Of a stretch of DNA of 64,000 bases, positions 1-64,000 are shown in pieces (within the stretch, counting starts at the first letter, position 1; every line of letters begins with the position of its first letter). Location of the stretch: the NCBI GenBank assembly GCA_963746955.1, contig CAVVDR010000026.1, forward strand, positions 8,852 to 72,851, in the 5' to 3' direction. The position numbers were made by a program, and so were the translations under genes. The notes beneath the pieces are model-generated. The model saw nothing but the letters and a program-made list of their open reading frames with translations, was not told the origin of the DNA and searched no databases. Origin of the DNA: an uncultured beta proteobacterium. GTDB taxonomy: Bacteria > Pseudomonadota > Gammaproteobacteria > Burkholderiales > Thiobacillaceae.

Positions 1-886
1 GGAACAACCTTTGCGCATTGCCTACCTGGGCCCGCAAGGCACCTTCAGCCAGGCTGCGGTGCACAAACATTTCGGCCATGCCGTCGGCGACTTGCCCTGT
101 ACCACGATAGACGAGGCATTTCGTGCGGTGGAAACCGGCAAGGCAGATTACTGCGTGGTACCAGTGGAGAATTCCACTGAAGGCGCGGTGTCTCGCACCC
201 TTGATTTGATCGTCGGATCGCCGCTCAAGGTGGGTGGCGAAGTCTATCTGCCCATTCACCAGAACCTGCTGCGTAAGCTCCCCATGCCTGGCGGGAAGGG
301 AGCAGGGGCTGAGGTCGCGGCGTCGGATGCGGCGCAGATGACTCAATTGAAGGGCGTCACCCGGGTCTACGGTCATGCCCAGTCGCTGAGCCAATGCCAG
401 AACTGGCTGAACAAGCATTTGCCCAATGCGCAGCGCGTGTCGGTCATCAGCAACTCGGAAGGGGCCCGGCTCGCTGCGCAGGATGCGGATTCGGTTGCGT
501 TGGCGGGCGAGGCCGCGGCGGAGATCTACGACTTGACGATCATTGCGTCCCGCATCGAAGACGAACCCAACAACACCACCCGTTTTTTGGTGCTGTCCTG
601 CCGGGATACATCCCCTTCGGGCAAGGACAAGACTGCGCTCGTGCTGTCGATTCGAAACCGACCGGGCGCATTGGTGGAACTGCTCAAGCCATTCGCGGCG
701 GCGGGCGTGTCGCTCACCAAGCTGGAATCGCGGCCCGCCCGGCAGGGTAACTGGGAATACCTGTTCTTTGTCGATTGCGAAGGCCACCGCGAGGACGCCA
801 AAGTTGCGGCTGTGCTGGCCGAGGTGTCGGCCCAGGCGGCGATGTTGAAAGTGCTGGGCTCTTATCCGTCGGCTGCCAGCTCCTGA
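1..886 (+). CDS. pheA: Chorismate mutase/prephenate dehydratase (P-protein): prephenate dehydratase + ACT domains; the 5' end lies outside the window
   Basis: The frame is open from the window edge, and track ORF 11..886 merely starts at the first in-frame TTG. The translation has the prephenate dehydratase TRF motif (NNTTRFLVL) and the ACT-domain ESRP motif (LTKLESRPA). It heads the conserved pheA-hisC-tyrA-aroA block. Confidence 0.9.
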   Translation, partial: EQPLRIAYLGPQGTFSQAAVHKHFGHAVGDLPCTTIDEAFRAVETGKADYCVVPVENSTEGAVSRTLDLIVGSPLKVGGEVYLPIHQNLLRKLPMPGGKGAGAEVAASDAAQMTQLKGVTRVYGHAQSLSQCQNWLNKHLPNAQRVSVISNSEGARLAAQDADSVALAGEAAAEIYDLTIIASRIEDEPNNTTRFLVLSCRDTSPSGKDKTALVLSIRNRPGALVELLKPFAAAGVSLTKLESRPARQGNWEYLFFVDCEGHREDAKVAAVLAEVSAQAAMLKVLGSYPSAASS

Positions 887-892
887 CACGCC

Positions 893-2005
893 ATGTTTTG
901 CGATCCCTGCGAACGGGCCCCGGCCAATATCCGCGCCATCGCCCCCTATCAGCCGGGCAAGCCCATTTCCGAACTCGCGCGCGACTTGGGGCTGCCAGAA
1001 CAAACCATCATCAAGTTGGCATCCAACGAGAACCCTCTGGGTGCGAGTCCCAAAGGACAGGCCGCGGCCGAAGCCGCGCTTGCCGACATTGCTCGCTATC
1101 CGGACGGCAGCGGCTATGAGTTGAAAGCCGCGCTGAGCGGCAAGTTCGGCATCGAAGCTGGCCGCATCGTGCTGGGGAATGGCTCCAATGACGTGCTGGA
1201 GCTGGCGGCCCGGGCCTTTCTCGCGCCCAGAACATCCGCGGTGTATTCGCGGCATGCCTTCGCCGTCTATGCGCTGGCAGTGCAGGCATCGGGCGCCACC
1301 GGCATTGAGACACGTGCCAGGGATTATGGGCATGACCTGAGAGCGATGGCCGCCGCGGTGCGGGATAACACTCGGGTGGTGTTCATCGCCAATCCCAACA
1401 ATCCCACCGGCACGCTATTGCCCAACGCGGACCTCGAAGGGTTCTTGAATGAAGTCCCGCGCCATGTGGTGGTCGTGCTGGACGAAGCTTACGGCGAATA
1501 CCTGCCGCCGGAAAAGCAGTCGCGGGCGCTGCAATGGCTGGAACAGTTTTCCAATCTGGTCGTGACCCGAACCTTTTCCAAGGCTTATGGCTTGGCTGGT
1601 TTGCGCGTCGGTTATGCGTTGACCAGTGAGGGCATTGCCGATCTGTTGAACCGGGTGCGGCAACCCTTCAATGTTACCAGTCCGGCCCTGGCTGCTGCTG
1701 CCGCAGCCCTGGATGACAGCAAGTTTGTGGCGCGCAGCTACGCGCTGAACCAGTTGGGCATGAAGCAATTTGTCCAGGGCTTCGACAAGCTTGGGCTGGA
1801 ACCCATTCCTTCCGCCGGCAATTTCATCAGCGTCAGGGTGGGACCGGCGGAGGCAGTGTTTCAAGCCTTGCTGAGCAAGGGCGTGATTGTGCGGCCGGTG
1901 GCCAACTATGCTATGCCCGAGCATCTGCGCATCAGCATCGGCCTGGCGCAGGAGAATGCCAAGTGTCTGCTGGCGCTTGAAGAGGCTTTGAGAGAATGCC
2001 GTTGA
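893..2005 (+). CDS. hisC: Histidinol-phosphate / aromatic-amino-acid aminotransferase (class II PLP enzyme)
   Basis: 370 aa. PLP-lysine context TFSKAYGLAGLRVGY and the NPNNPTG motif are present. It sits in the aromatic amino-acid block. The start may be slightly off. Confidence 0.85.
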   Translation: MFCDPCERAPANIRAIAPYQPGKPISELARDLGLPEQTIIKLASNENPLGASPKGQAAAEAALADIARYPDGSGYELKAALSGKFGIEAGRIVLGNGSNDVLELAARAFLAPRTSAVYSRHAFAVYALAVQASGATGIETRARDYGHDLRAMAAAVRDNTRVVFIANPNNPTGTLLPNADLEGFLNEVPRHVVVVLDEAYGEYLPPEKQSRALQWLEQFSNLVVTRTFSKAYGLAGLRVGYALTSEGIADLLNRVRQPFNVTSPALAAAAAALDDSKFVARSYALNQLGMKQFVQGFDKLGLEPIPSAGNFISVRVGPAEAVFQALLSKGVIVRPVANYAMPEHLRISIGLAQENAKCLLALEEALRECR

Positions 2006-2865
2006 TCGAACGTCTGGCAGTCGTCGGCACCGGCCTTATCGGTGGTTCGTTCGCACTTGCGCTGAAGCAGGCCGGGCAGGTCGGAAGCGTGGTGGGTGCA
2101 GGGCGCAGCGATGGAAATCTGCAGACTGCCAAGGTGCGCGGTATCTTGGACCATATTGCAGCCAGTGCGGCCGAAGCGGTGACAGGTGCCGATTTTGTTC
2201 TGCTTGCCGTCCCGGTCGGCCAAATGGAGGGCGTGATGCAAGCCATCGCGCCGGCGCTTGCGCCGGATGTCGTTATCTCCGATGTGGGGAGTACCAAGCA
2301 GGATGTGGTAGCTATGGCGCGTACCTGTCTGGCGGACAGCCTCGGCCGTTTTGTCCCGGGCCATCCCATTGCGGGCGCGGAAACATCCGGCGCCGAGGCG
2401 GCACGTGCCGATCTATTCAGCGGCACGAACGTGGTGTTGACACCGTTGCCGGACACCAATTTCAAGGCGTTGGTGAAAACCCAGTCGGCCTGGCAGGCCT
2501 GCGGCGCGAAAGTGAGCCTCATGCAGGCCAGCCAGCACGACCGCATCTTTGCCGCGGTGAGCCATCTGCCTCACCTGCTGGCGTATGCGCTAGTGGATAT
2601 GCTGGCCAGCCGGGCCGACAGCGATCTGCTTTTCGACTTCGCCGCCAGCGGATTTCGCGACTTCACCCGCATCGCGGCCAGCAGCCCGGAAATGTGGCGC
2701 GACATTGCCCTGGCCAACAGACATGCCTTGCTGGATGAACTCGAGGCCTATCAGGCCAAGCTGGAGGAACTGAAAGCAGCCCTAAGTGCCGAAGATGGGG
2801 ATGCATTGATCAAGATCTTTTCCCGCGCGCGGCAAGCACGCTCTGCCTTGAGAAAGATCCCATGA
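1996..2865 (+). CDS. tyrA: Prephenate (arogenate) dehydrogenase
   Basis: 289 aa with an N-terminal Rossmann GxGxxG ([10 protein letters not shown]) and the HPIAG motif. It overlaps the hisC stop by 10 nt. Confidence 0.85.
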
Positions 2866-4160
2866 AAGAATATCTGGATTTGCAGCCTGCGAAAGGGGCG
2901 CGCGGCACCATCAAGCTGCCGGGTTCCAAGAGCATTTCCAACCGGGTCCTGCTGCTGTCCGCGCTCGCTGCGGGTACGACCGAGGTCAAGGATCTGCTCG
3001 ATTCGGATGACACGCGGGTGATGCTGGAAGCCCTATGCGCGCTGGGCGTGGGGGTCGAGCGCCACTTCGATTCCGGCGATTATGCGATCAGCGGCGTGGG
3101 CGGGGCCTTCCCCGTCAAGCACGCAGAGCTGTTTCTCGGCAATGCAGGCACGGCCTTTCGCTCGCTGACCGCGGCCTGCGCGCTCTCGGGGGGTGAGTAT
3201 CAGTTATCCGGCGTGGCTCGCATGCACGAGCGGCCGATATGCGATCTGGTGGATGCGTTGAGACGGCTTGGCGCGCGGATCGACTACCTGGGCAATGAGG
3301 GATTCCCGCCCCTGGCCATCAGGCCGGGCCAGACGGCCAGGGTGCCGGAAGTGTCGGTGAAAGGCAATGTGTCCAGCCAGTATCTCACCGGACTCTTGCT
3401 GTCGGCGCCCCTGCTGGAACGGGAGGTGAGAATAAAAGTAGAGGGTGAGCTTATTTCCAAACCCTATATCGGTATTACGCTCGGCCTGATGGAACGCTAC
3501 GGCGTCAAGGTGCAGCGCGAAGACTGGCAGCGTTTCACGGTTCGTGCGACGTCTTATAAGAGCCCCGGCACAATCCATGTTGAAGGCGATGCCTCGTCGG
3601 CCTCATATTTCCTCGCAGCCGGTGCTATTGGCCATGGTCCCGTGCGGGTGGAAGGCGTGGGGCGCAGTAGTCTTCAGGGCGACGTGCAGTTCGCCGCGGC
3701 GCTGGCGCGTATGGGCGTGGAAGTGAGCTTCGGCCCCAACTGGATTGAATCCCGGCTGGGTTGTTCGGACCGGCTGCATGCCCTGGAACTGGACTGCAAC
3801 CACATTCCCGATGCGGCCATGACCCTGGCGGTGCTGGCCTTGTTTGCCGACGGCACCACCACGCTCACCAACATCGGCTCCTGGCGGGTAAAGGAAACCG
3901 ACCGCATAACAGCCATGGCCACCGAATTGCGCAAGTTTGGCGCAATCGTGGAAGAAGGCGCCGACTATCTTCGCATCATCCCTCCTCACGCCTCACGCCT
4001 TACCCCTCACGTCGCCGTTGATACGTATGATGATCACCGCATGGCCATGTGTTTTTCGCTGGTCGCTCTGGGCGGGGTGCCAGTGCGCATCAACGATCCC
4101 GGTTGCGTCAACAAGACCTTTCCGGATTATTTTCACGCTTTTTCTTCCATCCTCAACTAA
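2862..4160 (+). CDS. aroA: 3-phosphoshikimate 1-carboxyvinyltransferase (EPSP synthase)
   Basis: 432 aa with motifs [19 protein letters not shown] and [14 protein letters not shown] overlap with tyrA. Confidence 0.95.
3984..4011 (+). repeat. 4 x 7-nt tandem repeat CCTCACG CCTCACG CCTTACC CCTCACG inside the aroA reading frame
   Basis: Read directly from the sequence. The first 14 nt differ at one position from CCTCACTCCTCACG at 41426-41439. Confidence 0.8.
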
Positions 4161-4820
4161 ATGCCAACCCCGGTCATCACCATTGACGGACCTTCCGCTT
4201 CTGGCAAAGGAACGGTGGCGGAACGGGTTGCCAGCCGGTTGAATTTTCATTACCTGGATAGCGGCGCACTGTATCGGCTGACCGCCCTGGCGGCGATGAA
4301 AGCCTGCGTAGAACTGCATGACGAAACTGCACTGGCAGGCCTGGCGGGCAAGCTGCCGGCCCGTTTTGAGAGCGGCCGGATCTGGCTCAATGACGACGAG
4401 GTGACGGAAACCATCCGCAGCGAATCGGTAGGCGAAGGAGCGTCAAAAGTGGCAGTGCTGCCCCGGGTGCGCGAGGCGCTGCTGGATCGCCAGCGCGCCT
4501 ATCGCAGAGCTCCGGGCCTGGTGGCGGATGGGCGCGACATGGGCTCCGTGGTGTTTCCTGATGCGCAGGCCAAGGTATTCCTGACGGCAAGCGCGGAAGT
4601 CCGCGCGGAAAGGCGATATAAGCAGTTGATCGAAAAAGGATTCTCTGCTAATCTTGCCGCCCTTGTCCAGGAAATGCGGGCAAGGGACGAGCGGGATGCG
4701 GCTCGTCCGGTGGCGCCACTCAGGCCTGCACCGGGCGCGTTGCTGCTGGATACCACCGGTATGTCGATCGATGATGCGGTGGATGCCGTGCTGGAGCATT
4801 ACCGCAATACGTCCAGATGA
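4161..4820 (+). CDS. cmk: Cytidylate kinase
   Basis: 219 aa with P-loop GPSASGKGT. The ATG directly abuts the aroA stop. Conserved aroA-cmk-rpsA order. Confidence 0.95.
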
Positions 4821-4893
4821 TTTTTTGGCGCCGGCCCGGAAGGCCGGCAATGTGCAACCAACCCCGTCCGCCCGGACGGAACTGAAGGCCCCT

Positions 4894-6627
4894 ATGTCTG
4901 CTGCAACCCAAATCTCCTCCGAACCCATGGAAAGCATGGAAAGTTTTGCTGCCCTGTTTGAGGAATCCCTATCCCGTCAGGAAATGCGCCAGGGAGAAGT
5001 CATCACCGCCGAAGTCATCTCCATCGATGACAACTTCGTCGTGGTGAACGCCGGCCTCAAGTCAGAGAGTCTGATTCTGCGGGAAGAATTTCTCAATGAC
5101 CGGGGCGAGCTTGAAGTCAAGCCTGGCGACTTTGTCCAGGTCGCGATCGAATCCCTGGAAGACGGCTTTGGCTCCACCAAGCTGTCGCGCGACCGCGCCA
5201 AGCGCTTGTCGGCATGGCTGGACCTGGAAGCGGCTATGAACGAAGGCCGCATCGTGAGCGGCCTGGTGCAGGGTCGCGTCAAGGGCGGCCTAACCGTCCT
5301 GATGAACGGACTGCGCGCCTTTTTGCCCGGCTCGCTGGTGGATATGCGCCCGATCAAGGACACCGCGCCCTTCGAAGGCAAGGAGATGGAGTTCAAGGTC
5401 ATCAAGCTGGATCGCAAGCGCAACAACGTGGTGGTTTCCCGTCGCGCCGTGCTGGAGGCGTCCATGGGCGCCGATCGACAGGCGTTGCTCGACAACCTGA
5501 AGGAAGGCCAGGTGATCAAGGGGGTGGTCAAGAACATCACCGATTACGGCGCGTTTGTGGATCTGGGCGGAATCGATGGCCTGTTGCATATCACCGACAT
5601 GGCCTGGCGCCGCGTCAAACATCCCTCGGAAGTCGTACAGGTCGGTCAGGAAGTGGAAGCCAAGATCCTCAAGTTCGATCAGGAAAAGAACCGCGTATCG
5701 CTCGGCCTCAAGCAGTTGGGCGATGATCCCTGGGTGGGCATTGGACGGCGTTACCCGCAGGGCACCCGCATGTTCGGGAAGGTCGCCAACCTGACCGATT
5801 ACGGTTGCTTCGTCGAAATTGAACCGGGCATCGAAGGCCTGGTGCATGTGTCCGAGATGGACTGGACCAACAAGAACGTCAATCCTTCCAAGGTGGTCGC
5901 ACTGGGCGATGAAGTGGAAGTGATGGTGCTGGATATCGATGAAGACAAGCGCCGCATCTCCCTGGGCATGAAGCAGTGCAAGCCCAATCCCTGGGAAGAG
6001 TTTTCGATGAATTACAAGAAGGGTGACAAGGTCAAGGGCGCGATCAAGTCGATCACCGACTTCGGCGTGTTTATCGGCCTGAACGGCGGCATCGACGGAC
6101 TGGTGCACCTTTCCGACCTGTCATGGAACGTTCCCGGCGAAGAAGCGGTGCGCAACTTCCGCAAAGGCCAGGATCTGGAAGCCGTGGTGCTGGGCATCGA
6201 CATGGAGCGCGAGCGGATTTCCCTCGGCATCAAGCAGCTTGAAGGCGATCCCTTCAACTCCTTCGTCGGCACCCACGAAAAGGGCAGCATTGTGAAGGGC
6301 ACGGTCAAGTCGCTCGACGCCAAGGGCGCGGTGATCGATCTGGGTGGCGACATGGAAGGCTACCTGCGGGCTTCCGAAGTATCGCGTGACCGCGTTGAAG
6401 ACATGCGCACGCATCTGAAGGAAGGCGACCAGGTCGAGGCCATGGTGATCAATGTGGATCGCAAGAACCGCCAGATCAACCTTTCCATCAAGGCCAAGGA
6501 CAGCGCCGAACAAGATGTTGCCATGAAGAAATTCTCGGCCGAATCTTCCGCGGCGGCGAGTGGCGCCACCAACCTGGGCGCGCTGCTCAAGGCCAAACTC
6601 GACAACAAGGGCGGCGACCAGCAGTAG
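4894..6627 (+). CDS. rpsA: 30S ribosomal protein S1
   Basis: Six S1 repeats, with FAALFEESL near the N-terminus as in E. coli S1. The track start at 4654 overlaps cmk and is rejected. ATG 4894 is chosen, but ATG 4927 or 4936 is equally possible. Confidence 0.93.
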
Positions 6628-6633
6628 TCATCC

Positions 6634-6918
6634 ATGACCAAGTCCGAACTGATCGCCAAGCTTTCCATCCGTTACCCGCAGTTTGCGGGCGCGGATGCCG
6701 AATTGGCGGTCAAGACCATACTGGATGCGATGACCAAGTCCTTGGGGACCGGGGCCCGAATCGAGATTCGCGGCTTCGGCAGTTTCAGCCTGAACTACCG
6801 GCCTGCGCGCCAGGGCCGCAATCCCAAATCGGGCGACAAGGTGTTCGTGGCGGCCAAGTATGTGCCCCACTTCAAGGCAGGCAAGGAGCTGCGTGAGCGG
6901 GTGGATTACCACCCGTAA
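6634..6918 (+). CDS. ihfB: Integration host factor subunit beta
   Basis: 94 aa with an HU/IHF fold, MTKSELI N-terminus and DNA-binding arm RQGRNPKSG. It follows rpsA, as in many proteobacteria. Confidence 0.9.
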
Positions 6919-6941
6919 GTCTTCCCGATTGGTTGCCTGCG

Positions 6942-6979
6942 AGCCCGCTTCGGCCATGCCAAAACGGGCTTCTTAATTT
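6942..6979 (+). terminator. Possible rho-independent terminator after ihfB
   Basis: AGCCCG (6942-6947) pairs with CGGGCT (6965-6970) and is followed by TCTTAATTT. The stem is short and the loop is 17 nt, so this is only moderately convincing. Confidence 0.4.
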
Positions 6980-7139
6980 GGATTTGGGAGGTTCGGGAGG
7001 GAAACCGCGAGTTCGTCGTAGGATTACGTAGGCGCCAAATTGGACGGGCCGGCCGGATTATCTGATCACGGTGCCTGGACACTCTCCACAGTGGAAGAAC
7101 AATGTCGGATAATTTTACAATCCGCTGACGTTAAAGCCA

Positions 7140-7152
7140 TAACTAATTGATA
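7140..7152 (-). promoter_or_regulatory. IHF-binding-site match (TATCAATTAGTTA)
   Basis: The minus-strand reading fully matches the consensus WATCAANNNNTTR. It lies about 20 nt upstream of the -24 element at 7171, in an AT-rich stretch. Confidence 0.4.
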
Positions 7153-7170
7153 TTGAGATACTTTCTATTC

Positions 7171-7186
7171 TGGCATGTATCGTGCT
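7171..7186 (+). promoter_or_regulatory. Sigma-54 type -24/-12 promoter (TGGCATGTATCGTGCT) upstream of the PEP-CTERM gene
   Basis: It matches TGGCACG-N4-TTGCW at 11 of 12 specified positions by hand count, with canonical GG/GC spacing. A weaker second copy, TGGTCGCTATCGTGCT, lies at 7230-7245. Confidence 0.5.
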
Positions 7187-7311
7187 TTTCGGTGGTTCTG
7201 CGTCCAGGCGGAACAGTTCGCGTTCAGGTTGGTCGCTATCGTGCTTCGTACGGGTGCCGAAGGTGATCTTCCACTGCTCGGTCGTCAGAAATCTAAGATT
7301 GTGAGGAAATT

Positions 7312-8124
7312 ATGTCTACATGGTTGCTTAAATCCGCCGCTCTCATCGGCTTGTCGCTCTTGGTTGGGGCTGCTAATGCGGTGCCGTTGCCGGGACTGAC
7401 CAATCTCAACTTTCTATCGTATGCGGGCCCGTCAGCGCCCAAAGATTCCTTTACTGCAGTCAATCCGGACGGTTGGACGGGCGGTAATGGCCTTATCTTT
7501 ATCGATCAACCCGGAAATGCCAGTAACCCCAATTCTGCCTGCGGAAGCATTTACCTGCAGACCTATGGTTGCCCCAGCACCCTGGCTATACCCGGTGGCT
7601 ACAACTACGTCGAGGCGGACGGTAATCCCGATTTCGAGAGCGGATTTAGCTACAACATTACCGGACTGACTGCGGGACAGACCTACACCCTGAGCTTCTA
7701 CCAGGCGGCCAGCCAGCAAACGGGCTTTAGGGGAGCCACGACCAATCAGTGGATTGTCTCCCTAGGCACCAGTGGACTCACCGACTGCGCCGGCTGCCTT
7801 GGCGGCGGCAATAGCTCATATTCCAACGCGGATGCGACCGCATCGATCGTGTCAACGCCGTTGATGAGTGTTCCAGACCAAGGCCTGGTTGACTGGAATT
7901 ATGTCTCGGTTGATCTCACCGCCGACGACACGAATCAGGTGCTGAGCTTCCTGGCCTGGGGTAACAACGGCAACACTGCCAATCTCCCGCCGATGATTTT
8001 CCTGGCGGGCGTCAATTCAGAACCTGGGCTCAATCTGCCGGAGCCCACAACCGTGGCACTTTTCGGTCTTGGGCTATTAGGCCTTGGGGCAAGCAGGCTA
8101 CGTCGGTCCCCGAGCGCAGCTTGA
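7312..8124 (+). CDS. PEP-CTERM sorting-domain secreted protein
   Basis: Signal peptide MSTWLLKSAALIGLSLLVGAANA. C-terminal tag LPEPTTVALFGLGLLGLGASRLRR, consisting of a PEP motif, a TM helix and an Arg cluster. The middle domain is rich in Gly, Asn and Thr. Confidence 0.85.
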   Translation: MSTWLLKSAALIGLSLLVGAANAVPLPGLTNLNFLSYAGPSAPKDSFTAVNPDGWTGGNGLIFIDQPGNASNPNSACGSIYLQTYGCPSTLAIPGGYNYVEADGNPDFESGFSYNITGLTAGQTYTLSFYQAASQQTGFRGATTNQWIVSLGTSGLTDCAGCLGGGNSSYSNADATASIVSTPLMSVPDQGLVDWNYVSVDLTADDTNQVLSFLAWGNNGNTANLPPMIFLAGVNSEPGLNLPEPTTVALFGLGLLGLGASRLRRSPSAA

Positions 8125-8141
8125 CGGCCTGACCGCTCAGC

Positions 8142-8175
8142 GGCCATCCTGCCTTCAGTTCAGGCGGCGATGGCC
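8142..8175 (+). terminator. Imperfect hairpin downstream of the PEP-CTERM gene (possible terminator)
   Basis: GGCCATC (8142-8148) pairs with GATGGCC (8169-8175), with an inner TGCC/GGC(G) pairing. It is followed by GTTGTCGTTTGC. Confidence 0.3.
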
Positions 8176-8207
8176 GTTGTCGTTTGCATGAATGAGACTC
8201 AGGACAC

Positions 8208-9077
8208 GTGACCGTGCCGTCTTTTCTGGATCAACAGCATCTCCTGGCGCTCGTCCGAGAAATCATTAGGCTCAGCGTGTGGCTCGCCCTGCTCGCGGTT
8301 ATTTTCCTGCCGCTTGAGCGAATTTTTGCGCTGCATCCGAGAAAGTTCTTTTGCAAGTCCCTCGTCCAGGACTTGGGCTATTACTTCATTAGTGGGCTGG
8401 TGCCCGGCCTGTTGATGGCTGTGCCGCTATCCTTGGCTGCTTATGGCGCTCATGCCATAGTGCCATGGCGCGTGCAATCCGCCGTTGCTGCATTGCCGTT
8501 ATGGCAACGCGCCCTTGCCGGACTTCTGGTCAGCGAGCTCGGCTTCTACTGGGGCCATCGCTGGGCGCATCAGATTCCTTTCCTGTGGCGCTTTCACTCG
8601 ATCCACCATAGCGCCAAGCAGATCTACTTTTTGATCAGTTCGCGGGCACATCCGATCGACAACGTCTTCATTCGACTATGTGGCTTCATACCAGTTTACG
8701 TGCTTGGCATCGCTACGCCGCTAACCCCTGAGGGCGGTACCGTTGCTGCGCTGCTCGTACTCGCTTTGACCATGTGGGGATTCTTTATCCATTCAAATCT
8801 GCGCTGGCGGCTGGGTCCGCTGGAATGGCTGTTCGCCACTCCCCACTTCCACCACTGGCACCACACGCTGGGCGAAGAACGGGATCGCAATTATGCGTCG
8901 ATGTTGCCCGTGATGGACTGGATCTTCGGCACGCTCCATCTGCCCCGGAAACAGTGGCCGTCGGCCTATGGCATCGAGGCGAAACTGCCCAGTTCGTTGG
9001 GTGGACAACTGATGTATCCATTACGCTTGCAGCCGCCTGAGATCAGTTCGCCGAAGCCAGTCGCCGCAGAGCGCTAA
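8208..9077 (+). CDS. Fatty acid hydroxylase / sterol desaturase superfamily membrane protein
   Basis: Three histidine boxes (HRWAH, HSIHH, HHWHH) and several hydrophobic helices. GTG start. Confidence 0.8.
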   Translation: MTVPSFLDQQHLLALVREIIRLSVWLALLAVIFLPLERIFALHPRKFFCKSLVQDLGYYFISGLVPGLLMAVPLSLAAYGAHAIVPWRVQSAVAALPLWQRALAGLLVSELGFYWGHRWAHQIPFLWRFHSIHHSAKQIYFLISSRAHPIDNVFIRLCGFIPVYVLGIATPLTPEGGTVAALLVLALTMWGFFIHSNLRWRLGPLEWLFATPHFHHWHHTLGEERDRNYASMLPVMDWIFGTLHLPRKQWPSAYGIEAKLPSSLGGQLMYPLRLQPPEISSPKPVAAER

Positions 9078-9146
9078 TCAAGGGGAATCGTGGTTGCTGT
9101 TCGGCTGATCTGGCCGATCATGCAATATTTCATGATTCTGCGCTGC

Positions 9147-10244
9147 TCAGGCGCCCGCAGCTTTTGCCCGCGCTGCCGATTCAGCAAGCTGACGATCCAC
9201 TGCATCCTGATCCCAGCCCTCGCTCGCCCAGCCGGCCAGGTTTTCCAGGGCAATACTACCGAGTGCATCGATCCAGGCCGCTGACTCGTTGAGGGCGGGA
9301 ATGTAGTGGAAGGATTTTCCGCCTGCGCTGAGGAAGCTGTCTCGCCCTTCCATGGCAATTTCCTCCAGGGTTTCCAGGCAGTCCGCAACAAAGCCGGGGC
9401 AGACGACATCCACGCGTTGAGTGCCCGCCTTGCCCAGTTCTTCCAGGGTCTTGTCGGTATAGGGTTTAAGCCACTCGGCCTTGCCGAAGCGGGACTGAAA
9501 GGTGAGCCGGAATTGTTCCTTCGGCCAGCCCAGTCGTTCCATCAGCAGGCGTCCGGTCTTCTGGCATTCGCAATGGTAGGGGTCGCCCTTGTCGAGCGTG
9601 TAGCGGGGCAGGCCGTGAAAGCTCATGACCAGCATGTCCGGGCGGCCCTCGCGTTGCCAGTAGTCGCGGATGTTGGCGGCCAGCGCGTTGATGTAGGCAG
9701 GGTGATCGTGAAAATGCTTGATCGTGCGCAGCGCGGGCTGGTTGCGGACACGCGCAAGATGTTGGGCAACGGCATCAATGGCGGTCCCGGTGGATGACGC
9801 GGCATACTGGGGATAGAGAGGCAGGATCAGGATACGGTCGCAGCCGAAGGATTTCAGCTTGTCCAGTCCGCCGGCGATGGAGGGCTGGCCATAGCGCATG
9901 GCGTATTCAAGCTTGAGAGGTGACTTGATTCGCTCGCCCAGCCAGCCTTTGAGCAGCTTGAGCTGTTTTTCGGTGTGGACTTTCAGCGGCGAGCCTTCCG
10001 GCGTCCAGATGGAAGCGTATTTCCTGGCCGACTTCTTGGGCCGCAGATTGAGGACCACGCCGTTCAGGATCATCCACCAGAGTGCCTTGGGGATTTCCAC
10101 TACGCGCGGGTCGGAAAGGAATTCCTTCAGATAGGTGCGCAGCGCGGCGGGCGTGGGTGCGTCAGGGGTGCCAAGATTGACCAGCAGAATGCCGGTGCGC
10201 GCCAGGCTATCGTGCTTGAATTCGGGTTCCTGCAAATAAGTCAT
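9147..10244 (-). CDS. hemH: Ferrochelatase
   Basis: 365 aa with ferrochelatase hallmarks [11 protein letters not shown] and MSFHGLP. Confidence 0.93.
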
Positions 10245-10262
10245 CGAGGGTGGCTTTAGCGT

Positions 10263-11279
10263 CTAGTGTTGGGAAAGGGCGTTGGATAGCAGGCGGGCAG
10301 TGATGTCGACGATGGGGATGACCCGCTCGTAAGCCATGCGCGTGGGGCCCACCACGCCGAGCGTGCCGACCACCTGCCCATCGACTTCATAGCGGGCAGT
10401 CACCATGCTGCACTCATCCAGAGGCAGCAGTTCGGAATCCCCTCCTATGAATATCTGCACGCCCTGGGCGGAACGGGACTGCTCCAGCAACTGCAGCAAG
10501 GTGGTCTTTTGCTCGAATGCATCAAACAGTTTGCGCAGCCTATGTACATTGGCCGAGAGCTCTTCCACGTTGAGCAGGTTGCGGCTGCCCGAGACCACCA
10601 CCGGATCCCTGCCGGATTCCAGCGCTTCGCTGCCCGCATCCACGGCGGCTGACAGCAGGCGGGTCATGTCGTCGCGCAGTCTGCCCAATTCCTCTTTAAG
10701 CTTGAGTTTGACCTGGTCAAAGGTCAGGCCGGCAAAGTGATGGTTGAAGTAATTGCCGGATTCAATGAGTTGACTCTGGCTGTAGGAACGCTCGGTCACC
10801 AATACGCGGTTCTCCACCTCGCCTTCCTGGGTAACGATGATGAGCAGCACCCGCTTGTCGGACAGGCTCAGGAATTCGACCTGACGGAAGGCAGGGTTTC
10901 GCCTTGGCGCCAGCACCAAGCCGGCGAATTGAGTCAGTTCGGACAGGAGATTGGACGCCGAGGCGATGAGCCTTTGCGGATCATTGGGCGCCAACTGATG
11001 TTCCATCTGGCTGCGTGCGATGCTTTCCAGCGGGCGTACGGTCAGCAGGCGGTCAACGAAGAACCGGTAGCCTTTGGGCGTCGGTATCCGGCCCGCCGAG
11101 GTGTGCGGGCTTATGACGAAGCCGAGGTCCTCAAGATCGGCCATGATGTTGCGTATGCTCGCCGGTGACAGATCAAGCCCGGAATGCTTGGACAGGGTGC
11201 GCGAGCCCACCGGCTCTCCCTCGGTGATGTAGCGTTCAACCAGGGTTTTCAGCAGGATACGCGCGCGGTCGGTTAGCAT
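10263..11279 (-). CDS. hrcA: Heat-inducible transcription repressor HrcA
   Basis: 338 aa. N-terminal winged helix ([27 protein letters not shown]) and a C-terminal HrcA domain. Confidence 0.93.
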
Positions 11280-11314
11280 AGTTTCATTCTAATACGGCCC
11301 GTATAATTCACAGC

Positions 11315-12187
11315 ATGAACACGCCATTTAGGACCGTTGCCCTGGTGAGCAAGTACGACAGCGTCGGGATCGCGGAGTCTGTCCTGTGTCTCGCCCGATT
11401 TCTGGTGCATCGCGGCTATCAGGTTGTAATCGCCCGGCAGACCGCCGAAAAGCTCGATATCCCCGGCTACCGGCTGGAGAGCCTGACGGATATCGGGCAA
11501 TTGGCCGATGTCGCAGTGGTGCTCGGCGGTGACGGAACCATCCTCTCGATTGCACGCGTGCTCGCACCCTTTGGAGTTCCGATCATCGGCGTCAATCAGG
11601 GACGACTGGGCTTTCTGACGGATATCTCGTTGGCCGAAATGGAAACCAACCTGGCCGCCATGCTGGCTGGCAAGTTCCAGGCGGAAAACCGGATACTGCT
11701 CAAGGCCCGGGTGATTCGGGACCAAGAAATCATCACCGAAGCCTGTGCGTTCAATGACGTGGTGGTCAGCAAGGGGGGGGCAGGTCGGCTGATCGAGATT
11801 GAGGTTTCGATCGACGAAGAGTTCGTCTACAGTCAACGCTCCGACGGCCTGGTCGTGGCCACGCCCACCGGTTCTACGGCATATGCCCTGTCGGCTGGCG
11901 GCCCCATTCTGCATCCCACATTGGATGCAATCGTTCTGGTGCCCATCTGTCCGCATTCCTTCTCGGCCCGGCCGATCGCGATCAATGGAGATTCTCATGT
12001 GCAAGTCCACATCATGTTTGCCGATGACTGCCGGGTACATTTCGACGGGCAACGCAATGCCGACCTGAAAGTGGGCGACCAGGTGCAGATCTACCGTGCC
12101 GTCACGCCTGCGACCCTGCTGCATCCTTTGGATCACAGCTATTACTCGACCCTGCGGCAAAAACTGCATTGGGGGCATCAGCTCTAG
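11315..12187 (+). CDS. nadK: NAD kinase
   Basis: 290 aa with the GGDGT motif (VVLGGDGTILS). Divergent from hrcA and followed by recN, an arrangement common in proteobacteria. Confidence 0.92.
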   Translation: MNTPFRTVALVSKYDSVGIAESVLCLARFLVHRGYQVVIARQTAEKLDIPGYRLESLTDIGQLADVAVVLGGDGTILSIARVLAPFGVPIIGVNQGRLGFLTDISLAEMETNLAAMLAGKFQAENRILLKARVIRDQEIITEACAFNDVVVSKGGAGRLIEIEVSIDEEFVYSQRSDGLVVATPTGSTAYALSAGGPILHPTLDAIVLVPICPHSFSARPIAINGDSHVQVHIMFADDCRVHFDGQRNADLKVGDQVQIYRAVTPATLLHPLDHSYYSTLRQKLHWGHQL

Positions 12188-12196
12188 GAACCCGAG

Positions 12197-13864
12197 ATGT
12201 TACGCAACGTCAGCCTGCGCGACTTCGTCCTGGTGGAGCAGCTGGAAGTGAGTTTCCGGCCGGGGTTGACCGTGCTGACCGGGGAGACGGGTGCGGGGAA
12301 GTCTTTGCTGGTAGATGCCCTGGCCCTGGTCCTGGGCGCGCGCGGCGATACCGGAATGATCCGCCAGGGCGCCGAGCGGGCGGAAATCAGCGCGGAATTC
12401 GACGTGACGTCGCTGCGCGAATGCCGGACGTGGCTGGACGAAGCCGGGCTGGCCACCGAGCCGGGTGAGTGCCTGCTAAGGCGCGTCATTGATTCAGGCG
12501 GACGGTCGCGCGCATTCATCAATGGTTCCGCCGTTACCCTCACGCAGCTCAAGCAGATTGGCGACCTGCTGGTGGACATCCACGGCCAGCAAGCCCATCA
12601 CACTCTGCTAAGAACCGAGGTGCAACGCAATTTGCTCGACAGCTATGGCGGTTGCGAATCAGCCGTACAGCAAGTGGGGCAGGCCTGGCGAACATGGAAA
12701 GCAGGGCGCAGCCGTCTGGAGGAAGCCCATACGCTGGGGCGCGAACGGGCGATGGAGCGCGAAGCGCTCACTGCTGCGCTGGCGGATCTGCTGCCCGCCC
12801 AGGCGGACATCGGCGCATGGAACGAGCTGCAGGCGGAGCATGGCCGCCTGTCACACAGCACGGCACTGATGGAAGGATGCGCCCAGACTCTGACGTCGCT
12901 GGACGAGGGCGATGACCCCGTGCTGTCGCGTCTGGGCGGTCTGGAGCGCCGCATGGGCGAACTGGCAGGCTACGATGCGGCGCTCGCACCGATCCGCGAA
13001 TTCATCGCATCCGGCCAAGCCCAGCTCGGTGAGGCGGCTCATGAGCTGCGGCGTTATGCCGACCGGCTCAGTCTGGACCCGGCTCGCCTGGAGGAGTTGG
13101 ATCGGCGCATGGGCGAAGTTCACCGCCTTTCGCGCAAACACCGGCTGCCGCCCGAACAACTGATCGAATTGATTCACGATATGCAATCTCGGCTGGATGC
13201 CTTGAATGACGCAGATAACGTGGAGGCCCTGCGGCGTGCAGAGGAGGCGGCGGCAGCCAAGTATAAGGATCTGGCGGGACAACTTGGGCGGCTGCGCAAA
13301 CAGGCCGGGAAGGATTTGGCGCGCAGCGTGAACAGCGCCTTGTCAGAGCTGGCGCTTGCCGATGCGCGCTTTGAAGTTCGCCTGGAGGCCCTCGACGATC
13401 CCCGCGCCGTGGGCATGGAGGAGGTCGGGTTTTTCGTCTCACCCCATAGTGGTCTGCCCGCCGGTCCGCTGGAGAAGATTGCCTCCGGCGGCGAGTTGTC
13501 GCGCATCAGTCTGGCCATTCAGACGGCCGTGTCAGGGCAGGCCGGAGTGCCGACCTTGATTCTGGATGAAGTCGATGTGGGCATAGGCGGCGCGGTTGCC
13601 GAAGCAGTTGGCCGCCGTTTGGCTCAGTTGGGCAAATCCAAGCAGGTGCTGGTCATTACCCACCTGCCGCAGGTTGCGTCCTGGGGTGATCAGCATCTAC
13701 TGGTCAGCAAGTCGGTAGTTGATGAGAAATTGCAAAGCGATATCCGGCCGCTGGACAACCGCGCAAGGGTGGAGGAAATCGCCCGTATGCTGGGCGGGCT
13801 GGAAATAACCCAGACCACGCGCAGGCATGCGCAGGAGATGCTGGAACTCGCCGTGGAGCGGTGA
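12197..13864 (+). CDS. recN: DNA repair protein RecN
   Basis: 555 aa SMC-like ATPase with Walker A GETGAGKS, signature SGGELSR and Walker B LILDEVD. Confidence 0.95.
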   Translation: MLRNVSLRDFVLVEQLEVSFRPGLTVLTGETGAGKSLLVDALALVLGARGDTGMIRQGAERAEISAEFDVTSLRECRTWLDEAGLATEPGECLLRRVIDSGGRSRAFINGSAVTLTQLKQIGDLLVDIHGQQAHHTLLRTEVQRNLLDSYGGCESAVQQVGQAWRTWKAGRSRLEEAHTLGRERAMEREALTAALADLLPAQADIGAWNELQAEHGRLSHSTALMEGCAQTLTSLDEGDDPVLSRLGGLERRMGELAGYDAALAPIREFIASGQAQLGEAAHELRRYADRLSLDPARLEELDRRMGEVHRLSRKHRLPPEQLIELIHDMQSRLDALNDADNVEALRRAEEAAAAKYKDLAGQLGRLRKQAGKDLARSVNSALSELALADARFEVRLEALDDPRAVGMEEVGFFVSPHSGLPAGPLEKIASGGELSRISLAIQTAVSGQAGVPTLILDEVDVGIGGAVAEAVGRRLAQLGKSKQVLVITHLPQVASWGDQHLLVSKSVVDEKLQSDIRPLDNRARVEEIARMLGGLEITQTTRRHAQEMLELAVER

Positions 13865-13991
13865 GGGTACGAGCAGGAAAGAGGTGCCCCGCTTGCGCGG
13901 ATCCGCATGTCTGCGAGCGCCCTCCGCTCCCGCGGCGCGGGCTTATGAAACCAGGATGCAGGTGGCGGAGGGGGCGGGGTCTGACGGGCGC

Positions 13992-14462
13992 TTACTTGTG
14001 CGGCCGATAGGGGCAGTGTTCCTTCGTGCAATCGGCGTAAATCTGCAGTGAATGATCATGAATGGAAAAGCCGCGCTGCTCGGCAATCTTGTTTTGCCGC
14101 TTTTCGATTTCCGCATCGAGAAACTCTTCCACGCGACCGCATTGCATGCAAACCAGATGGTCATGGTGGTTGCCCTGATTCAGTTCGAACACGGCCTTCT
14201 CGGAGTCAAAATGGTGACGTATCAAGAGGCCCGCCTGTTCGAACTGGGTCAGTACCCGATAGACCGTCGCCAAGCCGATATCGTGGCCTTCGTCAGACAG
14301 CAGACGGTAGACCTCCTCCGCGGTCATGTGGCGTTTCTCGCTGTGCTCGAAAATGTCCAGGATTTTCAAACGCGGCAGAGTTGCTTTAAGCCCGATGTTT
14401 TTCAGGTCACTAGGGGCGCTCACGAAAGCGGCTCCGAACTGAGAAAGAAAGTCAGTTATCAT
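13992..14462 (-). CDS. fur: Ferric uptake regulator
   Basis: Fur family, with the HHDHLVC and CMQCGRV metal sites. The track ORF extends to 14594, but that extension overlaps bamE. ATG 14462 gives 156 aa. Confidence 0.9.
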
Positions 14463-14493
14463 AGCGCCTTTCAGCACATGCGTCCCTAACAGA

Positions 14494-15648
14494 ATGCGGG
14501 TACCGCTCCTCCTCCTGACGGCACTATTTCTGGCAGCGTGTACCACTACCCAGCTGCCCATATCCCCGCACAAGATTGACGTGCAGCAGGGCAATGTTAT
14601 CGATCAGGAAGCGTTGGAAAAGCTGAAACCGGGCCTGACACGCTCCCAGGTCCGGTTTCTGCTGGGCACTCCTCTGCTGATCGATCCCTTCCGCGACAAC
14701 CGTTGGGACTACGTATACAACTATCGCAATGCCGGCAAGCTGACCGCGCAGAAGCGGCTTACGATATTCTTCGACCACGACGTGTTGAACCGGATCGAGA
14801 CCAGTGGTCTGGACCAGCCAACCGCTGCGCTGGCGCCGGCCGCAAACACCAGCGAGGTCAAGCCTCCACAGGCTGAGCCGGAAGGCAAGTCTGCGACGGG
14901 GACTGAGCTCCCGATTTCGCCACCCGCTGCCGCGGCCGCGATCGAGCCCCCTCGAGCGGCTCCCGATAATAAGGCCGTTGAGGAATCCCATGTCCAGCCC
15001 AAGTCTGCCATCGTTCAAGTGACGCAGCCAGCACCGCAGGCCACGGCCCGGGCGAGCACCCGCAGCCCGGCGAACCGCGTGCGAAGTGCAGCGCCATCGA
15101 CAGGCCGGTCCCGCGTCAAGACCAGCGTAGTTCCGCCTCTGGCCGCTACCGGCGCAACATCGCGTCCCATGAAAATTGAGAATTCTTCCCCTCAGTCCCT
15201 GGTCTTGCGGCGCGAAACCGACGTGGCACGCTTAAAGCCGGATGTAATGCCGGATTCTCCGCAGACGACTGCGGCGTCCGAAGTCGAAGCTCCGGTGCTG
15301 GCAGCGGCCCAAGCGTGGGCCAAAGCCTGGTCGGACCGGGATGAAGAGGCGTATCTGGCGGCGTATGCAAGCGAATTCAAGCCGACGGGCGGCTTTGACA
15401 AGGCCGAGTGGGAAAGGCGCCGTCGCCTCCTGCTCAATCTGTCGAAAAAGATCGAGGTGCGGATCGAGTCCCCGGTGGTGGAGTTTCCTGCCGAAGGTCG
15501 GGCGCTGATTACCTTCAATCAGTATTACCGCTCCGCCACCTATCATGACACCGTGGTCAAGCAACTGTTGATGGGCTTGCAGAACGGCCGTTGGCTGATC
15601 CTGGAAGAAAAGGTGCTTCCTGTCCTGCCCGGAAGGAACAAGAAATGA
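14494..15648 (+). CDS. bamE: Outer-membrane assembly lipoprotein BamE (SmpA/OmlA) fused to a Pro/Ala-rich linker and a C-terminal NTF2/SnoaL-like domain
   Basis: Lipobox LFLAAC. A BamE core ([29 protein letters not shown]...DRWDYVY) occupies the first ~105 aa, followed by ~180 aa of low complexity and a ~100 aa globular tail ([18 protein letters not shown]...NGRWLILEE). Divergent from fur, like omlA-fur in Pseudomonas. Confidence 0.8.
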
Positions 15649-16448
15649 GCGCGTTGCAAACTGTCATAGCGGGTGTTTCCGGCCGCATGGGCCGCGCGCT
15701 GCTGGAGGCCGTGGCTCAGGACACAGCCTTTGCACTGCATGGCGCGCTGGATCGCGTGGGCAGCCCGTCGATCGGGCAGGTTGCAGGGATGTTGGGTGGC
15801 GGGACCGGAGTACACATCACCAGCGATACGGCATCTGCGCTTGTGGGCGCAGATGTGCTGGTTGATTTTACGCGCCCGCAAGCCACGCTTGGCTATCTCG
15901 ATGCCTGCAGCAAAGCCGGGGTCAATCTGGTTATCGGTACGACCGGCTTCGATGTGGGGGGTAAGGCCGCCATTGAAGCGGCGGCAAGAGATGTCGGCGT
16001 TGTCTTCGCGCCCAATTTCAGCGTGGGTGTCAATCTGCTGCTAAAGCTGGCCGAAACGGCTGCGCGCGTGTTGAATGAAGGTTACGACATCGAAATCATC
16101 GAAGCCCATCACCGACACAAGGTTGATGCCCCCTCGGGCACTGCGCTGGCCTTGGGTCAGGCCGCAGCAAGTGTGTTGGGGCGCGACCTCAAGACCTGCG
16201 GGGTGTATGGCCGCGAGGGCGTGACCGGCGAGCGCCGACCCGACACCATAGGTTTCGCAACGGTGCGCGGCGGCGATATCGTCGGCGACCACACACTTTT
16301 GTTTGCGGGCATCGGAGAGCGCGTCGAACTTACCCATAAGGCCAGCAGCCGCGCCACCTTCGCCCACGGCGCTCTGCGCGCGGCCAAGTGGCTGCACGAC
16401 AAGGGACCTGGGCTGTATAACATGCGCGACGTGCTGGGGTTGAAGTAG
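15645..16448 (+). CDS. dapB: 4-hydroxy-tetrahydrodipicolinate reductase
   Basis: Motif [19 protein letters not shown] overlap with the bamE stop. The track start at 15591 is trimmed. Confidence 0.95.
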
Positions 16449-16457
16449 GCTTGCATC

Positions 16458-16712
16458 ATGAATAGAGTCAAGGTCTACACTACAGGCACCTGTCCCGTTT
16501 GCGTCAAAGCCAAAAGCTTTCTGGACAGGCGTGGCATTGCCTACGACGAGGTCCGTATCGATCTGGATCGCGCAGCCTTGAAGGAATTCTCTGTGGTGAC
16601 CAATGGGGCCCGCACCGTGCCGCAGATTGTGGTGGATGGAAAGTGTATCGGCGGGTTCACCGAGTTGACTGAACTACATATGGATGGCGGGCTGGATCAT
16701 TTGCTGACTTGA
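16458..16712 (+). CDS. grxC: Glutaredoxin 3
   Basis: 84 aa with the CPVC active site and the TVPQIVVDG motif. Confidence 0.9.
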   Translation: MNRVKVYTTGTCPVCVKAKSFLDRRGIAYDEVRIDLDRAALKEFSVVTNGARTVPQIVVDGKCIGGFTELTELHMDGGLDHLLT

Positions 16713-16766
16713 CCCCGCGGAAGCTGTGCCGTCAGAAGGTTTGGCAAAACCCGACTCAAATCCGCT

Positions 16767-16795
16767 TTGTCCTGGCGTCGCATCCAAGGTATAAT
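16767..16795 (+). promoter_or_regulatory. Sigma-70-like promoter upstream of carA (TTGTCC-17 nt-TATAAT)
   Basis: A perfect -10 hexamer with a 17-nt spacer and a 4/6 -35 element, about 65 nt upstream of the carA ATG. Confidence 0.45.
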
Positions 16796-16859
16796 TCACC
16801 CTCAATTCGGGCCCGTCAGGCCCCTCCCGCTCTGCCCTGTCTCACGCCGCCCCGCAACT

Positions 16860-18005
16860 ATGGAGTTTCCAGTGCCCAAGGCCCAGCCTGCCCTTCTTGC
16901 GCTTGCCGACGGCTCGGTGTTTCGCGGTCTTTCCATCGGCGCTGACGGCATGACGACCGGTGAGGTGGTGTTCAATACCGCGCTGACGGGGTATCAGGAA
17001 ATCCTCACCGACCCGTCCTATTCCCGCCAGATTGTCACGCTGACTTATCCGCACATCGGCAACTACGGCGTGAATGCCGAGGACGTGGAGGCCGAGCGCA
17101 TCCATGCCGCTGGCCTGGTGGTGCGCGATGTGCCCAGGCTGTATTCCAACTTCCGCGCTAGCCAGTCGCTCAGCAGTTACCTCGTAACCCAGAACATCGT
17201 TGCAATCGCCGATATAGACACGCGCCGCTTGACGCGCATTTTGCGCGAGCATGGCGCGCAGGACGGTTGCATCATGGCGGGGCGCATTGACGAAAGCGAG
17301 GCGCTGACCCGGGCGCGTGCCTTCCCGGGACTGGCAGGCATGGATCTGGCGCAGGTGGTGACGTGCGATCAGGTGCACGAATGGGAGGAAGGGGAGTGGA
17401 GCCTCGGCAAAGGATATGGGTCGCGCAATCAGGACAGTTTCCATGTCGTCGCCTATGACTATGGCGTCAAGCGCAACATTCTGCGCATGCTGGCGGGGCG
17501 CGGTTGTCGCTTGACGGTGGTGCCGGCCAGGACTTCCGCCGCCGAAGTGCTGGCCATGAATCCCGATGGCGTGTTTCTCTCCAACGGTCCCGGCGACCCG
17601 GAGCCCTGCGATTATGCGATCGCTGCGATTCGGCACATCGTGGACAAGAAGGTTCCGACCTTTGGCATCTGCCTGGGCCACCAACTGCTGGCGCTGGCAT
17701 CGGGCGCCAAGACCTTGAAAATGAAATTTGGCCATCACGGCGCGAATCATCCGGTAAAAGACCTGGAGTCCGGCCGGGTCGCAATCACCAGCCAGAACCA
17801 CGGCTTTGCTGTAGATGCCGCCACCTTGCCCGGCAACCTCAAGCCCACTCATGTTTCGCTGTTTGACGGCAGCCTGCAGGGCGTGGTCCGCACCGACGCA
17901 CTTGCGTTTTCCTTCCAGGGACACCCGGAGGCAAGTCCGGGCCCGCACGACGTCAGCTATCTGTTCGACCGCTTCATATCGATGATGGAAAAGACGCACC
18001 GCTGA
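16860..18005 (+). CDS. carA: Carbamoyl-phosphate synthase small (glutaminase) subunit
   Basis: 381 aa from ATG 16860. GATase triad context GICLGHQ. The track start at 16767 overlaps the promoter and is trimmed. Confidence 0.95.
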
Positions 18006-18006
18006 C

Positions 18007-21000
18007 ATGCCAAGAAGACCCGACATCCACAGCATCCTCATCATCGGTGCTGGCCCCATCATCATCGGCCAGGCGTGCGAGTTCGACTATTCCGGCGCGC
18101 AGGCCTGCAAGGCGCTGAAGGAAGAAGGCTACAAGGTCATCCTGGTCAACTCCAACCCAGCCACCATCATGACGGATCCGGATATGGCGGACGTGACCTA
18201 CATCGAGCCGATCACCTGGCAGGTGGTGGCCAAGATCATCGAAAAGGAACGCCCGGATGCTTTGTTGCCGACCATGGGCGGGCAGACTGCGCTGAACTGT
18301 GCGCTCGATCTGGCCAAGCATGGCGTTCTCGACCAGTATGGCGTCGAGATGATAGGCGCCAAGAAGGAAGCGATCGACAAGGCCGAGGACCGCGAAAAAT
18401 TCAAGCAGGCGATGACCCGAATCGGTCTCGGCTCGGCACGCTCCGGCATTGCCCACAGCCTGGAAGAGGCGAAGCAGGTCCAGGCCGGCCTGGGCTTTCC
18501 CGTCATCATCCGTCCGTCGTTCACCATGGGTGGAACGGGCGGGGGCATTGCCTATCACATGGACGAATTCGTCGAGATCTGCAATCGTGGTCTGGAAGCG
18601 TCGCCGACCCACGAACTGTTGATCGAAGAGTCGCTGATCGGCTGGAAAGAATACGAGATGGAAGTGGTGCGCGACTACAAGGACAACTGCATCATTGTCT
18701 GTTCGATCGAAAACTTCGATCCGATGGGCGTGCATACCGGCGATTCGATCACCGTGGCGCCCGCGCAAACGCTGACCGACAAGGAATACCAGATCATGCG
18801 CGACGCCTCGTTGGCGGTGCTGCGCGAAATCGGCGTCGATACCGGCGGCTCAAATGTGCAGTTTTCCACTAATCCGGCAGATGGCCGCATGGTGGTAATT
18901 GAGATGAATCCGCGTGTATCGCGCTCGTCTGCGCTCGCCTCCAAGGCCACGGGTTTCCCCATTGCCAAGGTCGCGGCCAAGCTGGCGGTCGGCTATACGC
19001 TGGACGAGCTTGCCAATGACATTACCGGCGGCGCGACGCCCGCTTCGTTCGAGCCATCGATTGACTACGTCGTCACCAAGATTCCGCGTTTTGCCTTCGA
19101 GAAATTTCCGCAGGCAAACAACCGCCTGACCACGCAGATGAAGTCCGTCGGTGAGGTGATGGCCATCGGCCGTACATTCCAGGAATCGCTGCAGAAGGCA
19201 CTACGCGGCCTTGAAGTCGGGGCGGACGGACTGGACGAAAGAACCAGCGACAAGGATGTAATTGAGGCGGAACTGGGCGATGCCGGCGCCGAGCGCGTCT
19301 GGTATGTGGCCGATGCCTTTCGCGCTGGAATGATGCTCGAACAGATTCATGCGCAAACCCGCATCGATCCCTGGTTCCTGCACATGATCCAGGAGATTGT
19401 CGAGACCGAGAGTGAACTTAGACAAAAGACTCTAGCCGACTTGGACAAGGACGGCATTTGGCGTTTGAAACGCATGGGATTTTCAGACTGCCGGATCGGC
19501 AGGCTGCTGGGGGTTGAGCAAGACGAGGTGCGCGCGCACCGCTGGCATCTGGACGTTCATCCGGTATACAAGCGGGTGGACACCTGCGCGGCGGAATTCG
19601 CTACGCCGACCGCTTACATGTACTCCACTTATGAGGAAGAGTGCGAGGCCAACCCCACCGCAAGAAAAAAGATCATGGTATTGGGGGGAGGGCCGAATCG
19701 CATCGGCCAGGGCATCGAGTTCGATTACTGCTGCGTGCATGCCGCCCAGGCGTTGCGCGAGGACGGCTATGAAACCATCATGGTCAACTGCAATCCGGAA
19801 ACCGTATCCACCGACTACGATACCTCCGACCGTCTTTATTTCGAGCCGCTGACGCTCGAGGACGTGCTGGAAATCGTGCGGGTCGAAAAGCCGGACGGTG
19901 TGATCGTGCAGTATGGCGGGCAGACGCCGCTGAAACTGGCGCGCGATCTCGAGAAAAATGGCGTGCCTATCATCGGCACCACGCCGGACATGATCGATGC
20001 GGCCGAGGATCGCGAACGCTTCCAGCAGATGCTGCATCGGTTGGGCCTGAAGCAGCCGCCCAACCGCACGGCGCGCGCGCCCGAGCAGGCGCTGGTGCTG
20101 GCCGAGGAAATCGGCTATCCGCTTGTAGTACGGCCTTCCTATGTACTGGGCGGGCGCGCGATGGAAATCGTGCGCGAAGAGGCCGACCTCAAGCGTTACA
20201 TGACCGAGGCGGTAAAAGTGTCCAATGATTCGCCGGTCCTTCTCGACCGTTTCCTCGATGACGCAATCGAGGTCGATGTGGACGCATTGTCCGATGGCGA
20301 AGATGTGCTGATCGGCGGCATCATGCAGCACATTGAGCAAGCCGGCGTGCATTCGGGCGATTCGGCCTGCTCGCTGCCGCCCTACAGCCTGTCTGCCGCC
20401 ATCCAGGACGAGCTGCGCAGTCAAACCGTGGCCATGGCCAAGGCATTGAATGTGGTGGGACTGATGAACGTGCAGTTTGCCATCCAGGGCAAAACCATCT
20501 ATGTGCTGGAGGTGAATCCGCGCGCCTCGCGCACCGTGCCGTTCGTATCCAAGGCCATCGGCGTGCCGCTCGCCAAGGTGGCTGCGCGCTGCATGGCGGG
20601 GAAGAGCCTGGTCAGCCAAAACATGACTCGTGAACGCATTCCGCCGTATTATTCGGTGAAGGAAGCGGTTTTTCCGTTCCGCAAGTTTCCGGGCGTGGAC
20701 CCGATGCTGGGGCCTGAAATGAAATCCACCGGTGAGGTCATGGGGGTGGGGGACAGCTTCGCGGAAGCCTTCGTCAAATCCCAGATCGGCGCCGGCGAAA
20801 CCCTGCCGGCCAAGGGCAAGGTGTTTATCAGCGTGCGCGCGGTGGATCGCCCGCAAGGCGCGGAACTGGCAAGGAGCTTCCACGGTCTCGGTTTTAGTGT
20901 GCTTGCCACGCGCGGCACCGGCCAGGCAATTGCCGAGTCGGGCACCCCCGTCACAATCGTCAACAAGGTGACGGAAGGTCGCCCCAACATCGTGGACATG

Positions 21001-21210
21001 ATCAAGAACAACGAGGTCGTTCTCATCATAAACGTGGTGGATGACAAACGCGCGGTGAAGGATTCCTATTCCATACGCGCGGAGGCGCTGGGGCGGCGCG
21101 TGGCTTATTTCACCACGCTGGCCGGCGCCAGGGCTGCGTGTATGGGACTGGCGCATTCCAGTGAATTGCAGGTGTATTCCCTGCAGTCCTTGCACCTGAG
21201 AATTCAGTGA
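18007..21210 (+). CDS. carB: Carbamoyl-phosphate synthase large subunit
   Basis: 1067 aa with duplicated ATP-grasp halves and an MGS-like C-terminal domain. Confidence 0.97.
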
Positions 21211-21223
21211 AGGGGGGGCAACG

Positions 21224-21700
21224 GTGAGCAAAGTACCATTAACTGTCAATGGCGCGGAGAGACTTAAAGCCGAATTGCATAATCTGAAAACCATTCAGCG
21301 GCCAGCTATCATCATGGCTATTGCCGAGGCGCGCGCGCACGGCGACCTCTCGGAGAACGCCGAATATGACGCGGCCAAGGAGCGGCAGGGTTTCATCGAG
21401 GGGCGGATCAAGGATATTGAAGGCAAGCTTTCCCATGCCCAGGTGATCAACCCCGCTGAACTGGATGCGGATGGCCGCATCGTGTTTGGCTCCACGGTCG
21501 AACTGGAAGATCTGGATTCAGGCGACGCCGTTACCTATCAGATCGTTGGCGACGACGAGGCGGATATTAAGCAGGGCAAGATCTCCGTGTCCTCTCCGAT
21601 CGCCCGCGCCTTGATCGGCAAGCATGCCGGTGACACGGCGAACGTTCAGGCTCCGGCCGGAGTTCGACAATACGAAGTGCTGGATGTCCGGTACGAGTGA
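21224..21700 (+). CDS. greA: Transcription elongation factor GreA
   Basis: 158 aa with a GTG start. Gre coiled coil plus the C-terminal globular domain. Confidence 0.95.
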
Positions 21701-22158
21701 TGAAACGCATCGCAGACGGCCTGGCTTCGCTTCTGCTCGTGTTCTGGGTGGGCGGTTTGTGGGCCATCGGCTACATTGCTGCGCCCAGCCTGTTTTCCAG
21801 TTTGGTTGACCGCCAGCTGGCGGGCAACCTCGCGGGCGTATTGTTCAATTGGATCGCGTGGGTGGGCATTGGCTCGGGTCTCTACCTGCTCTTTTACCGC
21901 TTGGGTCGAGATGGATTTGAGGCGCTGAAGCTGGGTTTCTTCTGGATCGTGCTGGTGATGTTGTTGCTTACGCTAGGCCAACATTTCGGTATCCAGCCCA
22001 TTATGCATGCCCTCAAGCAGCAGGCCATGCCCCAAGCCGTAATGCAAAGCGCCTTTCGTGACCGGTTTGCAGCCTGGCACGGCGTAGCCAGCATCGTCTA
22101 TCTGCTTGAAAGCCTGCTGGGCGGCTGGCTAGTCTGGCGCCAGGGCTTAGCGCGGTAG
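21697..22158 (+). CDS. Small integral membrane protein (DUF4149/TMEM205-like)
   Basis: 153 aa with four predicted TM helices. The family assignment is from memory only. GTGATGA overlap with greA. Confidence 0.55.
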
Positions 22159-22443
22159 CGTGATGCCAGGCTTTTCGGATGGCCGGTAGACGACCAGCAT
22201 CCTGCCGATCTGCTGCACGGGCGCGGCGGAGAGGATAGTGCAAATTTCCGTCAGCCAGACTTGTCGGGCGTTCCGCTCGCCGGATGCGGCCTTGATCTTG
22301 ATCAACTCGTGTCTGGACAGGGCGCGGTCGATTTCCTTCAACACCGCCTCGGTCAGACCTTTATCGCCGATCATGGCCACCGGTTGCGCGGCGTGGGCGA
22401 GGCCTTGCAGGTATTGGCGTTGGGGCGGGGTAAGTTCGATCAT
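22147..22443 (-). CDS. yhbY: RNA-binding CRM-domain protein YhbY
   Basis: 98 aa from ATG 22443. It aligns along its length with E. coli YhbY as I remember it (LQGLAH, HELIKIK, VVYRPS). Divergent from rlmE, as in E. coli. Confidence 0.85.
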   Translation of the reverse strand: MIELTPPQRQYLQGLAHAAQPVAMIGDKGLTEAVLKEIDRALSRHELIKIKAASGERNARQVWLTEICTILSAAPVQQIGRMLVVYRPSEKPGITLPR

Positions 22444-22493
22444 GGGCTGGGCCGGAGGAATATTAAGGCTAAATGAACCGGGCATTTTAGCCG

Positions 22494-23132
22494 ATGAAGC
22501 GGTCTAGGACGAGCAAACCCTGGTGGCTGGACCGCCATGTGCATGATCCCTATGTCAAGCGGGCACAGCAGGAAGGTTATCGCTCCCGAGCGGCCTATAA
22601 ACTGCTCGGGCTGCATGAGAAAGATCATCTGCTAAGGCCGGGGATGACGGTGGTGGATCTGGGCGCTGCGCCGGGCGGCTGGTGCCAGGTGGCTGCCAAG
22701 AAAGTGGGTGTAAGGGGCCGGGTGATTGGCATTGATCTGCTGGACATGGCTCCGGTCCAGGGGGTCGAGTTCATCCAAGGGGATTTTGCCGACGCCAGGG
22801 TGTGGGGCATGGTCGAATCATCCCTGCAGGGGCAAAGGATAGACCTTGTATTAAGCGATATGGCCCCCAATCTATCCGGAGTAATGGACGTGGATCAAGC
22901 GCGGCATTATGTCCTCGCGGAACTTGCGCTGGAATTTGTCACGAAGTGCCTGCAACCAGACGGTGCTTTTGTCGTCAAAGCCTTTCAGGGTTTGGGATTT
23001 GAAAATTATCTGCGCCAGGTGAAATCGCATTTTCGCGTGGTGACGGTCCGCAAGCCGGATGCATCGCGCAATGAAAGCCGCGAAAATTTTCTCGTGGCGC
23101 GCGGGCTAGCCAAGTCCCCAGTGCAGGCTTAG
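22494..23132 (+). CDS. rlmE: 23S rRNA (uridine2552-2'-O)-methyltransferase
   Basis: 212 aa with SAM motif DLGAAPGGW. Conserved rlmE-ftsH-folP-glmM order. Confidence 0.95.
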   Translation: MKRSRTSKPWWLDRHVHDPYVKRAQQEGYRSRAAYKLLGLHEKDHLLRPGMTVVDLGAAPGGWCQVAAKKVGVRGRVIGIDLLDMAPVQGVEFIQGDFADARVWGMVESSLQGQRIDLVLSDMAPNLSGVMDVDQARHYVLAELALEFVTKCLQPDGAFVVKAFQGLGFENYLRQVKSHFRVVTVRKPDASRNESRENFLVARGLAKSPVQA

Positions 23133-23177
23133 AATGATTCTAAGGTGGGCTTCGAGCCCAATGAAACAGGAGTAAGT

Positions 23178-25070
23178 GTGAACAATCTCGCAAAGAACAT
23201 CGCCATCTGGGTCATCATCGCCGTGGTGCTGATGACGGTGTTCAATCAGTTGGGCGTGCACCAGGCCAGCCAGACCCAAGTGCCTTATTCCCAATTCATG
23301 GAAGAAGTGAAGAGTGGGGAAATTGCCAAGGTCACCATTGAAGGCAACGTGATCAAGGGCTTGCGCACCGACAACCGGCCGTTTACGAGCTATACGCCGA
23401 ATGACCCGTGGCTGGTGTCCGATCTGCTCAAGAACAACGTTTCGATAGAGGCCAAGCCGGAAGAGCAGCCTTCCATGCTGATGAGTATTTTCGTCTCGTG
23501 GTTCCCCATGCTGCTGCTGATCGGGGTATGGGTATTCTTCATGCGCCAGATGCAGGGCGGCGGCCGCGGAGGAGCGTTCTCGTTTGGCAAGAGCCGGGCT
23601 CGGATGCTGGACGATACCAACAACCAGGTCACCTTTGCAGATGTCGCGGGTTGTGATGAAGCCAAGGAAGAAGTCTCCGAACTGGTGGACTTCCTCAAGG
23701 ATCCCTCCAAGTTCCAGAAACTTGGCGGCCGCATTCCACGTGGCGTCTTAATGGTGGGCAACCCGGGTACCGGCAAGACCTTGCTGGCGAGGGCGATAGC
23801 GGGGGAAGCCAAGGTCCCTTTCTTTTCCATCTCCGGTTCCGATTTCGTCGAAATGTTCGTTGGTGTCGGTGCGGCCAGGGTACGGGACATGTTCGAGCAG
23901 GCCAAGAAGCACGCACCCTGCATTATATTCATCGATGAAATCGATGCCGTGGGCCGCCAGCGTGGCGCAGGCCTGGGCGGCGGCAATGACGAGCGTGAAC
24001 AGACTTTGAACCAGCTGCTGGTCGAAATGGACGGCTTTGAAGGCACGGTCGGCGTGATTGTGATTGCCGCCACCAACCGCCCTGACGTTCTGGATCCGGC
24101 TCTGATGCGGCCCGGCCGCTTCGACCGCCAGGTGGTGGTGCCGCTGCCCGACATACGCGGTCGCGAGCAGATCCTCATGGTGCATATGCGCAAGGTGCCG
24201 ATTGCCCCGGATGTGAAAGCCGACATAATCGCACGCGGAACTCCCGGGTTCTCCGGTGCCGATCTGGCCAATCTGGTAAACGAGGCGGCGCTGTTTGCAG
24301 CGCGCGGTAACAAACGTCTGGTGGACATGGAAGACTTCGAGCGCGCCAAGGACAAGATCATCATGGGCGCCGAACGGAGATCCATGGTCATGCCGGAAGA
24401 AGAGCGCCGCAACACAGCCTACCATGAGTCAGGTCACGCGATCGTGGCGCGCAACCTGGACAAGACCGATCCGGTGCACAAGGTGACCATCATTCCGCGC
24501 GGCCGGGCACTGGGTGTGACCATGCAATTGCCCACTGAAGACCGCTACAGCATGGATAGTGAACAACTGATGCAAAACATCGCGGTTTTGTTCGGCGGCA
24601 GGGTGGCGGAGGAATTGTTCATGAGCCACATGACCACGGGCGCTTCCAACGACTTCCAGCGCGCGACGGATCTGGCGCGCCGCATGGTGACCGAATGGGG
24701 CATGTCGGAAGCGCTGGGCCCCATGGTCTATGGGGAAAACGAGGCCGAGGTTTTTCTCGGGCGGTCCATTACCACCCACAAGAATGTCAGCGAAGCCACC
24801 ATGCAAAAGGTCGACGCGGAAATCCGCCGTATCATCGACCAGCAATATGCGTTGGCCAGAAAGATACTGGAGGAGAACCGCGACAAGGTCGAAATGATGA
24901 GCAAGGCGCTGCTGGAATGGGAAACCATTGATGCCGATCAAATAAGCGACATCATGGCAGGGTTGCCGCCACGCTCGCCCAAGCCAGCTTCTGCACCGCC
25001 TGTGTCCTCTGGCGGAGGCGACAAACCTTCCGCGCCAGCGCCTACCACCCCGTCGGCTCAAGAAGCGTGA
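23178..25070 (+). CDS. ftsH: ATP-dependent zinc metalloprotease FtsH
   Basis: Walker A GNPGTGKT, an AAA SRH region and Zn motif HESGHA. GTG 23178 lies 5 nt after AGGAG. The track ATG 23145 is the alternative start. Confidence 0.95.
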
Positions 25071-25074
25071 ACAA

Positions 25075-25101
25075 GGGGCCCTACGGGGCCCCTAATCTTT
25101 T
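25075..25101 (+). terminator. Rho-independent terminator/attenuator after ftsH
   Basis: GGGGCCC-TACG-GGGCCCC forms a perfect 7-bp GC stem, followed by TAATCTTTT. Confidence 0.65.
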
Positions 25102-25115
25102 GCCGTTTCAATCAC

Positions 25116-25946
25116 ATGAACATACTTCGGGCCGGCAGGTATCAGTTGGACTTGTCGCGTCCCCTGATCATGGGGGTCGTGAACGTCACACCGGATTCAT
25201 TTTCGGATGGGGGTCGCCTGGCGACTTCCCACGCTGCCGTTGCCCACGCCCTCAACTTGCGTGAGCAGGGTGCCGATATTGTGGATATTGGCGGTGAGTC
25301 CACCCGCCCCGGAGCGGCCATGGTCGAAGCGGAAAAGGAGTGGCGCCGGATCTCCCCCGTGCTGGAAGCCTTGGTGGCAGCCGATGTGCCGGTTTCGGTC
25401 GATACCCGCAAACCTGAGGTGATGCGGGCGGCAATCGAGGCCGGGGCAGCCATGATCAACGACGTGCAAGCCTTGCGCGCGCCGGGAGCACTGGAAACCG
25501 TGGCGGGGGGCAATGTCGCAGTCTGCCTGATGCATATGCAAGGTCAGCCCCAGACCATGCAAGAGCAGCCGGTTTATGACGATGTGGTTGCGGAAGTGAG
25601 ATCCATTCTTGCCATTCGCGTTGAAGCCTGCGAGAAGGCCGGAATCAAGCGGGACCGTATTGTGGTGGATCCGGGTTTTGGCTTTGGGAAGACCCTGGAC
25701 CATAATTTGTCGTTATTGCGTCATCTGGACAGCGTGGTGCAACTGGGACTTCCTGTTCTGGTCGGGATCTCGCGCAAGAACATGCTAGGCGCATTGACTG
25801 GCCGTCCGGTCGGCCAGCGGGAGTATGCCGGGGTTGCAGCAAATCTTCTGGCGCTTGCCAGGGGTGCGAGCATCGTGCGTGTGCATGATGTTGCTGCCAT
25901 GCGGGACGCCCTGTCCATCTGGAATGCAGTAGAAGGAGAACGCTGA
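25116..25946 (+). CDS. folP: Dihydropteroate synthase
   Basis: 276 aa with pterin-binding motifs [10 protein letters not shown] and VHD. Confidence 0.95.
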
Positions 25947-25948
25947 AC

Positions 25949-27306
25949 GTGGCACGCAAGTTCTTTGGTACCGACGGAATTCGTGGCTTGGTCGGCAAGG
26001 CGCCAATCACGCCCGAGTTCGTAATGCATCTGGGTTACGCGGCCGGCAAAGTGCTGGCCAGTGATCGTAACGGCCTGGCGGCGGAAGTAAATCCGACTGT
26101 GCTGATCGGCAAGGACACCCGCATTTCCGGCTACCTGCTGGAAACAGCCCTGCAGGCGGGCTTGATGGCGGCGGGGGTAAACGTGCAACTTACCGGCCCG
26201 CTGCCAACGCCGGCGGTGGCCTACCTGACCCGGGCCTTGCGTCTGCAGGCGGGAGTGGTGATTTCCGCTTCGCACAATCCGTTTGAGGATAATGGCATCA
26301 AGTTCTTTTCCGCCAACGGCCAGAAGCTGCCGGATGAAACGGAACTGGCGATCGAGGCGCTGCTGCAGCACCCTCTGGATACCGTGCCGGCACGCCAACT
26401 GGGACGAGCCCGGCGGATCGAGGATGCTGCCGCGCGCTATATAGAATTCTGCAAGAGCACTTTTCCCTTCGACAGGGATCTGCGCGGTCTGAAACTAGTC
26501 GTGGATTGCGCGCACGGCGCCACCTATCACGTTGCGCCGCATGTGCTGCACGAACTGGGGGCGGAGGTCATTGCCATCGGCGCGGCACCCAATGGATACA
26601 ACATCAACCAGGAATGCGGTGCAACCTACACGGGCACGCTAACCGCTGCGGTGATGGAGTTCCAGGCCGATTTCGGTATTTCCCTCGACGGTGACGGCGA
26701 CCGCCTGATGATGGCGGATCGTGATGGGCGTATTTTCGATGGAGACCAACTGATTTATGCCATCGCCCGCCACCGTGTCCAAACCAGCTACATGAAAGGC
26801 GGCGTGGCAGGCACCCTGATGACCAACCTGGGTATGCAGCATGCACTGGAACGAATGAAGATTCCCTTCGCGCGCGCGAAAGTGGGTGACCGGTATGTAC
26901 TTGAGTTGCTGCAACAGAAGGGCTGGCAATTGGGGGGGAGACCTCGGGCCACATTCTGTGCCTGGACAAACACACGACCGGGGACGGCATCATTTCCGCC
27001 CTGCAGGTCCTTCACGCGCTGCGTGACAATGAGGTCAGTCTGGCGGAATACACGCGAGACCTGGTGCTCTATCCCCAGGTGCTGATCAATGTACCCGTAG
27101 CCAGGCGCATCGACCTGAATGCCACTCCGCCGGTGCAGGAAGCAGAGAAGCAGGCGCGGGCAGATATGGGGGACGGCGGCCGCGTGGTATTGCGCCCGTC
27201 CGGGACCGAGCCCTTGATCCGGGTAATGGTGGAGAGCGCCTCAGAATCAAAAGCCCGCAAATGGGCCGAACATATTGCCGAGTCGGTGAAGCTGGCAGCC
27301 GCTTAG
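25949..27306 (+). pseudogene. glmM: Phosphoglucosamine mutase, reading frame broken by a 1-nt deficit in a G7 run (26932-26938); most likely a homopolymer sequencing error in an otherwise intact gene
   Basis: The N-terminal 330 codons are in the frame of 25949 (catalytic [11 protein letters not shown]). After GWQLGG the frame gives nonsense. The rest of GlmM ([18 protein letters not shown]...RPSGTEPLIRVMVE) continues in the frame one nt earlier and ends at 27306 (track ORF 27064..27306). Confidence 0.9.
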
Positions 27307-27360
27307 ATGACTCGGTCAACAATGAAGAGCCGGTGAACGTCCTGCGATTTCCCTTCGATA

Positions 27361-28125
27361 CTATCCGAACTTGCCGGTGATGTAGTCTTCCGTCGCCTTC
27401 TGCCTGGGGTTGGTGAAGATGATGTCGGTCTTGCCCACTTCGATCATCTCGCCCAGATACATGTACGCGGTGTAATCCGAAACCCGAGCCGCCTGCTGCA
27501 TGTTGTGAGTGACGATGACAATGGTGTAGTCAGACTTGAGTTCGTAGACCAGTTCTTCGATCTTTGCGGTGGAGATCGGGTCAAGGGCAGAAGTGGGTTC
27601 GTCAAGCAGTACGACATCGGGTTTGACTGCCACGCTGCGGGCGATACAAAGTCGCTGCTGCTGGCCGCCGGAAAGAGACAGCCCGCTCTGCCCGAGTATG
27701 TTTTTCACTTCTTCCCATAGCGCGGCCTTCTTCAGGGCCCATTCCACCCGGTCGTCCATTTCCGAACGGGACAGGCGATTGTAAAGTCTCACGCCGAACG
27801 CAATGTTGTCGTATATCGACATGGGGAAGGGGGTGGGCTTCTGGAATACCATGCCGATCCGTGCCCGCAACAGATTCACGTCCATCCCCTTGTCGAGAAT
27901 GTCCTTTCCATCCAGCATCAACTCCCCCGTGGCGGTCTGACCGGGATAGAGGTCATACATCCGGTTGAAGGTGCGCAACAGGGTGGATTTGCCACAGCCC
28001 GACGGCCCAATAAAGGCCGTTACCTGTTTTTCCGGAATGTCCAGGTTGACATCCTTTAACGCGCGGAGTTTGCCGTAAAAGAAATTGAAATTACGCGCGG
28101 TAATTTTTGCTGGTTTGAGAGTCAT
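27361..28125 (-). CDS. pstB: Phosphate ABC transporter ATP-binding protein
   Basis: Walker [10 protein letters not shown], signature LSGGQQQR and Walker B LLDEPTS. Trimmed to ATG 28125. Confidence 0.95.
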
Positions 28126-28141
28126 GGCAAGTTCGAATCGA

Positions 28142-28984
28142 TTACTGCATGGTCTTCTGGCGGAACAATACCCGGGCAAGTATATTCAAACCGAGGACTG
28201 TTAAGGTAATGAGCAGGGCGCCGGCCCAGGCCAGTTTCTGCCAGTCCTCATAGGGGCTCATGGCAAACTGGAAGATGACCACCGGCAGATTGGCCATGGG
28301 GGCGTTCATGTTGGCGCTGAAGAACTGGTTGTTCAACGCAGTGAATAGCAAGGGCGCTGTTTCGCCACTGATCCGGGCCACCGCCAGCAGAATGCCGGTA
28401 ATGACTCCGGCGCGGGAGGCGCGCAGGGTCACCTGCAAGACGATCTTCCACTGCGGCGCACCCAGCGCGGCAGCCGCTTCGCGCAGGCTGTTGGGCACCA
28501 AGATCAGCATGTTTTCCGTGGTGCGAATTACGACGGGGATCACGATCAGGGACAGGGCGAGCGCACCCGCCCAGCCTGCGAAGTGGCCGACCTGAGCGAC
28601 GTACAACGCATAAATGAACAAGCCGATCACGATGGAGGGTGCGGAGAGCAGGATGTCGTTAATGAAGCGAGTGGTCGGAGCCAGCCAGCCGCGCTGGCCA
28701 TACTCGGCGAGATAGATGCCCGCCATGATCCCGACCGGAGTGCCGATCAGGGTGCCCAGCGTGGTCATCATCAGGCTGCCCAGGATGGGGTTGAGCAGGC
28801 CACCGCTGGAGCCGGGTGGCGGCGTCATCTGGGTAAACACCGCAAGGCTTATACCGCCGATGCCTGCCTTGAATAGCGTGATCAAGATCCAGGCGAGCCA
28901 AAACAGGCCGAAGCCCATAGCTGACAGAGACATGGTCAGGTTGAAGCCATTGATCAAGCGACGCTTGGCATACAGAAGGTTCAC
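28142..28984 (-). CDS. pstA: Phosphate ABC transporter permease PstA
   Basis: 280 aa with six TM helices and EAA-type loop [13 protein letters not shown]. Confidence 0.9.
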
Positions 28985-29985
28985 GTGCTCTTGCCCTCCT
29001 TCTTGGCCAATTGCAGTAGCAACAGCTTGGAAAGGGACAATACAACAAAGGTAATGAAGAACAGGATCAGTCCCAGTTCGATCAAGGAGGACGTATACAA
29101 GGCGCCGACCGCCTCGGTGAACTCGTTGGCCAGTGCGGAGGCGATGGTATTGCCGGGCATCAGCAAGGATTTATTCAGCTCATGGGCATTGCCGATCACA
29201 AAGGTGACCGCCATGGTTTCCCCCAGGGCCCGTCCCAGGCCCAGCATGATGCCGCCGATCACACCCACCCGCGTGTAGGGCAGGACAATGTGGCTGACCA
29301 CCTCCCAGGTCGTGGCGCCGACGCCGTAAGCAGACTCCTTCAGCATGGGCGGGACAATATCAAACACGTCACGCATCACGGACGCGATGAACGGGATCAC
29401 CATGATCGCAAGAATGAGGCTGGCGGTCAGCATGCCGATGCCCAGGGGCGGACCCTGAAGAAAAGGTCCCAAGCCCGGCACTGTGCCCAAATGGTCGTTG
29501 ATCCAGGGCTCGGCGTGGTCGGCAAACCAGGGTGCAAAAATGAACAGCCCCCACATGCCATAAATGATGCTAGGGATGCCAGCCAGCAGTTCCACTGCCA
29601 CACCCAGCGGGCGTTTGAGCCAGCGCGGCGACAGTTCAGTCAGGTAGAGCGCGATGCCAAAACTAACCGGTATGCCGATCAGCAGCGCGACGAATGAGGT
29701 GACCAGGGTGCCGACTATGGGGACCAGTGCGCCAAACTCCTCAGTCACTGGGTTCCACACGTCAGTGTAGAGAAATTTCAGGCCGAAGTGCTTGATGCTG
29801 GGCAGACTGCCGATGAACAAGGTGACGAGGATGGCGCCAAGCAGGATCAGCACCAGCAAGGCGAACCCGCGGGTAGTATTGCGGAACAATACATCATAGA
29901 ACTGCTGCCTGTTGGGATTGACAGACGCGATCTTGTTGTCCATGACGGCGTAACTTTCAGCAGGAAGGCTGGTGGAAAGTTCCAT
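28981..29985 (-). CDS. pstC: Phosphate ABC transporter permease PstC
   Basis: Permease with loop [12 protein letters not shown]. The start is uncertain (ATG 29985 or 29943). The track TTG at 30042 lies inside the pstS-distal hairpin and is rejected. Confidence 0.88.
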
Positions 29986-30009
29986 GGAGATGAGAGCGCT
30001 TTTCAGCAG

Positions 30010-30037
30010 CCTTCCGGCCGCAAATGCGGCCGGAAGG
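30010..30037 (-). promoter_or_regulatory. Perfect 12-bp stem-loop between pstS and pstC (intercistronic attenuator/mRNA stabiliser)
   Basis: CCTTCCGGCCGC-(4 nt)-GCGGCCGGAAGG, starting 24 nt after the pstS stop. There is no U-tract. Confidence 0.6.
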
Positions 30038-30060
30038 GTCAATTATACAAAGCTTAAGGC

Positions 30061-31104
30061 TTAGTTCCAGATTCGCTTGGCGGAAGAGTCCATAATGTTA
30101 TGGGTCCAGCTGGACTTGATCAACTTTACCACCGCGTCAGGCATCGGAATGTAATCGAGATCCGCGGCCATTTTGTCGCCACGCTCATAAGCCCACTTGA
30201 AGAAATTCAGTACGTCCTTTGCGCGGGCAGGATCCTGCTGGAACTTATGCATCAGAATAAAGGTGGCACCGCTGATGGGCCAACTGTCCTTGCCCGGCTC
30301 ATCGGTGAGGATTTCATAAAATCCCTTGTTCATGTCCCACTTGGCATTGGCCGCAGCGGCTTTGAAACTTGATTCGGTCGGAGAAACGAAGTTGCCTTCG
30401 CGGTTCTCCAGCATGGCATGGGTCATCTTGTTCTGCAGAGCGTAAGCAAATTCGACGTAGCCAATTGAGCCTTTAATGCGCTGGACATATTGGGCCACGC
30501 CTTCGTTACCTTTGCCGCCCACGCCGGTAGGCCACTGCACGGAGGTGTTTTCACCCACTTTGCTCTTCCACTCAGGGCTGACCTTGGACAGGTAATTCGT
30601 GAAAATGAAAGTGGTACCGGATCCATCAGAGCGATGAACTACAGAAATGGCGCTATCAGGGAGGGATACGCGGGGGTTCAAGGCCACGATGGCGGGGTCA
30701 TTCCACTTCTTGATCTTGTCCAGGAAAATGTCGGCCAAGACTTTCGGATTCAGCTTAATCTGGCCGGCCGCGATGCCGGGCAGATTGTAGACGGGCACCA
30801 CGCCGCCCATTACGGTGGGGAACTGGGTCATGCCAGCCTCCCTCAGGTCATCGGGTTTGAGGGGCATATCCGAGGCGCCGAAATCGACTGTGCGAGCCTT
30901 GATCTGCTTGATCCCGCCGCCGGAACCGATGGACTGATAGTTCAGCCCGATGCCGGTTTGCTTCTTGTACGCATCCGCCCATTTGGCGTAGATGGGATAA
31001 GGGAAAGTGGCACCAGCGCCGGTAATGTCGGCAGCCTGGGCGAAAGGAGGGGCAGCGAAAACCAGACTGGCGGCTGCACCAAATATCACGTGCTTGAAAT
31101 TCAT
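30061..31104 (-). CDS. pstS: Periplasmic phosphate-binding protein PstS
   Basis: 347 aa with signal peptide ...FAQA and the TGAGATFPYPIY motif. Confidence 0.95.
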   Translation of the reverse strand: MNFKHVIFGAAASLVFAAPPFAQAADITGAGATFPYPIYAKWADAYKKQTGIGLNYQSIGSGGGIKQIKARTVDFGASDMPLKPDDLREAGMTQFPTVMGGVVPVYNLPGIAAGQIKLNPKVLADIFLDKIKKWNDPAIVALNPRVSLPDSAISVVHRSDGSGTTFIFTNYLSKVSPEWKSKVGENTSVQWPTGVGGKGNEGVAQYVQRIKGSIGYVEFAYALQNKMTHAMLENREGNFVSPTESSFKAAAANAKWDMNKGFYEILTDEPGKDSWPISGATFILMHKFQQDPARAKDVLNFFKWAYERGDKMAADLDYIPMPDAVVKLIKSSWTHNIMDSSAKRIWN

Positions 31105-31152
31105 GGGAATTCTCCTTTAGGTTGTCTTTGCAGATAGGTCATGCTACCGGGC

Positions 31153-31174
31153 AAATATGACGTGTATGTGACAA
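31153..31174 (-). promoter_or_regulatory. Pho box upstream of pstS (TTGTCACATAC ACGTCATATTT)
   Basis: Two 11-nt direct half-sites resemble CTGTCAT + A/T-rich 4-mer. They lie 49-70 nt upstream of the pstS ATG, with TAGCAT as a possible -10. Confidence 0.5.
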
Positions 31175-31258
31175 ACGCTTTACGGCGCTGCCGGCTGTCG
31201 GTTGACCGGCGCCCGCCAGGGCCTTAGAATTCAACGCTTTTGTGTTCGGGGGCACGTC

Positions 31259-32011
31259 ATGAGGCGAAATCTGGTTGCCGGCAACTGGAAAATGTACGGC
31301 AGCCTCGCGGATAACGCTGCCTTGTTGACCGGCATCAAGGCGGGCCTTGATGGTCTAACTGGGGCAGATTTCGCCGTCTGTGCGCCGTACCCCTATCTGG
31401 CCCAGCTTCAGGCTGCGCTGTCAGGCAGCAATATTGCATGGGGTGCGCAGTCCATGTCGGAGCATATCAAGGGCGCGTACACGGGCGAGGTCGCCGCCAG
31501 CATGCTGCTGGACTTTGGCTGCGCCTACGTCATTCTCGGACACTCCGAGCGGCGTGCGCTGTACGGGGAAACCGACGAAATGGTGGCCAAGAAATTCCTT
31601 GCCGCTCAGGCCGCTGGGCTGACGCCCATCCTGTGTGTGGGTGAAACCCTTGCCGAACGCGAAGGCAACGTGACCGAACAGGTAGTGGCCCGGCAATTGG
31701 ATGCAGTAACGAGCGCAGCGGGCGTGGCCGCGCTGGCAAAGGCGGTGGTTGCCTATGAGCCGGTATGGGCGATCGGCACCGGCCGGACCGCCACTCCGCA
31801 ACAGGCGCAGGCGGTTCATGCGTTTATTCGGGGCAAGATTGCCAGCCTGGACAAAAATGTGGCTAAAGAATTGGTAATCCAGTATGGCGGTAGCGTTAAG
31901 GCTGCCAATGCGGCAGAATTATTTGCGCAGTCGGATATCGATGGTGGGTTGATTGGTGGTGCCTCGCTGGTGGTGGATGAGTTCGTAGCCATTTGCAAGG
32001 CGGCAATTTAG
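31259..32011 (+). CDS. tpiA: Triosephosphate isomerase
   Basis: 250 aa from ATG 31259. Motifs AGNWKM, AYEPVWAIGTG and GGASL. Confidence 0.95.
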   Translation: MRRNLVAGNWKMYGSLADNAALLTGIKAGLDGLTGADFAVCAPYPYLAQLQAALSGSNIAWGAQSMSEHIKGAYTGEVAASMLLDFGCAYVILGHSERRALYGETDEMVAKKFLAAQAAGLTPILCVGETLAEREGNVTEQVVARQLDAVTSAAGVAALAKAVVAYEPVWAIGTGRTATPQQAQAVHAFIRGKIASLDKNVAKELVIQYGGSVKAANAAELFAQSDIDGGLIGGASLVVDEFVAICKAAI

Positions 32012-32031
32012 GGCCTCAGGCCGGGTGAGTC

Positions 32032-32403
32032 ATGGAAACACTTGTTTGGATCATTCATTTGCTGGTGGCAGCGACACTGATAGGTTTGGTGCTGCTGCAA
32101 CACGGCAAGGGTGCCGATATGGGAGCGGCATTTGGCAGCGGCGCTTCCGGTAGCCTGTTTGGCGCAAGCGGATCGGCCAACTTTCTGTCCCGGGCCACCG
32201 CGGTCTTGGCAACGGTTTTTTTCGTTACCAGCATGGGACTGACCTATTTTTCTCTGCAAAACACCAAGCCCACTGACTTGATGCAGAAGCACGCCGTGCT
32301 GCCCGCCCAGAAAGTACCCACTTCAGTACCGGTGCCAGTTCAGGAACCGACGGGCAACAGTGCTCCCATTCCGGGCTCCAAGGCGGGAGAAATTCCCAAG
32401 TAA
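32032..32403 (+). CDS. secG: Preprotein translocase subunit SecG
   Basis: 123 aa with two TM helices and a Gly-rich loop (GADMGAAFGSGASGSLFG). Conserved tpiA-secG-tRNA-Leu order. Confidence 0.9.
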   Translation: METLVWIIHLLVAATLIGLVLLQHGKGADMGAAFGSGASGSLFGASGSANFLSRATAVLATVFFVTSMGLTYFSLQNTKPTDLMQKHAVLPAQKVPTSVPVPVQEPTGNSAPIPGSKAGEIPK

Positions 32404-32442
32404 TTCAGGCGTTCAACTCGGTGCTTATGGCACCCATCTCTT

Positions 32443-32527
32443 GCCCACGTGGTGGAATTGGTAGACACGCTATCTTGAGGGGGTAGTGGCGAAAGCTGTG
32501 CGAGTTCGAGTCTCGCCGTGGGCACCA
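32443..32527 (+). tRNA. tRNA-Leu (anticodon GAG), type II with long variable arm, encoded CCA
   Basis: Hand-folded cloverleaf: acceptor GCCCACG/CGTGGGC, D arm GTG-GAATTGGTAGA-CAC, anticodon stem CTATC/GGTAG with loop TTGAGGG, T arm GCGAG-TTCGAGT-CTCGC, then ACCA. Confidence 0.9.
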
Positions 32528-32607
32528 TTCAAAATAGTAATAAGATCATTAGCCGGAACGGTCATGTAAGCTATTGAATTCGAAATAAAATCCAGCTTGA
32601 GTTTAGC

Positions 32608-32637
32608 TTGACAGTGCAGACATCCGGCAACTAAACT
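32608..32637 (+). promoter_or_regulatory. Candidate sigma-70 promoter of the nuo operon (TTGACA-18 nt-TAAACT)
   Basis: A perfect -35 hexamer and a 4/6 -10 element, about 55 nt upstream of the nuoA ATG. Confidence 0.4.
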
Positions 32638-32690
32638 GACACCAAATTACGCCTCCGCGCAGGCGGTGAAGACTAGGAAGCGAGGAGTGC

Positions 32691-33047
32691 ATGCTGGAAA
32701 ATTATTTCCCCGTATTGCTGTTCATTCTCGTTGGGTTGGCATTTGGCGTCGTGCCTATCCTGGCGGGGTGGTTGCTGGCCCCCAACCGGCCGGACAGCGA
32801 AAAGCTCTCCCCCTACGAATGTGGCTTTGAAGCGTTTGAAGACGCGCGCATGAAGTTTGATGTGCGTTATTACCTGATTGCCATTCTGTTCATTCTGTTT
32901 GATCTGGAAATCGCATTCTTGTTTCCTTGGGCGGTTGTGCTGAAGGAGATCGGTTTGTTTGGATTTGTCGCCATGGCGATTTTCCTTGGCATTCTGGTGG
33001 TAGGCTTTATCTACGAATGGATGAAGGGAGCGCTGGAATGGGAGTGA
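32691..33047 (+). CDS. nuoA: NADH-quinone oxidoreductase subunit A
   Basis: 118 aa with three TM helices and motifs YECGF and FDLE. Confidence 0.93.
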
Positions 33048-33171
33048 CCTTTTTGGGCAGCCGAGCAGGGGACCCTGTGCACAGTACGGGGATCGACTTG
33101 GCAAGAAGATGTGCTCGCGACCTCCTTAGTGGAGAGTGTGTTGTGGATGCTTAGGGAACGGGCGGATTGAA

Positions 33172-33648
33172 ATGGGCATAGAAGGCGTTTTCGAGCAGGG
33201 GTTCATGACCACCAAAGCCGACCAGCTGATCAACTACATGCGGACCGGCTCCATGTGGCCCATGACCTTTGGCCTTGCCTGCTGTGCGGTCGAGATGATG
33301 CAGGCCGGTGCCTCGCGTTATGACCTGGATCGCTTCGGTATAGTATTTCGTCCCAGTCCGCGCCAGTCTGATGTGATGATTGTGGCGGGCACGCTCTGTA
33401 ACAAGATGGCTCCCGCACTGCGCAAGGTTTACGATCAGATGGCAGAGCCGCGCTGGGTAATTTCCATGGGCTCTTGCGCCAATGGGGGCGGGTATTACCA
33501 CTATTCGTATTCTGTGGTCCGCGGGTGTGACCGAATTGTTCCGGTGGATATCTACGTCCCGGGCTGCCCGCCCACTGCGGAGGCATTGTTATTTGGCCTG
33601 ATCCAGCTACAGAACAAGATCAAGCGCACCAACACCATAGCCCGTTAG
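33172..33648 (+). CDS. nuoB: NADH-quinone oxidoreductase subunit B
   Basis: 158 aa from ATG 33172. N2-cluster cysteines are present ([22 protein letters not shown]). Confidence 0.95.
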
Positions 33649-33656
33649 CCCGACCG

Positions 33657-34256
33657 ATGAGCGAAAGAGTGAAGCAGCTCTCTATTTGTCTGCGTGAGCA
33701 ACTGGGCAGCACGATGGTTTCCGAAGTGATGGCGCTGGGCGAGCTGACCGTCATTTTCAATGCCGACAATATGTTGCAAGCCATGATGGTGTTGCGCGAT
33801 CATCCTGATCTGCGCTTTGCACAGCTTATCGACGTGTGTGGGGTGGATTACCGCGATTATGCCGATGGAACATGGGAAGGCCCACGTTTCGCGGCCGTGT
33901 ATCACCTACTTTCAATAGAGCACAACTGGCGTTTGCGGGTGCGGGTGTTTTGCCCGGATGACGACCAGCCGCAGTTGCCTTCAGTGATCGACATATGGCC
34001 ATCGACCAATTGGTACGAACGCGAGGTATTTGATCTATTCGGCATCGTGTTCGAGGGGCACCCTGACTTACGCCGCATCCTTACCGACTATGGCTTTATC
34101 GGGCATCCCTTCCGCAAGGATTTTCCGCTCTCGGGCCATGTCGAGATGCGCTACGATCCGGAACAGCAGCGGGTCATCTATCAGCCGGTAACAATCGAGC
34201 CGCGAGAAGTCACACCGCGTATCGTTCGCGTAGAGCACTACGGAGACGTGGAGTAG
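33657..34256 (+). CDS. nuoC: NADH-quinone oxidoreductase subunit C
   Basis: 199 aa 30-kDa subunit with motif [13 protein letters not shown]. Confidence 0.95.
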
Positions 34257-34258
34257 GC

Positions 34259-34379
34259 ATGGCAAAGATTGGAAATTGTGCGATGAATCTTGCCTCTGAG
34301 CACCTTTCTCGCCCAGCACTCGCCTGCGCAGAAATCCATCGTGCATCTGCGTGCCGTGTGACGAAGAAGGTCGAGCGCC
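34259..34379 (+). repeat. Decayed tandem copy of the first ~110 nt of nuoD; contains a 44-codon ORF (34259..34393) that ends inside the nuoD start region
   Basis: The first 46 nt align ungapped with nuoD 34380-34425 at 34/46 identities by hand count. Both copies end in ...TCGAGCGC(G)CC. The peptide MAKIGNCAMNLASEH compares with Nuo[16 protein letters not shown]. Confidence 0.75.
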
Positions 34380-35633
34380 ATGGCAGAAATTAGAAATTAC
34401 ACGATGAATTTTGGTCCGCAGCACCCTGCTGCCCACGGCGTGCTGCGCCTGGTGCTGGAACTCGACGGTGAAGTCATCGAGCGCGCCGACCCGCACATAG
34501 GTCTGTTACATCGGGGCACTGAGAAGCTGGCGGAACACAAGACCTACCTGCAGTCGGTCCCTTATATGGATCGTCTGGACTATTTGTCGATGACCATGAA
34601 CGAGCATGCCTACGTCATGGCCATTGAAAAAATGCTGGGCATCGAAGTGCCGATCCGTGCCCAGTATATCCGGGTGATGTTCGATGAGATTACCCGCATC
34701 CTGAATCACCTGCTATGGCTGGCCACGCACGGTCTGGACATCGGCGCCATGACCATCTTCATCTACGCATTCCGCGAACGCGAGGATCTGCTGGATATAT
34801 ACGAGGCGGTGTCCGGCGCGCGCATGCATGCGGCCTACCTGAGACCGGGCGGAGTTTACCGTGATTTGCCGGACGAAATGCCCAAATACCGTGCCTCCGC
34901 AATTCATGGCGAAAAGACGGTGGCCGAGCTGAACAAGAATCGCCAGGGCTCGATGCTGGATTTCATCGAGGACTTCACCCGACGTTTTCCCGCATGTGTC
35001 GACGAATATGAGACCCTCCTGACCGACAACCGGATCTGGAAGCAGCGCACCGTAGGCATTGGCGTGGTATCCCCCGAACGCGCCCTGGCGTTAGGATTTA
35101 CCGGCCCCATGCTGCGCGGATCCGGGGTCGAGTGGGACTTGCGCAAGAAGCAGCCCTACGAAGTCTACGACCTGATGGATTTCGACATCCCGGTAGGCGT
35201 GCACGGTGACTGCTATGATCGATATCTGGTCCGTATTGAGGAAATGCGGCAGTCCAACCGCATCATCAAGCAGTGCGTCGACTGGCTGAGAAAAAATCCC
35301 GGCCCGGTGATTATCGACAATCACAAGGTCGCGCCGCCCAGCAGGCTTTCCATGAAAACCAACATGGAAGAGCTGATTCATCATTTCAAGCTGTTTACCG
35401 AGGGCATGCACGTCCCGGAAGGCGAGGCCTACGCAGCAATCGAACACGCCAAGGGCGAATTCGGCGTGCATCTCGTTTCCGACGGCGCCAACAAGCCTTA
35501 TCGGCTACATTTGCGCGCGCCGAGCTTCGTGCACCTGTCGGCCATGGACGAGATGGTGCGCGGCCACATGCTTGCAGACGCGGTGGCAATAATCGGCACC
35601 ATCGATGTTGTCTTCGGGGACGTGGACCGATGA
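34380..35633 (+). CDS. nuoD: NADH-quinone oxidoreductase subunit D
   Basis: 417 aa 49-kDa subunit ([15 protein letters not shown]...VFGDVDR). Confidence 0.96.
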
Positions 35634-36106
35634 CGCTTTCCGCCAAATCTCTTGCACAGATTGACCAGGAAATCTCCAAGTACCCGCCCGGGCAAAAGCA
35701 ATCGGCGATCATCTCGGCTTTGCGAATCGCCCAGACGGAAAAAGGCTGGCTCGCAAATGAGACCATCGAGTTTGTTGCGCAGTATCTGGGCATGCCGACC
35801 ATCGCGGCCTACGAGGTCGCCACCTTTTACAACATGTACAACTTGGCGCCAGCGGGAAGGCACAAGATCACCCTGTGCACCAATCTCCCCTGTACCCTGA
35901 TGGGGGCGCTGGAAATAGGCAGGCATCTGGAGAATCGCCTGGGGGTGGGGCTGGGGCAGACAACTGAAGACGGCCGCTATACCCTGAAAGAGGGTGAATG
36001 CATGGGGGCGTGTGGTGATGCACCTCTGTGCCTGGTCGACAACCATCGCATGGAAAGCTTTCTGACCGCGGAAAAAGTGGACAAATTGCTGGACGAGTTG
36101 AAGTAG
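35630..36106 (+). CDS. nuoE: NADH-quinone oxidoreductase subunit E
   Basis: 158 aa with an ATGA overlap with nuoD. 2Fe-2S cysteines are present (CTNLPC ... CMGACGDAP). Confidence 0.95.
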
Positions 36107-36110
36107 GACC

Positions 36111-37391
36111 ATGATTATTCAAGGCGGCCCTGTCATCTTCAACACGCTCCATTTGCCGGAACCATGGAAGCTTTCAAGCTATGAAAGTGCGGGAGGCTAT
36201 GCGGCGCTGAAGAAGATTCTTGCGGAACGGACCCCAGCCGAGCAGATCATCGCCGAAGTCAAGACCTCCGCCCTGCGCGGACGCGGCGGAGCGGGTTTCC
36301 CGACCGGACTGAAGTGGAGTTTCATGCCGCGCCAGTTTCCGGGCGACAAATACATCGTCTGCAATTCCGATGAAGGCGAACCCGGCACCTTCAAGGACCG
36401 GGACATCATGGCGCTTAACCCGCATGCCCTGATCGAAGGGATGATCATTGCTGGCTACGCGCTGGGGGCGTCGGTCGGATACAACTACATCCACGGAGAA
36501 ATCTTCGAGATTTACGAGAAGATGGAGCGGGCGGTTGAGGAAGCGCGCGTCGCAGGCTATCTGGGCGAGAACATCCTGGGTTCCGGGCTCAACTTCAATC
36601 TCCATAATCATCATGGCTACGGGGCGTACATTTGCGGCGAGGAGACAGCGCTGCTGGAGTCGCTCGAAGGCAAGAAAGGCCAGCCCCGCTTCAAGCCCCC
36701 TTTCCCTGCCAGCTTCGGCCTGTATGGCAAGCCCACCACGATCAACAATACGGAGACCCTGGCCAGCATCCCCTACATCATGCGCGAGGGAGGGCAGCAG
36801 TTCCTCGAGTTGGGCAAGCCGAACAATGGCGGTACCAAGCTTTTCTCTGTTTCCGGGCATGTGAACAAGCCGGGCAACTTTGAAGTGGCGATGGGCACCC
36901 CGTTCGCAGTTCTGCTGGACATGGCGGGCGGAGTGCGCGCGGGCCGCCAGCTAAAGGCGGTAATTCCCGGCGGTTCGTCGGCGCCCGTCCTGCCGGCGGA
37001 GATCATGATGGGCTGCACCATGGATTTTGATTCGATCGCCAGGGCGGGTTCCATGCTGGGCTCCGGCGCGGTCATCGTAATGGACGATTCAGTCTGCATG
37101 GTGCGTGCCCTGGAGCGCCTGGCCTATTTCTACCAGCATGAATCGTGCGGCCAGTGCACGCCCTGCCGGGAAGGTACCGGCTGGCTATATCGGGTGGTCC
37201 ATCGCATTGAACATGGCCAGGGCCGGCCTGAGGATCTCGATTTGCTGGATAATGTCGCAGCCAATATTGCCGGACGCACCATATGCGCCCTCGGCGACGC
37301 GGCGGCGATGCCGGTGCAGGGCATGTTAAAGCACTACCGTGACGAGTTCGAGTACCACATCGAACACAAGCAGTGCAAGGTGCAGGGATAG
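36111..37391 (+). CDS. nuoF: NADH-quinone oxidoreductase subunit F
   Basis: 426 aa with NADH/FMN motif [10 protein letters not shown] and 4Fe-4S motif [12 protein letters not shown]. Confidence 0.96.
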
Positions 37392-37394
37392 GCG

Positions 37395-39761
37395 ATGGCA
37401 AGTATCGAAATCGACGGCAGTGCAGTTGAAGTCGAATCCGGCTTCACCATCATGGATGCGGCCAACAAGGCAGGCATCTATATTCCGCATTTTTGCTACC
37501 ACAAGAAATTGTCGATCGCGGCCAACTGCCGCATGTGCCTGGTTCAGGTCGACAAGGCGCCCAAGCCGCTGCCGGCCTGCTCTACGCCCGTTACGGATGG
37601 GATGAAGGTGATGACGCGGTCCGAGTACGCAATCGAGGCGCAAAAGGGGGTGATGGAATTCCTTCTCATCAACCATCCCCTGGATTGCCCAATTTGCGAT
37701 CAGGGCGGCGAGTGCGCGTTGCAGGACTTGGCGGTGGGGTACGGGGCGAGTAATTCCCGCTATCAGGAAGTGAAGCGCGTGGTGACGGAAAAGGACCTTG
37801 GGCCCTTGGTAGCCACCGACATGACACGCTGCATCAACTGCACCCGCTGTGTGCGCTTCGGCCAGGAAATCGCCGGCATCATGGAAATGGGCCAGGCGTT
37901 TCGTGGCGAGCACGCTGAAATCATGCCCTTCATCAATCAGACCATCGATTCCGAATTGTCCGGCAACATCATCGACCTGTGCCCGGTAGGCGCGCTCACC
38001 TCCAAACCCTTCCGCTATTCGGCGCGCGCCTGGGAACTGTCACGGCGCAGGTCGGTCAGCCCGCATGACGGACTGGGATCCAATTTGCAGATCCAGACCA
38101 TGGGCGACCGGGTGATGCGGGTCCTGCCTGTCGAGAATGAAAGCTTGAACGAATGCTGGCTTTCTGACCGCGACCGCTTTTCCTATGAGGGTCTCAACGT
38201 CGAGGAGCGTCTGACCCGGCCCCTGATCAGGAAGAATGGGGAGTGGGTGGAGGTAGAGTGGCCTGTAGCGCTTGAACACGTGGCCCATGTCCTTAGGTCT
38301 GTGGCGGACCGGCATGGTCCCGAACAGATTGGCGCGCTCGCCACCCCGTATCAAACGGTGGAGGAGCTCTACCTTCTGCAAAAGCTGATGCGCGGCTTGG
38401 GCAGCGGCAATGTGGATCACCGTCTTCGGCAGTCGGATTTTTCTCTGGATGAGAAAGCGCAAGGCATATTCTGGCTGGGTATGAACGTTGAGGAACTATC
38501 TGAGCTCAAACAGATACTGGTGATCGGTTCCAACCTGCGCAAGGAGCACCCCCTCATCGCCCATCGCCTCCGTCAGACGGTGAAGAAACACCGGGCAGAC
38601 TTGAACCTCATCAATCCGGTGCATGAGGAGCTGTACTGCAAAGTCGCGAACGAGGCGATTGTAGCGCCGGAGCGGATGGCGCAAATGCTGGCCCAAGTGC
38701 TCAAGGCGCTGGCGGAACTCAGGGGCGCTGCTGCCCCCGTCAAGCTTAAAGCAATCGCGGTTTCCGCAACCGCCCGTGCCATCGCGCAAAGCCTGAGCGC
38801 GAACGGCTCCAGCGCCGTATTGCTCGGCAGCCTGGCTCAACATCATCCGGCCTATGGCCAGATTCATTACCTGGCCGAGACTTTGGCGGAATTCATCGGC
38901 GCTTCCTTTGGTGTGTTGTCGGAGGCCGGCAACAGCGTGGGGGCGCAAGCGGCCGGGGCCATTCCGGTTCGGGGTCCGCTGGGCAAAGAGGTTGGGCTGA
39001 CGGGGCTGAATGCCCGCGCCATGCTGGAGCAGCCGCGCAAAGCCTATTTGTTGATGGGGGCCGAGCCCGAGTTGGATTGCAATGATGGAGCCCTTTCCAT
39101 GCGGGCCATGGCCGCGGCCGAATTCGTCGTGGCGCTGTCCGCCTACCGGCACAAGGCCCTCGATTATGCCGACGTGATGCTTCCAATTGCACCGTTTACC
39201 GAGACCGCAGGGACCTTCATCAACATGGAAGGACGGGTGCAGCGTTTCCACGCTGTGGTCAAGCCGCACGGCGAAGCCCGCCCGGCCTGGAAGGTGTTGC
39301 GGGTATTGGGAAACTTGCTGGGCCTAGAAGGCTTTGATCAGGATACTGCAGAGTCCGTGGCTCGCGAGGTTCTCGAAGATGATCCCCAAGCGGCAGTCAA
39401 TGCCGTGCTAAACAATACGGTTTCCGCCGTTGCGCTAGGTCTGACTGCAGCAAGCACCAAATTGCAGCGCATCGGCGAGGTGCCACTTTATCAGTCCGAC
39501 GCCATCGTGCGGCGCGCAGGCTCGCTGCAGCGCACCCGCGAATCCGCGTTGCCGGCTGCCTGTATGGCGGGCGAATTGATGATCCGCCTGGGGTTGGAAC
39601 CCGGCGCGATGGCGGCCGTCCGCCAGGGCCACGAAGTGATCAATCTGAAGGTGGAGCAGGATGACCATTTGCCTGACAACTGTGTGCGTGTTGCGGCGGG
39701 ACATCCGCTGACCGCAGGGCTGGGCCCGATGTTCGGTGACATCACCGTGGAGCGTGCCTGA
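37395..39761 (+). CDS. nuoG: NADH-quinone oxidoreductase subunit G
   Basis: 788 aa. N-terminal 2Fe-2S/4Fe-4S cysteine clusters ([24 protein letters not shown]) and a molybdopterin-oxidoreductase-like C-terminal part. Confidence 0.96.
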
Positions 39762-39762
39762 G

Positions 39763-40764
39763 ATGGGATGGAGCATGCTGCTGACCACCCTCTGGACGCT
39801 GATCAAGATTCTAATGATCGTCGTGCCTCTGATGGTTTGTGTGGCGTACCTGACCTACGCAGAGAGGAAGGTCATTGGCTTCATGCAGGTGCGCATCGGC
39901 CCCAACCGGGTGGGCTACCAGGGGCTGTTGCAGCCCATCGCTGATGCGCTGAAACTGTTGTTCAAGGAAATCATCATCCCGACCGGCGCCAACAAGTCGC
40001 TGTTTCTGCTCGGACCCATCCTGGCAATTGCGCCTGCACTGGCGGCCTGGGCGGTCATCCCCTTTACCGATACCCTGGTGCTGGCCAATATCAACGCCGG
40101 CCTGCTCTACATAATGGCCGTCACTTCCATGGGGGTGTACGGGGTGATCGTCTCCGGCTGGGCTTCCAACTCCAAGTACGCCTTTCTCGGTGCGATGCGC
40201 TCCGCCGCCCAGATGGTGTCCTACGAGATCGCAATGGGCTTCGCCCTGGTCGGCGTGCTAATGGCTGCGCAGAGCCTGAATTTGACCGATATCGTGCGCG
40301 GACAGGCGGGCGGCATTCAACAATGGTATGTCTGGCCGCTGCTGCCGCTGTTCATCGTTTATTTCATCGCCGGTGTGGCGGAGACCAACCGGGCGCCGTT
40401 CGACGTCGTTGAAGGGGAGGCCGAGATCGTGGCCGGACACATGATCGAATACTCGGGCATGGCGTTTGCGATGTTCTTCCTGTCCGAATACGCCAACATG
40501 ATCCTGATTTCCACCTTGGCCTCGGTCATGTTCCTGGGCGGCTGGCTGTCACCGCTGACCTTCTTGCCGGACGGATTAATCTGGCTGCTGCTGAAGATCG
40601 CAAGCATGCTTTTCCTGTTCCTGTGGTTCCGCGCCACCTTCCCGCGCTATCGGTACGACCAGATCATGCGTCTGGGCTGGAAGGTGTTCATCCCTGTTAC
40701 CCTGGTCTGGATCTTTGTGGAGGGTGCCGCCATGCAGACTCGCTGGGGCTACCTGTTCCACTGA
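39763..40764 (+). CDS. nuoH: NADH-quinone oxidoreductase subunit H
   Basis: 333 aa from ATG 39763. ND1-type membrane subunit ([27 protein letters not shown]). Confidence 0.95.
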
Positions 40765-40774
40765 TGGGGATGCA

Positions 40775-41305
40775 ATGAGCCAGCAGACTGAAACCAGGGC
40801 GCCAAGCCGGAGCCCCGTCGAATGGGTCAAGGACATCGCCAAGAGCTTCATGCTGCTCGAACTGCTCAAAGGCATGACGATCACCGGTCGGCATCTGTTC
40901 TCGCGCAAGATCACCGTTCAGTTTCCGGAAGAAAAGACACCCCAGTCGCCGCGCTTTCGCGGGCTGCATGCACTGCGCCGTTACCCCAATGGCGAAGAAC
41001 GCTGTATTGCCTGCAAACTTTGTGAAGCCGTTTGCCCGGCCCTGGCCATCACCATCGAATCCGAACAGCGGGAGGACGGCACCCGGCGCACCACCCGCTA
41101 TGATATCGATCTGACCAAATGCATTTTCTGCGGATTCTGCGAGGAATCCTGCCCGGTGGATTCCATAGTGGAAACCCGCATTCTGGAATACCACGGGGAA
41201 AAACGGGGAGACCTCTATTACACCAAGCCCATGCTGCTGGCAATCGGTGACAAGTATGAGGAACAGATCGCCCGGGACCGGGCAGCAGATGCGAAATACC
41301 GGTAA
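40775..41305 (+). CDS. nuoI: NADH-quinone oxidoreductase subunit I
   Basis: 176 aa from ATG 40775, with two CxxCxxCxxxCP ferredoxin motifs. Confidence 0.95.
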
Positions 41306-41315
41306 GGAAGAAGAA

Positions 41316-41439
41316 CGTGAGGGGTGAGGGGTGAGGGGTCAATTCATTCAGGGCCGTGGTGCAATTGCGCCGCCCGCTTCACTTCCCGGGCCTTGCCGAT
41401 TGTGCATTCTGCTTTGCCCAGTACGCCTCACTCCTCACG
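41316..41439. repeat. Inverted-repeat-bounded ~124-nt element filling the nuoI-nuoJ spacer (MITE/REP-like, or a long mRNA stem)
   Basis: CGTGAGGGGTGAGG (41316-41329) is the reverse complement of CCTCACTCCTCACG (41426-41439), with one mismatch in 14. Confidence 0.45.
41317..41340 (+). repeat. Perfect 3 x 8-nt tandem repeat GTGAGGGG
   Basis: Read directly: GTGAGGGGTGAGGGGTGAGGGG. Confidence 0.9.
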
Positions 41440-41446
41440 AAAAACA

Positions 41447-42094
41447 ATGAATTTCCAAGCCTTCTCCTTTTACTTCTTTTCCGCCATCCTGCTATTTGCC
41501 GGGCTGCGTGTGATTACCGCCCGCAATCCGGTCCACGCGGCGCTCAACCTGGTGCTGGCGTTCTTTACCGCCGCCGGGTTGTGGATCCTGCTGGAAGCGG
41601 AATTCCTTGCGGTCACCCTGGTGCTGGTTTATGTCGGTGCGGTAATGGTGCTGTTCTTGTTCGTGGTGATGATGCTGGACATTAACCTGGACAAACTCAG
41701 AGAGGGCTTCTGGGATTACCTGCCGCTGGCGGTGCCGGTAGTGGTGTTGCTGATGCTGGAAATGGCCGTGGTGCTTGGAGGGAAATATTTTGCCCTGTCG
41801 GCGATGCCCAGTCCTGCGGCAAGGCCGGAGGGCTACAGCAACACCAAGGAACTGGGCCGGCTGCTGTACACGGATTACGTCTATCCGTTTGAGATTGCCT
41901 CCATCATCCTGCTGGTGGCGATTGTGGCCGCCATCGCTCTCACCATGCGCAAGCGCAAGGACACCAAATACACCAGTCCCGCCAGACAGGTGCGGGTGAA
42001 GCGCAGTGAGCGGGTGCGCCTTGTGAGCATGCGCTCCGAAAAGCGGGTGCCGGCCACCCCGGCTGCAGAGAACTGGGAGGACGGCAGACCATGA
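41447..42094 (+). CDS. nuoJ: NADH-quinone oxidoreductase subunit J
   Basis: 215 aa from ATG 41447 ([17 protein letters not shown]...). The track start at 41324 lies inside the repeat element and is rejected. Confidence 0.93.
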
Positions 42095-42396
42095 TTGCAC
42101 TGTCCGATTATCTGGTGCTGGGTGGAATCCTGTTTGCGTTGAGCGTGCTGGGAATATTTCTCAACCGCAAGAACGTGATCATTCTGCTGATGGCCATTGA
42201 ACTGATGCTGCTTGCGGTCAACCTCAACTTCATTGCTTTTTCCCATTACCTGGGCGACATAGCGGGACAGATATTCGTGTTCTTCATTCTCACCGTGGCG
42301 GCAGCGGAATCCGCGATCGGCCTGGCCATACTGGTGGTGTTGTTCCGCAATATGAATACGATAAACGTGGATGACCTGGATCAACTAAAGGGCTGA
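42091..42396 (+). CDS. nuoK: NADH-quinone oxidoreductase subunit K
   Basis: 101 aa with three TM helices. ATGA overlap with nuoJ. Confidence 0.95.
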
Positions 42397-42398
42397 GC

Positions 42399-44390
42399 AT
42401 GAGACCACTTTACCTGATCATTCCGCTGGCGCCGCTGATTGGGGCGGTGCTGGCCGGATTGTTCGGCAAGTTCATCGGCCGGACCCTGTCACATGTGGTC
42501 ACCATCGCCGGGGTGGCAGTGGCCTTTGTTGCGTCGATGTTCGTTTTTCAGGATGTGAACGCCGGGCACAGCTTTAACGGTACGGTCTACACTTGGATGA
42601 CCTCGGGCGACATGCGCTTTGAGGTCGGTTTTCTGATCGATCCGCTTACCGCCCTGATGACGCTGGTGGTCAGCTTTGTCTCTCTGATGGTGCATATCTA
42701 CACCATCGGCTACATGCACGACGATCCCGGTTATAAGCGCTTCTTCAGCTATATATCGCTGTTTACCTTCTCCATGCTCATGCTGGTGATGAGCAATAAT
42801 TTCCTCCAGCTATTCTTTGGCTGGGAGGCGGTGGGGTTGATGTCCTATCTGTTGATTGGCTTCTGGTACACGCGCGAGTCGGCCATCTACGCCAGTCTCA
42901 AGGCCTTCCTGGTCAACCGGGTGGGGGATTTCGGATTTGTGTTGGGCATAGGCCTGATCCTGGCCTGGTTCGGCAGCCTGGATTACGCCACGGTATTCGC
43001 CAAGGCCGACAGTCTGTCCGGACAGACTCTGACCCTGCTGCCGGGGCATGAATGGTCCCTGTTGGCTGTCATATGCATCCTGCTGTTCATTGGTGCCATG
43101 GGCAAGAGCGCGCAGTTCCCGCTGCATGTTTGGCTGCCCGATTCCATGGAAGGCCCCACTCCGATTTCGGCCCTGATTCACGCGGCCACTATGGTGACCG
43201 CGGGCATATTCATGGTGGCGCGCATGTCGCCCCTGTTTGAGCTGTCAGACACGGCACTCAACTTCGTCATGGTGATCGGCGCCATTACCGCCCTGTTCAT
43301 GGGTTTCCTCGGCATGATCCAGAATGACATCAAGCGGGTGGTGGCGTATTCCACCCTGTCGCAATTGGGCTACATGACCGTGGCGCTCGGCGCGTCGGCC
43401 TATTCCGTGGCGATCTTTCATTTGATGACGCATGCCTTTTTCAAGGCGCTGCTGTTCCTGGCCGCCGGCTCGGTCATCATCGCCTTGCATCACAACCAGG
43501 ACATGCGCTACATGGGTGGACTGCGCAAGTACATGCCGATTACCTGGGTCACCTCGCTCATCGGTTCGCTCGCCCTGATCGGCACGCCTTTTCTGTCAGG
43601 CTTTTATTCCAAGGATTCAATTATTGAGGCGGTGGAGTTCTCCCATCTGCCGGGAGCCGGCTTCGCCTACTTCGCCGTCACCCTGGGCGTGTTCGTCACC
43701 GCCTTCTATACCTTCCGCATGTATTTTCTCGTGTTTCATGGCAAGGAGAGGTACCAGCAGCATCATACCCATGACCAGGAGCCTTACGCGGGCGACGATA
43801 ATCACGGCATGCCGCATGAAACACCCTGGGTGGTGACCGGGCCGCTGCTGGCCCTGGCCGTGCCTTCTCTGGTGATTGGCTACATCACCATCGAGCCCAT
43901 GCTGTTTGGCGATTATTTCGGCAATTCCATCTATGTTTCCGATCGGCATCCGGTCATCCACGAGCTGTCGCATCATTTCCACGGCGCATTCGCGATGGCA
44001 CTGCAGGCTTTGCTGAGCCTGCCATTCTGGCTGGCGGCGGCCGGGGTCGGCCTGGCGGCGTTCTTCTATCTCAAACGCCAGGACATTCCCGCCATGCTGA
44101 TGCAGAAATTCCGCTGGCCGTACCTGATACTTGAGCACAAGTACGGCTTCGACGAGTTCAATGACTGGTTTTTCGCCGGCGGTGCGCGTCTGCTGGGCAA
44201 CGGCCTGTGGAAGCGCGGAGATGTGATGGTTATCGACGGCTGGATCGTGAACGGCGCGGCCCGGCTGGTGAACTGGGTCTCCCGGCTGATTCGCCCGCTC
44301 CAGTCCGGCTTTATCTACCATTACGCCTTCGCCATGCTGATCGGTGTATTCGCCCTGATCACCTGGTTCGTGCGCGCCACCCAGCCATAA
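42399..44390 (+). CDS. nuoL: NADH-quinone oxidoreductase subunit L
   Basis: 663 aa ND5-type antiporter-like subunit. Confidence 0.95.
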   Translation: MRPLYLIIPLAPLIGAVLAGLFGKFIGRTLSHVVTIAGVAVAFVASMFVFQDVNAGHSFNGTVYTWMTSGDMRFEVGFLIDPLTALMTLVVSFVSLMVHIYTIGYMHDDPGYKRFFSYISLFTFSMLMLVMSNNFLQLFFGWEAVGLMSYLLIGFWYTRESAIYASLKAFLVNRVGDFGFVLGIGLILAWFGSLDYATVFAKADSLSGQTLTLLPGHEWSLLAVICILLFIGAMGKSAQFPLHVWLPDSMEGPTPISALIHAATMVTAGIFMVARMSPLFELSDTALNFVMVIGAITALFMGFLGMIQNDIKRVVAYSTLSQLGYMTVALGASAYSVAIFHLMTHAFFKALLFLAAGSVIIALHHNQDMRYMGGLRKYMPITWVTSLIGSLALIGTPFLSGFYSKDSIIEAVEFSHLPGAGFAYFAVTLGVFVTAFYTFRMYFLVFHGKERYQQHHTHDQEPYAGDDNHGMPHETPWVVTGPLLALAVPSLVIGYITIEPMLFGDYFGNSIYVSDRHPVIHELSHHFHGAFAMALQALLSLPFWLAAAGVGLAAFFYLKRQDIPAMLMQKFRWPYLILEHKYGFDEFNDWFFAGGARLLGNGLWKRGDVMVIDGWIVNGAARLVNWVSRLIRPLQSGFIYHYAFAMLIGVFALITWFVRATQP

Positions 44391-44402
44391 CGGGAACAAG
44401 AT

Positions 44403-45908
44403 ATGTCGGGTTTGCCTTCCCTGAGTCTGGTAATTTGGCTTCCGATCGTGGCCGGACTGTTGGTGCTGGCCGCCGGTTCGGATCGCCGGGCCTCCCTGGC
44501 CCGCTGGACTGCCCTGGTTGGCGCCGCATTGGGCTTTTGGGTGGCCTTGCCGTTGTACACCGGGTTTGATGTCTCGACGGCAGCCATGCAATTCCAGGAG
44601 TTGAAGCCCTGGGTTCCCCAGTTCAATATCCAGTACCACCTGGGCGTGGATGGTATTTCGATGCCGCTCATCCTGCTCAACAGCTTCATTACCCTGCTGG
44701 TGGTGATCGCTGGTTGGGAAGTGATCCAGAAGAAAGTCGCCCAATACATGGCCGCCTTTCTTATCATGTCCGGCCTGATCAATGGCATGTTTGCATCGCT
44801 GGACGCGATACTGTTCTACCTGTTCTTCGAGGCCATGCTGATTCCGATGTACCTGATAATCGGCGTCTGGGGCGGGCCCAACCGGGTCTATGCGGCGCTC
44901 AAGTTCTTCCTCTACACTTTGCTGGGTTCGCTGTTGATGCTGGTTGCGCTGATTTACCTGCACTTCCAGTCCGCCGGCAGTTTCGAGATTCTCGATTTCC
45001 AAAAGCAGCCGCTCGCGCTTACCGCGCAGGTGCTGGTTTTCATTGCATTCTTCTCGTCGTTTGCGGTCAAGGTGCCAATGTGGCCGGTGCATACCTGGCT
45101 GCCAGATGCCCACGTCGAAGCGCCCACCGGCGGCTCAGTGGTGCTGGCCGCGATTACTTTAAAGATCGGTGCCTACGGATTCCTGCGCTTTGCGCTGCCG
45201 ATTGCACCGGATGCGAGCCACGAGCTGGCTGGCTTCGTCATTACCCTGTCCCTGATCGCAGTGGTGTACATCGGTCTGGTGGCGCTGGTGCAGGCCGACA
45301 TGAAGAAGCTCATCGCCTATTCGTCGATTTCGCACATGGGATTTGTCACCCTGGCCTTTTTCATGTTTGACGCGAGCGGGCACGGCAGTCAGCTGGCCGT
45401 GGAGGGCGGGGTAGTGCAGATGATATCCCATGGCTTTGTCTCCGCCGCCCTGTTTCTCTGCATCGGAGTCATGTATGACCGGCTGCATTCGCGCCAGATC
45501 AAGGATTACGGCGGGCTGGTCAACGTCATGCCGGTGTTCGCTTCCTTTTTCATGCTGTTTGCCATGGCCAACTCTGGCCTGCCTGCCACTTCCGGATTCG
45601 TCGGCGAGTTCATGGTGATCCTTGGCGCGATCAAGGTGAATTTCTGGTACGCGGCGATTGCGGCTACCACCCTGGTTTTTGGCGCGGCCTACACCCTGTG
45701 GATGTACAAACGGGTGGTGTTCGGCCCGGTGGTCAATGAAGCGGTCAAGACCATGGCCGATCTCAACAAGCGCGAGTTCCTGTTCATGGCCCTGCTGGCG
45801 GTCTGCGTACTGGCGTTGGGGCTTTATCCCAAGCCCTTCACCGACCCCATGCATGCCACGGTGGCACAGCTGATTGCCCATGTTGCCCAAGGCAAGCTTC
45901 CGCAATAA
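44403..45908 (+). CDS. nuoM: NADH-quinone oxidoreductase subunit M
   Basis: 501 aa ND4-type antiporter-like subunit. Confidence 0.95.
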   Translation: MSGLPSLSLVIWLPIVAGLLVLAAGSDRRASLARWTALVGAALGFWVALPLYTGFDVSTAAMQFQELKPWVPQFNIQYHLGVDGISMPLILLNSFITLLVVIAGWEVIQKKVAQYMAAFLIMSGLINGMFASLDAILFYLFFEAMLIPMYLIIGVWGGPNRVYAALKFFLYTLLGSLLMLVALIYLHFQSAGSFEILDFQKQPLALTAQVLVFIAFFSSFAVKVPMWPVHTWLPDAHVEAPTGGSVVLAAITLKIGAYGFLRFALPIAPDASHELAGFVITLSLIAVVYIGLVALVQADMKKLIAYSSISHMGFVTLAFFMFDASGHGSQLAVEGGVVQMISHGFVSAALFLCIGVMYDRLHSRQIKDYGGLVNVMPVFASFFMLFAMANSGLPATSGFVGEFMVILGAIKVNFWYAAIAATTLVFGAAYTLWMYKRVVFGPVVNEAVKTMADLNKREFLFMALLAVCVLALGLYPKPFTDPMHATVAQLIAHVAQGKLPQ

Positions 45909-45916
45909 GGATTTGA

Positions 45917-47356
45917 ATGAACCTGTCCGAACTCAACTTCCTGCTGCCGGAAATTTTCCTGCTCTCGGCCCTGTGCGTGATCCTCGTCCTCGATAGCATG
46001 CTCAAGGACAGCCAGCGGTCGATCACCTATCTGCTGAGCCTGCTCACCCTGGTTGGCTGCGCCTGGCTCACGTCACGCAATATTTCGGCCGGCCCCGCAG
46101 TGGTGCTGCACGGCATGTTCGTGGCCGATCCCATGAGCGATGCGCTGAAACTCGCGCTGTATGTCGTTGTGACCGTCGTCCTGGTGTACTCGCGCGCGTA
46201 TGTTCAGGCGCGCGGCCTGTACAGGGGGGAATACTTTGTACTGATCCTGTTTGCCACTCTGGGCATGATGGTGATGATATCCGCCAGCCATTTCCTCACG
46301 CTCTATCTCGGCTTGGAACTGCTGTCCCTGTCGCTCTATGCGCTGGTGGCTTTGCAGCGAGATTCCAGCGTGGCCACTGAGGCGGCGATGAAATATTTTG
46401 TGCTCGGCGCGCTGGCTTCCGGCATGCTGCTCTATGGCATGTCCATGATTTACGGTGTGACTGGTTCGCTTCAGCTCGGCGCGGTATCGCATGCGCTGGC
46501 CGCAACCCAGGGCATGAAAGTCCCACTCGCGTTTGGCCTGGTGTTCATTATCGCCGGAGTATCGTTCAAGCTCGGGGTGGTGCCTTTCCACATGTGGATC
46601 CCGGACGTTTATCATGGCGCGCCAACGGCCATGACCCTGTTCCTCGGCACCGCGCCCAAGCTGGCGGCGTTTGCCTTCATCATGCGTCTTCTGGTACAGG
46701 GTCTGGAACATCTGGTCGCAGACTGGCAGGCCATGCTCATTGTGCTGTCGGTACTGTCGATGGCGCTGGGCAATATCGTCGCGATCGCGCAGTCCAATTT
46801 GAAGCGCATGCTCGCGTATTCCACCATCTCGCATATGGGCTTCTTGCTGTTGGGCGTGCTGGCCGGCTCGCACAACGGCTACAGCGCCAGCATGTTTTAT
46901 GTGGTGGTCTACGCCCTGATGAGTCTGGGCGGCTTCGGCATGATTCTCTACCTGTCACGCGCAGGCTTCGAGGCAGACCAGTTGGAGGATTTCCGCGGGC
47001 TCAACCAGCGCAGTCCCTGGACCGCCTTCATCATGCTGCTGCTGATGTTTTCCATGGCGGGAATTCCGCCCACCGTCGGCTTTTACGCCAAGTTTGCCGT
47101 GTTGCAGGCCATAGTCCAGGCGGGATTCGTGTGGCTGGCCGTGGTGGCGGTGATGTTCGCGCTGATTGGCGCCTTCTACTATCTGCGCATCGTCAAGCTG
47201 ATGTATTTTGATGAGCCGGCCGATCCAGCGCCCCTGCCGGCCCGCAACGACATGGGCGTCATCCTGTCGCTCAACGGGATGGCGGTTCTGTTGCTTGGCA
47301 TTCTGCCCCAGCCCCTGATGGCATGGTGCGCCTGGGCTATCCAGTCTTCGCTGTAG
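45917..47356 (+). CDS. nuoN: NADH-quinone oxidoreductase subunit N
   Basis: 479 aa ND2-type antiporter-like subunit. It is the last gene of the operon. Confidence 0.95.
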
Positions 47357-47652
47357 TACATTCGTGCCGGGTCTGTGACCGGCGATCCGAATCCCGAAAC
47401 TGGACGGACAGAGGCAGCCCGGGCCACGGGAACTTCCGGCATGCTGAACGAGAAGTGGGGATGTGCGCCGGAGCTGTCCGTAACTACACGGTACCGGGCA
47501 TCGCCCCGTGCACCGTTTCTTGGTGCGGCGACATATTCCGTGGGTAGACGCATGGTTCTGGATTTCGGTATTGCGTTTGGCGCTGGCGCTGCGGCGCCGG
47601 ATTTCCAGCTTGCAGCCGGGGCAACGATGCTGCTGGGCGAGGCAGGGTTGCG

Positions 47653-48021
47653 CTAGGCAGGTTTGGCGTAAATTCCAAAGCCGGTGACGTCGATCAGCAC
47701 GCAGGGCTTGTCGCCGACGACCCACGCATCGTGCCCGGGCGGCATGTAGAACGCATCGCCGGGGCCGAATTCCATTTCGGTTCCATCGTCCATCTTCACT
47801 GCCATGCGCCCTTCCAAAACGTATCCCGTGTGCGTCGCTTGACAGGAATGCGTTCCGGCAATGGGCTTTACATGCTCAGTCCAGTGCCAGCCGGGCTCGA
47901 AAGTACCGCGTCCCAGAGTGAGACCGCCCAACGTCACGATCTCCGCCCTGCCTTTACCATCCTTGAACGGTCGAAGATCATCCGGGGAATTCAGCGATCT
48001 TCTTGCCAACTGTTGGGGCAT
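47653..48021 (-). CDS. Cupin-domain protein
   Basis: 122 aa single cupin barrel (GYVLEGRMAVKMDDGTEMEFGPGDAFYMPPGHDAWV). No function can be inferred. Confidence 0.7.
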   Translation of the reverse strand: MPQQLARRSLNSPDDLRPFKDGKGRAEIVTLGGLTLGRGTFEPGWHWTEHVKPIAGTHSCQATHTGYVLEGRMAVKMDDGTEMEFGPGDAFYMPPGHDAWVVGDKPCVLIDVTGFGIYAKPA

Positions 48022-48335
48022 GATGTCATCCTCACGGTAAGTCTGGAATTTAACCTTAGTAGCGATTGGGCATAATTCAACCGCGGCATGGAAGAAGTCC
48101 TGGGCTGGTCTGGGCCCGGCTCCGCGAACCTAAATACGGCGGTTCGGCATTTCCGGAATCACGTTTCGAAGGCCACTTATTTTGGACAAAGAATAAGCTC
48201 GGCTCAAGCTTCATTGTCAATTTCCCGCCCATGATCTAAGGTTGATTATTGATGTGGCCTATCGTGTTATCAGCTTGCCGTGCCGCATCGAAATCTGCGT
48301 CCGCACCGCTTCCTTTCTTCCCGGGAGAACCGCCT

Positions 48336-48986
48336 ATGGGCCTCGGCTCTGCGCCCCATCCATCGAGCACCGCCATTCACCCCCTGGTCGTGCGCGTCTG
48401 CCATTGGCTAAACGTCATTGCCGTCCTGATCATGATCTTCAGCGGCTGGCGCATCTACGATGCCTCACCAATTTTCCGATTCGAATTTCCCTCGGGCATC
48501 ACTTTGGGCGGCTGGCTGGCAGGGGCGCTGCAATGGCATTTTGCGGCCATGTGGCTGCTGGTGGTAAACGGCTTGGTGTATGTACTGTATGGCGTGCTTT
48601 CCGGCCATTACCGGCGCAGCCTCTTCCCGTTGCGCGTCAATGCAATGCGGCGCGAATTCGCCAATCTGCTCCACGGTCGGGTCAGCCATACGCTGGGCAG
48701 CTATAACGCGATCCAGAAACTGGCTTATCTGGTTGTCATTCTGCTGGGGGTCACCCTGGTCTTGTCAGGCCTGGCGATCTGGAAGCCGGTGCAGTTCAAG
48801 GAACTGGCCGCGTTGATGGGCGGCTATGATGGAGCGCGGGTGGTGCATTTCGTCGCCATGGCTGGGGTGGTCGGGTTCATTGTGGTTCACGTGTTTATGG
48901 TGGCCCTGGTGCCGCGCACGCTGCCGCCCATGTTTTCCGGGCGCCTGCCGCGGAACGCGCAATCAGTTCCTGGTACGGGGCACTGA
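48336..48986 (+). CDS. Membrane di-haem b-type cytochrome (HyaC/FdnI/PhsC-like cytochrome b family)
   Basis: 216 aa from ATG 48336 with four TM helices. Conserved His residues sit in TM1 (VCHWLN), TM2 (LQWHFAA) and TM4 (VVHFVAMAGVVGFIVVHVF). The stop lies 1 nt before the next gene. Confidence 0.75.
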   Translation: MGLGSAPHPSSTAIHPLVVRVCHWLNVIAVLIMIFSGWRIYDASPIFRFEFPSGITLGGWLAGALQWHFAAMWLLVVNGLVYVLYGVLSGHYRRSLFPLRVNAMRREFANLLHGRVSHTLGSYNAIQKLAYLVVILLGVTLVLSGLAIWKPVQFKELAALMGGYDGARVVHFVAMAGVVGFIVVHVFMVALVPRTLPPMFSGRLPRNAQSVPGTGH

Positions 48987-48987
48987 A

Positions 48988-49749
48988 ATGAGCAAGCCCC
49001 CTCGTCTTATAGGTTTGCTTGAAGATCTGTCCAGCAGGCAGATCGAGCGCATCGAACGGCGGCTGTTCCTCAAGCGTGGCTTGAGCCTGGGGGCGCTGGC
49101 GCTGTTGTCGGGCTGCGAGATTACTGAAAACCACTCGGTGCAGCGCATGCTGCTGGCCATGTCGAAATGGAATGACCGGGCCCAGGGCTGGCTGTTCGAC
49201 CCCAACAAGCTGGCGCCGACTTATCCGGAAAGCGCCATCACCCGGCCCTTTCCCTTCAACGCTTACTACAGCGAGAATGAAGCGCCGGTTGTCGACCCGC
49301 ACAGCTATCGGCTGGAACTGGGCGGGCTGATACGCGATCGCAAACCGTGGACGCTGCCCGAACTCTATGCCCTTCCGCAGGTCTCCCAGATCACCCGCCA
49401 CGTCTGCGTGGAGGGCTGGAGCGCGATAGGGAAATGGAGCGGCACGCCATTCCGCCTGTTCCTGGAGAGGGTAGGCGCAGACCTCGGCGCGAAGTACGTT
49501 GGTTTCATGTGCGCGGACAACTACTACACGAGCATCGACATGGCGACCGCGCTGCATCCTCAGACCCAGCTCAGCTTCAAGTGCGCTGACCAGATCCTGC
49601 CCAGAAAGTACGGCTTTCCGATGAAGCTGCGCATTCCTACCAAACTGGGGTTCAAGAATCCCAAACACATCATGGCGATCTTTGTCACCAACACCTATCC
49701 GGGCGGCTATTGGGAAGACCAGGGCTACAACTGGTTCTCCGGCTCGTGA
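48988..49749 (+). CDS. Molybdopterin-dependent oxidoreductase of the sulfite-oxidase/YedY(MsrP) fold, predicted Tat-exported lipoprotein
   Basis: 253 aa from ATG 48988. Twin-arginine motif RRLFLKRG is followed by lipobox LLSGC. The Mo-ligand cysteine context RHVCVEGWS resembles the YedY/MsrP CVEAWS. Confidence 0.75.
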   Translation: MSKPPRLIGLLEDLSSRQIERIERRLFLKRGLSLGALALLSGCEITENHSVQRMLLAMSKWNDRAQGWLFDPNKLAPTYPESAITRPFPFNAYYSENEAPVVDPHSYRLELGGLIRDRKPWTLPELYALPQVSQITRHVCVEGWSAIGKWSGTPFRLFLERVGADLGAKYVGFMCADNYYTSIDMATALHPQTQLSFKCADQILPRKYGFPMKLRIPTKLGFKNPKHIMAIFVTNTYPGGYWEDQGYNWFSGS

Positions 49750-49766
49750 GTGATTGATCGGCCCTC

Positions 49767-50030
49767 ATGACGCACGTCGCTCTTGCCGTCATGCTCGCGG
49801 TCGCGATGGCATTGCCCCGGACAATCCTGGCGGCTGAAGAAAGCGCCACAGCCGACCGCAAGCCAGCCCAGGATGCGAGACAGGAAATCAGAAATTGGAC
49901 ACCCATGGATATGGACCAGTCCATGCCCACGGGCATGGCGAAACCCGGCATGAAGCTGGGTGACGTGAAGAACAGCGCCGAAAAGAAACGGGCAGAGATG
50001 GAAAAGATGATGCACGAGGAAATGAAATAG
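49767..50030 (+). CDS. Small secreted methionine-rich peptide (hypothetical)
   Basis: 87 aa with signal peptide MTHVALAVMLAVAMALPRTILA|AEE. The predicted mature 65 aa contain 9 Met (hand count), are highly charged and have no Cys. Third codon positions are GC-rich, like neighbouring genes. The SD is weak. Confidence 0.55.
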   Translation: MTHVALAVMLAVAMALPRTILAAEESATADRKPAQDARQEIRNWTPMDMDQSMPTGMAKPGMKLGDVKNSAEKKRAEMEKMMHEEMK

Positions 50031-50187
50031 GCTTGGGGAATTCCTTGCCACAGTAGCTGTCAGCGCTTGCATTTCAATTTCCTTCCGGTACCAGCATGAC
50101 AAGATCGCTTCCCTCCCGCGCTTTGAGGTCAGGCATTTGAAATGATCCACCGACAGCGACTTCATAACTTCTGGGCGATCCATTAAG

Positions 50188-50336
50188 ATTGGCTCGGGCC
50201 CGCACCGCTTGATGCCGTGGCCAAAACGATCCGGCTCCCCGGGGACGTAAGCCGAAGAAATGTTTGATGCCTTCGCGGAGTCGTGCAGAACGCGGCGCTC
50301 GCGTCGGCTGCAATCCGGCTGTGCAGGAATACGGCA
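50188..50336 (+). pseudogene. Decayed, internally deleted copy of an HU (hupB-like) gene
   Basis: 50252-50293 matches hupB 51836-51879 at 40/44 columns by hand count (CCGAAGAAATGTTTGATGCCTTCGCGGAGTCGTGCAGAACGCG). The flanks match codons ~6-20 (LDAVAK) and the RIGRNP-arm region (TCGGCTGCAATCCGGC vs TCGGCCGCAATCCGGC). About 60 nt are missing, and there are frameshifts and an in-frame TAA. Confidence 0.65.
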
Positions 50337-50360
50337 ATAACTGGAAATCAATGGGCGAGA

Positions 50361-50978
50361 CTACAACTCAATCCCATCCAGAAACTTTCTAAGGCCGTCT
50401 TTGGCGCCGTCGATCCAGGGAGCGCCGTGGGCGAACAGCAGGTGGTCGAATTCGCGTTCGTGAACCTGCTTGAGAAGAATCTTTCGGAGCCCCCGCTTGA
50501 CGCCTTCCGGTTCCTCGCCCATATACTCGTCCGGCACGAAACCCAGTTTTCCGTTGGAGCGCACAATTGCGTCGCCGATGGCCAGAATACCTCCGTTCAG
50601 CGGGAAATACAGCGCCGTTTCTTCAGGGCACAGCACCCCGACTTTCAGGGCCAAGACCCCTCCGGGTAATTTCGTGCCATGGGTGAAGCCCTTGACCTTC
50701 TCGCCTCTGGTGAATTCGTGCAATCCGTCCCTGTGGCACCAGACCTGCGCGCCGTAGCGGGCAGCAAAGCGGTCGCTGTGCCGGTAGTGGTGGCGGTTGG
50801 TAAGGTAGATGTGCTGTGGCATTCCGTGCGCAGCAAACCACTCCAAGCCTTGAGCCGGGACGCGGGGGTCGATCAGCACCACTGGATCGGTGGCGTTGAT
50901 GCAGTAGGAGTGGACATAGGCGCGGATGCCCTCGTGGAAGGTTTTCCAATGAAAAACGCCGGGCAAAATTTCTTTCAT
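50361..50978 (-). CDS. MBL-fold metallo-hydrolase
   Basis: 205 aa from ATG 50978. It has a beta-lactamase-fold layout with a degenerate His motif (TNRHHYRHSD) and distal His/Asp residues. Confidence 0.6.
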   Translation of the reverse strand: MKEILPGVFHWKTFHEGIRAYVHSYCINATDPVVLIDPRVPAQGLEWFAAHGMPQHIYLTNRHHYRHSDRFAARYGAQVWCHRDGLHEFTRGEKVKGFTHGTKLPGGVLALKVGVLCPEETALYFPLNGGILAIGDAIVRSNGKLGFVPDEYMGEEPEGVKRGLRKILLKQVHEREFDHLLFAHGAPWIDGAKDGLRKFLDGIEL

Positions 50979-51061
50979 GGTTGGAGTTCCCTGCTTCAGT
51001 AAAGACGATTTGCCGGGCAAAGGAAACTGTCGTTCCCTGGTGTTATCCGGTAAAGCCCCCG

Positions 51062-51607
51062 CTATCGAGAAACTGCTGCTCCTCCGCCGTGGTTTTCCGC
51101 CCCAGGATTTCTGTTGCGGTGCGGAAATCGCCCGAAATACCGGATTATCTCGCGATGCTCGAGCGCGTGTTTGAGGTAGTCGACACCGAGCCGCCCACTT
51201 AATTCCACCGATTTGTCCTGATCGGCGCGATCCTCAGAATGGGCGAAGGGAAGATAGAAGAACAAACGAAGATCGGCCGGGGCCTGTAAATCGAAACCGG
51301 CTGCGATTGCATTCTCCGCAAGCTGCCGCGCCAGCTTGTCGGTCGCGTACATGCGCGCAGTACCGCGAAAGGCGTTGCGCGGAAATTGGTCCAGCAGAAT
51401 CGCCAGGGCAAGAGCGCCAAGCGCATCGTCTGCCCAGCCATCAAGCTTGCCCTGCGCTGCGGCTTCGTGAAGACTCAGGAAACGCGCGCGAAACTCGGCA
51501 TCGAAAGCGGCGTTCTTCATGAACCATCGTCGCGGTCCGGCATCGCGCCAGAAATTGATGACGGCTTCAACGTCATGATTGGCCAATTGCCTGACGAGCT
51601 TGGTCAT
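51062..51607 (-). CDS. DUF924 family protein
   Basis: 181 aa with the family-typical WF..D..FD..IR..F ... LDQFPRN ... FYLPF.HSE pattern. Confidence 0.7.
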   Translation of the reverse strand: MTKLVRQLANHDVEAVINFWRDAGPRRWFMKNAAFDAEFRARFLSLHEAAAQGKLDGWADDALGALALAILLDQFPRNAFRGTARMYATDKLARQLAENAIAAGFDLQAPADLRLFFYLPFAHSEDRADQDKSVELSGRLGVDYLKHALEHREIIRYFGRFPHRNRNPGAENHGGGAAVSR

Positions 51608-51774
51608 TTCGTGGCCAGATTGGTTGCTTCCATTCTGAAACCGGCGGGACTATGGCCTATTCTCAAGAGAGTTAAGACGATGAGAGGCAAAGAACAGTCT
51701 GCAACCTCTCTTGGCTGGAGTCTCTTGTATCCCATACAATGGTTTTCCACAATGCCCCCACAGGAGTCAACAAG

Positions 51775-52068
51775 ATGAACAAAGCAGAACTGGTTGATGC
51801 AGTTGCCAAGATGACGCAGCATTCCAAAGCGCAAACCGAAGAGATGTTTGATGCCTTCATGGGAGTCGTGCAGAACGCGCTCTTGAGCGGCAACAATGTC
51901 CAGATGACGGGCTTCGGAACCTTCATGGTTCATGAGCGTGCCGCCCGCATCGGCCGCAATCCGGCCACCGGCAAGGAAATTGAGATTCCCGCCAAGAAGG
52001 TCGTCAAGTTCAAGGTCAGCAACAAATTGAACGACGCTGTCTCTGGTGTCAACGCCAAGAAAGCGTGA
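51775..52068 (+). CDS. hupB: DNA-binding protein HU
   Basis: 97 aa from ATG 51775, 8 nt after AGGAG. MNKAELVDAVA..., GFGTF and the RIGRNPATGKEI arm are present. Confidence 0.92.
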   Translation: MNKAELVDAVAKMTQHSKAQTEEMFDAFMGVVQNALLSGNNVQMTGFGTFMVHERAARIGRNPATGKEIEIPAKKVVKFKVSNKLNDAVSGVNAKKA

Positions 52069-52160
52069 TTCACGCGGGGCGCGGACGCTGATTCGTTGCC
52101 CATCATCACTGCACACTAAACCCTGGATATCGGAGAAAAGCGACCCACGTCCATGCCCGA

Positions 52161-53258
52161 TCAATCCCCGAAAGTCGTCTCCACGCCGCGCGCGCTGGCC
52201 ACCCAGGGGTGGTCCGGCGGCACATTCTTGACCTGACCCGCAACGTCTTCCAATGCCACAGGCGCGCTGGATTCGCCGCGCGCGGCGACCATAAAGCCAT
52301 ATTGCCTGGCGTGAATCAGATCGGCGGCGGCTGTGCCTAAACGCGTGGCGAGCAGACGGTCGGCGGCGGATGGTGTGCCGCCGCGCTGCAGGTGACCAAG
52401 GATGGTCGGACGAGCTTCCAGGTCGGTGAGCAATTCGAGTTGATGAGCCAGACGCAAGGTGCGTTCGGCATAAACCAGCTCGGGTTCGACAACGATTTCC
52501 TTTGTTTTCTTGTCCTTCTTCTTGCTGGCGGCCTGCTGCACCGCGAATTCCTGTTGAGTAAGCGCACCTTCCGCGACAGCGACGATGCTGAACGGTTTGC
52601 CTTTGCGTTTTCGTTCCTTGATTGCATCCGCCACGGTTTCCACATTGTAGGGAATTTCCGGGATCAGAATCACGTCGGCGCCGCCGGCGATGCCGGCGCC
52701 TAATGCCAGCCAGCCGGCGCGGTGACCCATGATCTCAACCACGATGATGCGGTGATGACTGTGCGCGGTGCTGTGCAGGCGGTCGATGGCGTCGGTGGCG
52801 ATGCCGAGCGCGGTATCGAAACCGAAGGTGGTTTCGGTCAGCGCCACGTCGTTGTCGATGGTTTTCGGCAGAGTCACGATGTTGAGGCCTGCGTGCTTCA
52901 AGCGCAGCGCATTCTTCATGGTTCCGCCACCACCCAGGCAGACCAGGCAATCGAGTTGATTGGCGTGGTAGTTGGCGACGATGGTCTCGGTCATGTCGAG
53001 CACCTTGCCGTTCACCGGCATCTTGTGAGGCTTGTCGCGGCTGGTGCCGAGCATGGTTCCGCCCTTGGTGAGGATGCCGGATAACGCGTCGCCATCCAGC
53101 ACCATGGTGCGGTTTTCCATAAGGCCGCGAAAACCGTCACGAAACCCGATGACATGCATGCCGTAATGAGACACGCAGGCCTTGCCGACACCGCGTATGG
53201 CGGCGTTGAGACCCGGCGTATCGCCGCCCGAGGTGAGAATTCCGATAGATTGAGTCAT
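52161..53258 (-). CDS. pfk: 6-phosphofructokinase, PfkA family (PKTIDND lysine suggests the PPi-dependent type)
   Basis: 365 aa with motifs [29 protein letters not shown] and LGHLQRGG. Confidence 0.88.
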
Positions 53259-53566
53259 GGTTATCGCCAGATTGCAGTTGAAAAGTGCGTGCGATTGTCG
53301 TTACTGGCTGGGATAAAATCCAGCCTGCCCGGCTGCGTCTGCTATGTCGGCTTCAAATGGATTCAACTTCGCCCCAATCAGAAATGCCCGCCTCGCGTCG
53401 CCCAATGCGGCATGAGCATGCGGCTTTCCGCCGTTTGAAACCGCAAGCGTGCACATGCTGATTCTAGGCAGAAAAATTAATGGGGCCACTGAAAAGACTA
53501 ACCGCCCCTAATAGGGAAGAAGCTTAAACCATGACGGTGTCTTACGGGCCGGAAGGTGGCAATCCA

Positions 53567-56143
53567 TTAGACGTCCTTGGCTAACTGCACAAGCGCATAG
53601 AGTGTCTCCAGCGCTTCCTTGGGGCTCAGTTCATCCGGGTTCAGTTCTCGCAGGGTCTCGATCAACTCGTTGGTTGCGGCTGAATCGTTCCCGGGCCTGA
53701 CTCCGGCAAACAAATCGGCCTGCGGTCCTTGGGTGATCTGGGCTTCTTCGAGCTCCTTCAATCTTCGTCTTGCTGCGGCGACGACGGTGGCAGGAACGCC
53801 GGCAAGCCTGGCGACCTGGATGCCGTAGCTTTGCGAGGCGGGGCCGTCTTCCACGGCGTGCAGGAACACCAGATCGTCACCATGTTCCCTGGCGTCGAGA
53901 TGAACATTTGCCAGTTGCTTGAACTCGCTGCTCAACTGGGTCAACTCGAAGTAGTGGGTGGCGAACAGGGTGTAGGCGCGGGTATGGGTCAGCAGGTGGC
54001 GGGCAACGGCCCAGGCCAGCGACAGACCATCGAAGGTGGAGGTGCCGCGCCCGATTTCATCGAGCAGCACCAGACTCCAGTTTGTGGCGTTGCGCAGGAT
54101 GGACGCCGCTTCGGTCATCTCCACCATGAAGGTTGAGCGGCCACCGGCCAGGTCATCCGATGCGCCGATGCGGGTGAAGATTTGATCGATCGGACCGATC
54201 CGGGCGGTAACTGCCGGCACGGGCAATCCGCAGCAGGCGAGCAGCACGATCAGCGCGGTCTGCCGCATGTAGGTGGATTTGCCGCCCATGTTGGGGCCGG
54301 TGATCATGAGCATCTGCCGGGTGCGCGACAACAGGGTGTCGTTGGGAATGAAGTGAGCGACCTGGCTTTCCACCACCGGGTGGCGGCCAGCCAGTATGTC
54401 AACGACGGCCTCATCCACATAAACCGGAAGGGCAAGGTTGAGTACATCCATGCATTCGGCCTGACAGGCCAGCACATCGACTTCTGCCAGCGCCGAGGCA
54501 AGTCGCATCAATTCGGATAATTGCGGAATCAGGCTGTCCAGCAATTGATCGAACAGCCATCTTTCCCGCGTCAGCGCACGCTCCCTGGCAGACAGGGCTT
54601 TGTCCTCGAAGGCCTTCAATTCCGGGGTGACATAGCGCTCGGCATTTTTCAAAGTCTGCCGGCGGCGATAATCAGCGGGAATCCTGTCGGCGTGGGCATG
54701 GGTGATTTCGATATAGAACCCGTGCACCCTGTTGTATTCGACCTTGAGGCTGGGGATATTGGTGCGCGCCTTCTCCCGCGCCTCCAGCTCAAGGAGAAAA
54801 CTTCCGCCATCGCGCGTGAGCATGCGCAACTCGTCGAGTTCGATATCAAACCCGTCGGCAATCACGCCGCCTTCGCGCAGTATCGCTGCAGGTTCGGCAA
54901 GCAGGGCGCGACTCAACAAATCATGCAGATCAGGCTTGGGCGTCAGGGCGGCTTCAAGCGATCTCAATCGCGGGGCCGTTTTGGGCAGGACCGCGATCAG
55001 TTCGGGCAGGAATGCGAGAGTGTCGCGCAGGCCGGACAAATCGCGCGGGCGGGTGGTCTTCAGTGCGATGCGTCCTGCGATGCGTTCGACATCGGCGCTG
55101 CCTTTGAGCAGCTTGTGCAATGCTGTTTGGGAGCGTGCATTGTTGAGCGCAGCGATGGCATAGAGCCGCTCGGACAGAATGGAGCGATCGCGCAGCGGAT
55201 GATGCAGCCAGTGGCGCAACAGCCGTGCACCCATGCCGGTGACGGTGCGGTCGAGAACGGAGAGCAAGGTCGGTGCGGGTTCGCCGCGCAGGGTTTCAGT
55301 AAGCTCCAGATTGCGGCGGGTGGCGGCATCGAGCCGTACATAGGTTTCATCCTGCTCGGCGCTGATGCAGGTTAGATGAGGCAGGGCGGTACGCTGGGTT
55401 GTCTTCACATAATCGAGCAGCGCGCCGGCGGCGGCCAGCGCTGCGTTCAAGTGCCCGACACCGAAGCCGGACAAATCCAGGCTGCCGAATTGTTTCGCCA
55501 GTTGCGTTCGTGCAGTATCTGCATCGAACTGCCATGGCGCCAGCCGTTTGATGGGACAGGGGGAAGCAAGCGGCAAGTCATCCGGAACAAGCAGTTCGGC
55601 CGGAGACAGGCGGGCGAGCAGACCGGGAACGCAGGTGCTGTCCACTTCGGCCACGGTGAAGCGGCCGGCAGCCAGGTTCAGCCAGGCCGCACCGGTCTTG
55701 TTCTTGTCAGCAGGCGCGAGGGCCAGCAGCAGGGTATCCCGGCGGTCATCGAGAAGGTCGGCGTCGGTGAGCGTGCCTGGGGTGACGATCCGGCTCACCT
55801 TGCGCTCCACCGGGCCTTTGGCAGCGGCAGGATCGCCGACCTGTTCGGCTATCACGACCGATTCCCCCTGCCGGATCAGACGGGCCAGGTATTGTTCCGC
55901 TGCATGGTAGGGCACCCCCGCCATCTTGATCGGCTGCCCTGCGGACTGGCCGCGTGTGGTCAGCGTAATGTTCAGCAGCCGGGCGGCCTTTTCCGCATCC
56001 TCGAAAAACAGTTCGTAGAAATCGCCCATGCGGTAGAACAGCAGCATATCCGGATGCTGGCCCTTGATGGCCAGATACTGCTGCATCATGGGGGTATGGG
56101 GGGCGGATGCCCGGGAAATATCCGGAATATCGTTCTTCATCAC
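53567..56143 (-). CDS. mutS: DNA mismatch repair protein MutS
   Basis: 858 aa with mismatch-binding N-terminus MQQYL...GDFYELF and Walker [10 protein letters not shown]. Confidence 0.96.
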
Positions 56144-56367
56144 TGGCAGATCGGGGGCCTGGCCGGTATTCTGCGAGGCTCTCTAGTGTAGCCCAAGGCC
56201 AGCCTGATAACCTACCGTTCCCGAAACAGGCGGAGGTTGTCCCGCCCCTGCGGAAAAAGGTCGCGCGCGGCGCAAACTAATCACTGGCGAGTGCATCCAA
56301 TTTGCGGTATTTACACCTCGTGCGCCTGCGGTCGAAACACGGTCGGGTTGATAAGAAGGAGAACTGA

Positions 56368-57492
56368 ATGGGCAAGGCATCGCTACGACGGGTAATGGGC
56401 GCGGCCGCGGTGCTGCTGGTCATGACGAGCTGCGGCAAGGGCGAGGCGAAGAAGGCAGGGCTCAGGCAGACTCCTCCGGTGCCGGTCACGGTGGGTGAGG
56501 TGGTGAAGAAAACCGTGCCGTTCCAGCTCAAGGCGGTCGGCAATGTGGAAACGCTCGCCACGGTTAACGTGAAATCGCGGGTAGATGGGCAAATTGTCGA
56601 AGTGGGGATCAGGGACGGTCAAAACGTATCGAAGGGGCAATTGCTCTTTCAGATCGACCCGCGGCCGTTCGCAGCCCAGCTCAAACAGGCGGAGGCCGCG
56701 CTGCTGAAGGATCAGGCCCAGCTCACGTATGCCGCTGGACAGGAGAAGCGCTACCAGGATCTGTTGCAGAAAAACTTTATCTCAGGAGAGGCTTACGCCC
56801 AGGTAAAAGCCAACCTCGATGCGGCTCAGGCCGTGGTCAAGGCTGACCAGGCGGCGCTGGACAACGGGCGCCTGCAACTGGGCTATACAACGATTCGCTC
56901 TCCCATCTCGGGCAGCGCAGGCAAGGTCCTGGTGAGCGGGGGCAATCTGGTGAAGGCCAATGACACCGTATCGCTGGTGGTCATCAACCAGATCAGCCCG
57001 ATCTATGTCAGCTTTGCTGTGCCTGAACAGTTCGGCGGCCAGGTCCGCCAGCGCCTGGCGGCTGGCAGCCTCAAGGTTGAGGCGATGCCGCGCACGAGCG
57101 GGGCGATGCCGGTGGACGGAAAACTCGCCTTTATCGACAACGCGGTGGATGCCGCGACCGGCACGCTCAGACTGCGGGCTGAGTTTGCCAACGCCGACCG
57201 TGCATTGTGGCCGGGCGACTTCGCCGAAACCACGCTCACGCTGCGGCAGGACAACGACGCCATAGTTGCGCCCGCGCGCGCGGTCCAGAACGGTCCCCGC
57301 GGTACTTACGTGTTTGTCGTGCGGCCCGATCTCAAGGTGGCAATCCGCGACGTGGTCGTGGAGCGTACCGCAGGCACTGACGCCGTTATTGCAAAGGGCT
57401 TGCAGCCGGGCGAGAAAGTGGTCACGGACGGCGCTTCCCGCTTGACTCCCAGTTCGGTTGTGACGATCAGGGGCAGCGGGAACGCTCCATGA
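56368..57492 (+). CDS. RND efflux periplasmic adaptor (membrane fusion protein, MdtA/AcrA family)
   Basis: 374 aa with lipobox LVMTSC. It has the coiled-coil/lipoyl/beta-barrel layout of HlyD-family adaptors. ATGA overlap with the RND pump. Confidence 0.88.
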   Translation: MGKASLRRVMGAAAVLLVMTSCGKGEAKKAGLRQTPPVPVTVGEVVKKTVPFQLKAVGNVETLATVNVKSRVDGQIVEVGIRDGQNVSKGQLLFQIDPRPFAAQLKQAEAALLKDQAQLTYAAGQEKRYQDLLQKNFISGEAYAQVKANLDAAQAVVKADQAALDNGRLQLGYTTIRSPISGSAGKVLVSGGNLVKANDTVSLVVINQISPIYVSFAVPEQFGGQVRQRLAAGSLKVEAMPRTSGAMPVDGKLAFIDNAVDAATGTLRLRAEFANADRALWPGDFAETTLTLRQDNDAIVAPARAVQNGPRGTYVFVVRPDLKVAIRDVVVERTAGTDAVIAKGLQPGEKVVTDGASRLTPSSVVTIRGSGNAP

Positions 57493-60400
57493 ATATTTCC
57501 GAGATTTTCATCCGCCGGCCGATCATGACCAGCCTGGTCATGATCGGCATACTGGTATTCGGTCTGTTCAGCTATCGCATGCTTCCGGTTGCGGCCCTGC
57601 CCAACGTGGACTTTCCCACCATCCAGGTCACTGCCACCCTGCCAGGCGCCAGTCCGGAAACCATGGCTTCGGCGGTGGCGACGCCGCTGGAAAAGCAGTT
57701 CTCCACCATTGCCGGCCTGGATTCGATGAACTCGTCGAGCGCCCAGGGTACTACCCAGATCACCCTGCAATTCGCGCTTGAACGCAGCGTCGATGCCGCC
57801 GCGCTGGACGTGCAATCTGCCATTTCCGCTTCCCTACGGCAACTTCCGGCGGAACTGCCCTCGCCGCCCTCATTCCGCAAGGTAAATCCGGCGGACCTGC
57901 CAGTGTACTATCTGGCGCTTACTTCCCAGACCCTGCCTCTGTCGGCGGTAGACGAGTACGCCCAGACGCTCCTGGCCCAACGCATTTCCACGGTCAGCGG
58001 GGTGGCTCAGGTTCAGGTATATGGCAGCCAGAAATACGCCGTGCGGGCGCAACTCGATCCACGCGCTCTCGTTGCGAAAGGCATCGGCATCGACGAGGTG
58101 GCTGATGCGCTGGCCCAGCACAACGTCAATCTGCCCACCGGCACGCTGTACGGCGAGCGCCGCACCTACACCGTTCAGGCCACCGGGCAACTCTACGATG
58201 CGGCGAAGTTTCGGCCAATGATCGTTACCTACCGCAACGGTGCGCCGGTGCGGCTGGGCGAACTGGGGCGGGTGCTGGACAGCGTGGAAAACAACAAGGT
58301 TGCGGCCTGGTTCAGCGGCCAGCGCGGCATCGTGCTCGCGATCCAGCGTCAGCCCGGCACCAACACAATACAGGTGGTGGATTCAATCCGCGCGCTGTTG
58401 CCGGTGTTTCGCGCCCAGATCCCTCCCGGTGTGGAAATGAGCGTCCTCTACGACCGGTCGCAGTCGATTCGCGATTCGGTCAACGACGTTCAGTTCAGCC
58501 TGCTGCTCGCACTCACCCTGGTGGTGATGGTGATCTTCCTGTTCCTGCGCAATTTGTCGGCCACGCTCATTCCCAGCCTCGCCTTGCCGCTTGCCCTGAT
58601 CGGCGCTTTTTGCGTGATGTATTTGATGGGCTACAGCCTGGACAACCTGTCCCTGATGGCGCTTACGCTGTGCGTAGGCTTCGTCGTAGATGACGCCATC
58701 GTTGTGCTGGAGAATATTTCCCGGCACCTGGAGATGGGTGAATCGCGCTGGGACGCCACGCTCAAGGGCACGCGTGAAATCAGCTTTACCGTGGTGTCGA
58801 TGACGCTATCGCTGGTGGCCGTGTTTCTTCCTGTCCTGTTCATGGGCGGCATACTGGGCCGCCTGCTGCACGAGTTCGCCGTCACCATCATTGCGGCAGT
58901 GCTGGTGTCCGGCTTTGTGTCTCTTACCCTCACGCCCATGTTATGCAGCCGCTGGCTGCGGCCCTCCGACGAAGTGCACCACGGGCGCGTCTATCGGGCG
59001 AGCGAGGCCGTCTTCGACGCGATGAAACACGCCTATGATCGCAGCCTGAGCTCGGTGCTGCGCCATCGCAGGGCCACCATGCTGGCGTTCCTCGCAGTAT
59101 TCGTCACCACCGGCTGGCTGTTTGCCGTGATGCCAAAGGGTTTCTTGCCGAGCGAGGACACCGGCCAGATCTTTGCCTTCACTGAGGCCGCCCAGGATAT
59201 ATCCTTTGATGACATGGCCAGGAAGCAACGTCAGGCCGCCGACATTGTGCGCAACGATCCTGCTGTCGGCTCCTCAATGGCTTTCATCGGCACCAGCGGT
59301 TCGAGCCAGTCGCTCAACCTGGGACGCATCTTTGTCAGCCTCAAGCCCCATGGCGAACGGGCCTCGGCCGATGAAGTGATCCAGCGTCTGCGACCCAAGC
59401 TCGCCAACATTCCGGGACTCAAGGTGTTCCTGCAGAACCTGCCGGCGATCCGCATCGGCGGCCAGCTTACCAAGAGCCAATACCAGTACACCCTGCAGGA
59501 TGCCGATACCCAGACCCTGTTCGCCTGGGCGCCGCGCGTCGAGGACAAGCTGCGTTCACTGCCCGGATTTCAGGACGTGACCAGCGATCTCCAGATTACC
59601 AACCCGCAGGTCATGGTCCAGATCGACCGGGACAAGGCGGCATCGCTGGGCGTCACGCCTGAGCAGATCGAAACGGCTCTCTACAACGCCTATGGTTCAC
59701 GCCAGGTGTCGACCATCTACACGCCGACCAACGAATATCAGGTCATCATGGAACTTGCGCCCGAGTTCCAGCAGGATGCCAATGCGCTGTCCATGCTCTA
59801 TGTTCGTTCCTCGGCCGGCAATCTGGTGCCCCTGGATACCGTTGCCAGCCTCAAGCGCGACATCGGCCCGCTATCCATCACCCACCTGGGACAACTCCCG
59901 TCGGTGACGGTCTCCTTCAATTTGGCGCCTGGACTCGCCCTGGGTGACGCCATTACCGAGGTCGGAAACGCGATGAAGCAGATGCAGATCCCTACCAGTC
60001 TTACTGGCAGTTTCCAGGGGGCAGCTCAAGCCTTCCAGTCCTCCCTCACCGGCATGGGATTTCTCATCGGGGGCGCGATTTTTGTGATCTATCTGGTGCT
60101 GGGCATCCTGTACGAGAGCTACATCCACCCGGTCACCATTCTGTCTGGCCTGCCCACTGCCGGACTGGGGGCCTTGCTGACCCTGCTCCTGTTTCACCTC
60201 GATCTGAACATGTATGGCTTCGTCGGCCTGATCATGCTGATCGGCATCGTCAAGAAGAATGCCATCATGATGATCGACTTCGCCATCAACGCCCAGCGCA
60301 CTGCCGGCAAGGCGCCGCTGGAAGCGATCTACGAAGCCTGCCTGACCCGCTTCCGGCCGATCATGATGACCACCATGGCGGCGCTCATGGGAACGCTTCC

Positions 60401-60584
60401 GATCGCCCTGGGCTTGGGAACCGGATCGGAAGGCCGCCGTCCCCTTGGTCTCGCCGTGGTGGGTGGTCTGCTGGTGTCGCAGGCACTGACGCTTTACATT
60501 ACCCCGGTGATCTATCTCTATCTGGAGGCCTTCAAGAACCGGCTGGCTCGCAATGTTCGGCCGGCCGCAGGCGTCACGGCGTAG
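57489..60584 (+). CDS. RND efflux permease (AcrB/MdtB/MdtC family)
   Basis: 1031 aa with a 12-TM architecture, two large periplasmic loops and N-terminus MNISEIFIRRPIMT. Confidence 0.93.
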   Translation: MNISEIFIRRPIMTSLVMIGILVFGLFSYRMLPVAALPNVDFPTIQVTATLPGASPETMASAVATPLEKQFSTIAGLDSMNSSSAQGTTQITLQFALERSVDAAALDVQSAISASLRQLPAELPSPPSFRKVNPADLPVYYLALTSQTLPLSAVDEYAQTLLAQRISTVSGVAQVQVYGSQKYAVRAQLDPRALVAKGIGIDEVADALAQHNVNLPTGTLYGERRTYTVQATGQLYDAAKFRPMIVTYRNGAPVRLGELGRVLDSVENNKVAAWFSGQRGIVLAIQRQPGTNTIQVVDSIRALLPVFRAQIPPGVEMSVLYDRSQSIRDSVNDVQFSLLLALTLVVMVIFLFLRNLSATLIPSLALPLALIGAFCVMYLMGYSLDNLSLMALTLCVGFVVDDAIVVLENISRHLEMGESRWDATLKGTREISFTVVSMTLSLVAVFLPVLFMGGILGRLLHEFAVTIIAAVLVSGFVSLTLTPMLCSRWLRPSDEVHHGRVYRASEAVFDAMKHAYDRSLSSVLRHRRATMLAFLAVFVTTGWLFAVMPKGFLPSEDTGQIFAFTEAAQDISFDDMARKQRQAADIVRNDPAVGSSMAFIGTSGSSQSLNLGRIFVSLKPHGERASADEVIQRLRPKLANIPGLKVFLQNLPAIRIGGQLTKSQYQYTLQDADTQTLFAWAPRVEDKLRSLPGFQDVTSDLQITNPQVMVQIDRDKAASLGVTPEQIETALYNAYGSRQVSTIYTPTNEYQVIMELAPEFQQDANALSMLYVRSSAGNLVPLDTVASLKRDIGPLSITHLGQLPSVTVSFNLAPGLALGDAITEVGNAMKQMQIPTSLTGSFQGAAQAFQSSLTGMGFLIGGAIFVIYLVLGILYESYIHPVTILSGLPTAGLGALLTLLLFHLDLNMYGFVGLIMLIGIVKKNAIMMIDFAINAQRTAGKAPLEAIYEACLTRFRPIMMTTMAALMGTLPIALGLGTGSEGRRPLGLAVVGGLLVSQALTLYITPVIYLYLEAFKNRLARNVRPAAGVTA

Positions 60585-60692
60585 GCGAGGAAATGATCCG
60601 GCTGGTGTGGTCGCGCGGAAGGTCGGGCTGCAAGGACGCGTGCGTTTCGCATATGATTCAGGACTCCTACCCACAGAACTGAATTGACCGAC

Positions 60693-61931
60693 ATGGAATC
60701 ATCGACCTCACTCGAACTGGCCAAGCACACCCTGTTGGTCTTCGGCATCATCCTGGGCATTGGCAGCCTGTCCAGCCTGCTTGCCCGCTGGGCCAGAGTG
60801 CCCGACGTGGCGGTGTTCCTGGTAATCGGCATGCTGCTGGGGCCAGGCGTGCTGGGCTGGGTGGACATCACGGCCGACTCTGCCATCAACCAGATGATTC
60901 TGATTTTCGGCTCCTGCTACATCCTGTTCGACGGCGGGGCATCACTCAGGCTAAAGGTGCTCAAGGAAGTGTGGATCACGATCGTGCTGATCGCCACCAT
61001 CGGCCTGCTCATCACTGCCGCCATCACCGGCCTCGCCGCCCACTATCTCCTGGGCATCCCCCTCATCGTGGCCCTGTTGCTGGGCGCGACCATCGCCTCA
61101 ACCGACCCTGCCACTCTGGTGCCGGTATTCAAGCAGGTGCGGATCAAGGACCGGGTGGCGCAGACGGTGATGAGCGAATCTGCCTTCAACGATGCCATGG
61201 GCGCCATCGCCACGTTCGCGGTGCTGGGCATTGCAATGGGACACGGCGGATTTTCCCTCGGTCACGCCCTGGGGGACCTGGCCTGGCAGTCCGGTCTCGG
61301 CATCCTGGCTGGCGCAGTGCTGGGCTATCTCGCGGCCTTGCTCATTGCCCACCAGAAGTACAGCTTTCTGGCCGAGTACGCGCCACTGGTGACCCTGATG
61401 GCCGTGATTGGCGCTTATCTGGGGGCCGATGGCCTGCATTCCAGCGGCTTCATGGCGGTGTTCGTATTCGGGATCATGCTGGGCAACAAGGAGACCTTCG
61501 GCTTCGCCATGGATGAGCAGGAGGCGGAAAAGATGGAAGACTTCATCACCACCACGGCGCTCATCATGCGCATGTTCATCTTTATTCTTCTGGGTACGCA
61601 GGTGAACTTCGGCCTGATGAACCATTACCTGCTAGGCGGTGTGGCGGTCGTTGTCGTCTTCATGCTTGTGGCTCGGCCGGCCACCGTGTTCCTGTGCGCC
61701 GGCGTCGACCGGCGTGCAAAGTGGAGCCTGAAGGAACTGCTGTTCATGTGCTGGACGCGTGAAACCGGGGTGATTCCCGGCGCGCTTGCGGGATTGCTGG
61801 TTGGCATGAAGGCGCCCGGCGCCGAGATTGTTGCCTCGGTCACGTTTATTGCGATCCTCATGACCATCCTGATCCAGGCACCCACGACCAAGTGGCTGGC
61901 GCGCAGACTCGATTTGCTGGTCACGGAGTAA
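60693..61931 (+). CDS. Cation:proton antiporter, CPA1 (NhaP-type Na+/H+ exchanger)
   Basis: About 412 aa and polytopic, with the ATDPA motif (ASTDPATLVPVF) typical of CPA1 exchangers. The start is ATG 60693 or TTG 60684. Confidence 0.8.
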   Translation: MESSTSLELAKHTLLVFGIILGIGSLSSLLARWARVPDVAVFLVIGMLLGPGVLGWVDITADSAINQMILIFGSCYILFDGGASLRLKVLKEVWITIVLIATIGLLITAAITGLAAHYLLGIPLIVALLLGATIASTDPATLVPVFKQVRIKDRVAQTVMSESAFNDAMGAIATFAVLGIAMGHGGFSLGHALGDLAWQSGLGILAGAVLGYLAALLIAHQKYSFLAEYAPLVTLMAVIGAYLGADGLHSSGFMAVFVFGIMLGNKETFGFAMDEQEAEKMEDFITTTALIMRMFIFILLGTQVNFGLMNHYLLGGVAVVVVFMLVARPATVFLCAGVDRRAKWSLKELLFMCWTRETGVIPGALAGLLVGMKAPGAEIVASVTFIAILMTILIQAPTTKWLARRLDLLVTE

Positions 61932-61962
61932 TCCGTAACATCTTTACGGGCTGCAGAGGTTG

Positions 61963-63120
61963 TCAGTGGGCGAGCATTCGATCCGGTTCCCACCCCAGCG
62001 CCAGGTAGAATATCCCCATGCCCAGTACGTAGGCGGCTGCGACATGCCAGCCTTCCTTGAGCCAGCGGACCGTATTTCTTGCCTCACCGAATTCGTTTGA
62101 GATGGCGACGCCAGCGGATGAGCCGAACCAGATCATCGAGCCACCGTATCCGACAGCGAAGGCCAACATCCCCAGATCATAGCCGCCTTGGTCCAGCGCC
62201 AGCTTGGTCAACGGGATGTTGTCGAATACCGCCGACAGAAAGCCCAGTACAAGAGTGTTCGTTGCCGAAGCGGTCGGCAGCTCGCTGACCGGCATCAGGC
62301 TGGCGGCCATCACCAGGCACAGCAGGAACAGGCTGCCTTTGAGTGCGCGCTGTGCTTCGCGCCACGGAATGGGACGCACAACCGCGCTCAGGACAATGAC
62401 GAGCCATACGCCGGCTGCCGGAAAGTCGAATCCGATGTTGGCCGCAATGGCGCCGACAATGATAGAAGCGGCCACTGCCAGACGTGTCCAGTCGATGCGC
62501 TGATCACGTGGCCAGTCCTTGCGGATGGGCTGATAGGCGTGCTGCATGCGCGCGGCGATGATGCCTGAAAACGCCAGTGCGACTCCGGCTGCGAGATAGG
62601 CATCGAGCACGTCTACCGCTGGAACGCCAGCAATCCACATCATCGTGGTGGTGGTGTCGCCAATGACCGAACCCGCACCGCCGGCGTTCGCCGCCGCCAC
62701 AATGGCAGCGATATAGCCGACCTGCACCCGGCCCTGAAAAACGTGCCTGGCGATCACCCCGCCGATCATCGCGCCAGCGATGTTGTCGAGGAACGCGGAC
62801 AGTACGGCGACCATGACCAGCAGTAGAAAGCTCCCCTGCCAATTGTTCGGCAGCCACTGCGGCATCAGGTCGGGCAGGCGGGATTCTTCAAAATGCCTGG
62901 CAAGGATGGCGAAACCCAACAGCAGTCCAAGCAAATTGATGAGCAGCGGAGCCTCGGACGCGAGCTGTGGCACAACAAGATCCAGGTGCGAAGTCAGGAC
63001 TTTGTATGCGCCAATTACCAGCAAGCCCACCAGCGCAATCTCGAAGTTGCGCCGATGGAAGATGGCTACGCCAGCAAGGGTCAGGCCAAAAAGCAGGAAT
63101 TCGATCGGGAAGGGCAACAT
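61963..63120 (-). CDS. ArsB/NhaD-superfamily ion transporter (NhaD-like permease)
   Basis: 385 aa and polytopic, with duplicated FLDNI / VFDNIP motifs and SVIGDTTTTMMW. Confidence 0.6.
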   Translation of the reverse strand: MLPFPIEFLLFGLTLAGVAIFHRRNFEIALVGLLVIGAYKVLTSHLDLVVPQLASEAPLLINLLGLLLGFAILARHFEESRLPDLMPQWLPNNWQGSFLLLVMVAVLSAFLDNIAGAMIGGVIARHVFQGRVQVGYIAAIVAAANAGGAGSVIGDTTTTMMWIAGVPAVDVLDAYLAAGVALAFSGIIAARMQHAYQPIRKDWPRDQRIDWTRLAVAASIIVGAIAANIGFDFPAAGVWLVIVLSAVVRPIPWREAQRALKGSLFLLCLVMAASLMPVSELPTASATNTLVLGFLSAVFDNIPLTKLALDQGGYDLGMLAFAVGYGGSMIWFGSSAGVAISNEFGEARNTVRWLKEGWHVAAAYVLGMGIFYLALGWEPDRMLAH

Positions 63121-63171
63121 CTCAAAAAAGGTGTCGGGGCGGCTCAGCCTAATCCCTCGTTGATCAGTTTT

Positions 63172-63984
63172 CTAGCTTCCGAGGCCCGGGGACAGGTGGG
63201 GCTTGAGCGTCTGAACCATCTGGCCGAAAATTTTCGGATTGGCGGCAAGGATGTTGCCGCTGTCGAGCCAGGTCTCGTTGCCGGCCAAATCGCCCACCAG
63301 TCCGCCCGCTTCCTGAACCAGAAGCGAGCCGGCGGCCAGATCCCACACATTGAGGCCGATTTCCCAGAAGGCGTCATAGCGGCCTGCGGCCACATAAGCC
63401 AGGTCAAGGGCGGCGGAGCCGGGACGGCGAATTCCCGAAGTGCGTTTCATGACATCGCGAAACATGTTGAGATAAGCCTCGACGTGGCTGAATTCGCGGA
63501 ACGGAAAGCCGGTGCCCACCAGACAGTCATCCAGCCTGTCCCGTTTGGAAACCCGAATGCGGCGGTCATTGACGAAGGCGCCGCGGCCGCGGCTGGCGGT
63601 ATAGAGTTCGTTGGCGACAGGGTCGTAAACGACGGCCTGCGTGATCTGGCCCTTGTGCCGCAGCGCAATTGAGACTGAGTACTGGAGCAGGCCGTGAAGA
63701 AAGTTGGTGGTGCCGTCGAGCGGGTCGATGATCCACTGATATTCATCAGCCTGTCCCTCCCGGGCCGGCCGGGTGCCAGTCTCCTCTGCTAAAATTCCAT
63801 GGCTTGGATAGGCCTCAAGCAGCGCTTCGATAATCACCTGCTCGGCGCTTTGGTCCACTTCACTGACATAGTCCCGCTCGGATTTGCTCCGCACGGTGAG
63901 GCGATCCAGATTGAGCGCGGCGCGATTAATGATCGCCCCGGCCTTGCGAGCGGCCTTGACGGCCGTATTAAGCATGGGATGCAT
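63172..63984 (-). CDS. suhB: Inositol monophosphatase family protein
   Basis: 270 aa with motifs [12 protein letters not shown] and WDLAAG. Confidence 0.93.
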
Positions 63985-64000
63985 GGGAAACTGCGCGTGT

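Follow-up and report, generated by a model that had tools for sequence, protein, structure and literature searches.

In the canonical MsrPQ system of E. coli K-12, a haem-b membrane protein is the partner of a Mo enzyme that has the sulfite-oxidase fold and is exported by Tat. MsrP is a soluble protein rather than a lipoprotein, while MsrQ belongs to a ferric-reductase-like family and is annotated as a flavocytochrome; the genes lie in the order msrP then msrQ and are not accompanied by a dedicated peptide. A different arrangement, SigF/NrsF-YedY1-YedZ1-MrpX, was described in Azospira suillum PS, where the co-transcribed secreted peptide MrpX acts as a sink for hypochlorite (Melnyk et al., mBio 2015, PMC4436054). 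Chlorite and hypochlorite induce MrpX 20- to 60-fold, HOCl oxidises it, and the peptide consists of 20% Met and 44% charged residues with little sequence conservation (PMC4436054). In uropathogenic E. coli CFT073, the genes c3566-c3568 are co-transcribed and encode a cytochrome b, a Mo enzyme and a Met-rich peptide (PLoS Pathog 2021, PMC8550376). The operon is induced through OrhK/OrhR (c3564/c3565) by tert-butyl hydroperoxide, the peroxide stress used in that study, and inside macrophages, and mutants in c3566 and c3567 are peroxide-sensitive and survive less well in macrophages (PMC8550376). Melnyk et al. 2015 had already listed this E. coli operon as 'yedYZ-mrpX' (PMC4436054). Both papers term the methionine-sulfoxide reductase activity of this subfamily 'putative' (PMC4436054, PMC8550376), a word that applies equally to the Mo enzyme discussed here.

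In the window, which denotes the whole 64-kb stretch of DNA that was analysed, three close-set genes occupy positions 48336-50030 of the + strand and encode a cytochrome b, a Mo enzyme and a small secreted peptide, in that order (Table 1). The three co-oriented frames of the initial annotation, with spacers of 1 nt between the cytochrome b and Mo genes and 17 nt between the Mo and peptide genes, were found as described. A GGGAGA Shine-Dalgarno-like sequence precedes the ATG at 48336, and the surroundings are housekeeping genes (nuoLMN, pfkA and mutS). In our reading, the three genes probably form one operon for periplasmic methionine redox buffering, of the kind represented by c3566-c3568 of E. 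coli CFT073 and presumably also by YedY1Z1-MrpX of Azospira, although a fair measure of doubt attaches to this assignment.

Table 1. Features of the candidate methionine redox operon and its upstream flank (window positions)
Feature	Position	Strand	Remarks
Cupin gene	47653-48021	-	divergent from operon
Upstream intergenic stretch	48022-48335	.	between divergent cupin gene and operon
Cytochrome b	48336-48986	+	216 aa, four predicted TM helices
Mo enzyme	48988-49749	+	253 aa, single sulfite-oxidase-fold domain
Met-rich peptide gene	49767-50030	+	87 aa
Signal peptide, residues 1-22 MTHVALAVMLAVAMALPRTILA	49767-49832	+	predicted Sec; cleavage inferred before AEE; read from sequence
Mature Met-rich peptide	49833-50030	+	65 aa and stop codon
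Peptide-family core, residues 45-85	49899-50021	+	alignment of 65 sequences

The Mo enzyme matches PF00174 (Oxidored_molyb, E 7.6e-26), and its top NCBIfam model is MsrP (NF003767) at 67 bits and E 1.7e-18, short of the equivalog cut-off of 207. Identity to E. coli MsrP is 27%, in an alignment with large gaps, and the E. coli protein is some 80 residues longer (334 versus 253 aa). The Mo-ligand Cys, residue 140, lies in RHVCVEGWS, a segment that pairs with RCVEAWS in the alignment to E. coli MsrP and bears out the proposal of a sulfite-oxidase-fold enzyme with an MsrP-like Cys context. Its N-terminus (ERRLFLK...LLSGC) carries a twin-arginine motif (RRLFLK) at residues 24-29, followed by a lipobox (LSGC) whose Cys43 is the predicted lipidation site. 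The pairing of both export signals, already pointed out in the initial annotation, proved to be a family trait: a strict pattern finds it in 77 of 81 Mo-enzyme homologues, at least two of the remaining four are positive by eye, and the Cys motif is kept across the family as well. By sequence and by fold, the nearest solved structure is YedY (1XDQ/1XDY); the AlphaFold model is of moderate quality (pLDDT 66, pTM 0.64) and was used only to assign the fold and the nearest structure. The enzyme comprises one domain and has neither the dimerisation domain nor the cytochrome c partner that are both found in sulfite dehydrogenases. More than 8000 database proteins match it, the best 120 being 74-92% identical, and the enzyme pair occurs across Beta-, Gamma- and Alphaproteobacteria.

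Its membrane partner matches Pfam PF01292 (Ni_hydr_CYTB, E 3e-27), and the closest NCBIfam models are hydrogenase and formate-dehydrogenase cytochrome b subunits, every score lying under the cut-off. Four hydrophobic segments can be recognised, and the histidines expected in TM1, TM2 and twice in TM4 are indeed there as H23, H68 (at the start of TM2), H171 and H185, all invariant among 80 homologues, as is H118. The match to the FdnI structure (1KQF_C) is weak; from its sequence, the protein is an FdnI/HyaC-like two-haem cytochrome b. It would presumably act as a quinol-oxidising membrane electron donor. BLASTP against E. coli MsrQ detects no similarity (best E 4.0) which, together with its place in PF01292, puts the cytochrome outside the MsrQ family, as had been suspected. 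Of 80 genome loci, 79 have a homologue of the cytochrome gene directly 5' of the Mo gene, and the 80th is truncated at its 5' end. The locus has the Mo domain, the Cys motif and the Tat signal in common with canonical MsrPQ, but departs from it in falling below the equivalog model, in lacking an MsrQ partner, in gene order and in possessing a peptide.

The correspondence with E. coli CFT073 is far closer. C3567 is 58-59% identical to the window Mo enzyme (E 3e-105 to 4e-112) and the C3566 orthologue is 51% identical to the window cytochrome b (E 9e-64). Gene order is the same, the Mo enzyme likewise carries a Tat signal and a lipobox, a secreted Met-rich peptide of about 80 aa comes third, and the proposed role is again oxidant protection. 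The view that the cassette was assembled from new or different parts is consequently not upheld, as both its order and its enzymes match c3566-c3568. Differences do exist. The E. coli operon resides on a pathogenicity island or plasmids beside a divergent kinase/regulator pair, with read-through into hlyCABD, whereas the window operon lies amid housekeeping genes with no adjacent regulator. The E. coli peptide is of a degenerate MXKDX type with two Cys and scores 34 bits to TIGR02953; unlike C3568, the window peptide has no Cys and no match to this model. Judged by sequence, the window cassette corresponds to the C3566-C3568 type in cytochrome b, Mo subunit and peptide, without the adjacent regulator. 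It represents an expected instance of a known system; the one component of an undescribed type is the peptide.

The relation to Azospira is less direct. There too, a Mo enzyme exported by Tat and a membrane partner are accompanied by a Met-rich, charged, secreted peptide, but the window has no SigF/NrsF, and its peptide, with 14% Met and 38% charged residues, comes from a family that has a conserved core. A bridge is offered by the Azonexus locus L022, where cupin, nrsF and ECF sigma factor genes are divergent from a cytochrome b, a Mo enzyme and an MXKDX peptide. This layout is the one published for Azospira Dsui_0153-0158, and the two L022 enzymes are of the same cytochrome b and Mo enzyme families as those of the window. 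In addition, a Georgfuchsia protein annotated 'YedZ1' is 80% identical to the window Mo enzyme. From locus layout and annotation name, we infer that Azospira YedY1Z1 falls in the enzyme family of the window; the link is inferential because Azospira is absent among the 120 matches listed with the Azonexus L022 Mo protein as query. In the literature collection searched, no paper names both MrpX and b561, whereas MXKDX is named in four. What stands of the original idea of an MsrPQ/MrpX-like logic is the functional analogy and the co-occurrence of enzyme and peptide; its novelty as a combination does not, given c3566-c3568 and the Azonexus pair.

The third gene deserves particular attention. Its product has a signal-like N-terminus, and a recount of the 65-aa mature part agrees with the composition first reported, namely nine Met (13.8%) and no Cys, along with 25 charged residues (38%) and one His. 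Frame and length of the ORF are kept in three related genomes, and comparison with the most distant copy gives dN 0.079 and dS 0.757 for the mature part, a dN/dS of about 0.1, with all nine Met retained. The signal segment evolves faster (dN 0.34 versus 0.08 in the mature part), as signal peptides usually do. On the grounds of kept frame, kept length and low dN/dS, the 87-aa ORF is a genuine gene under purifying selection.

The peptide matches no Pfam or NCBIfam family, and a word-indexed homology search returned three close homologues only. At first this seemed to indicate non-conservation, but an exact-word index overlooks short, composition-biased peptides, and the locus survey and a full profile search gave a fuller picture. 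The latter, run with the window peptide, recovered 64 related clusters of similar length, and 6 of the 7 representatives whose context was examined sit directly 3' of this Mo gene. Alignment of the resulting 65 sequences defines a core with the consensus K-P-M-x-M-D-E-P-M-P-T-G-M-A-K-P-G-M-K-K-G-D-V-K-K-A-A-E-K-K-x-x-E-M-x-x-M-M-x-x-E. Conservation within it is pronounced: M57 and K/R59 are found in all 65 sequences, M53 in 64, V67 in 62, G65 in 61, and P52, M62 and D66 in 60 each. The peptides of loci L002, L010 and L055, aligned with that of the window, display the same core. This conserved-core family (PMxMDEPMPTGMAKPGMKKGDVK) is an undescribed type without annotation. Over about 40 residues, its sequence would seem to be more conserved than a passive unstructured sink needs.

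How this family relates to the MXKDX proteins of TIGR02953 (the MrpX, BcrX and C3568 type) is of interest, since both share size, signal peptide, a Met-rich charged composition and, in most positive loci, a location directly 3' of the Mo gene. The window peptide nonetheless finds no TIGR02953 match at E up to 1 (model cut-off 41 bits), whereas the peptides of L022 and L035 reach 61 and 106 bits. The Met residues of the window peptide recur irregularly, 4-5 residues apart, and a single core of about 40 residues takes the place of tandem pentapeptides. Locus L055 encodes both types in tandem. A distant relationship between the two types may be reflected in the L002 peptide, a relative of the window type that matches TIGR02953 weakly at 17 bits.

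Association between Met-rich peptides and the Mo gene was then assessed across related loci. Among 79 loci, about 46 (~58%) have a Met-rich charged ORF just 3' of the Mo gene, compared with 11 of 1097 control windows (1%), a difference with a Fisher p of about 2e-50. This is the strongly positive outcome of the co-occurrence test for small Met-rich secreted ORFs that the initial annotation had suggested. A strict ORF criterion gave 38 of 79, an undercount owing to start-codon and signal-peptide heuristics; a looser scan gave 47 positives, from which L014 was excluded as a false positive with cytochrome-c-like motifs. Viewed from the other side, 759 kb contained 46 ORFs with both a signal peptide and a Met-rich, charged composition, and 43 of these immediately follow the Mo gene. 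The neighbouring peptides fall into two unrelated styles of sequence, the MXKDX repeat and the conserved core, and both are extremely Met-rich. Such convergence on Met content implies that methionine itself is the functional feature. About 40% of related loci carry no Met-rich ORF, and the enzyme is therefore not dependent on the peptide. In Paraburkholderia, a different secreted protein, located upstream, takes its place, and other small secreted proteins adjoin the enzyme pair at some loci.

Regulation offers a less uniform picture. The operon promoter and any regulatory site presumably lie within the upstream intergenic stretch. Between 47900 and 50450, a sigma-70/terminator pattern scan yielded sites no more frequent than in shuffled sequence, and an Rfam scan of the region matched no family, the Moco riboswitch included. 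When SigF, NrsF, OrhK/OrhR-type kinase and regulator, MsrP and MsrQ were compared by tblastn with the 64-kb window, the Mo gene alone was found, in accord with the reported lack of a SigF/NrsF-type regulator nearby. The immediate upstream neighbours at 73 related loci include 6 response regulators, 2 NrsF and 2 ECF sigma factors; being present only at some loci, an adjacent regulator is not a strict feature of the family. The divergent cupin gene was considered as a counterpart of the perchlorate-island cupin and rejected (E 0.048 over 19 residues). Oxidant induction and protection are known from the E. coli and Azospira papers, and the operon of the window organism may be regulated in some such way.

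According to the mechanism that we favor, the two-haem cytochrome b would draw electrons from the inner-membrane quinol pool and hand them to the Mo enzyme, which would be exported folded via Tat and held by an N-terminal lipid tether. The Mo enzyme would convert methionine sulfoxide back to methionine. Hypochlorite-type or peroxide oxidants would preferentially attack the many methionines exposed by the peptide, the likely substrate and sacrificial partner of the enzyme; these residues would then be re-reduced, making the peptide a renewable oxidant sink. The Mo enzyme may additionally repair other envelope proteins. Several observations count against this mechanism: the MsrP score far under the equivalog cut-off, the related loci devoid of a Met-rich ORF, the strong conservation of the peptide core, and the scans that recognised neither a regulator in the window nor a promoter.

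Another possibility, which we consider unlikely albeit worth weighing, is that the pair works on something else, as a quinol-linked reductase or a quinone-linked oxidase of small-molecule sulfoxides, N-oxides or a sulfur oxyanion, with the peptide as an accessory partner in docking, assembly or regulation. In vitro, several S- and N-oxides served as substrates of E. coli YedY, and the subfamily stands at 27% identity to MsrP and under the equivalog cut-off. The loci that lack a Met-rich ORF, some with other small secreted proteins instead, can be read in the same way, as can the resemblance of the core motifs GDVK and PMPTGM to a recognition element. Against these points stand the extreme Met content of two unrelated peptide styles and the build of the enzyme, a single domain with YedY as top structural match and devoid of the sulfite-dehydrogenase dimerisation domain and cytochrome c partner. 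Furthermore, the genetics of E. coli and Azospira tie this type of operon to oxidant defence (PMC8550376, PMC4436054).

A role in metal handling is less probable still, and we regard it as doubtful. The peptide would then be a periplasmic Met-rich Cu(I)/Ag(I) sponge or metallochaperone comparable to PcoE/SilE or to CopA Met motifs, and the cytochrome b and Mo enzyme would either take part in the redox handling of metals or be neighbours without a functional link. Core methionines spaced 4-5 residues apart (PMxMDEPMPTGMAKPGM) presumably recall thioether Cu(I) motifs, a core conserved beyond the needs of a passive sink would suit a binding site, and two MXKDX-type relatives show a weak CopL-family match (E 0.13-0.47). 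The window peptide, however, matches no Pfam or NCBIfam metal-binding family and, with one His and no Cys, falls short of the PcoE/SilE type. Likewise, no cop, cus, pco, sil or other metal-resistance genes occur among the immediate upstream neighbours at the 73 loci, adjacent regulators, where present, are of the oxidant-sensing type (SigF/NrsF, or a response regulator and kinase of the OrhK/OrhR kind), and the constant partner is an MsrP-like Mo enzyme rather than a multicopper oxidase or efflux system. Finally, the notion that the 87-aa frame is spurious and only the two-gene enzyme pair real, for which the lack of a family-model match, the three hits of the word-indexed search and a weak Shine-Dalgarno sequence could be cited, has a negligible chance of being right and is effectively refuted by the conservation results: frame and length kept in three genomes with a mature dN/dS of ~0.1, 64 related clusters of like length with a shared genomic position in 6 of 7 checked, and an orthologous ORF predicted by an independent gene caller in L081 and L082.

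Returning to methionine redox buffering as the preferred reading, its implications extend beyond the window. Operons referred to as 'YedYZ-MrpX' or 'MsrPQ-like', those of uropathogenic E. coli and, probably, those of perchlorate reducers, have a membrane half that is not an MsrPQ paralogue; in them, the partner of a Tat-exported Mo lipoprotein is an FdnI/HyaC-type two-haem cytochrome b, a distinction that clarifies a confusing annotation. The statistically overwhelming linkage to Met-rich peptides, in two styles, is evidence for methionine buffering as the function. More speculatively, and with the odds rather against it, the conserved-core family may have replaced the MXKDX peptides, its core acting as a docking or recognition element and the peptide as a dedicated redox-cycling substrate or adaptor, or as a Cu(I)-binding oxidant sensor. 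If this were true, the system would be an antioxidant composed of enzyme and cosubstrate, comparable to thioredoxin and its reductase, and not a general repair enzyme accompanied by a decoy. Either way, the conserved-core peptide family, still without annotation, presents a tidy target for biochemistry.

The three co-oriented ORFs (window 48336-50030, +; spacers of 1 nt and 17 nt) form an operon that, judged by sequence, is orthologous to one already studied in E. coli CFT073. There, a sensor kinase and a response regulator lie divergently from a 'cytochrome b/b6 domain protein', a 'molybdopterin-dependent oxidoreductase', an 80-aa hypothetical protein and hlyCABD; this locus is c3564-c3568 of PMC8550376. 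The window Mo enzyme shares 58% identity with C3567 (E 3e-105) and 59% with its orthologue in strain A24; the cytochrome shares 51% with the C3566 orthologue. The E. coli Mo enzyme has a twin-arginine-plus-lipobox N-terminus (RRRLLQQGLTLGGIMMLTGC) like that of the window enzyme, and C3568, likewise a third gene, is a Met-rich secreted peptide. The E. coli operon is co-transcribed under direct control of OrhK/OrhR and induced by tert-butyl hydroperoxide (the peroxide stress used) and inside macrophages, while c3566 and c3567 mutants are peroxide-sensitive and survive less well in macrophages (PMC8550376). The initial annotation had proposed an MsrPQ/MrpX-like oxidant (or Cu) buffering cassette built from different parts. 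Every anatomical element it described was recovered (ORFs, spacing, motifs, composition), but the claim of different parts falls because the enzyme pair and operon logic are known. CFT073 c3566 is a frameshifted pseudogene per RefSeq, yet its deletion phenotypes are published; the gene is intact in A24 and on plasmids. Among 5426 complete E. coli genomes, 353 contain the operon with its two-component regulator; of the 366 matching places, 75 are plasmid-borne and IS-flanked (e.g. L083, plasmid pM1-5_120), so the operon is mobile in E. coli.

Coordinates of the window operon, its neighbours and features of the comparison loci
Feature	Locus	Position	Strand	Basis or remark
Gene 1, cytochrome b, 216 aa	window	48336-48986	+	PF01292, E 3e-27
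Gene 2, Mo enzyme, 253 aa	window	48988-49749	+	single PF00174 domain, E 7.6e-26
Gene 3, Met-rich peptide, 87 aa	window	49767-50030	+	signal-like N-terminus, composition
Antisense ORF, 208 aa	window	49725-50351	-	overlaps peptide gene
219-aa ORF	window	50361-51020	-	marginal metallo-beta-lactamase-fold match, E 0.0086, below cut-off
DUF924 gene	window	51062-51607	-	
CFT073 c3566	L095	15551-16149		pseudogene per RefSeq
Azonexus cluster (metagenome)	L022	374-6100		
MXKDX-type peptide gene	L055	5098-5394		
Conserved-core peptide gene	L055	~5465-5731		
Conserved-core peptide (P0251)	L088	1075-1320		
Conserved-core peptide (P0251)	L089	632-877		
ORF after Mo gene	L014	from ~5980		CVQCH, CQQCH
~210-aa secreted protein, Paraburkholderia	L017, L024, L025, L033, L036	~3575-4225		weak DUF5666 match
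110-aa secreted protein, Sulfuricella	L003	3804-4136		
110-aa secreted protein, Sulfuricella	L008	3893-4225		

The window operon is surrounded by housekeeping genes. As initially annotated, no SigF/NrsF-type regulator is nearby; neither this type, an OrhK/OrhR-type regulator nor a canonical msrPQ was found in the window, and in the operon region neither a promoter nor a terminator could be recognised and Rfam gave no match. The 219-aa ORF and the DUF924 gene are convergent to the operon, with about 330 nt of unannotated sequence between them and the peptide gene. Like the peptide gene, many genes for MXKDX-type peptides (e.g. in L043 and L045) carry long antisense ORFs, there of the 'MPSFF...' type. 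Such ORFs arise as artefacts because the coding strand is repetitive and GC-rich, and gene callers could be misled by them.

The Mo enzyme, whose nearest solved structure by sequence and fold is E. coli YedY (model moderate, pLDDT 66), begins with ERRLFLK and then LLSGC, a twin-arginine signal and lipobox, and its RHVCVEGWS is the counterpart of RCVEAWS in the alignment with E. coli MsrP. Twin-arginine signal and lipobox (mostly L[ST]GC) are present in 77/81 Mo enzymes by a strict pattern, with at least two of the other four positive by eye, and RH[IV]C[VI]EGWS in 80/81, the exception being a truncated fragment (L082). Because the lipid-modified Cys is followed by N, D, S or E, the E. coli rules give no reading of membrane sorting. 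The cytochrome b belongs to the 'prokaryotic cytochrome b561' family and has four membrane segments by hydropathy. Its closest curated relatives, all far under equivalog cut-offs, are hydrogenase and formate-dehydrogenase cytochrome b subunits, and the FdnI structure 1KQF_C matches weakly. In an alignment of 80 homologues H23, H68, H171 and H185 are invariant, as is H118; by this alignment, H23/H68/H171+H185 corresponds to the one-one-two pattern of two-haem FdnI/HyaC-type cytochromes. The proposal that the cytochrome stands outside the MsrQ family holds, as similarity to MsrQ is undetectable. The Mo enzyme for its part shares just 27% identity with E. coli MsrP and scores 67 bits against the MsrP cut-off of 207; on both counts the pair is not canonical MsrPQ.

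In the mechanism that we favour, quinol would reduce the two-haem cytochrome b, which would pass electrons to the membrane-tethered periplasmic Mo enzyme for reduction of methionine sulfoxide; the exposed methionines of the secreted peptide would be attacked first by hypochlorite-type or peroxide oxidants, then recycled. Taken whole, this scheme is reasonably likely. Anatomy, orthology, linkage and selection come from the present analysis. Published E. coli and Azospira work (PMC8550376, PMC4436054) supplies the induction by oxidants, the protection phenotypes and the oxidation of MrpX by HOCl; we infer which molecule donates the electrons, that enzymes of this subfamily act as reductases and that the peptide is their substrate.

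Linkage was examined in 80 loci with Mo-enzyme relatives at 62-79% identity, spanning Beta-, Gamma- and Alphaproteobacteria (including Pseudomonas, Paraburkholderia, Cupriavidus, Achromobacter, Dechloromonas, Buttiauxella and Serratia). In 79 of them the Mo gene is immediately preceded by a cytochrome homologue; the 80th locus ends short on the 5' side. Over 759 kb and both strands, 46 ORFs had a signal-like N-terminus, at least 10% Met and at least 25% charged residues, and 43 of them directly follow the Mo gene in the same orientation, while the remaining three seem spurious. A looser composition scan was positive at ~46/79 loci against 11/1097 control windows (Fisher p ~2e-50). Most Mo-linked peptides are TIGR02953 'pentapeptide MXKDX repeat' proteins. 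Among conserved-core representatives with inspected contigs, 6/7 directly follow the Mo gene and one lies elsewhere; the peptide ORF is thus conserved next to the pair, one of the points on which the initial annotation had staked its reading. In L088 and L089 the core peptide sits between DUF1993 and glutathione S-transferase genes, away from the enzyme pair. In L055 both peptide types follow the Mo gene in tandem, so the two styles can coexist. With its two CxxCH motifs, the ORF after the L014 Mo gene resembles a two-haem cytochrome c more than a Met-rich peptide.

Loci without a Met-rich ORF, about 40%, often have another small, co-oriented secreted protein just upstream of the cytochrome b gene, conserved in Paraburkholderia and also seen in Sulfuricella; these could be alternative partners or substrates. 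Such loci, and the different Paraburkholderia protein in particular, would fit a pair whose substrate is something else and for which the peptide is a specific accessory. The peptide itself points the same way, its core being conserved beyond the needs of a passive sink. Searched in full with a profile, 1.84 billion representatives yielded 64 related clusters of 43-118 aa, sharing a core of ~40 residues (K-P-M-x-M-D-E-P-M-P-T-G-M-A-K-P-G-M-K-K-G-D-V-K-K-A-A-E-K-K-x-x-E-M-x-x-M-M), several of them conserved in 60-65 of 65 aligned sequences. The L002, L010 and second L055 peptides have this core too. We nevertheless consider the other-substrate reading unlikely.

A Cu(I)/Ag(I) sponge is more doubtful still. 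The Met spacing of the 65-aa mature peptide (9 Met, 25 charged residues, no Cys) is suggestive, but it has one His only and no family match. The 73 immediate upstream neighbours include no metal genes; six of them are response regulators of the OmpR type, two are NrsF and two ECF sigma factors. Many loci lack a regulator, and any present is oxidant-type. That the frame is a chance ORF is effectively refuted by the 64 clusters and by the three close homologues found by word-indexed search (two in syntenic contigs), since length and frame are unchanged across three copies and the mature part keeps 9/9 Met against the most distant (dN 0.079, dS 0.757). The signal sequence evolves faster, and the substitution pattern marks a real gene.

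The Azospira system, which the initial annotation had named as its precedent, probably uses the same parts. In L022, a PAS sensor kinase, cupin, nrsF and ECF sigma factor are divergent from a PF01292-family cytochrome b, Mo enzyme and MXKDX peptide, and the cupin-to-peptide layout exactly matches Dsui_0153-0158 of the Azospira perchlorate island (PMC4436054). Furthermore, a Georgfuchsia protein 80% identical to the window Mo enzyme is annotated 'YedZ1', and yedZ1 adjoins sigF in Azospira (PMC4436054). No paper in the literature searched names both MrpX and b561. What is new or clarified is that these 'YedZ/MsrQ-like' systems combine an FdnI/HyaC-type cytochrome b in the membrane with a Mo subunit that is a Tat lipoprotein, that the operon stands regulator-less among housekeeping genes in the window, and that its peptide comes from a conserved-core family that is unannotated and separate from TIGR02953.
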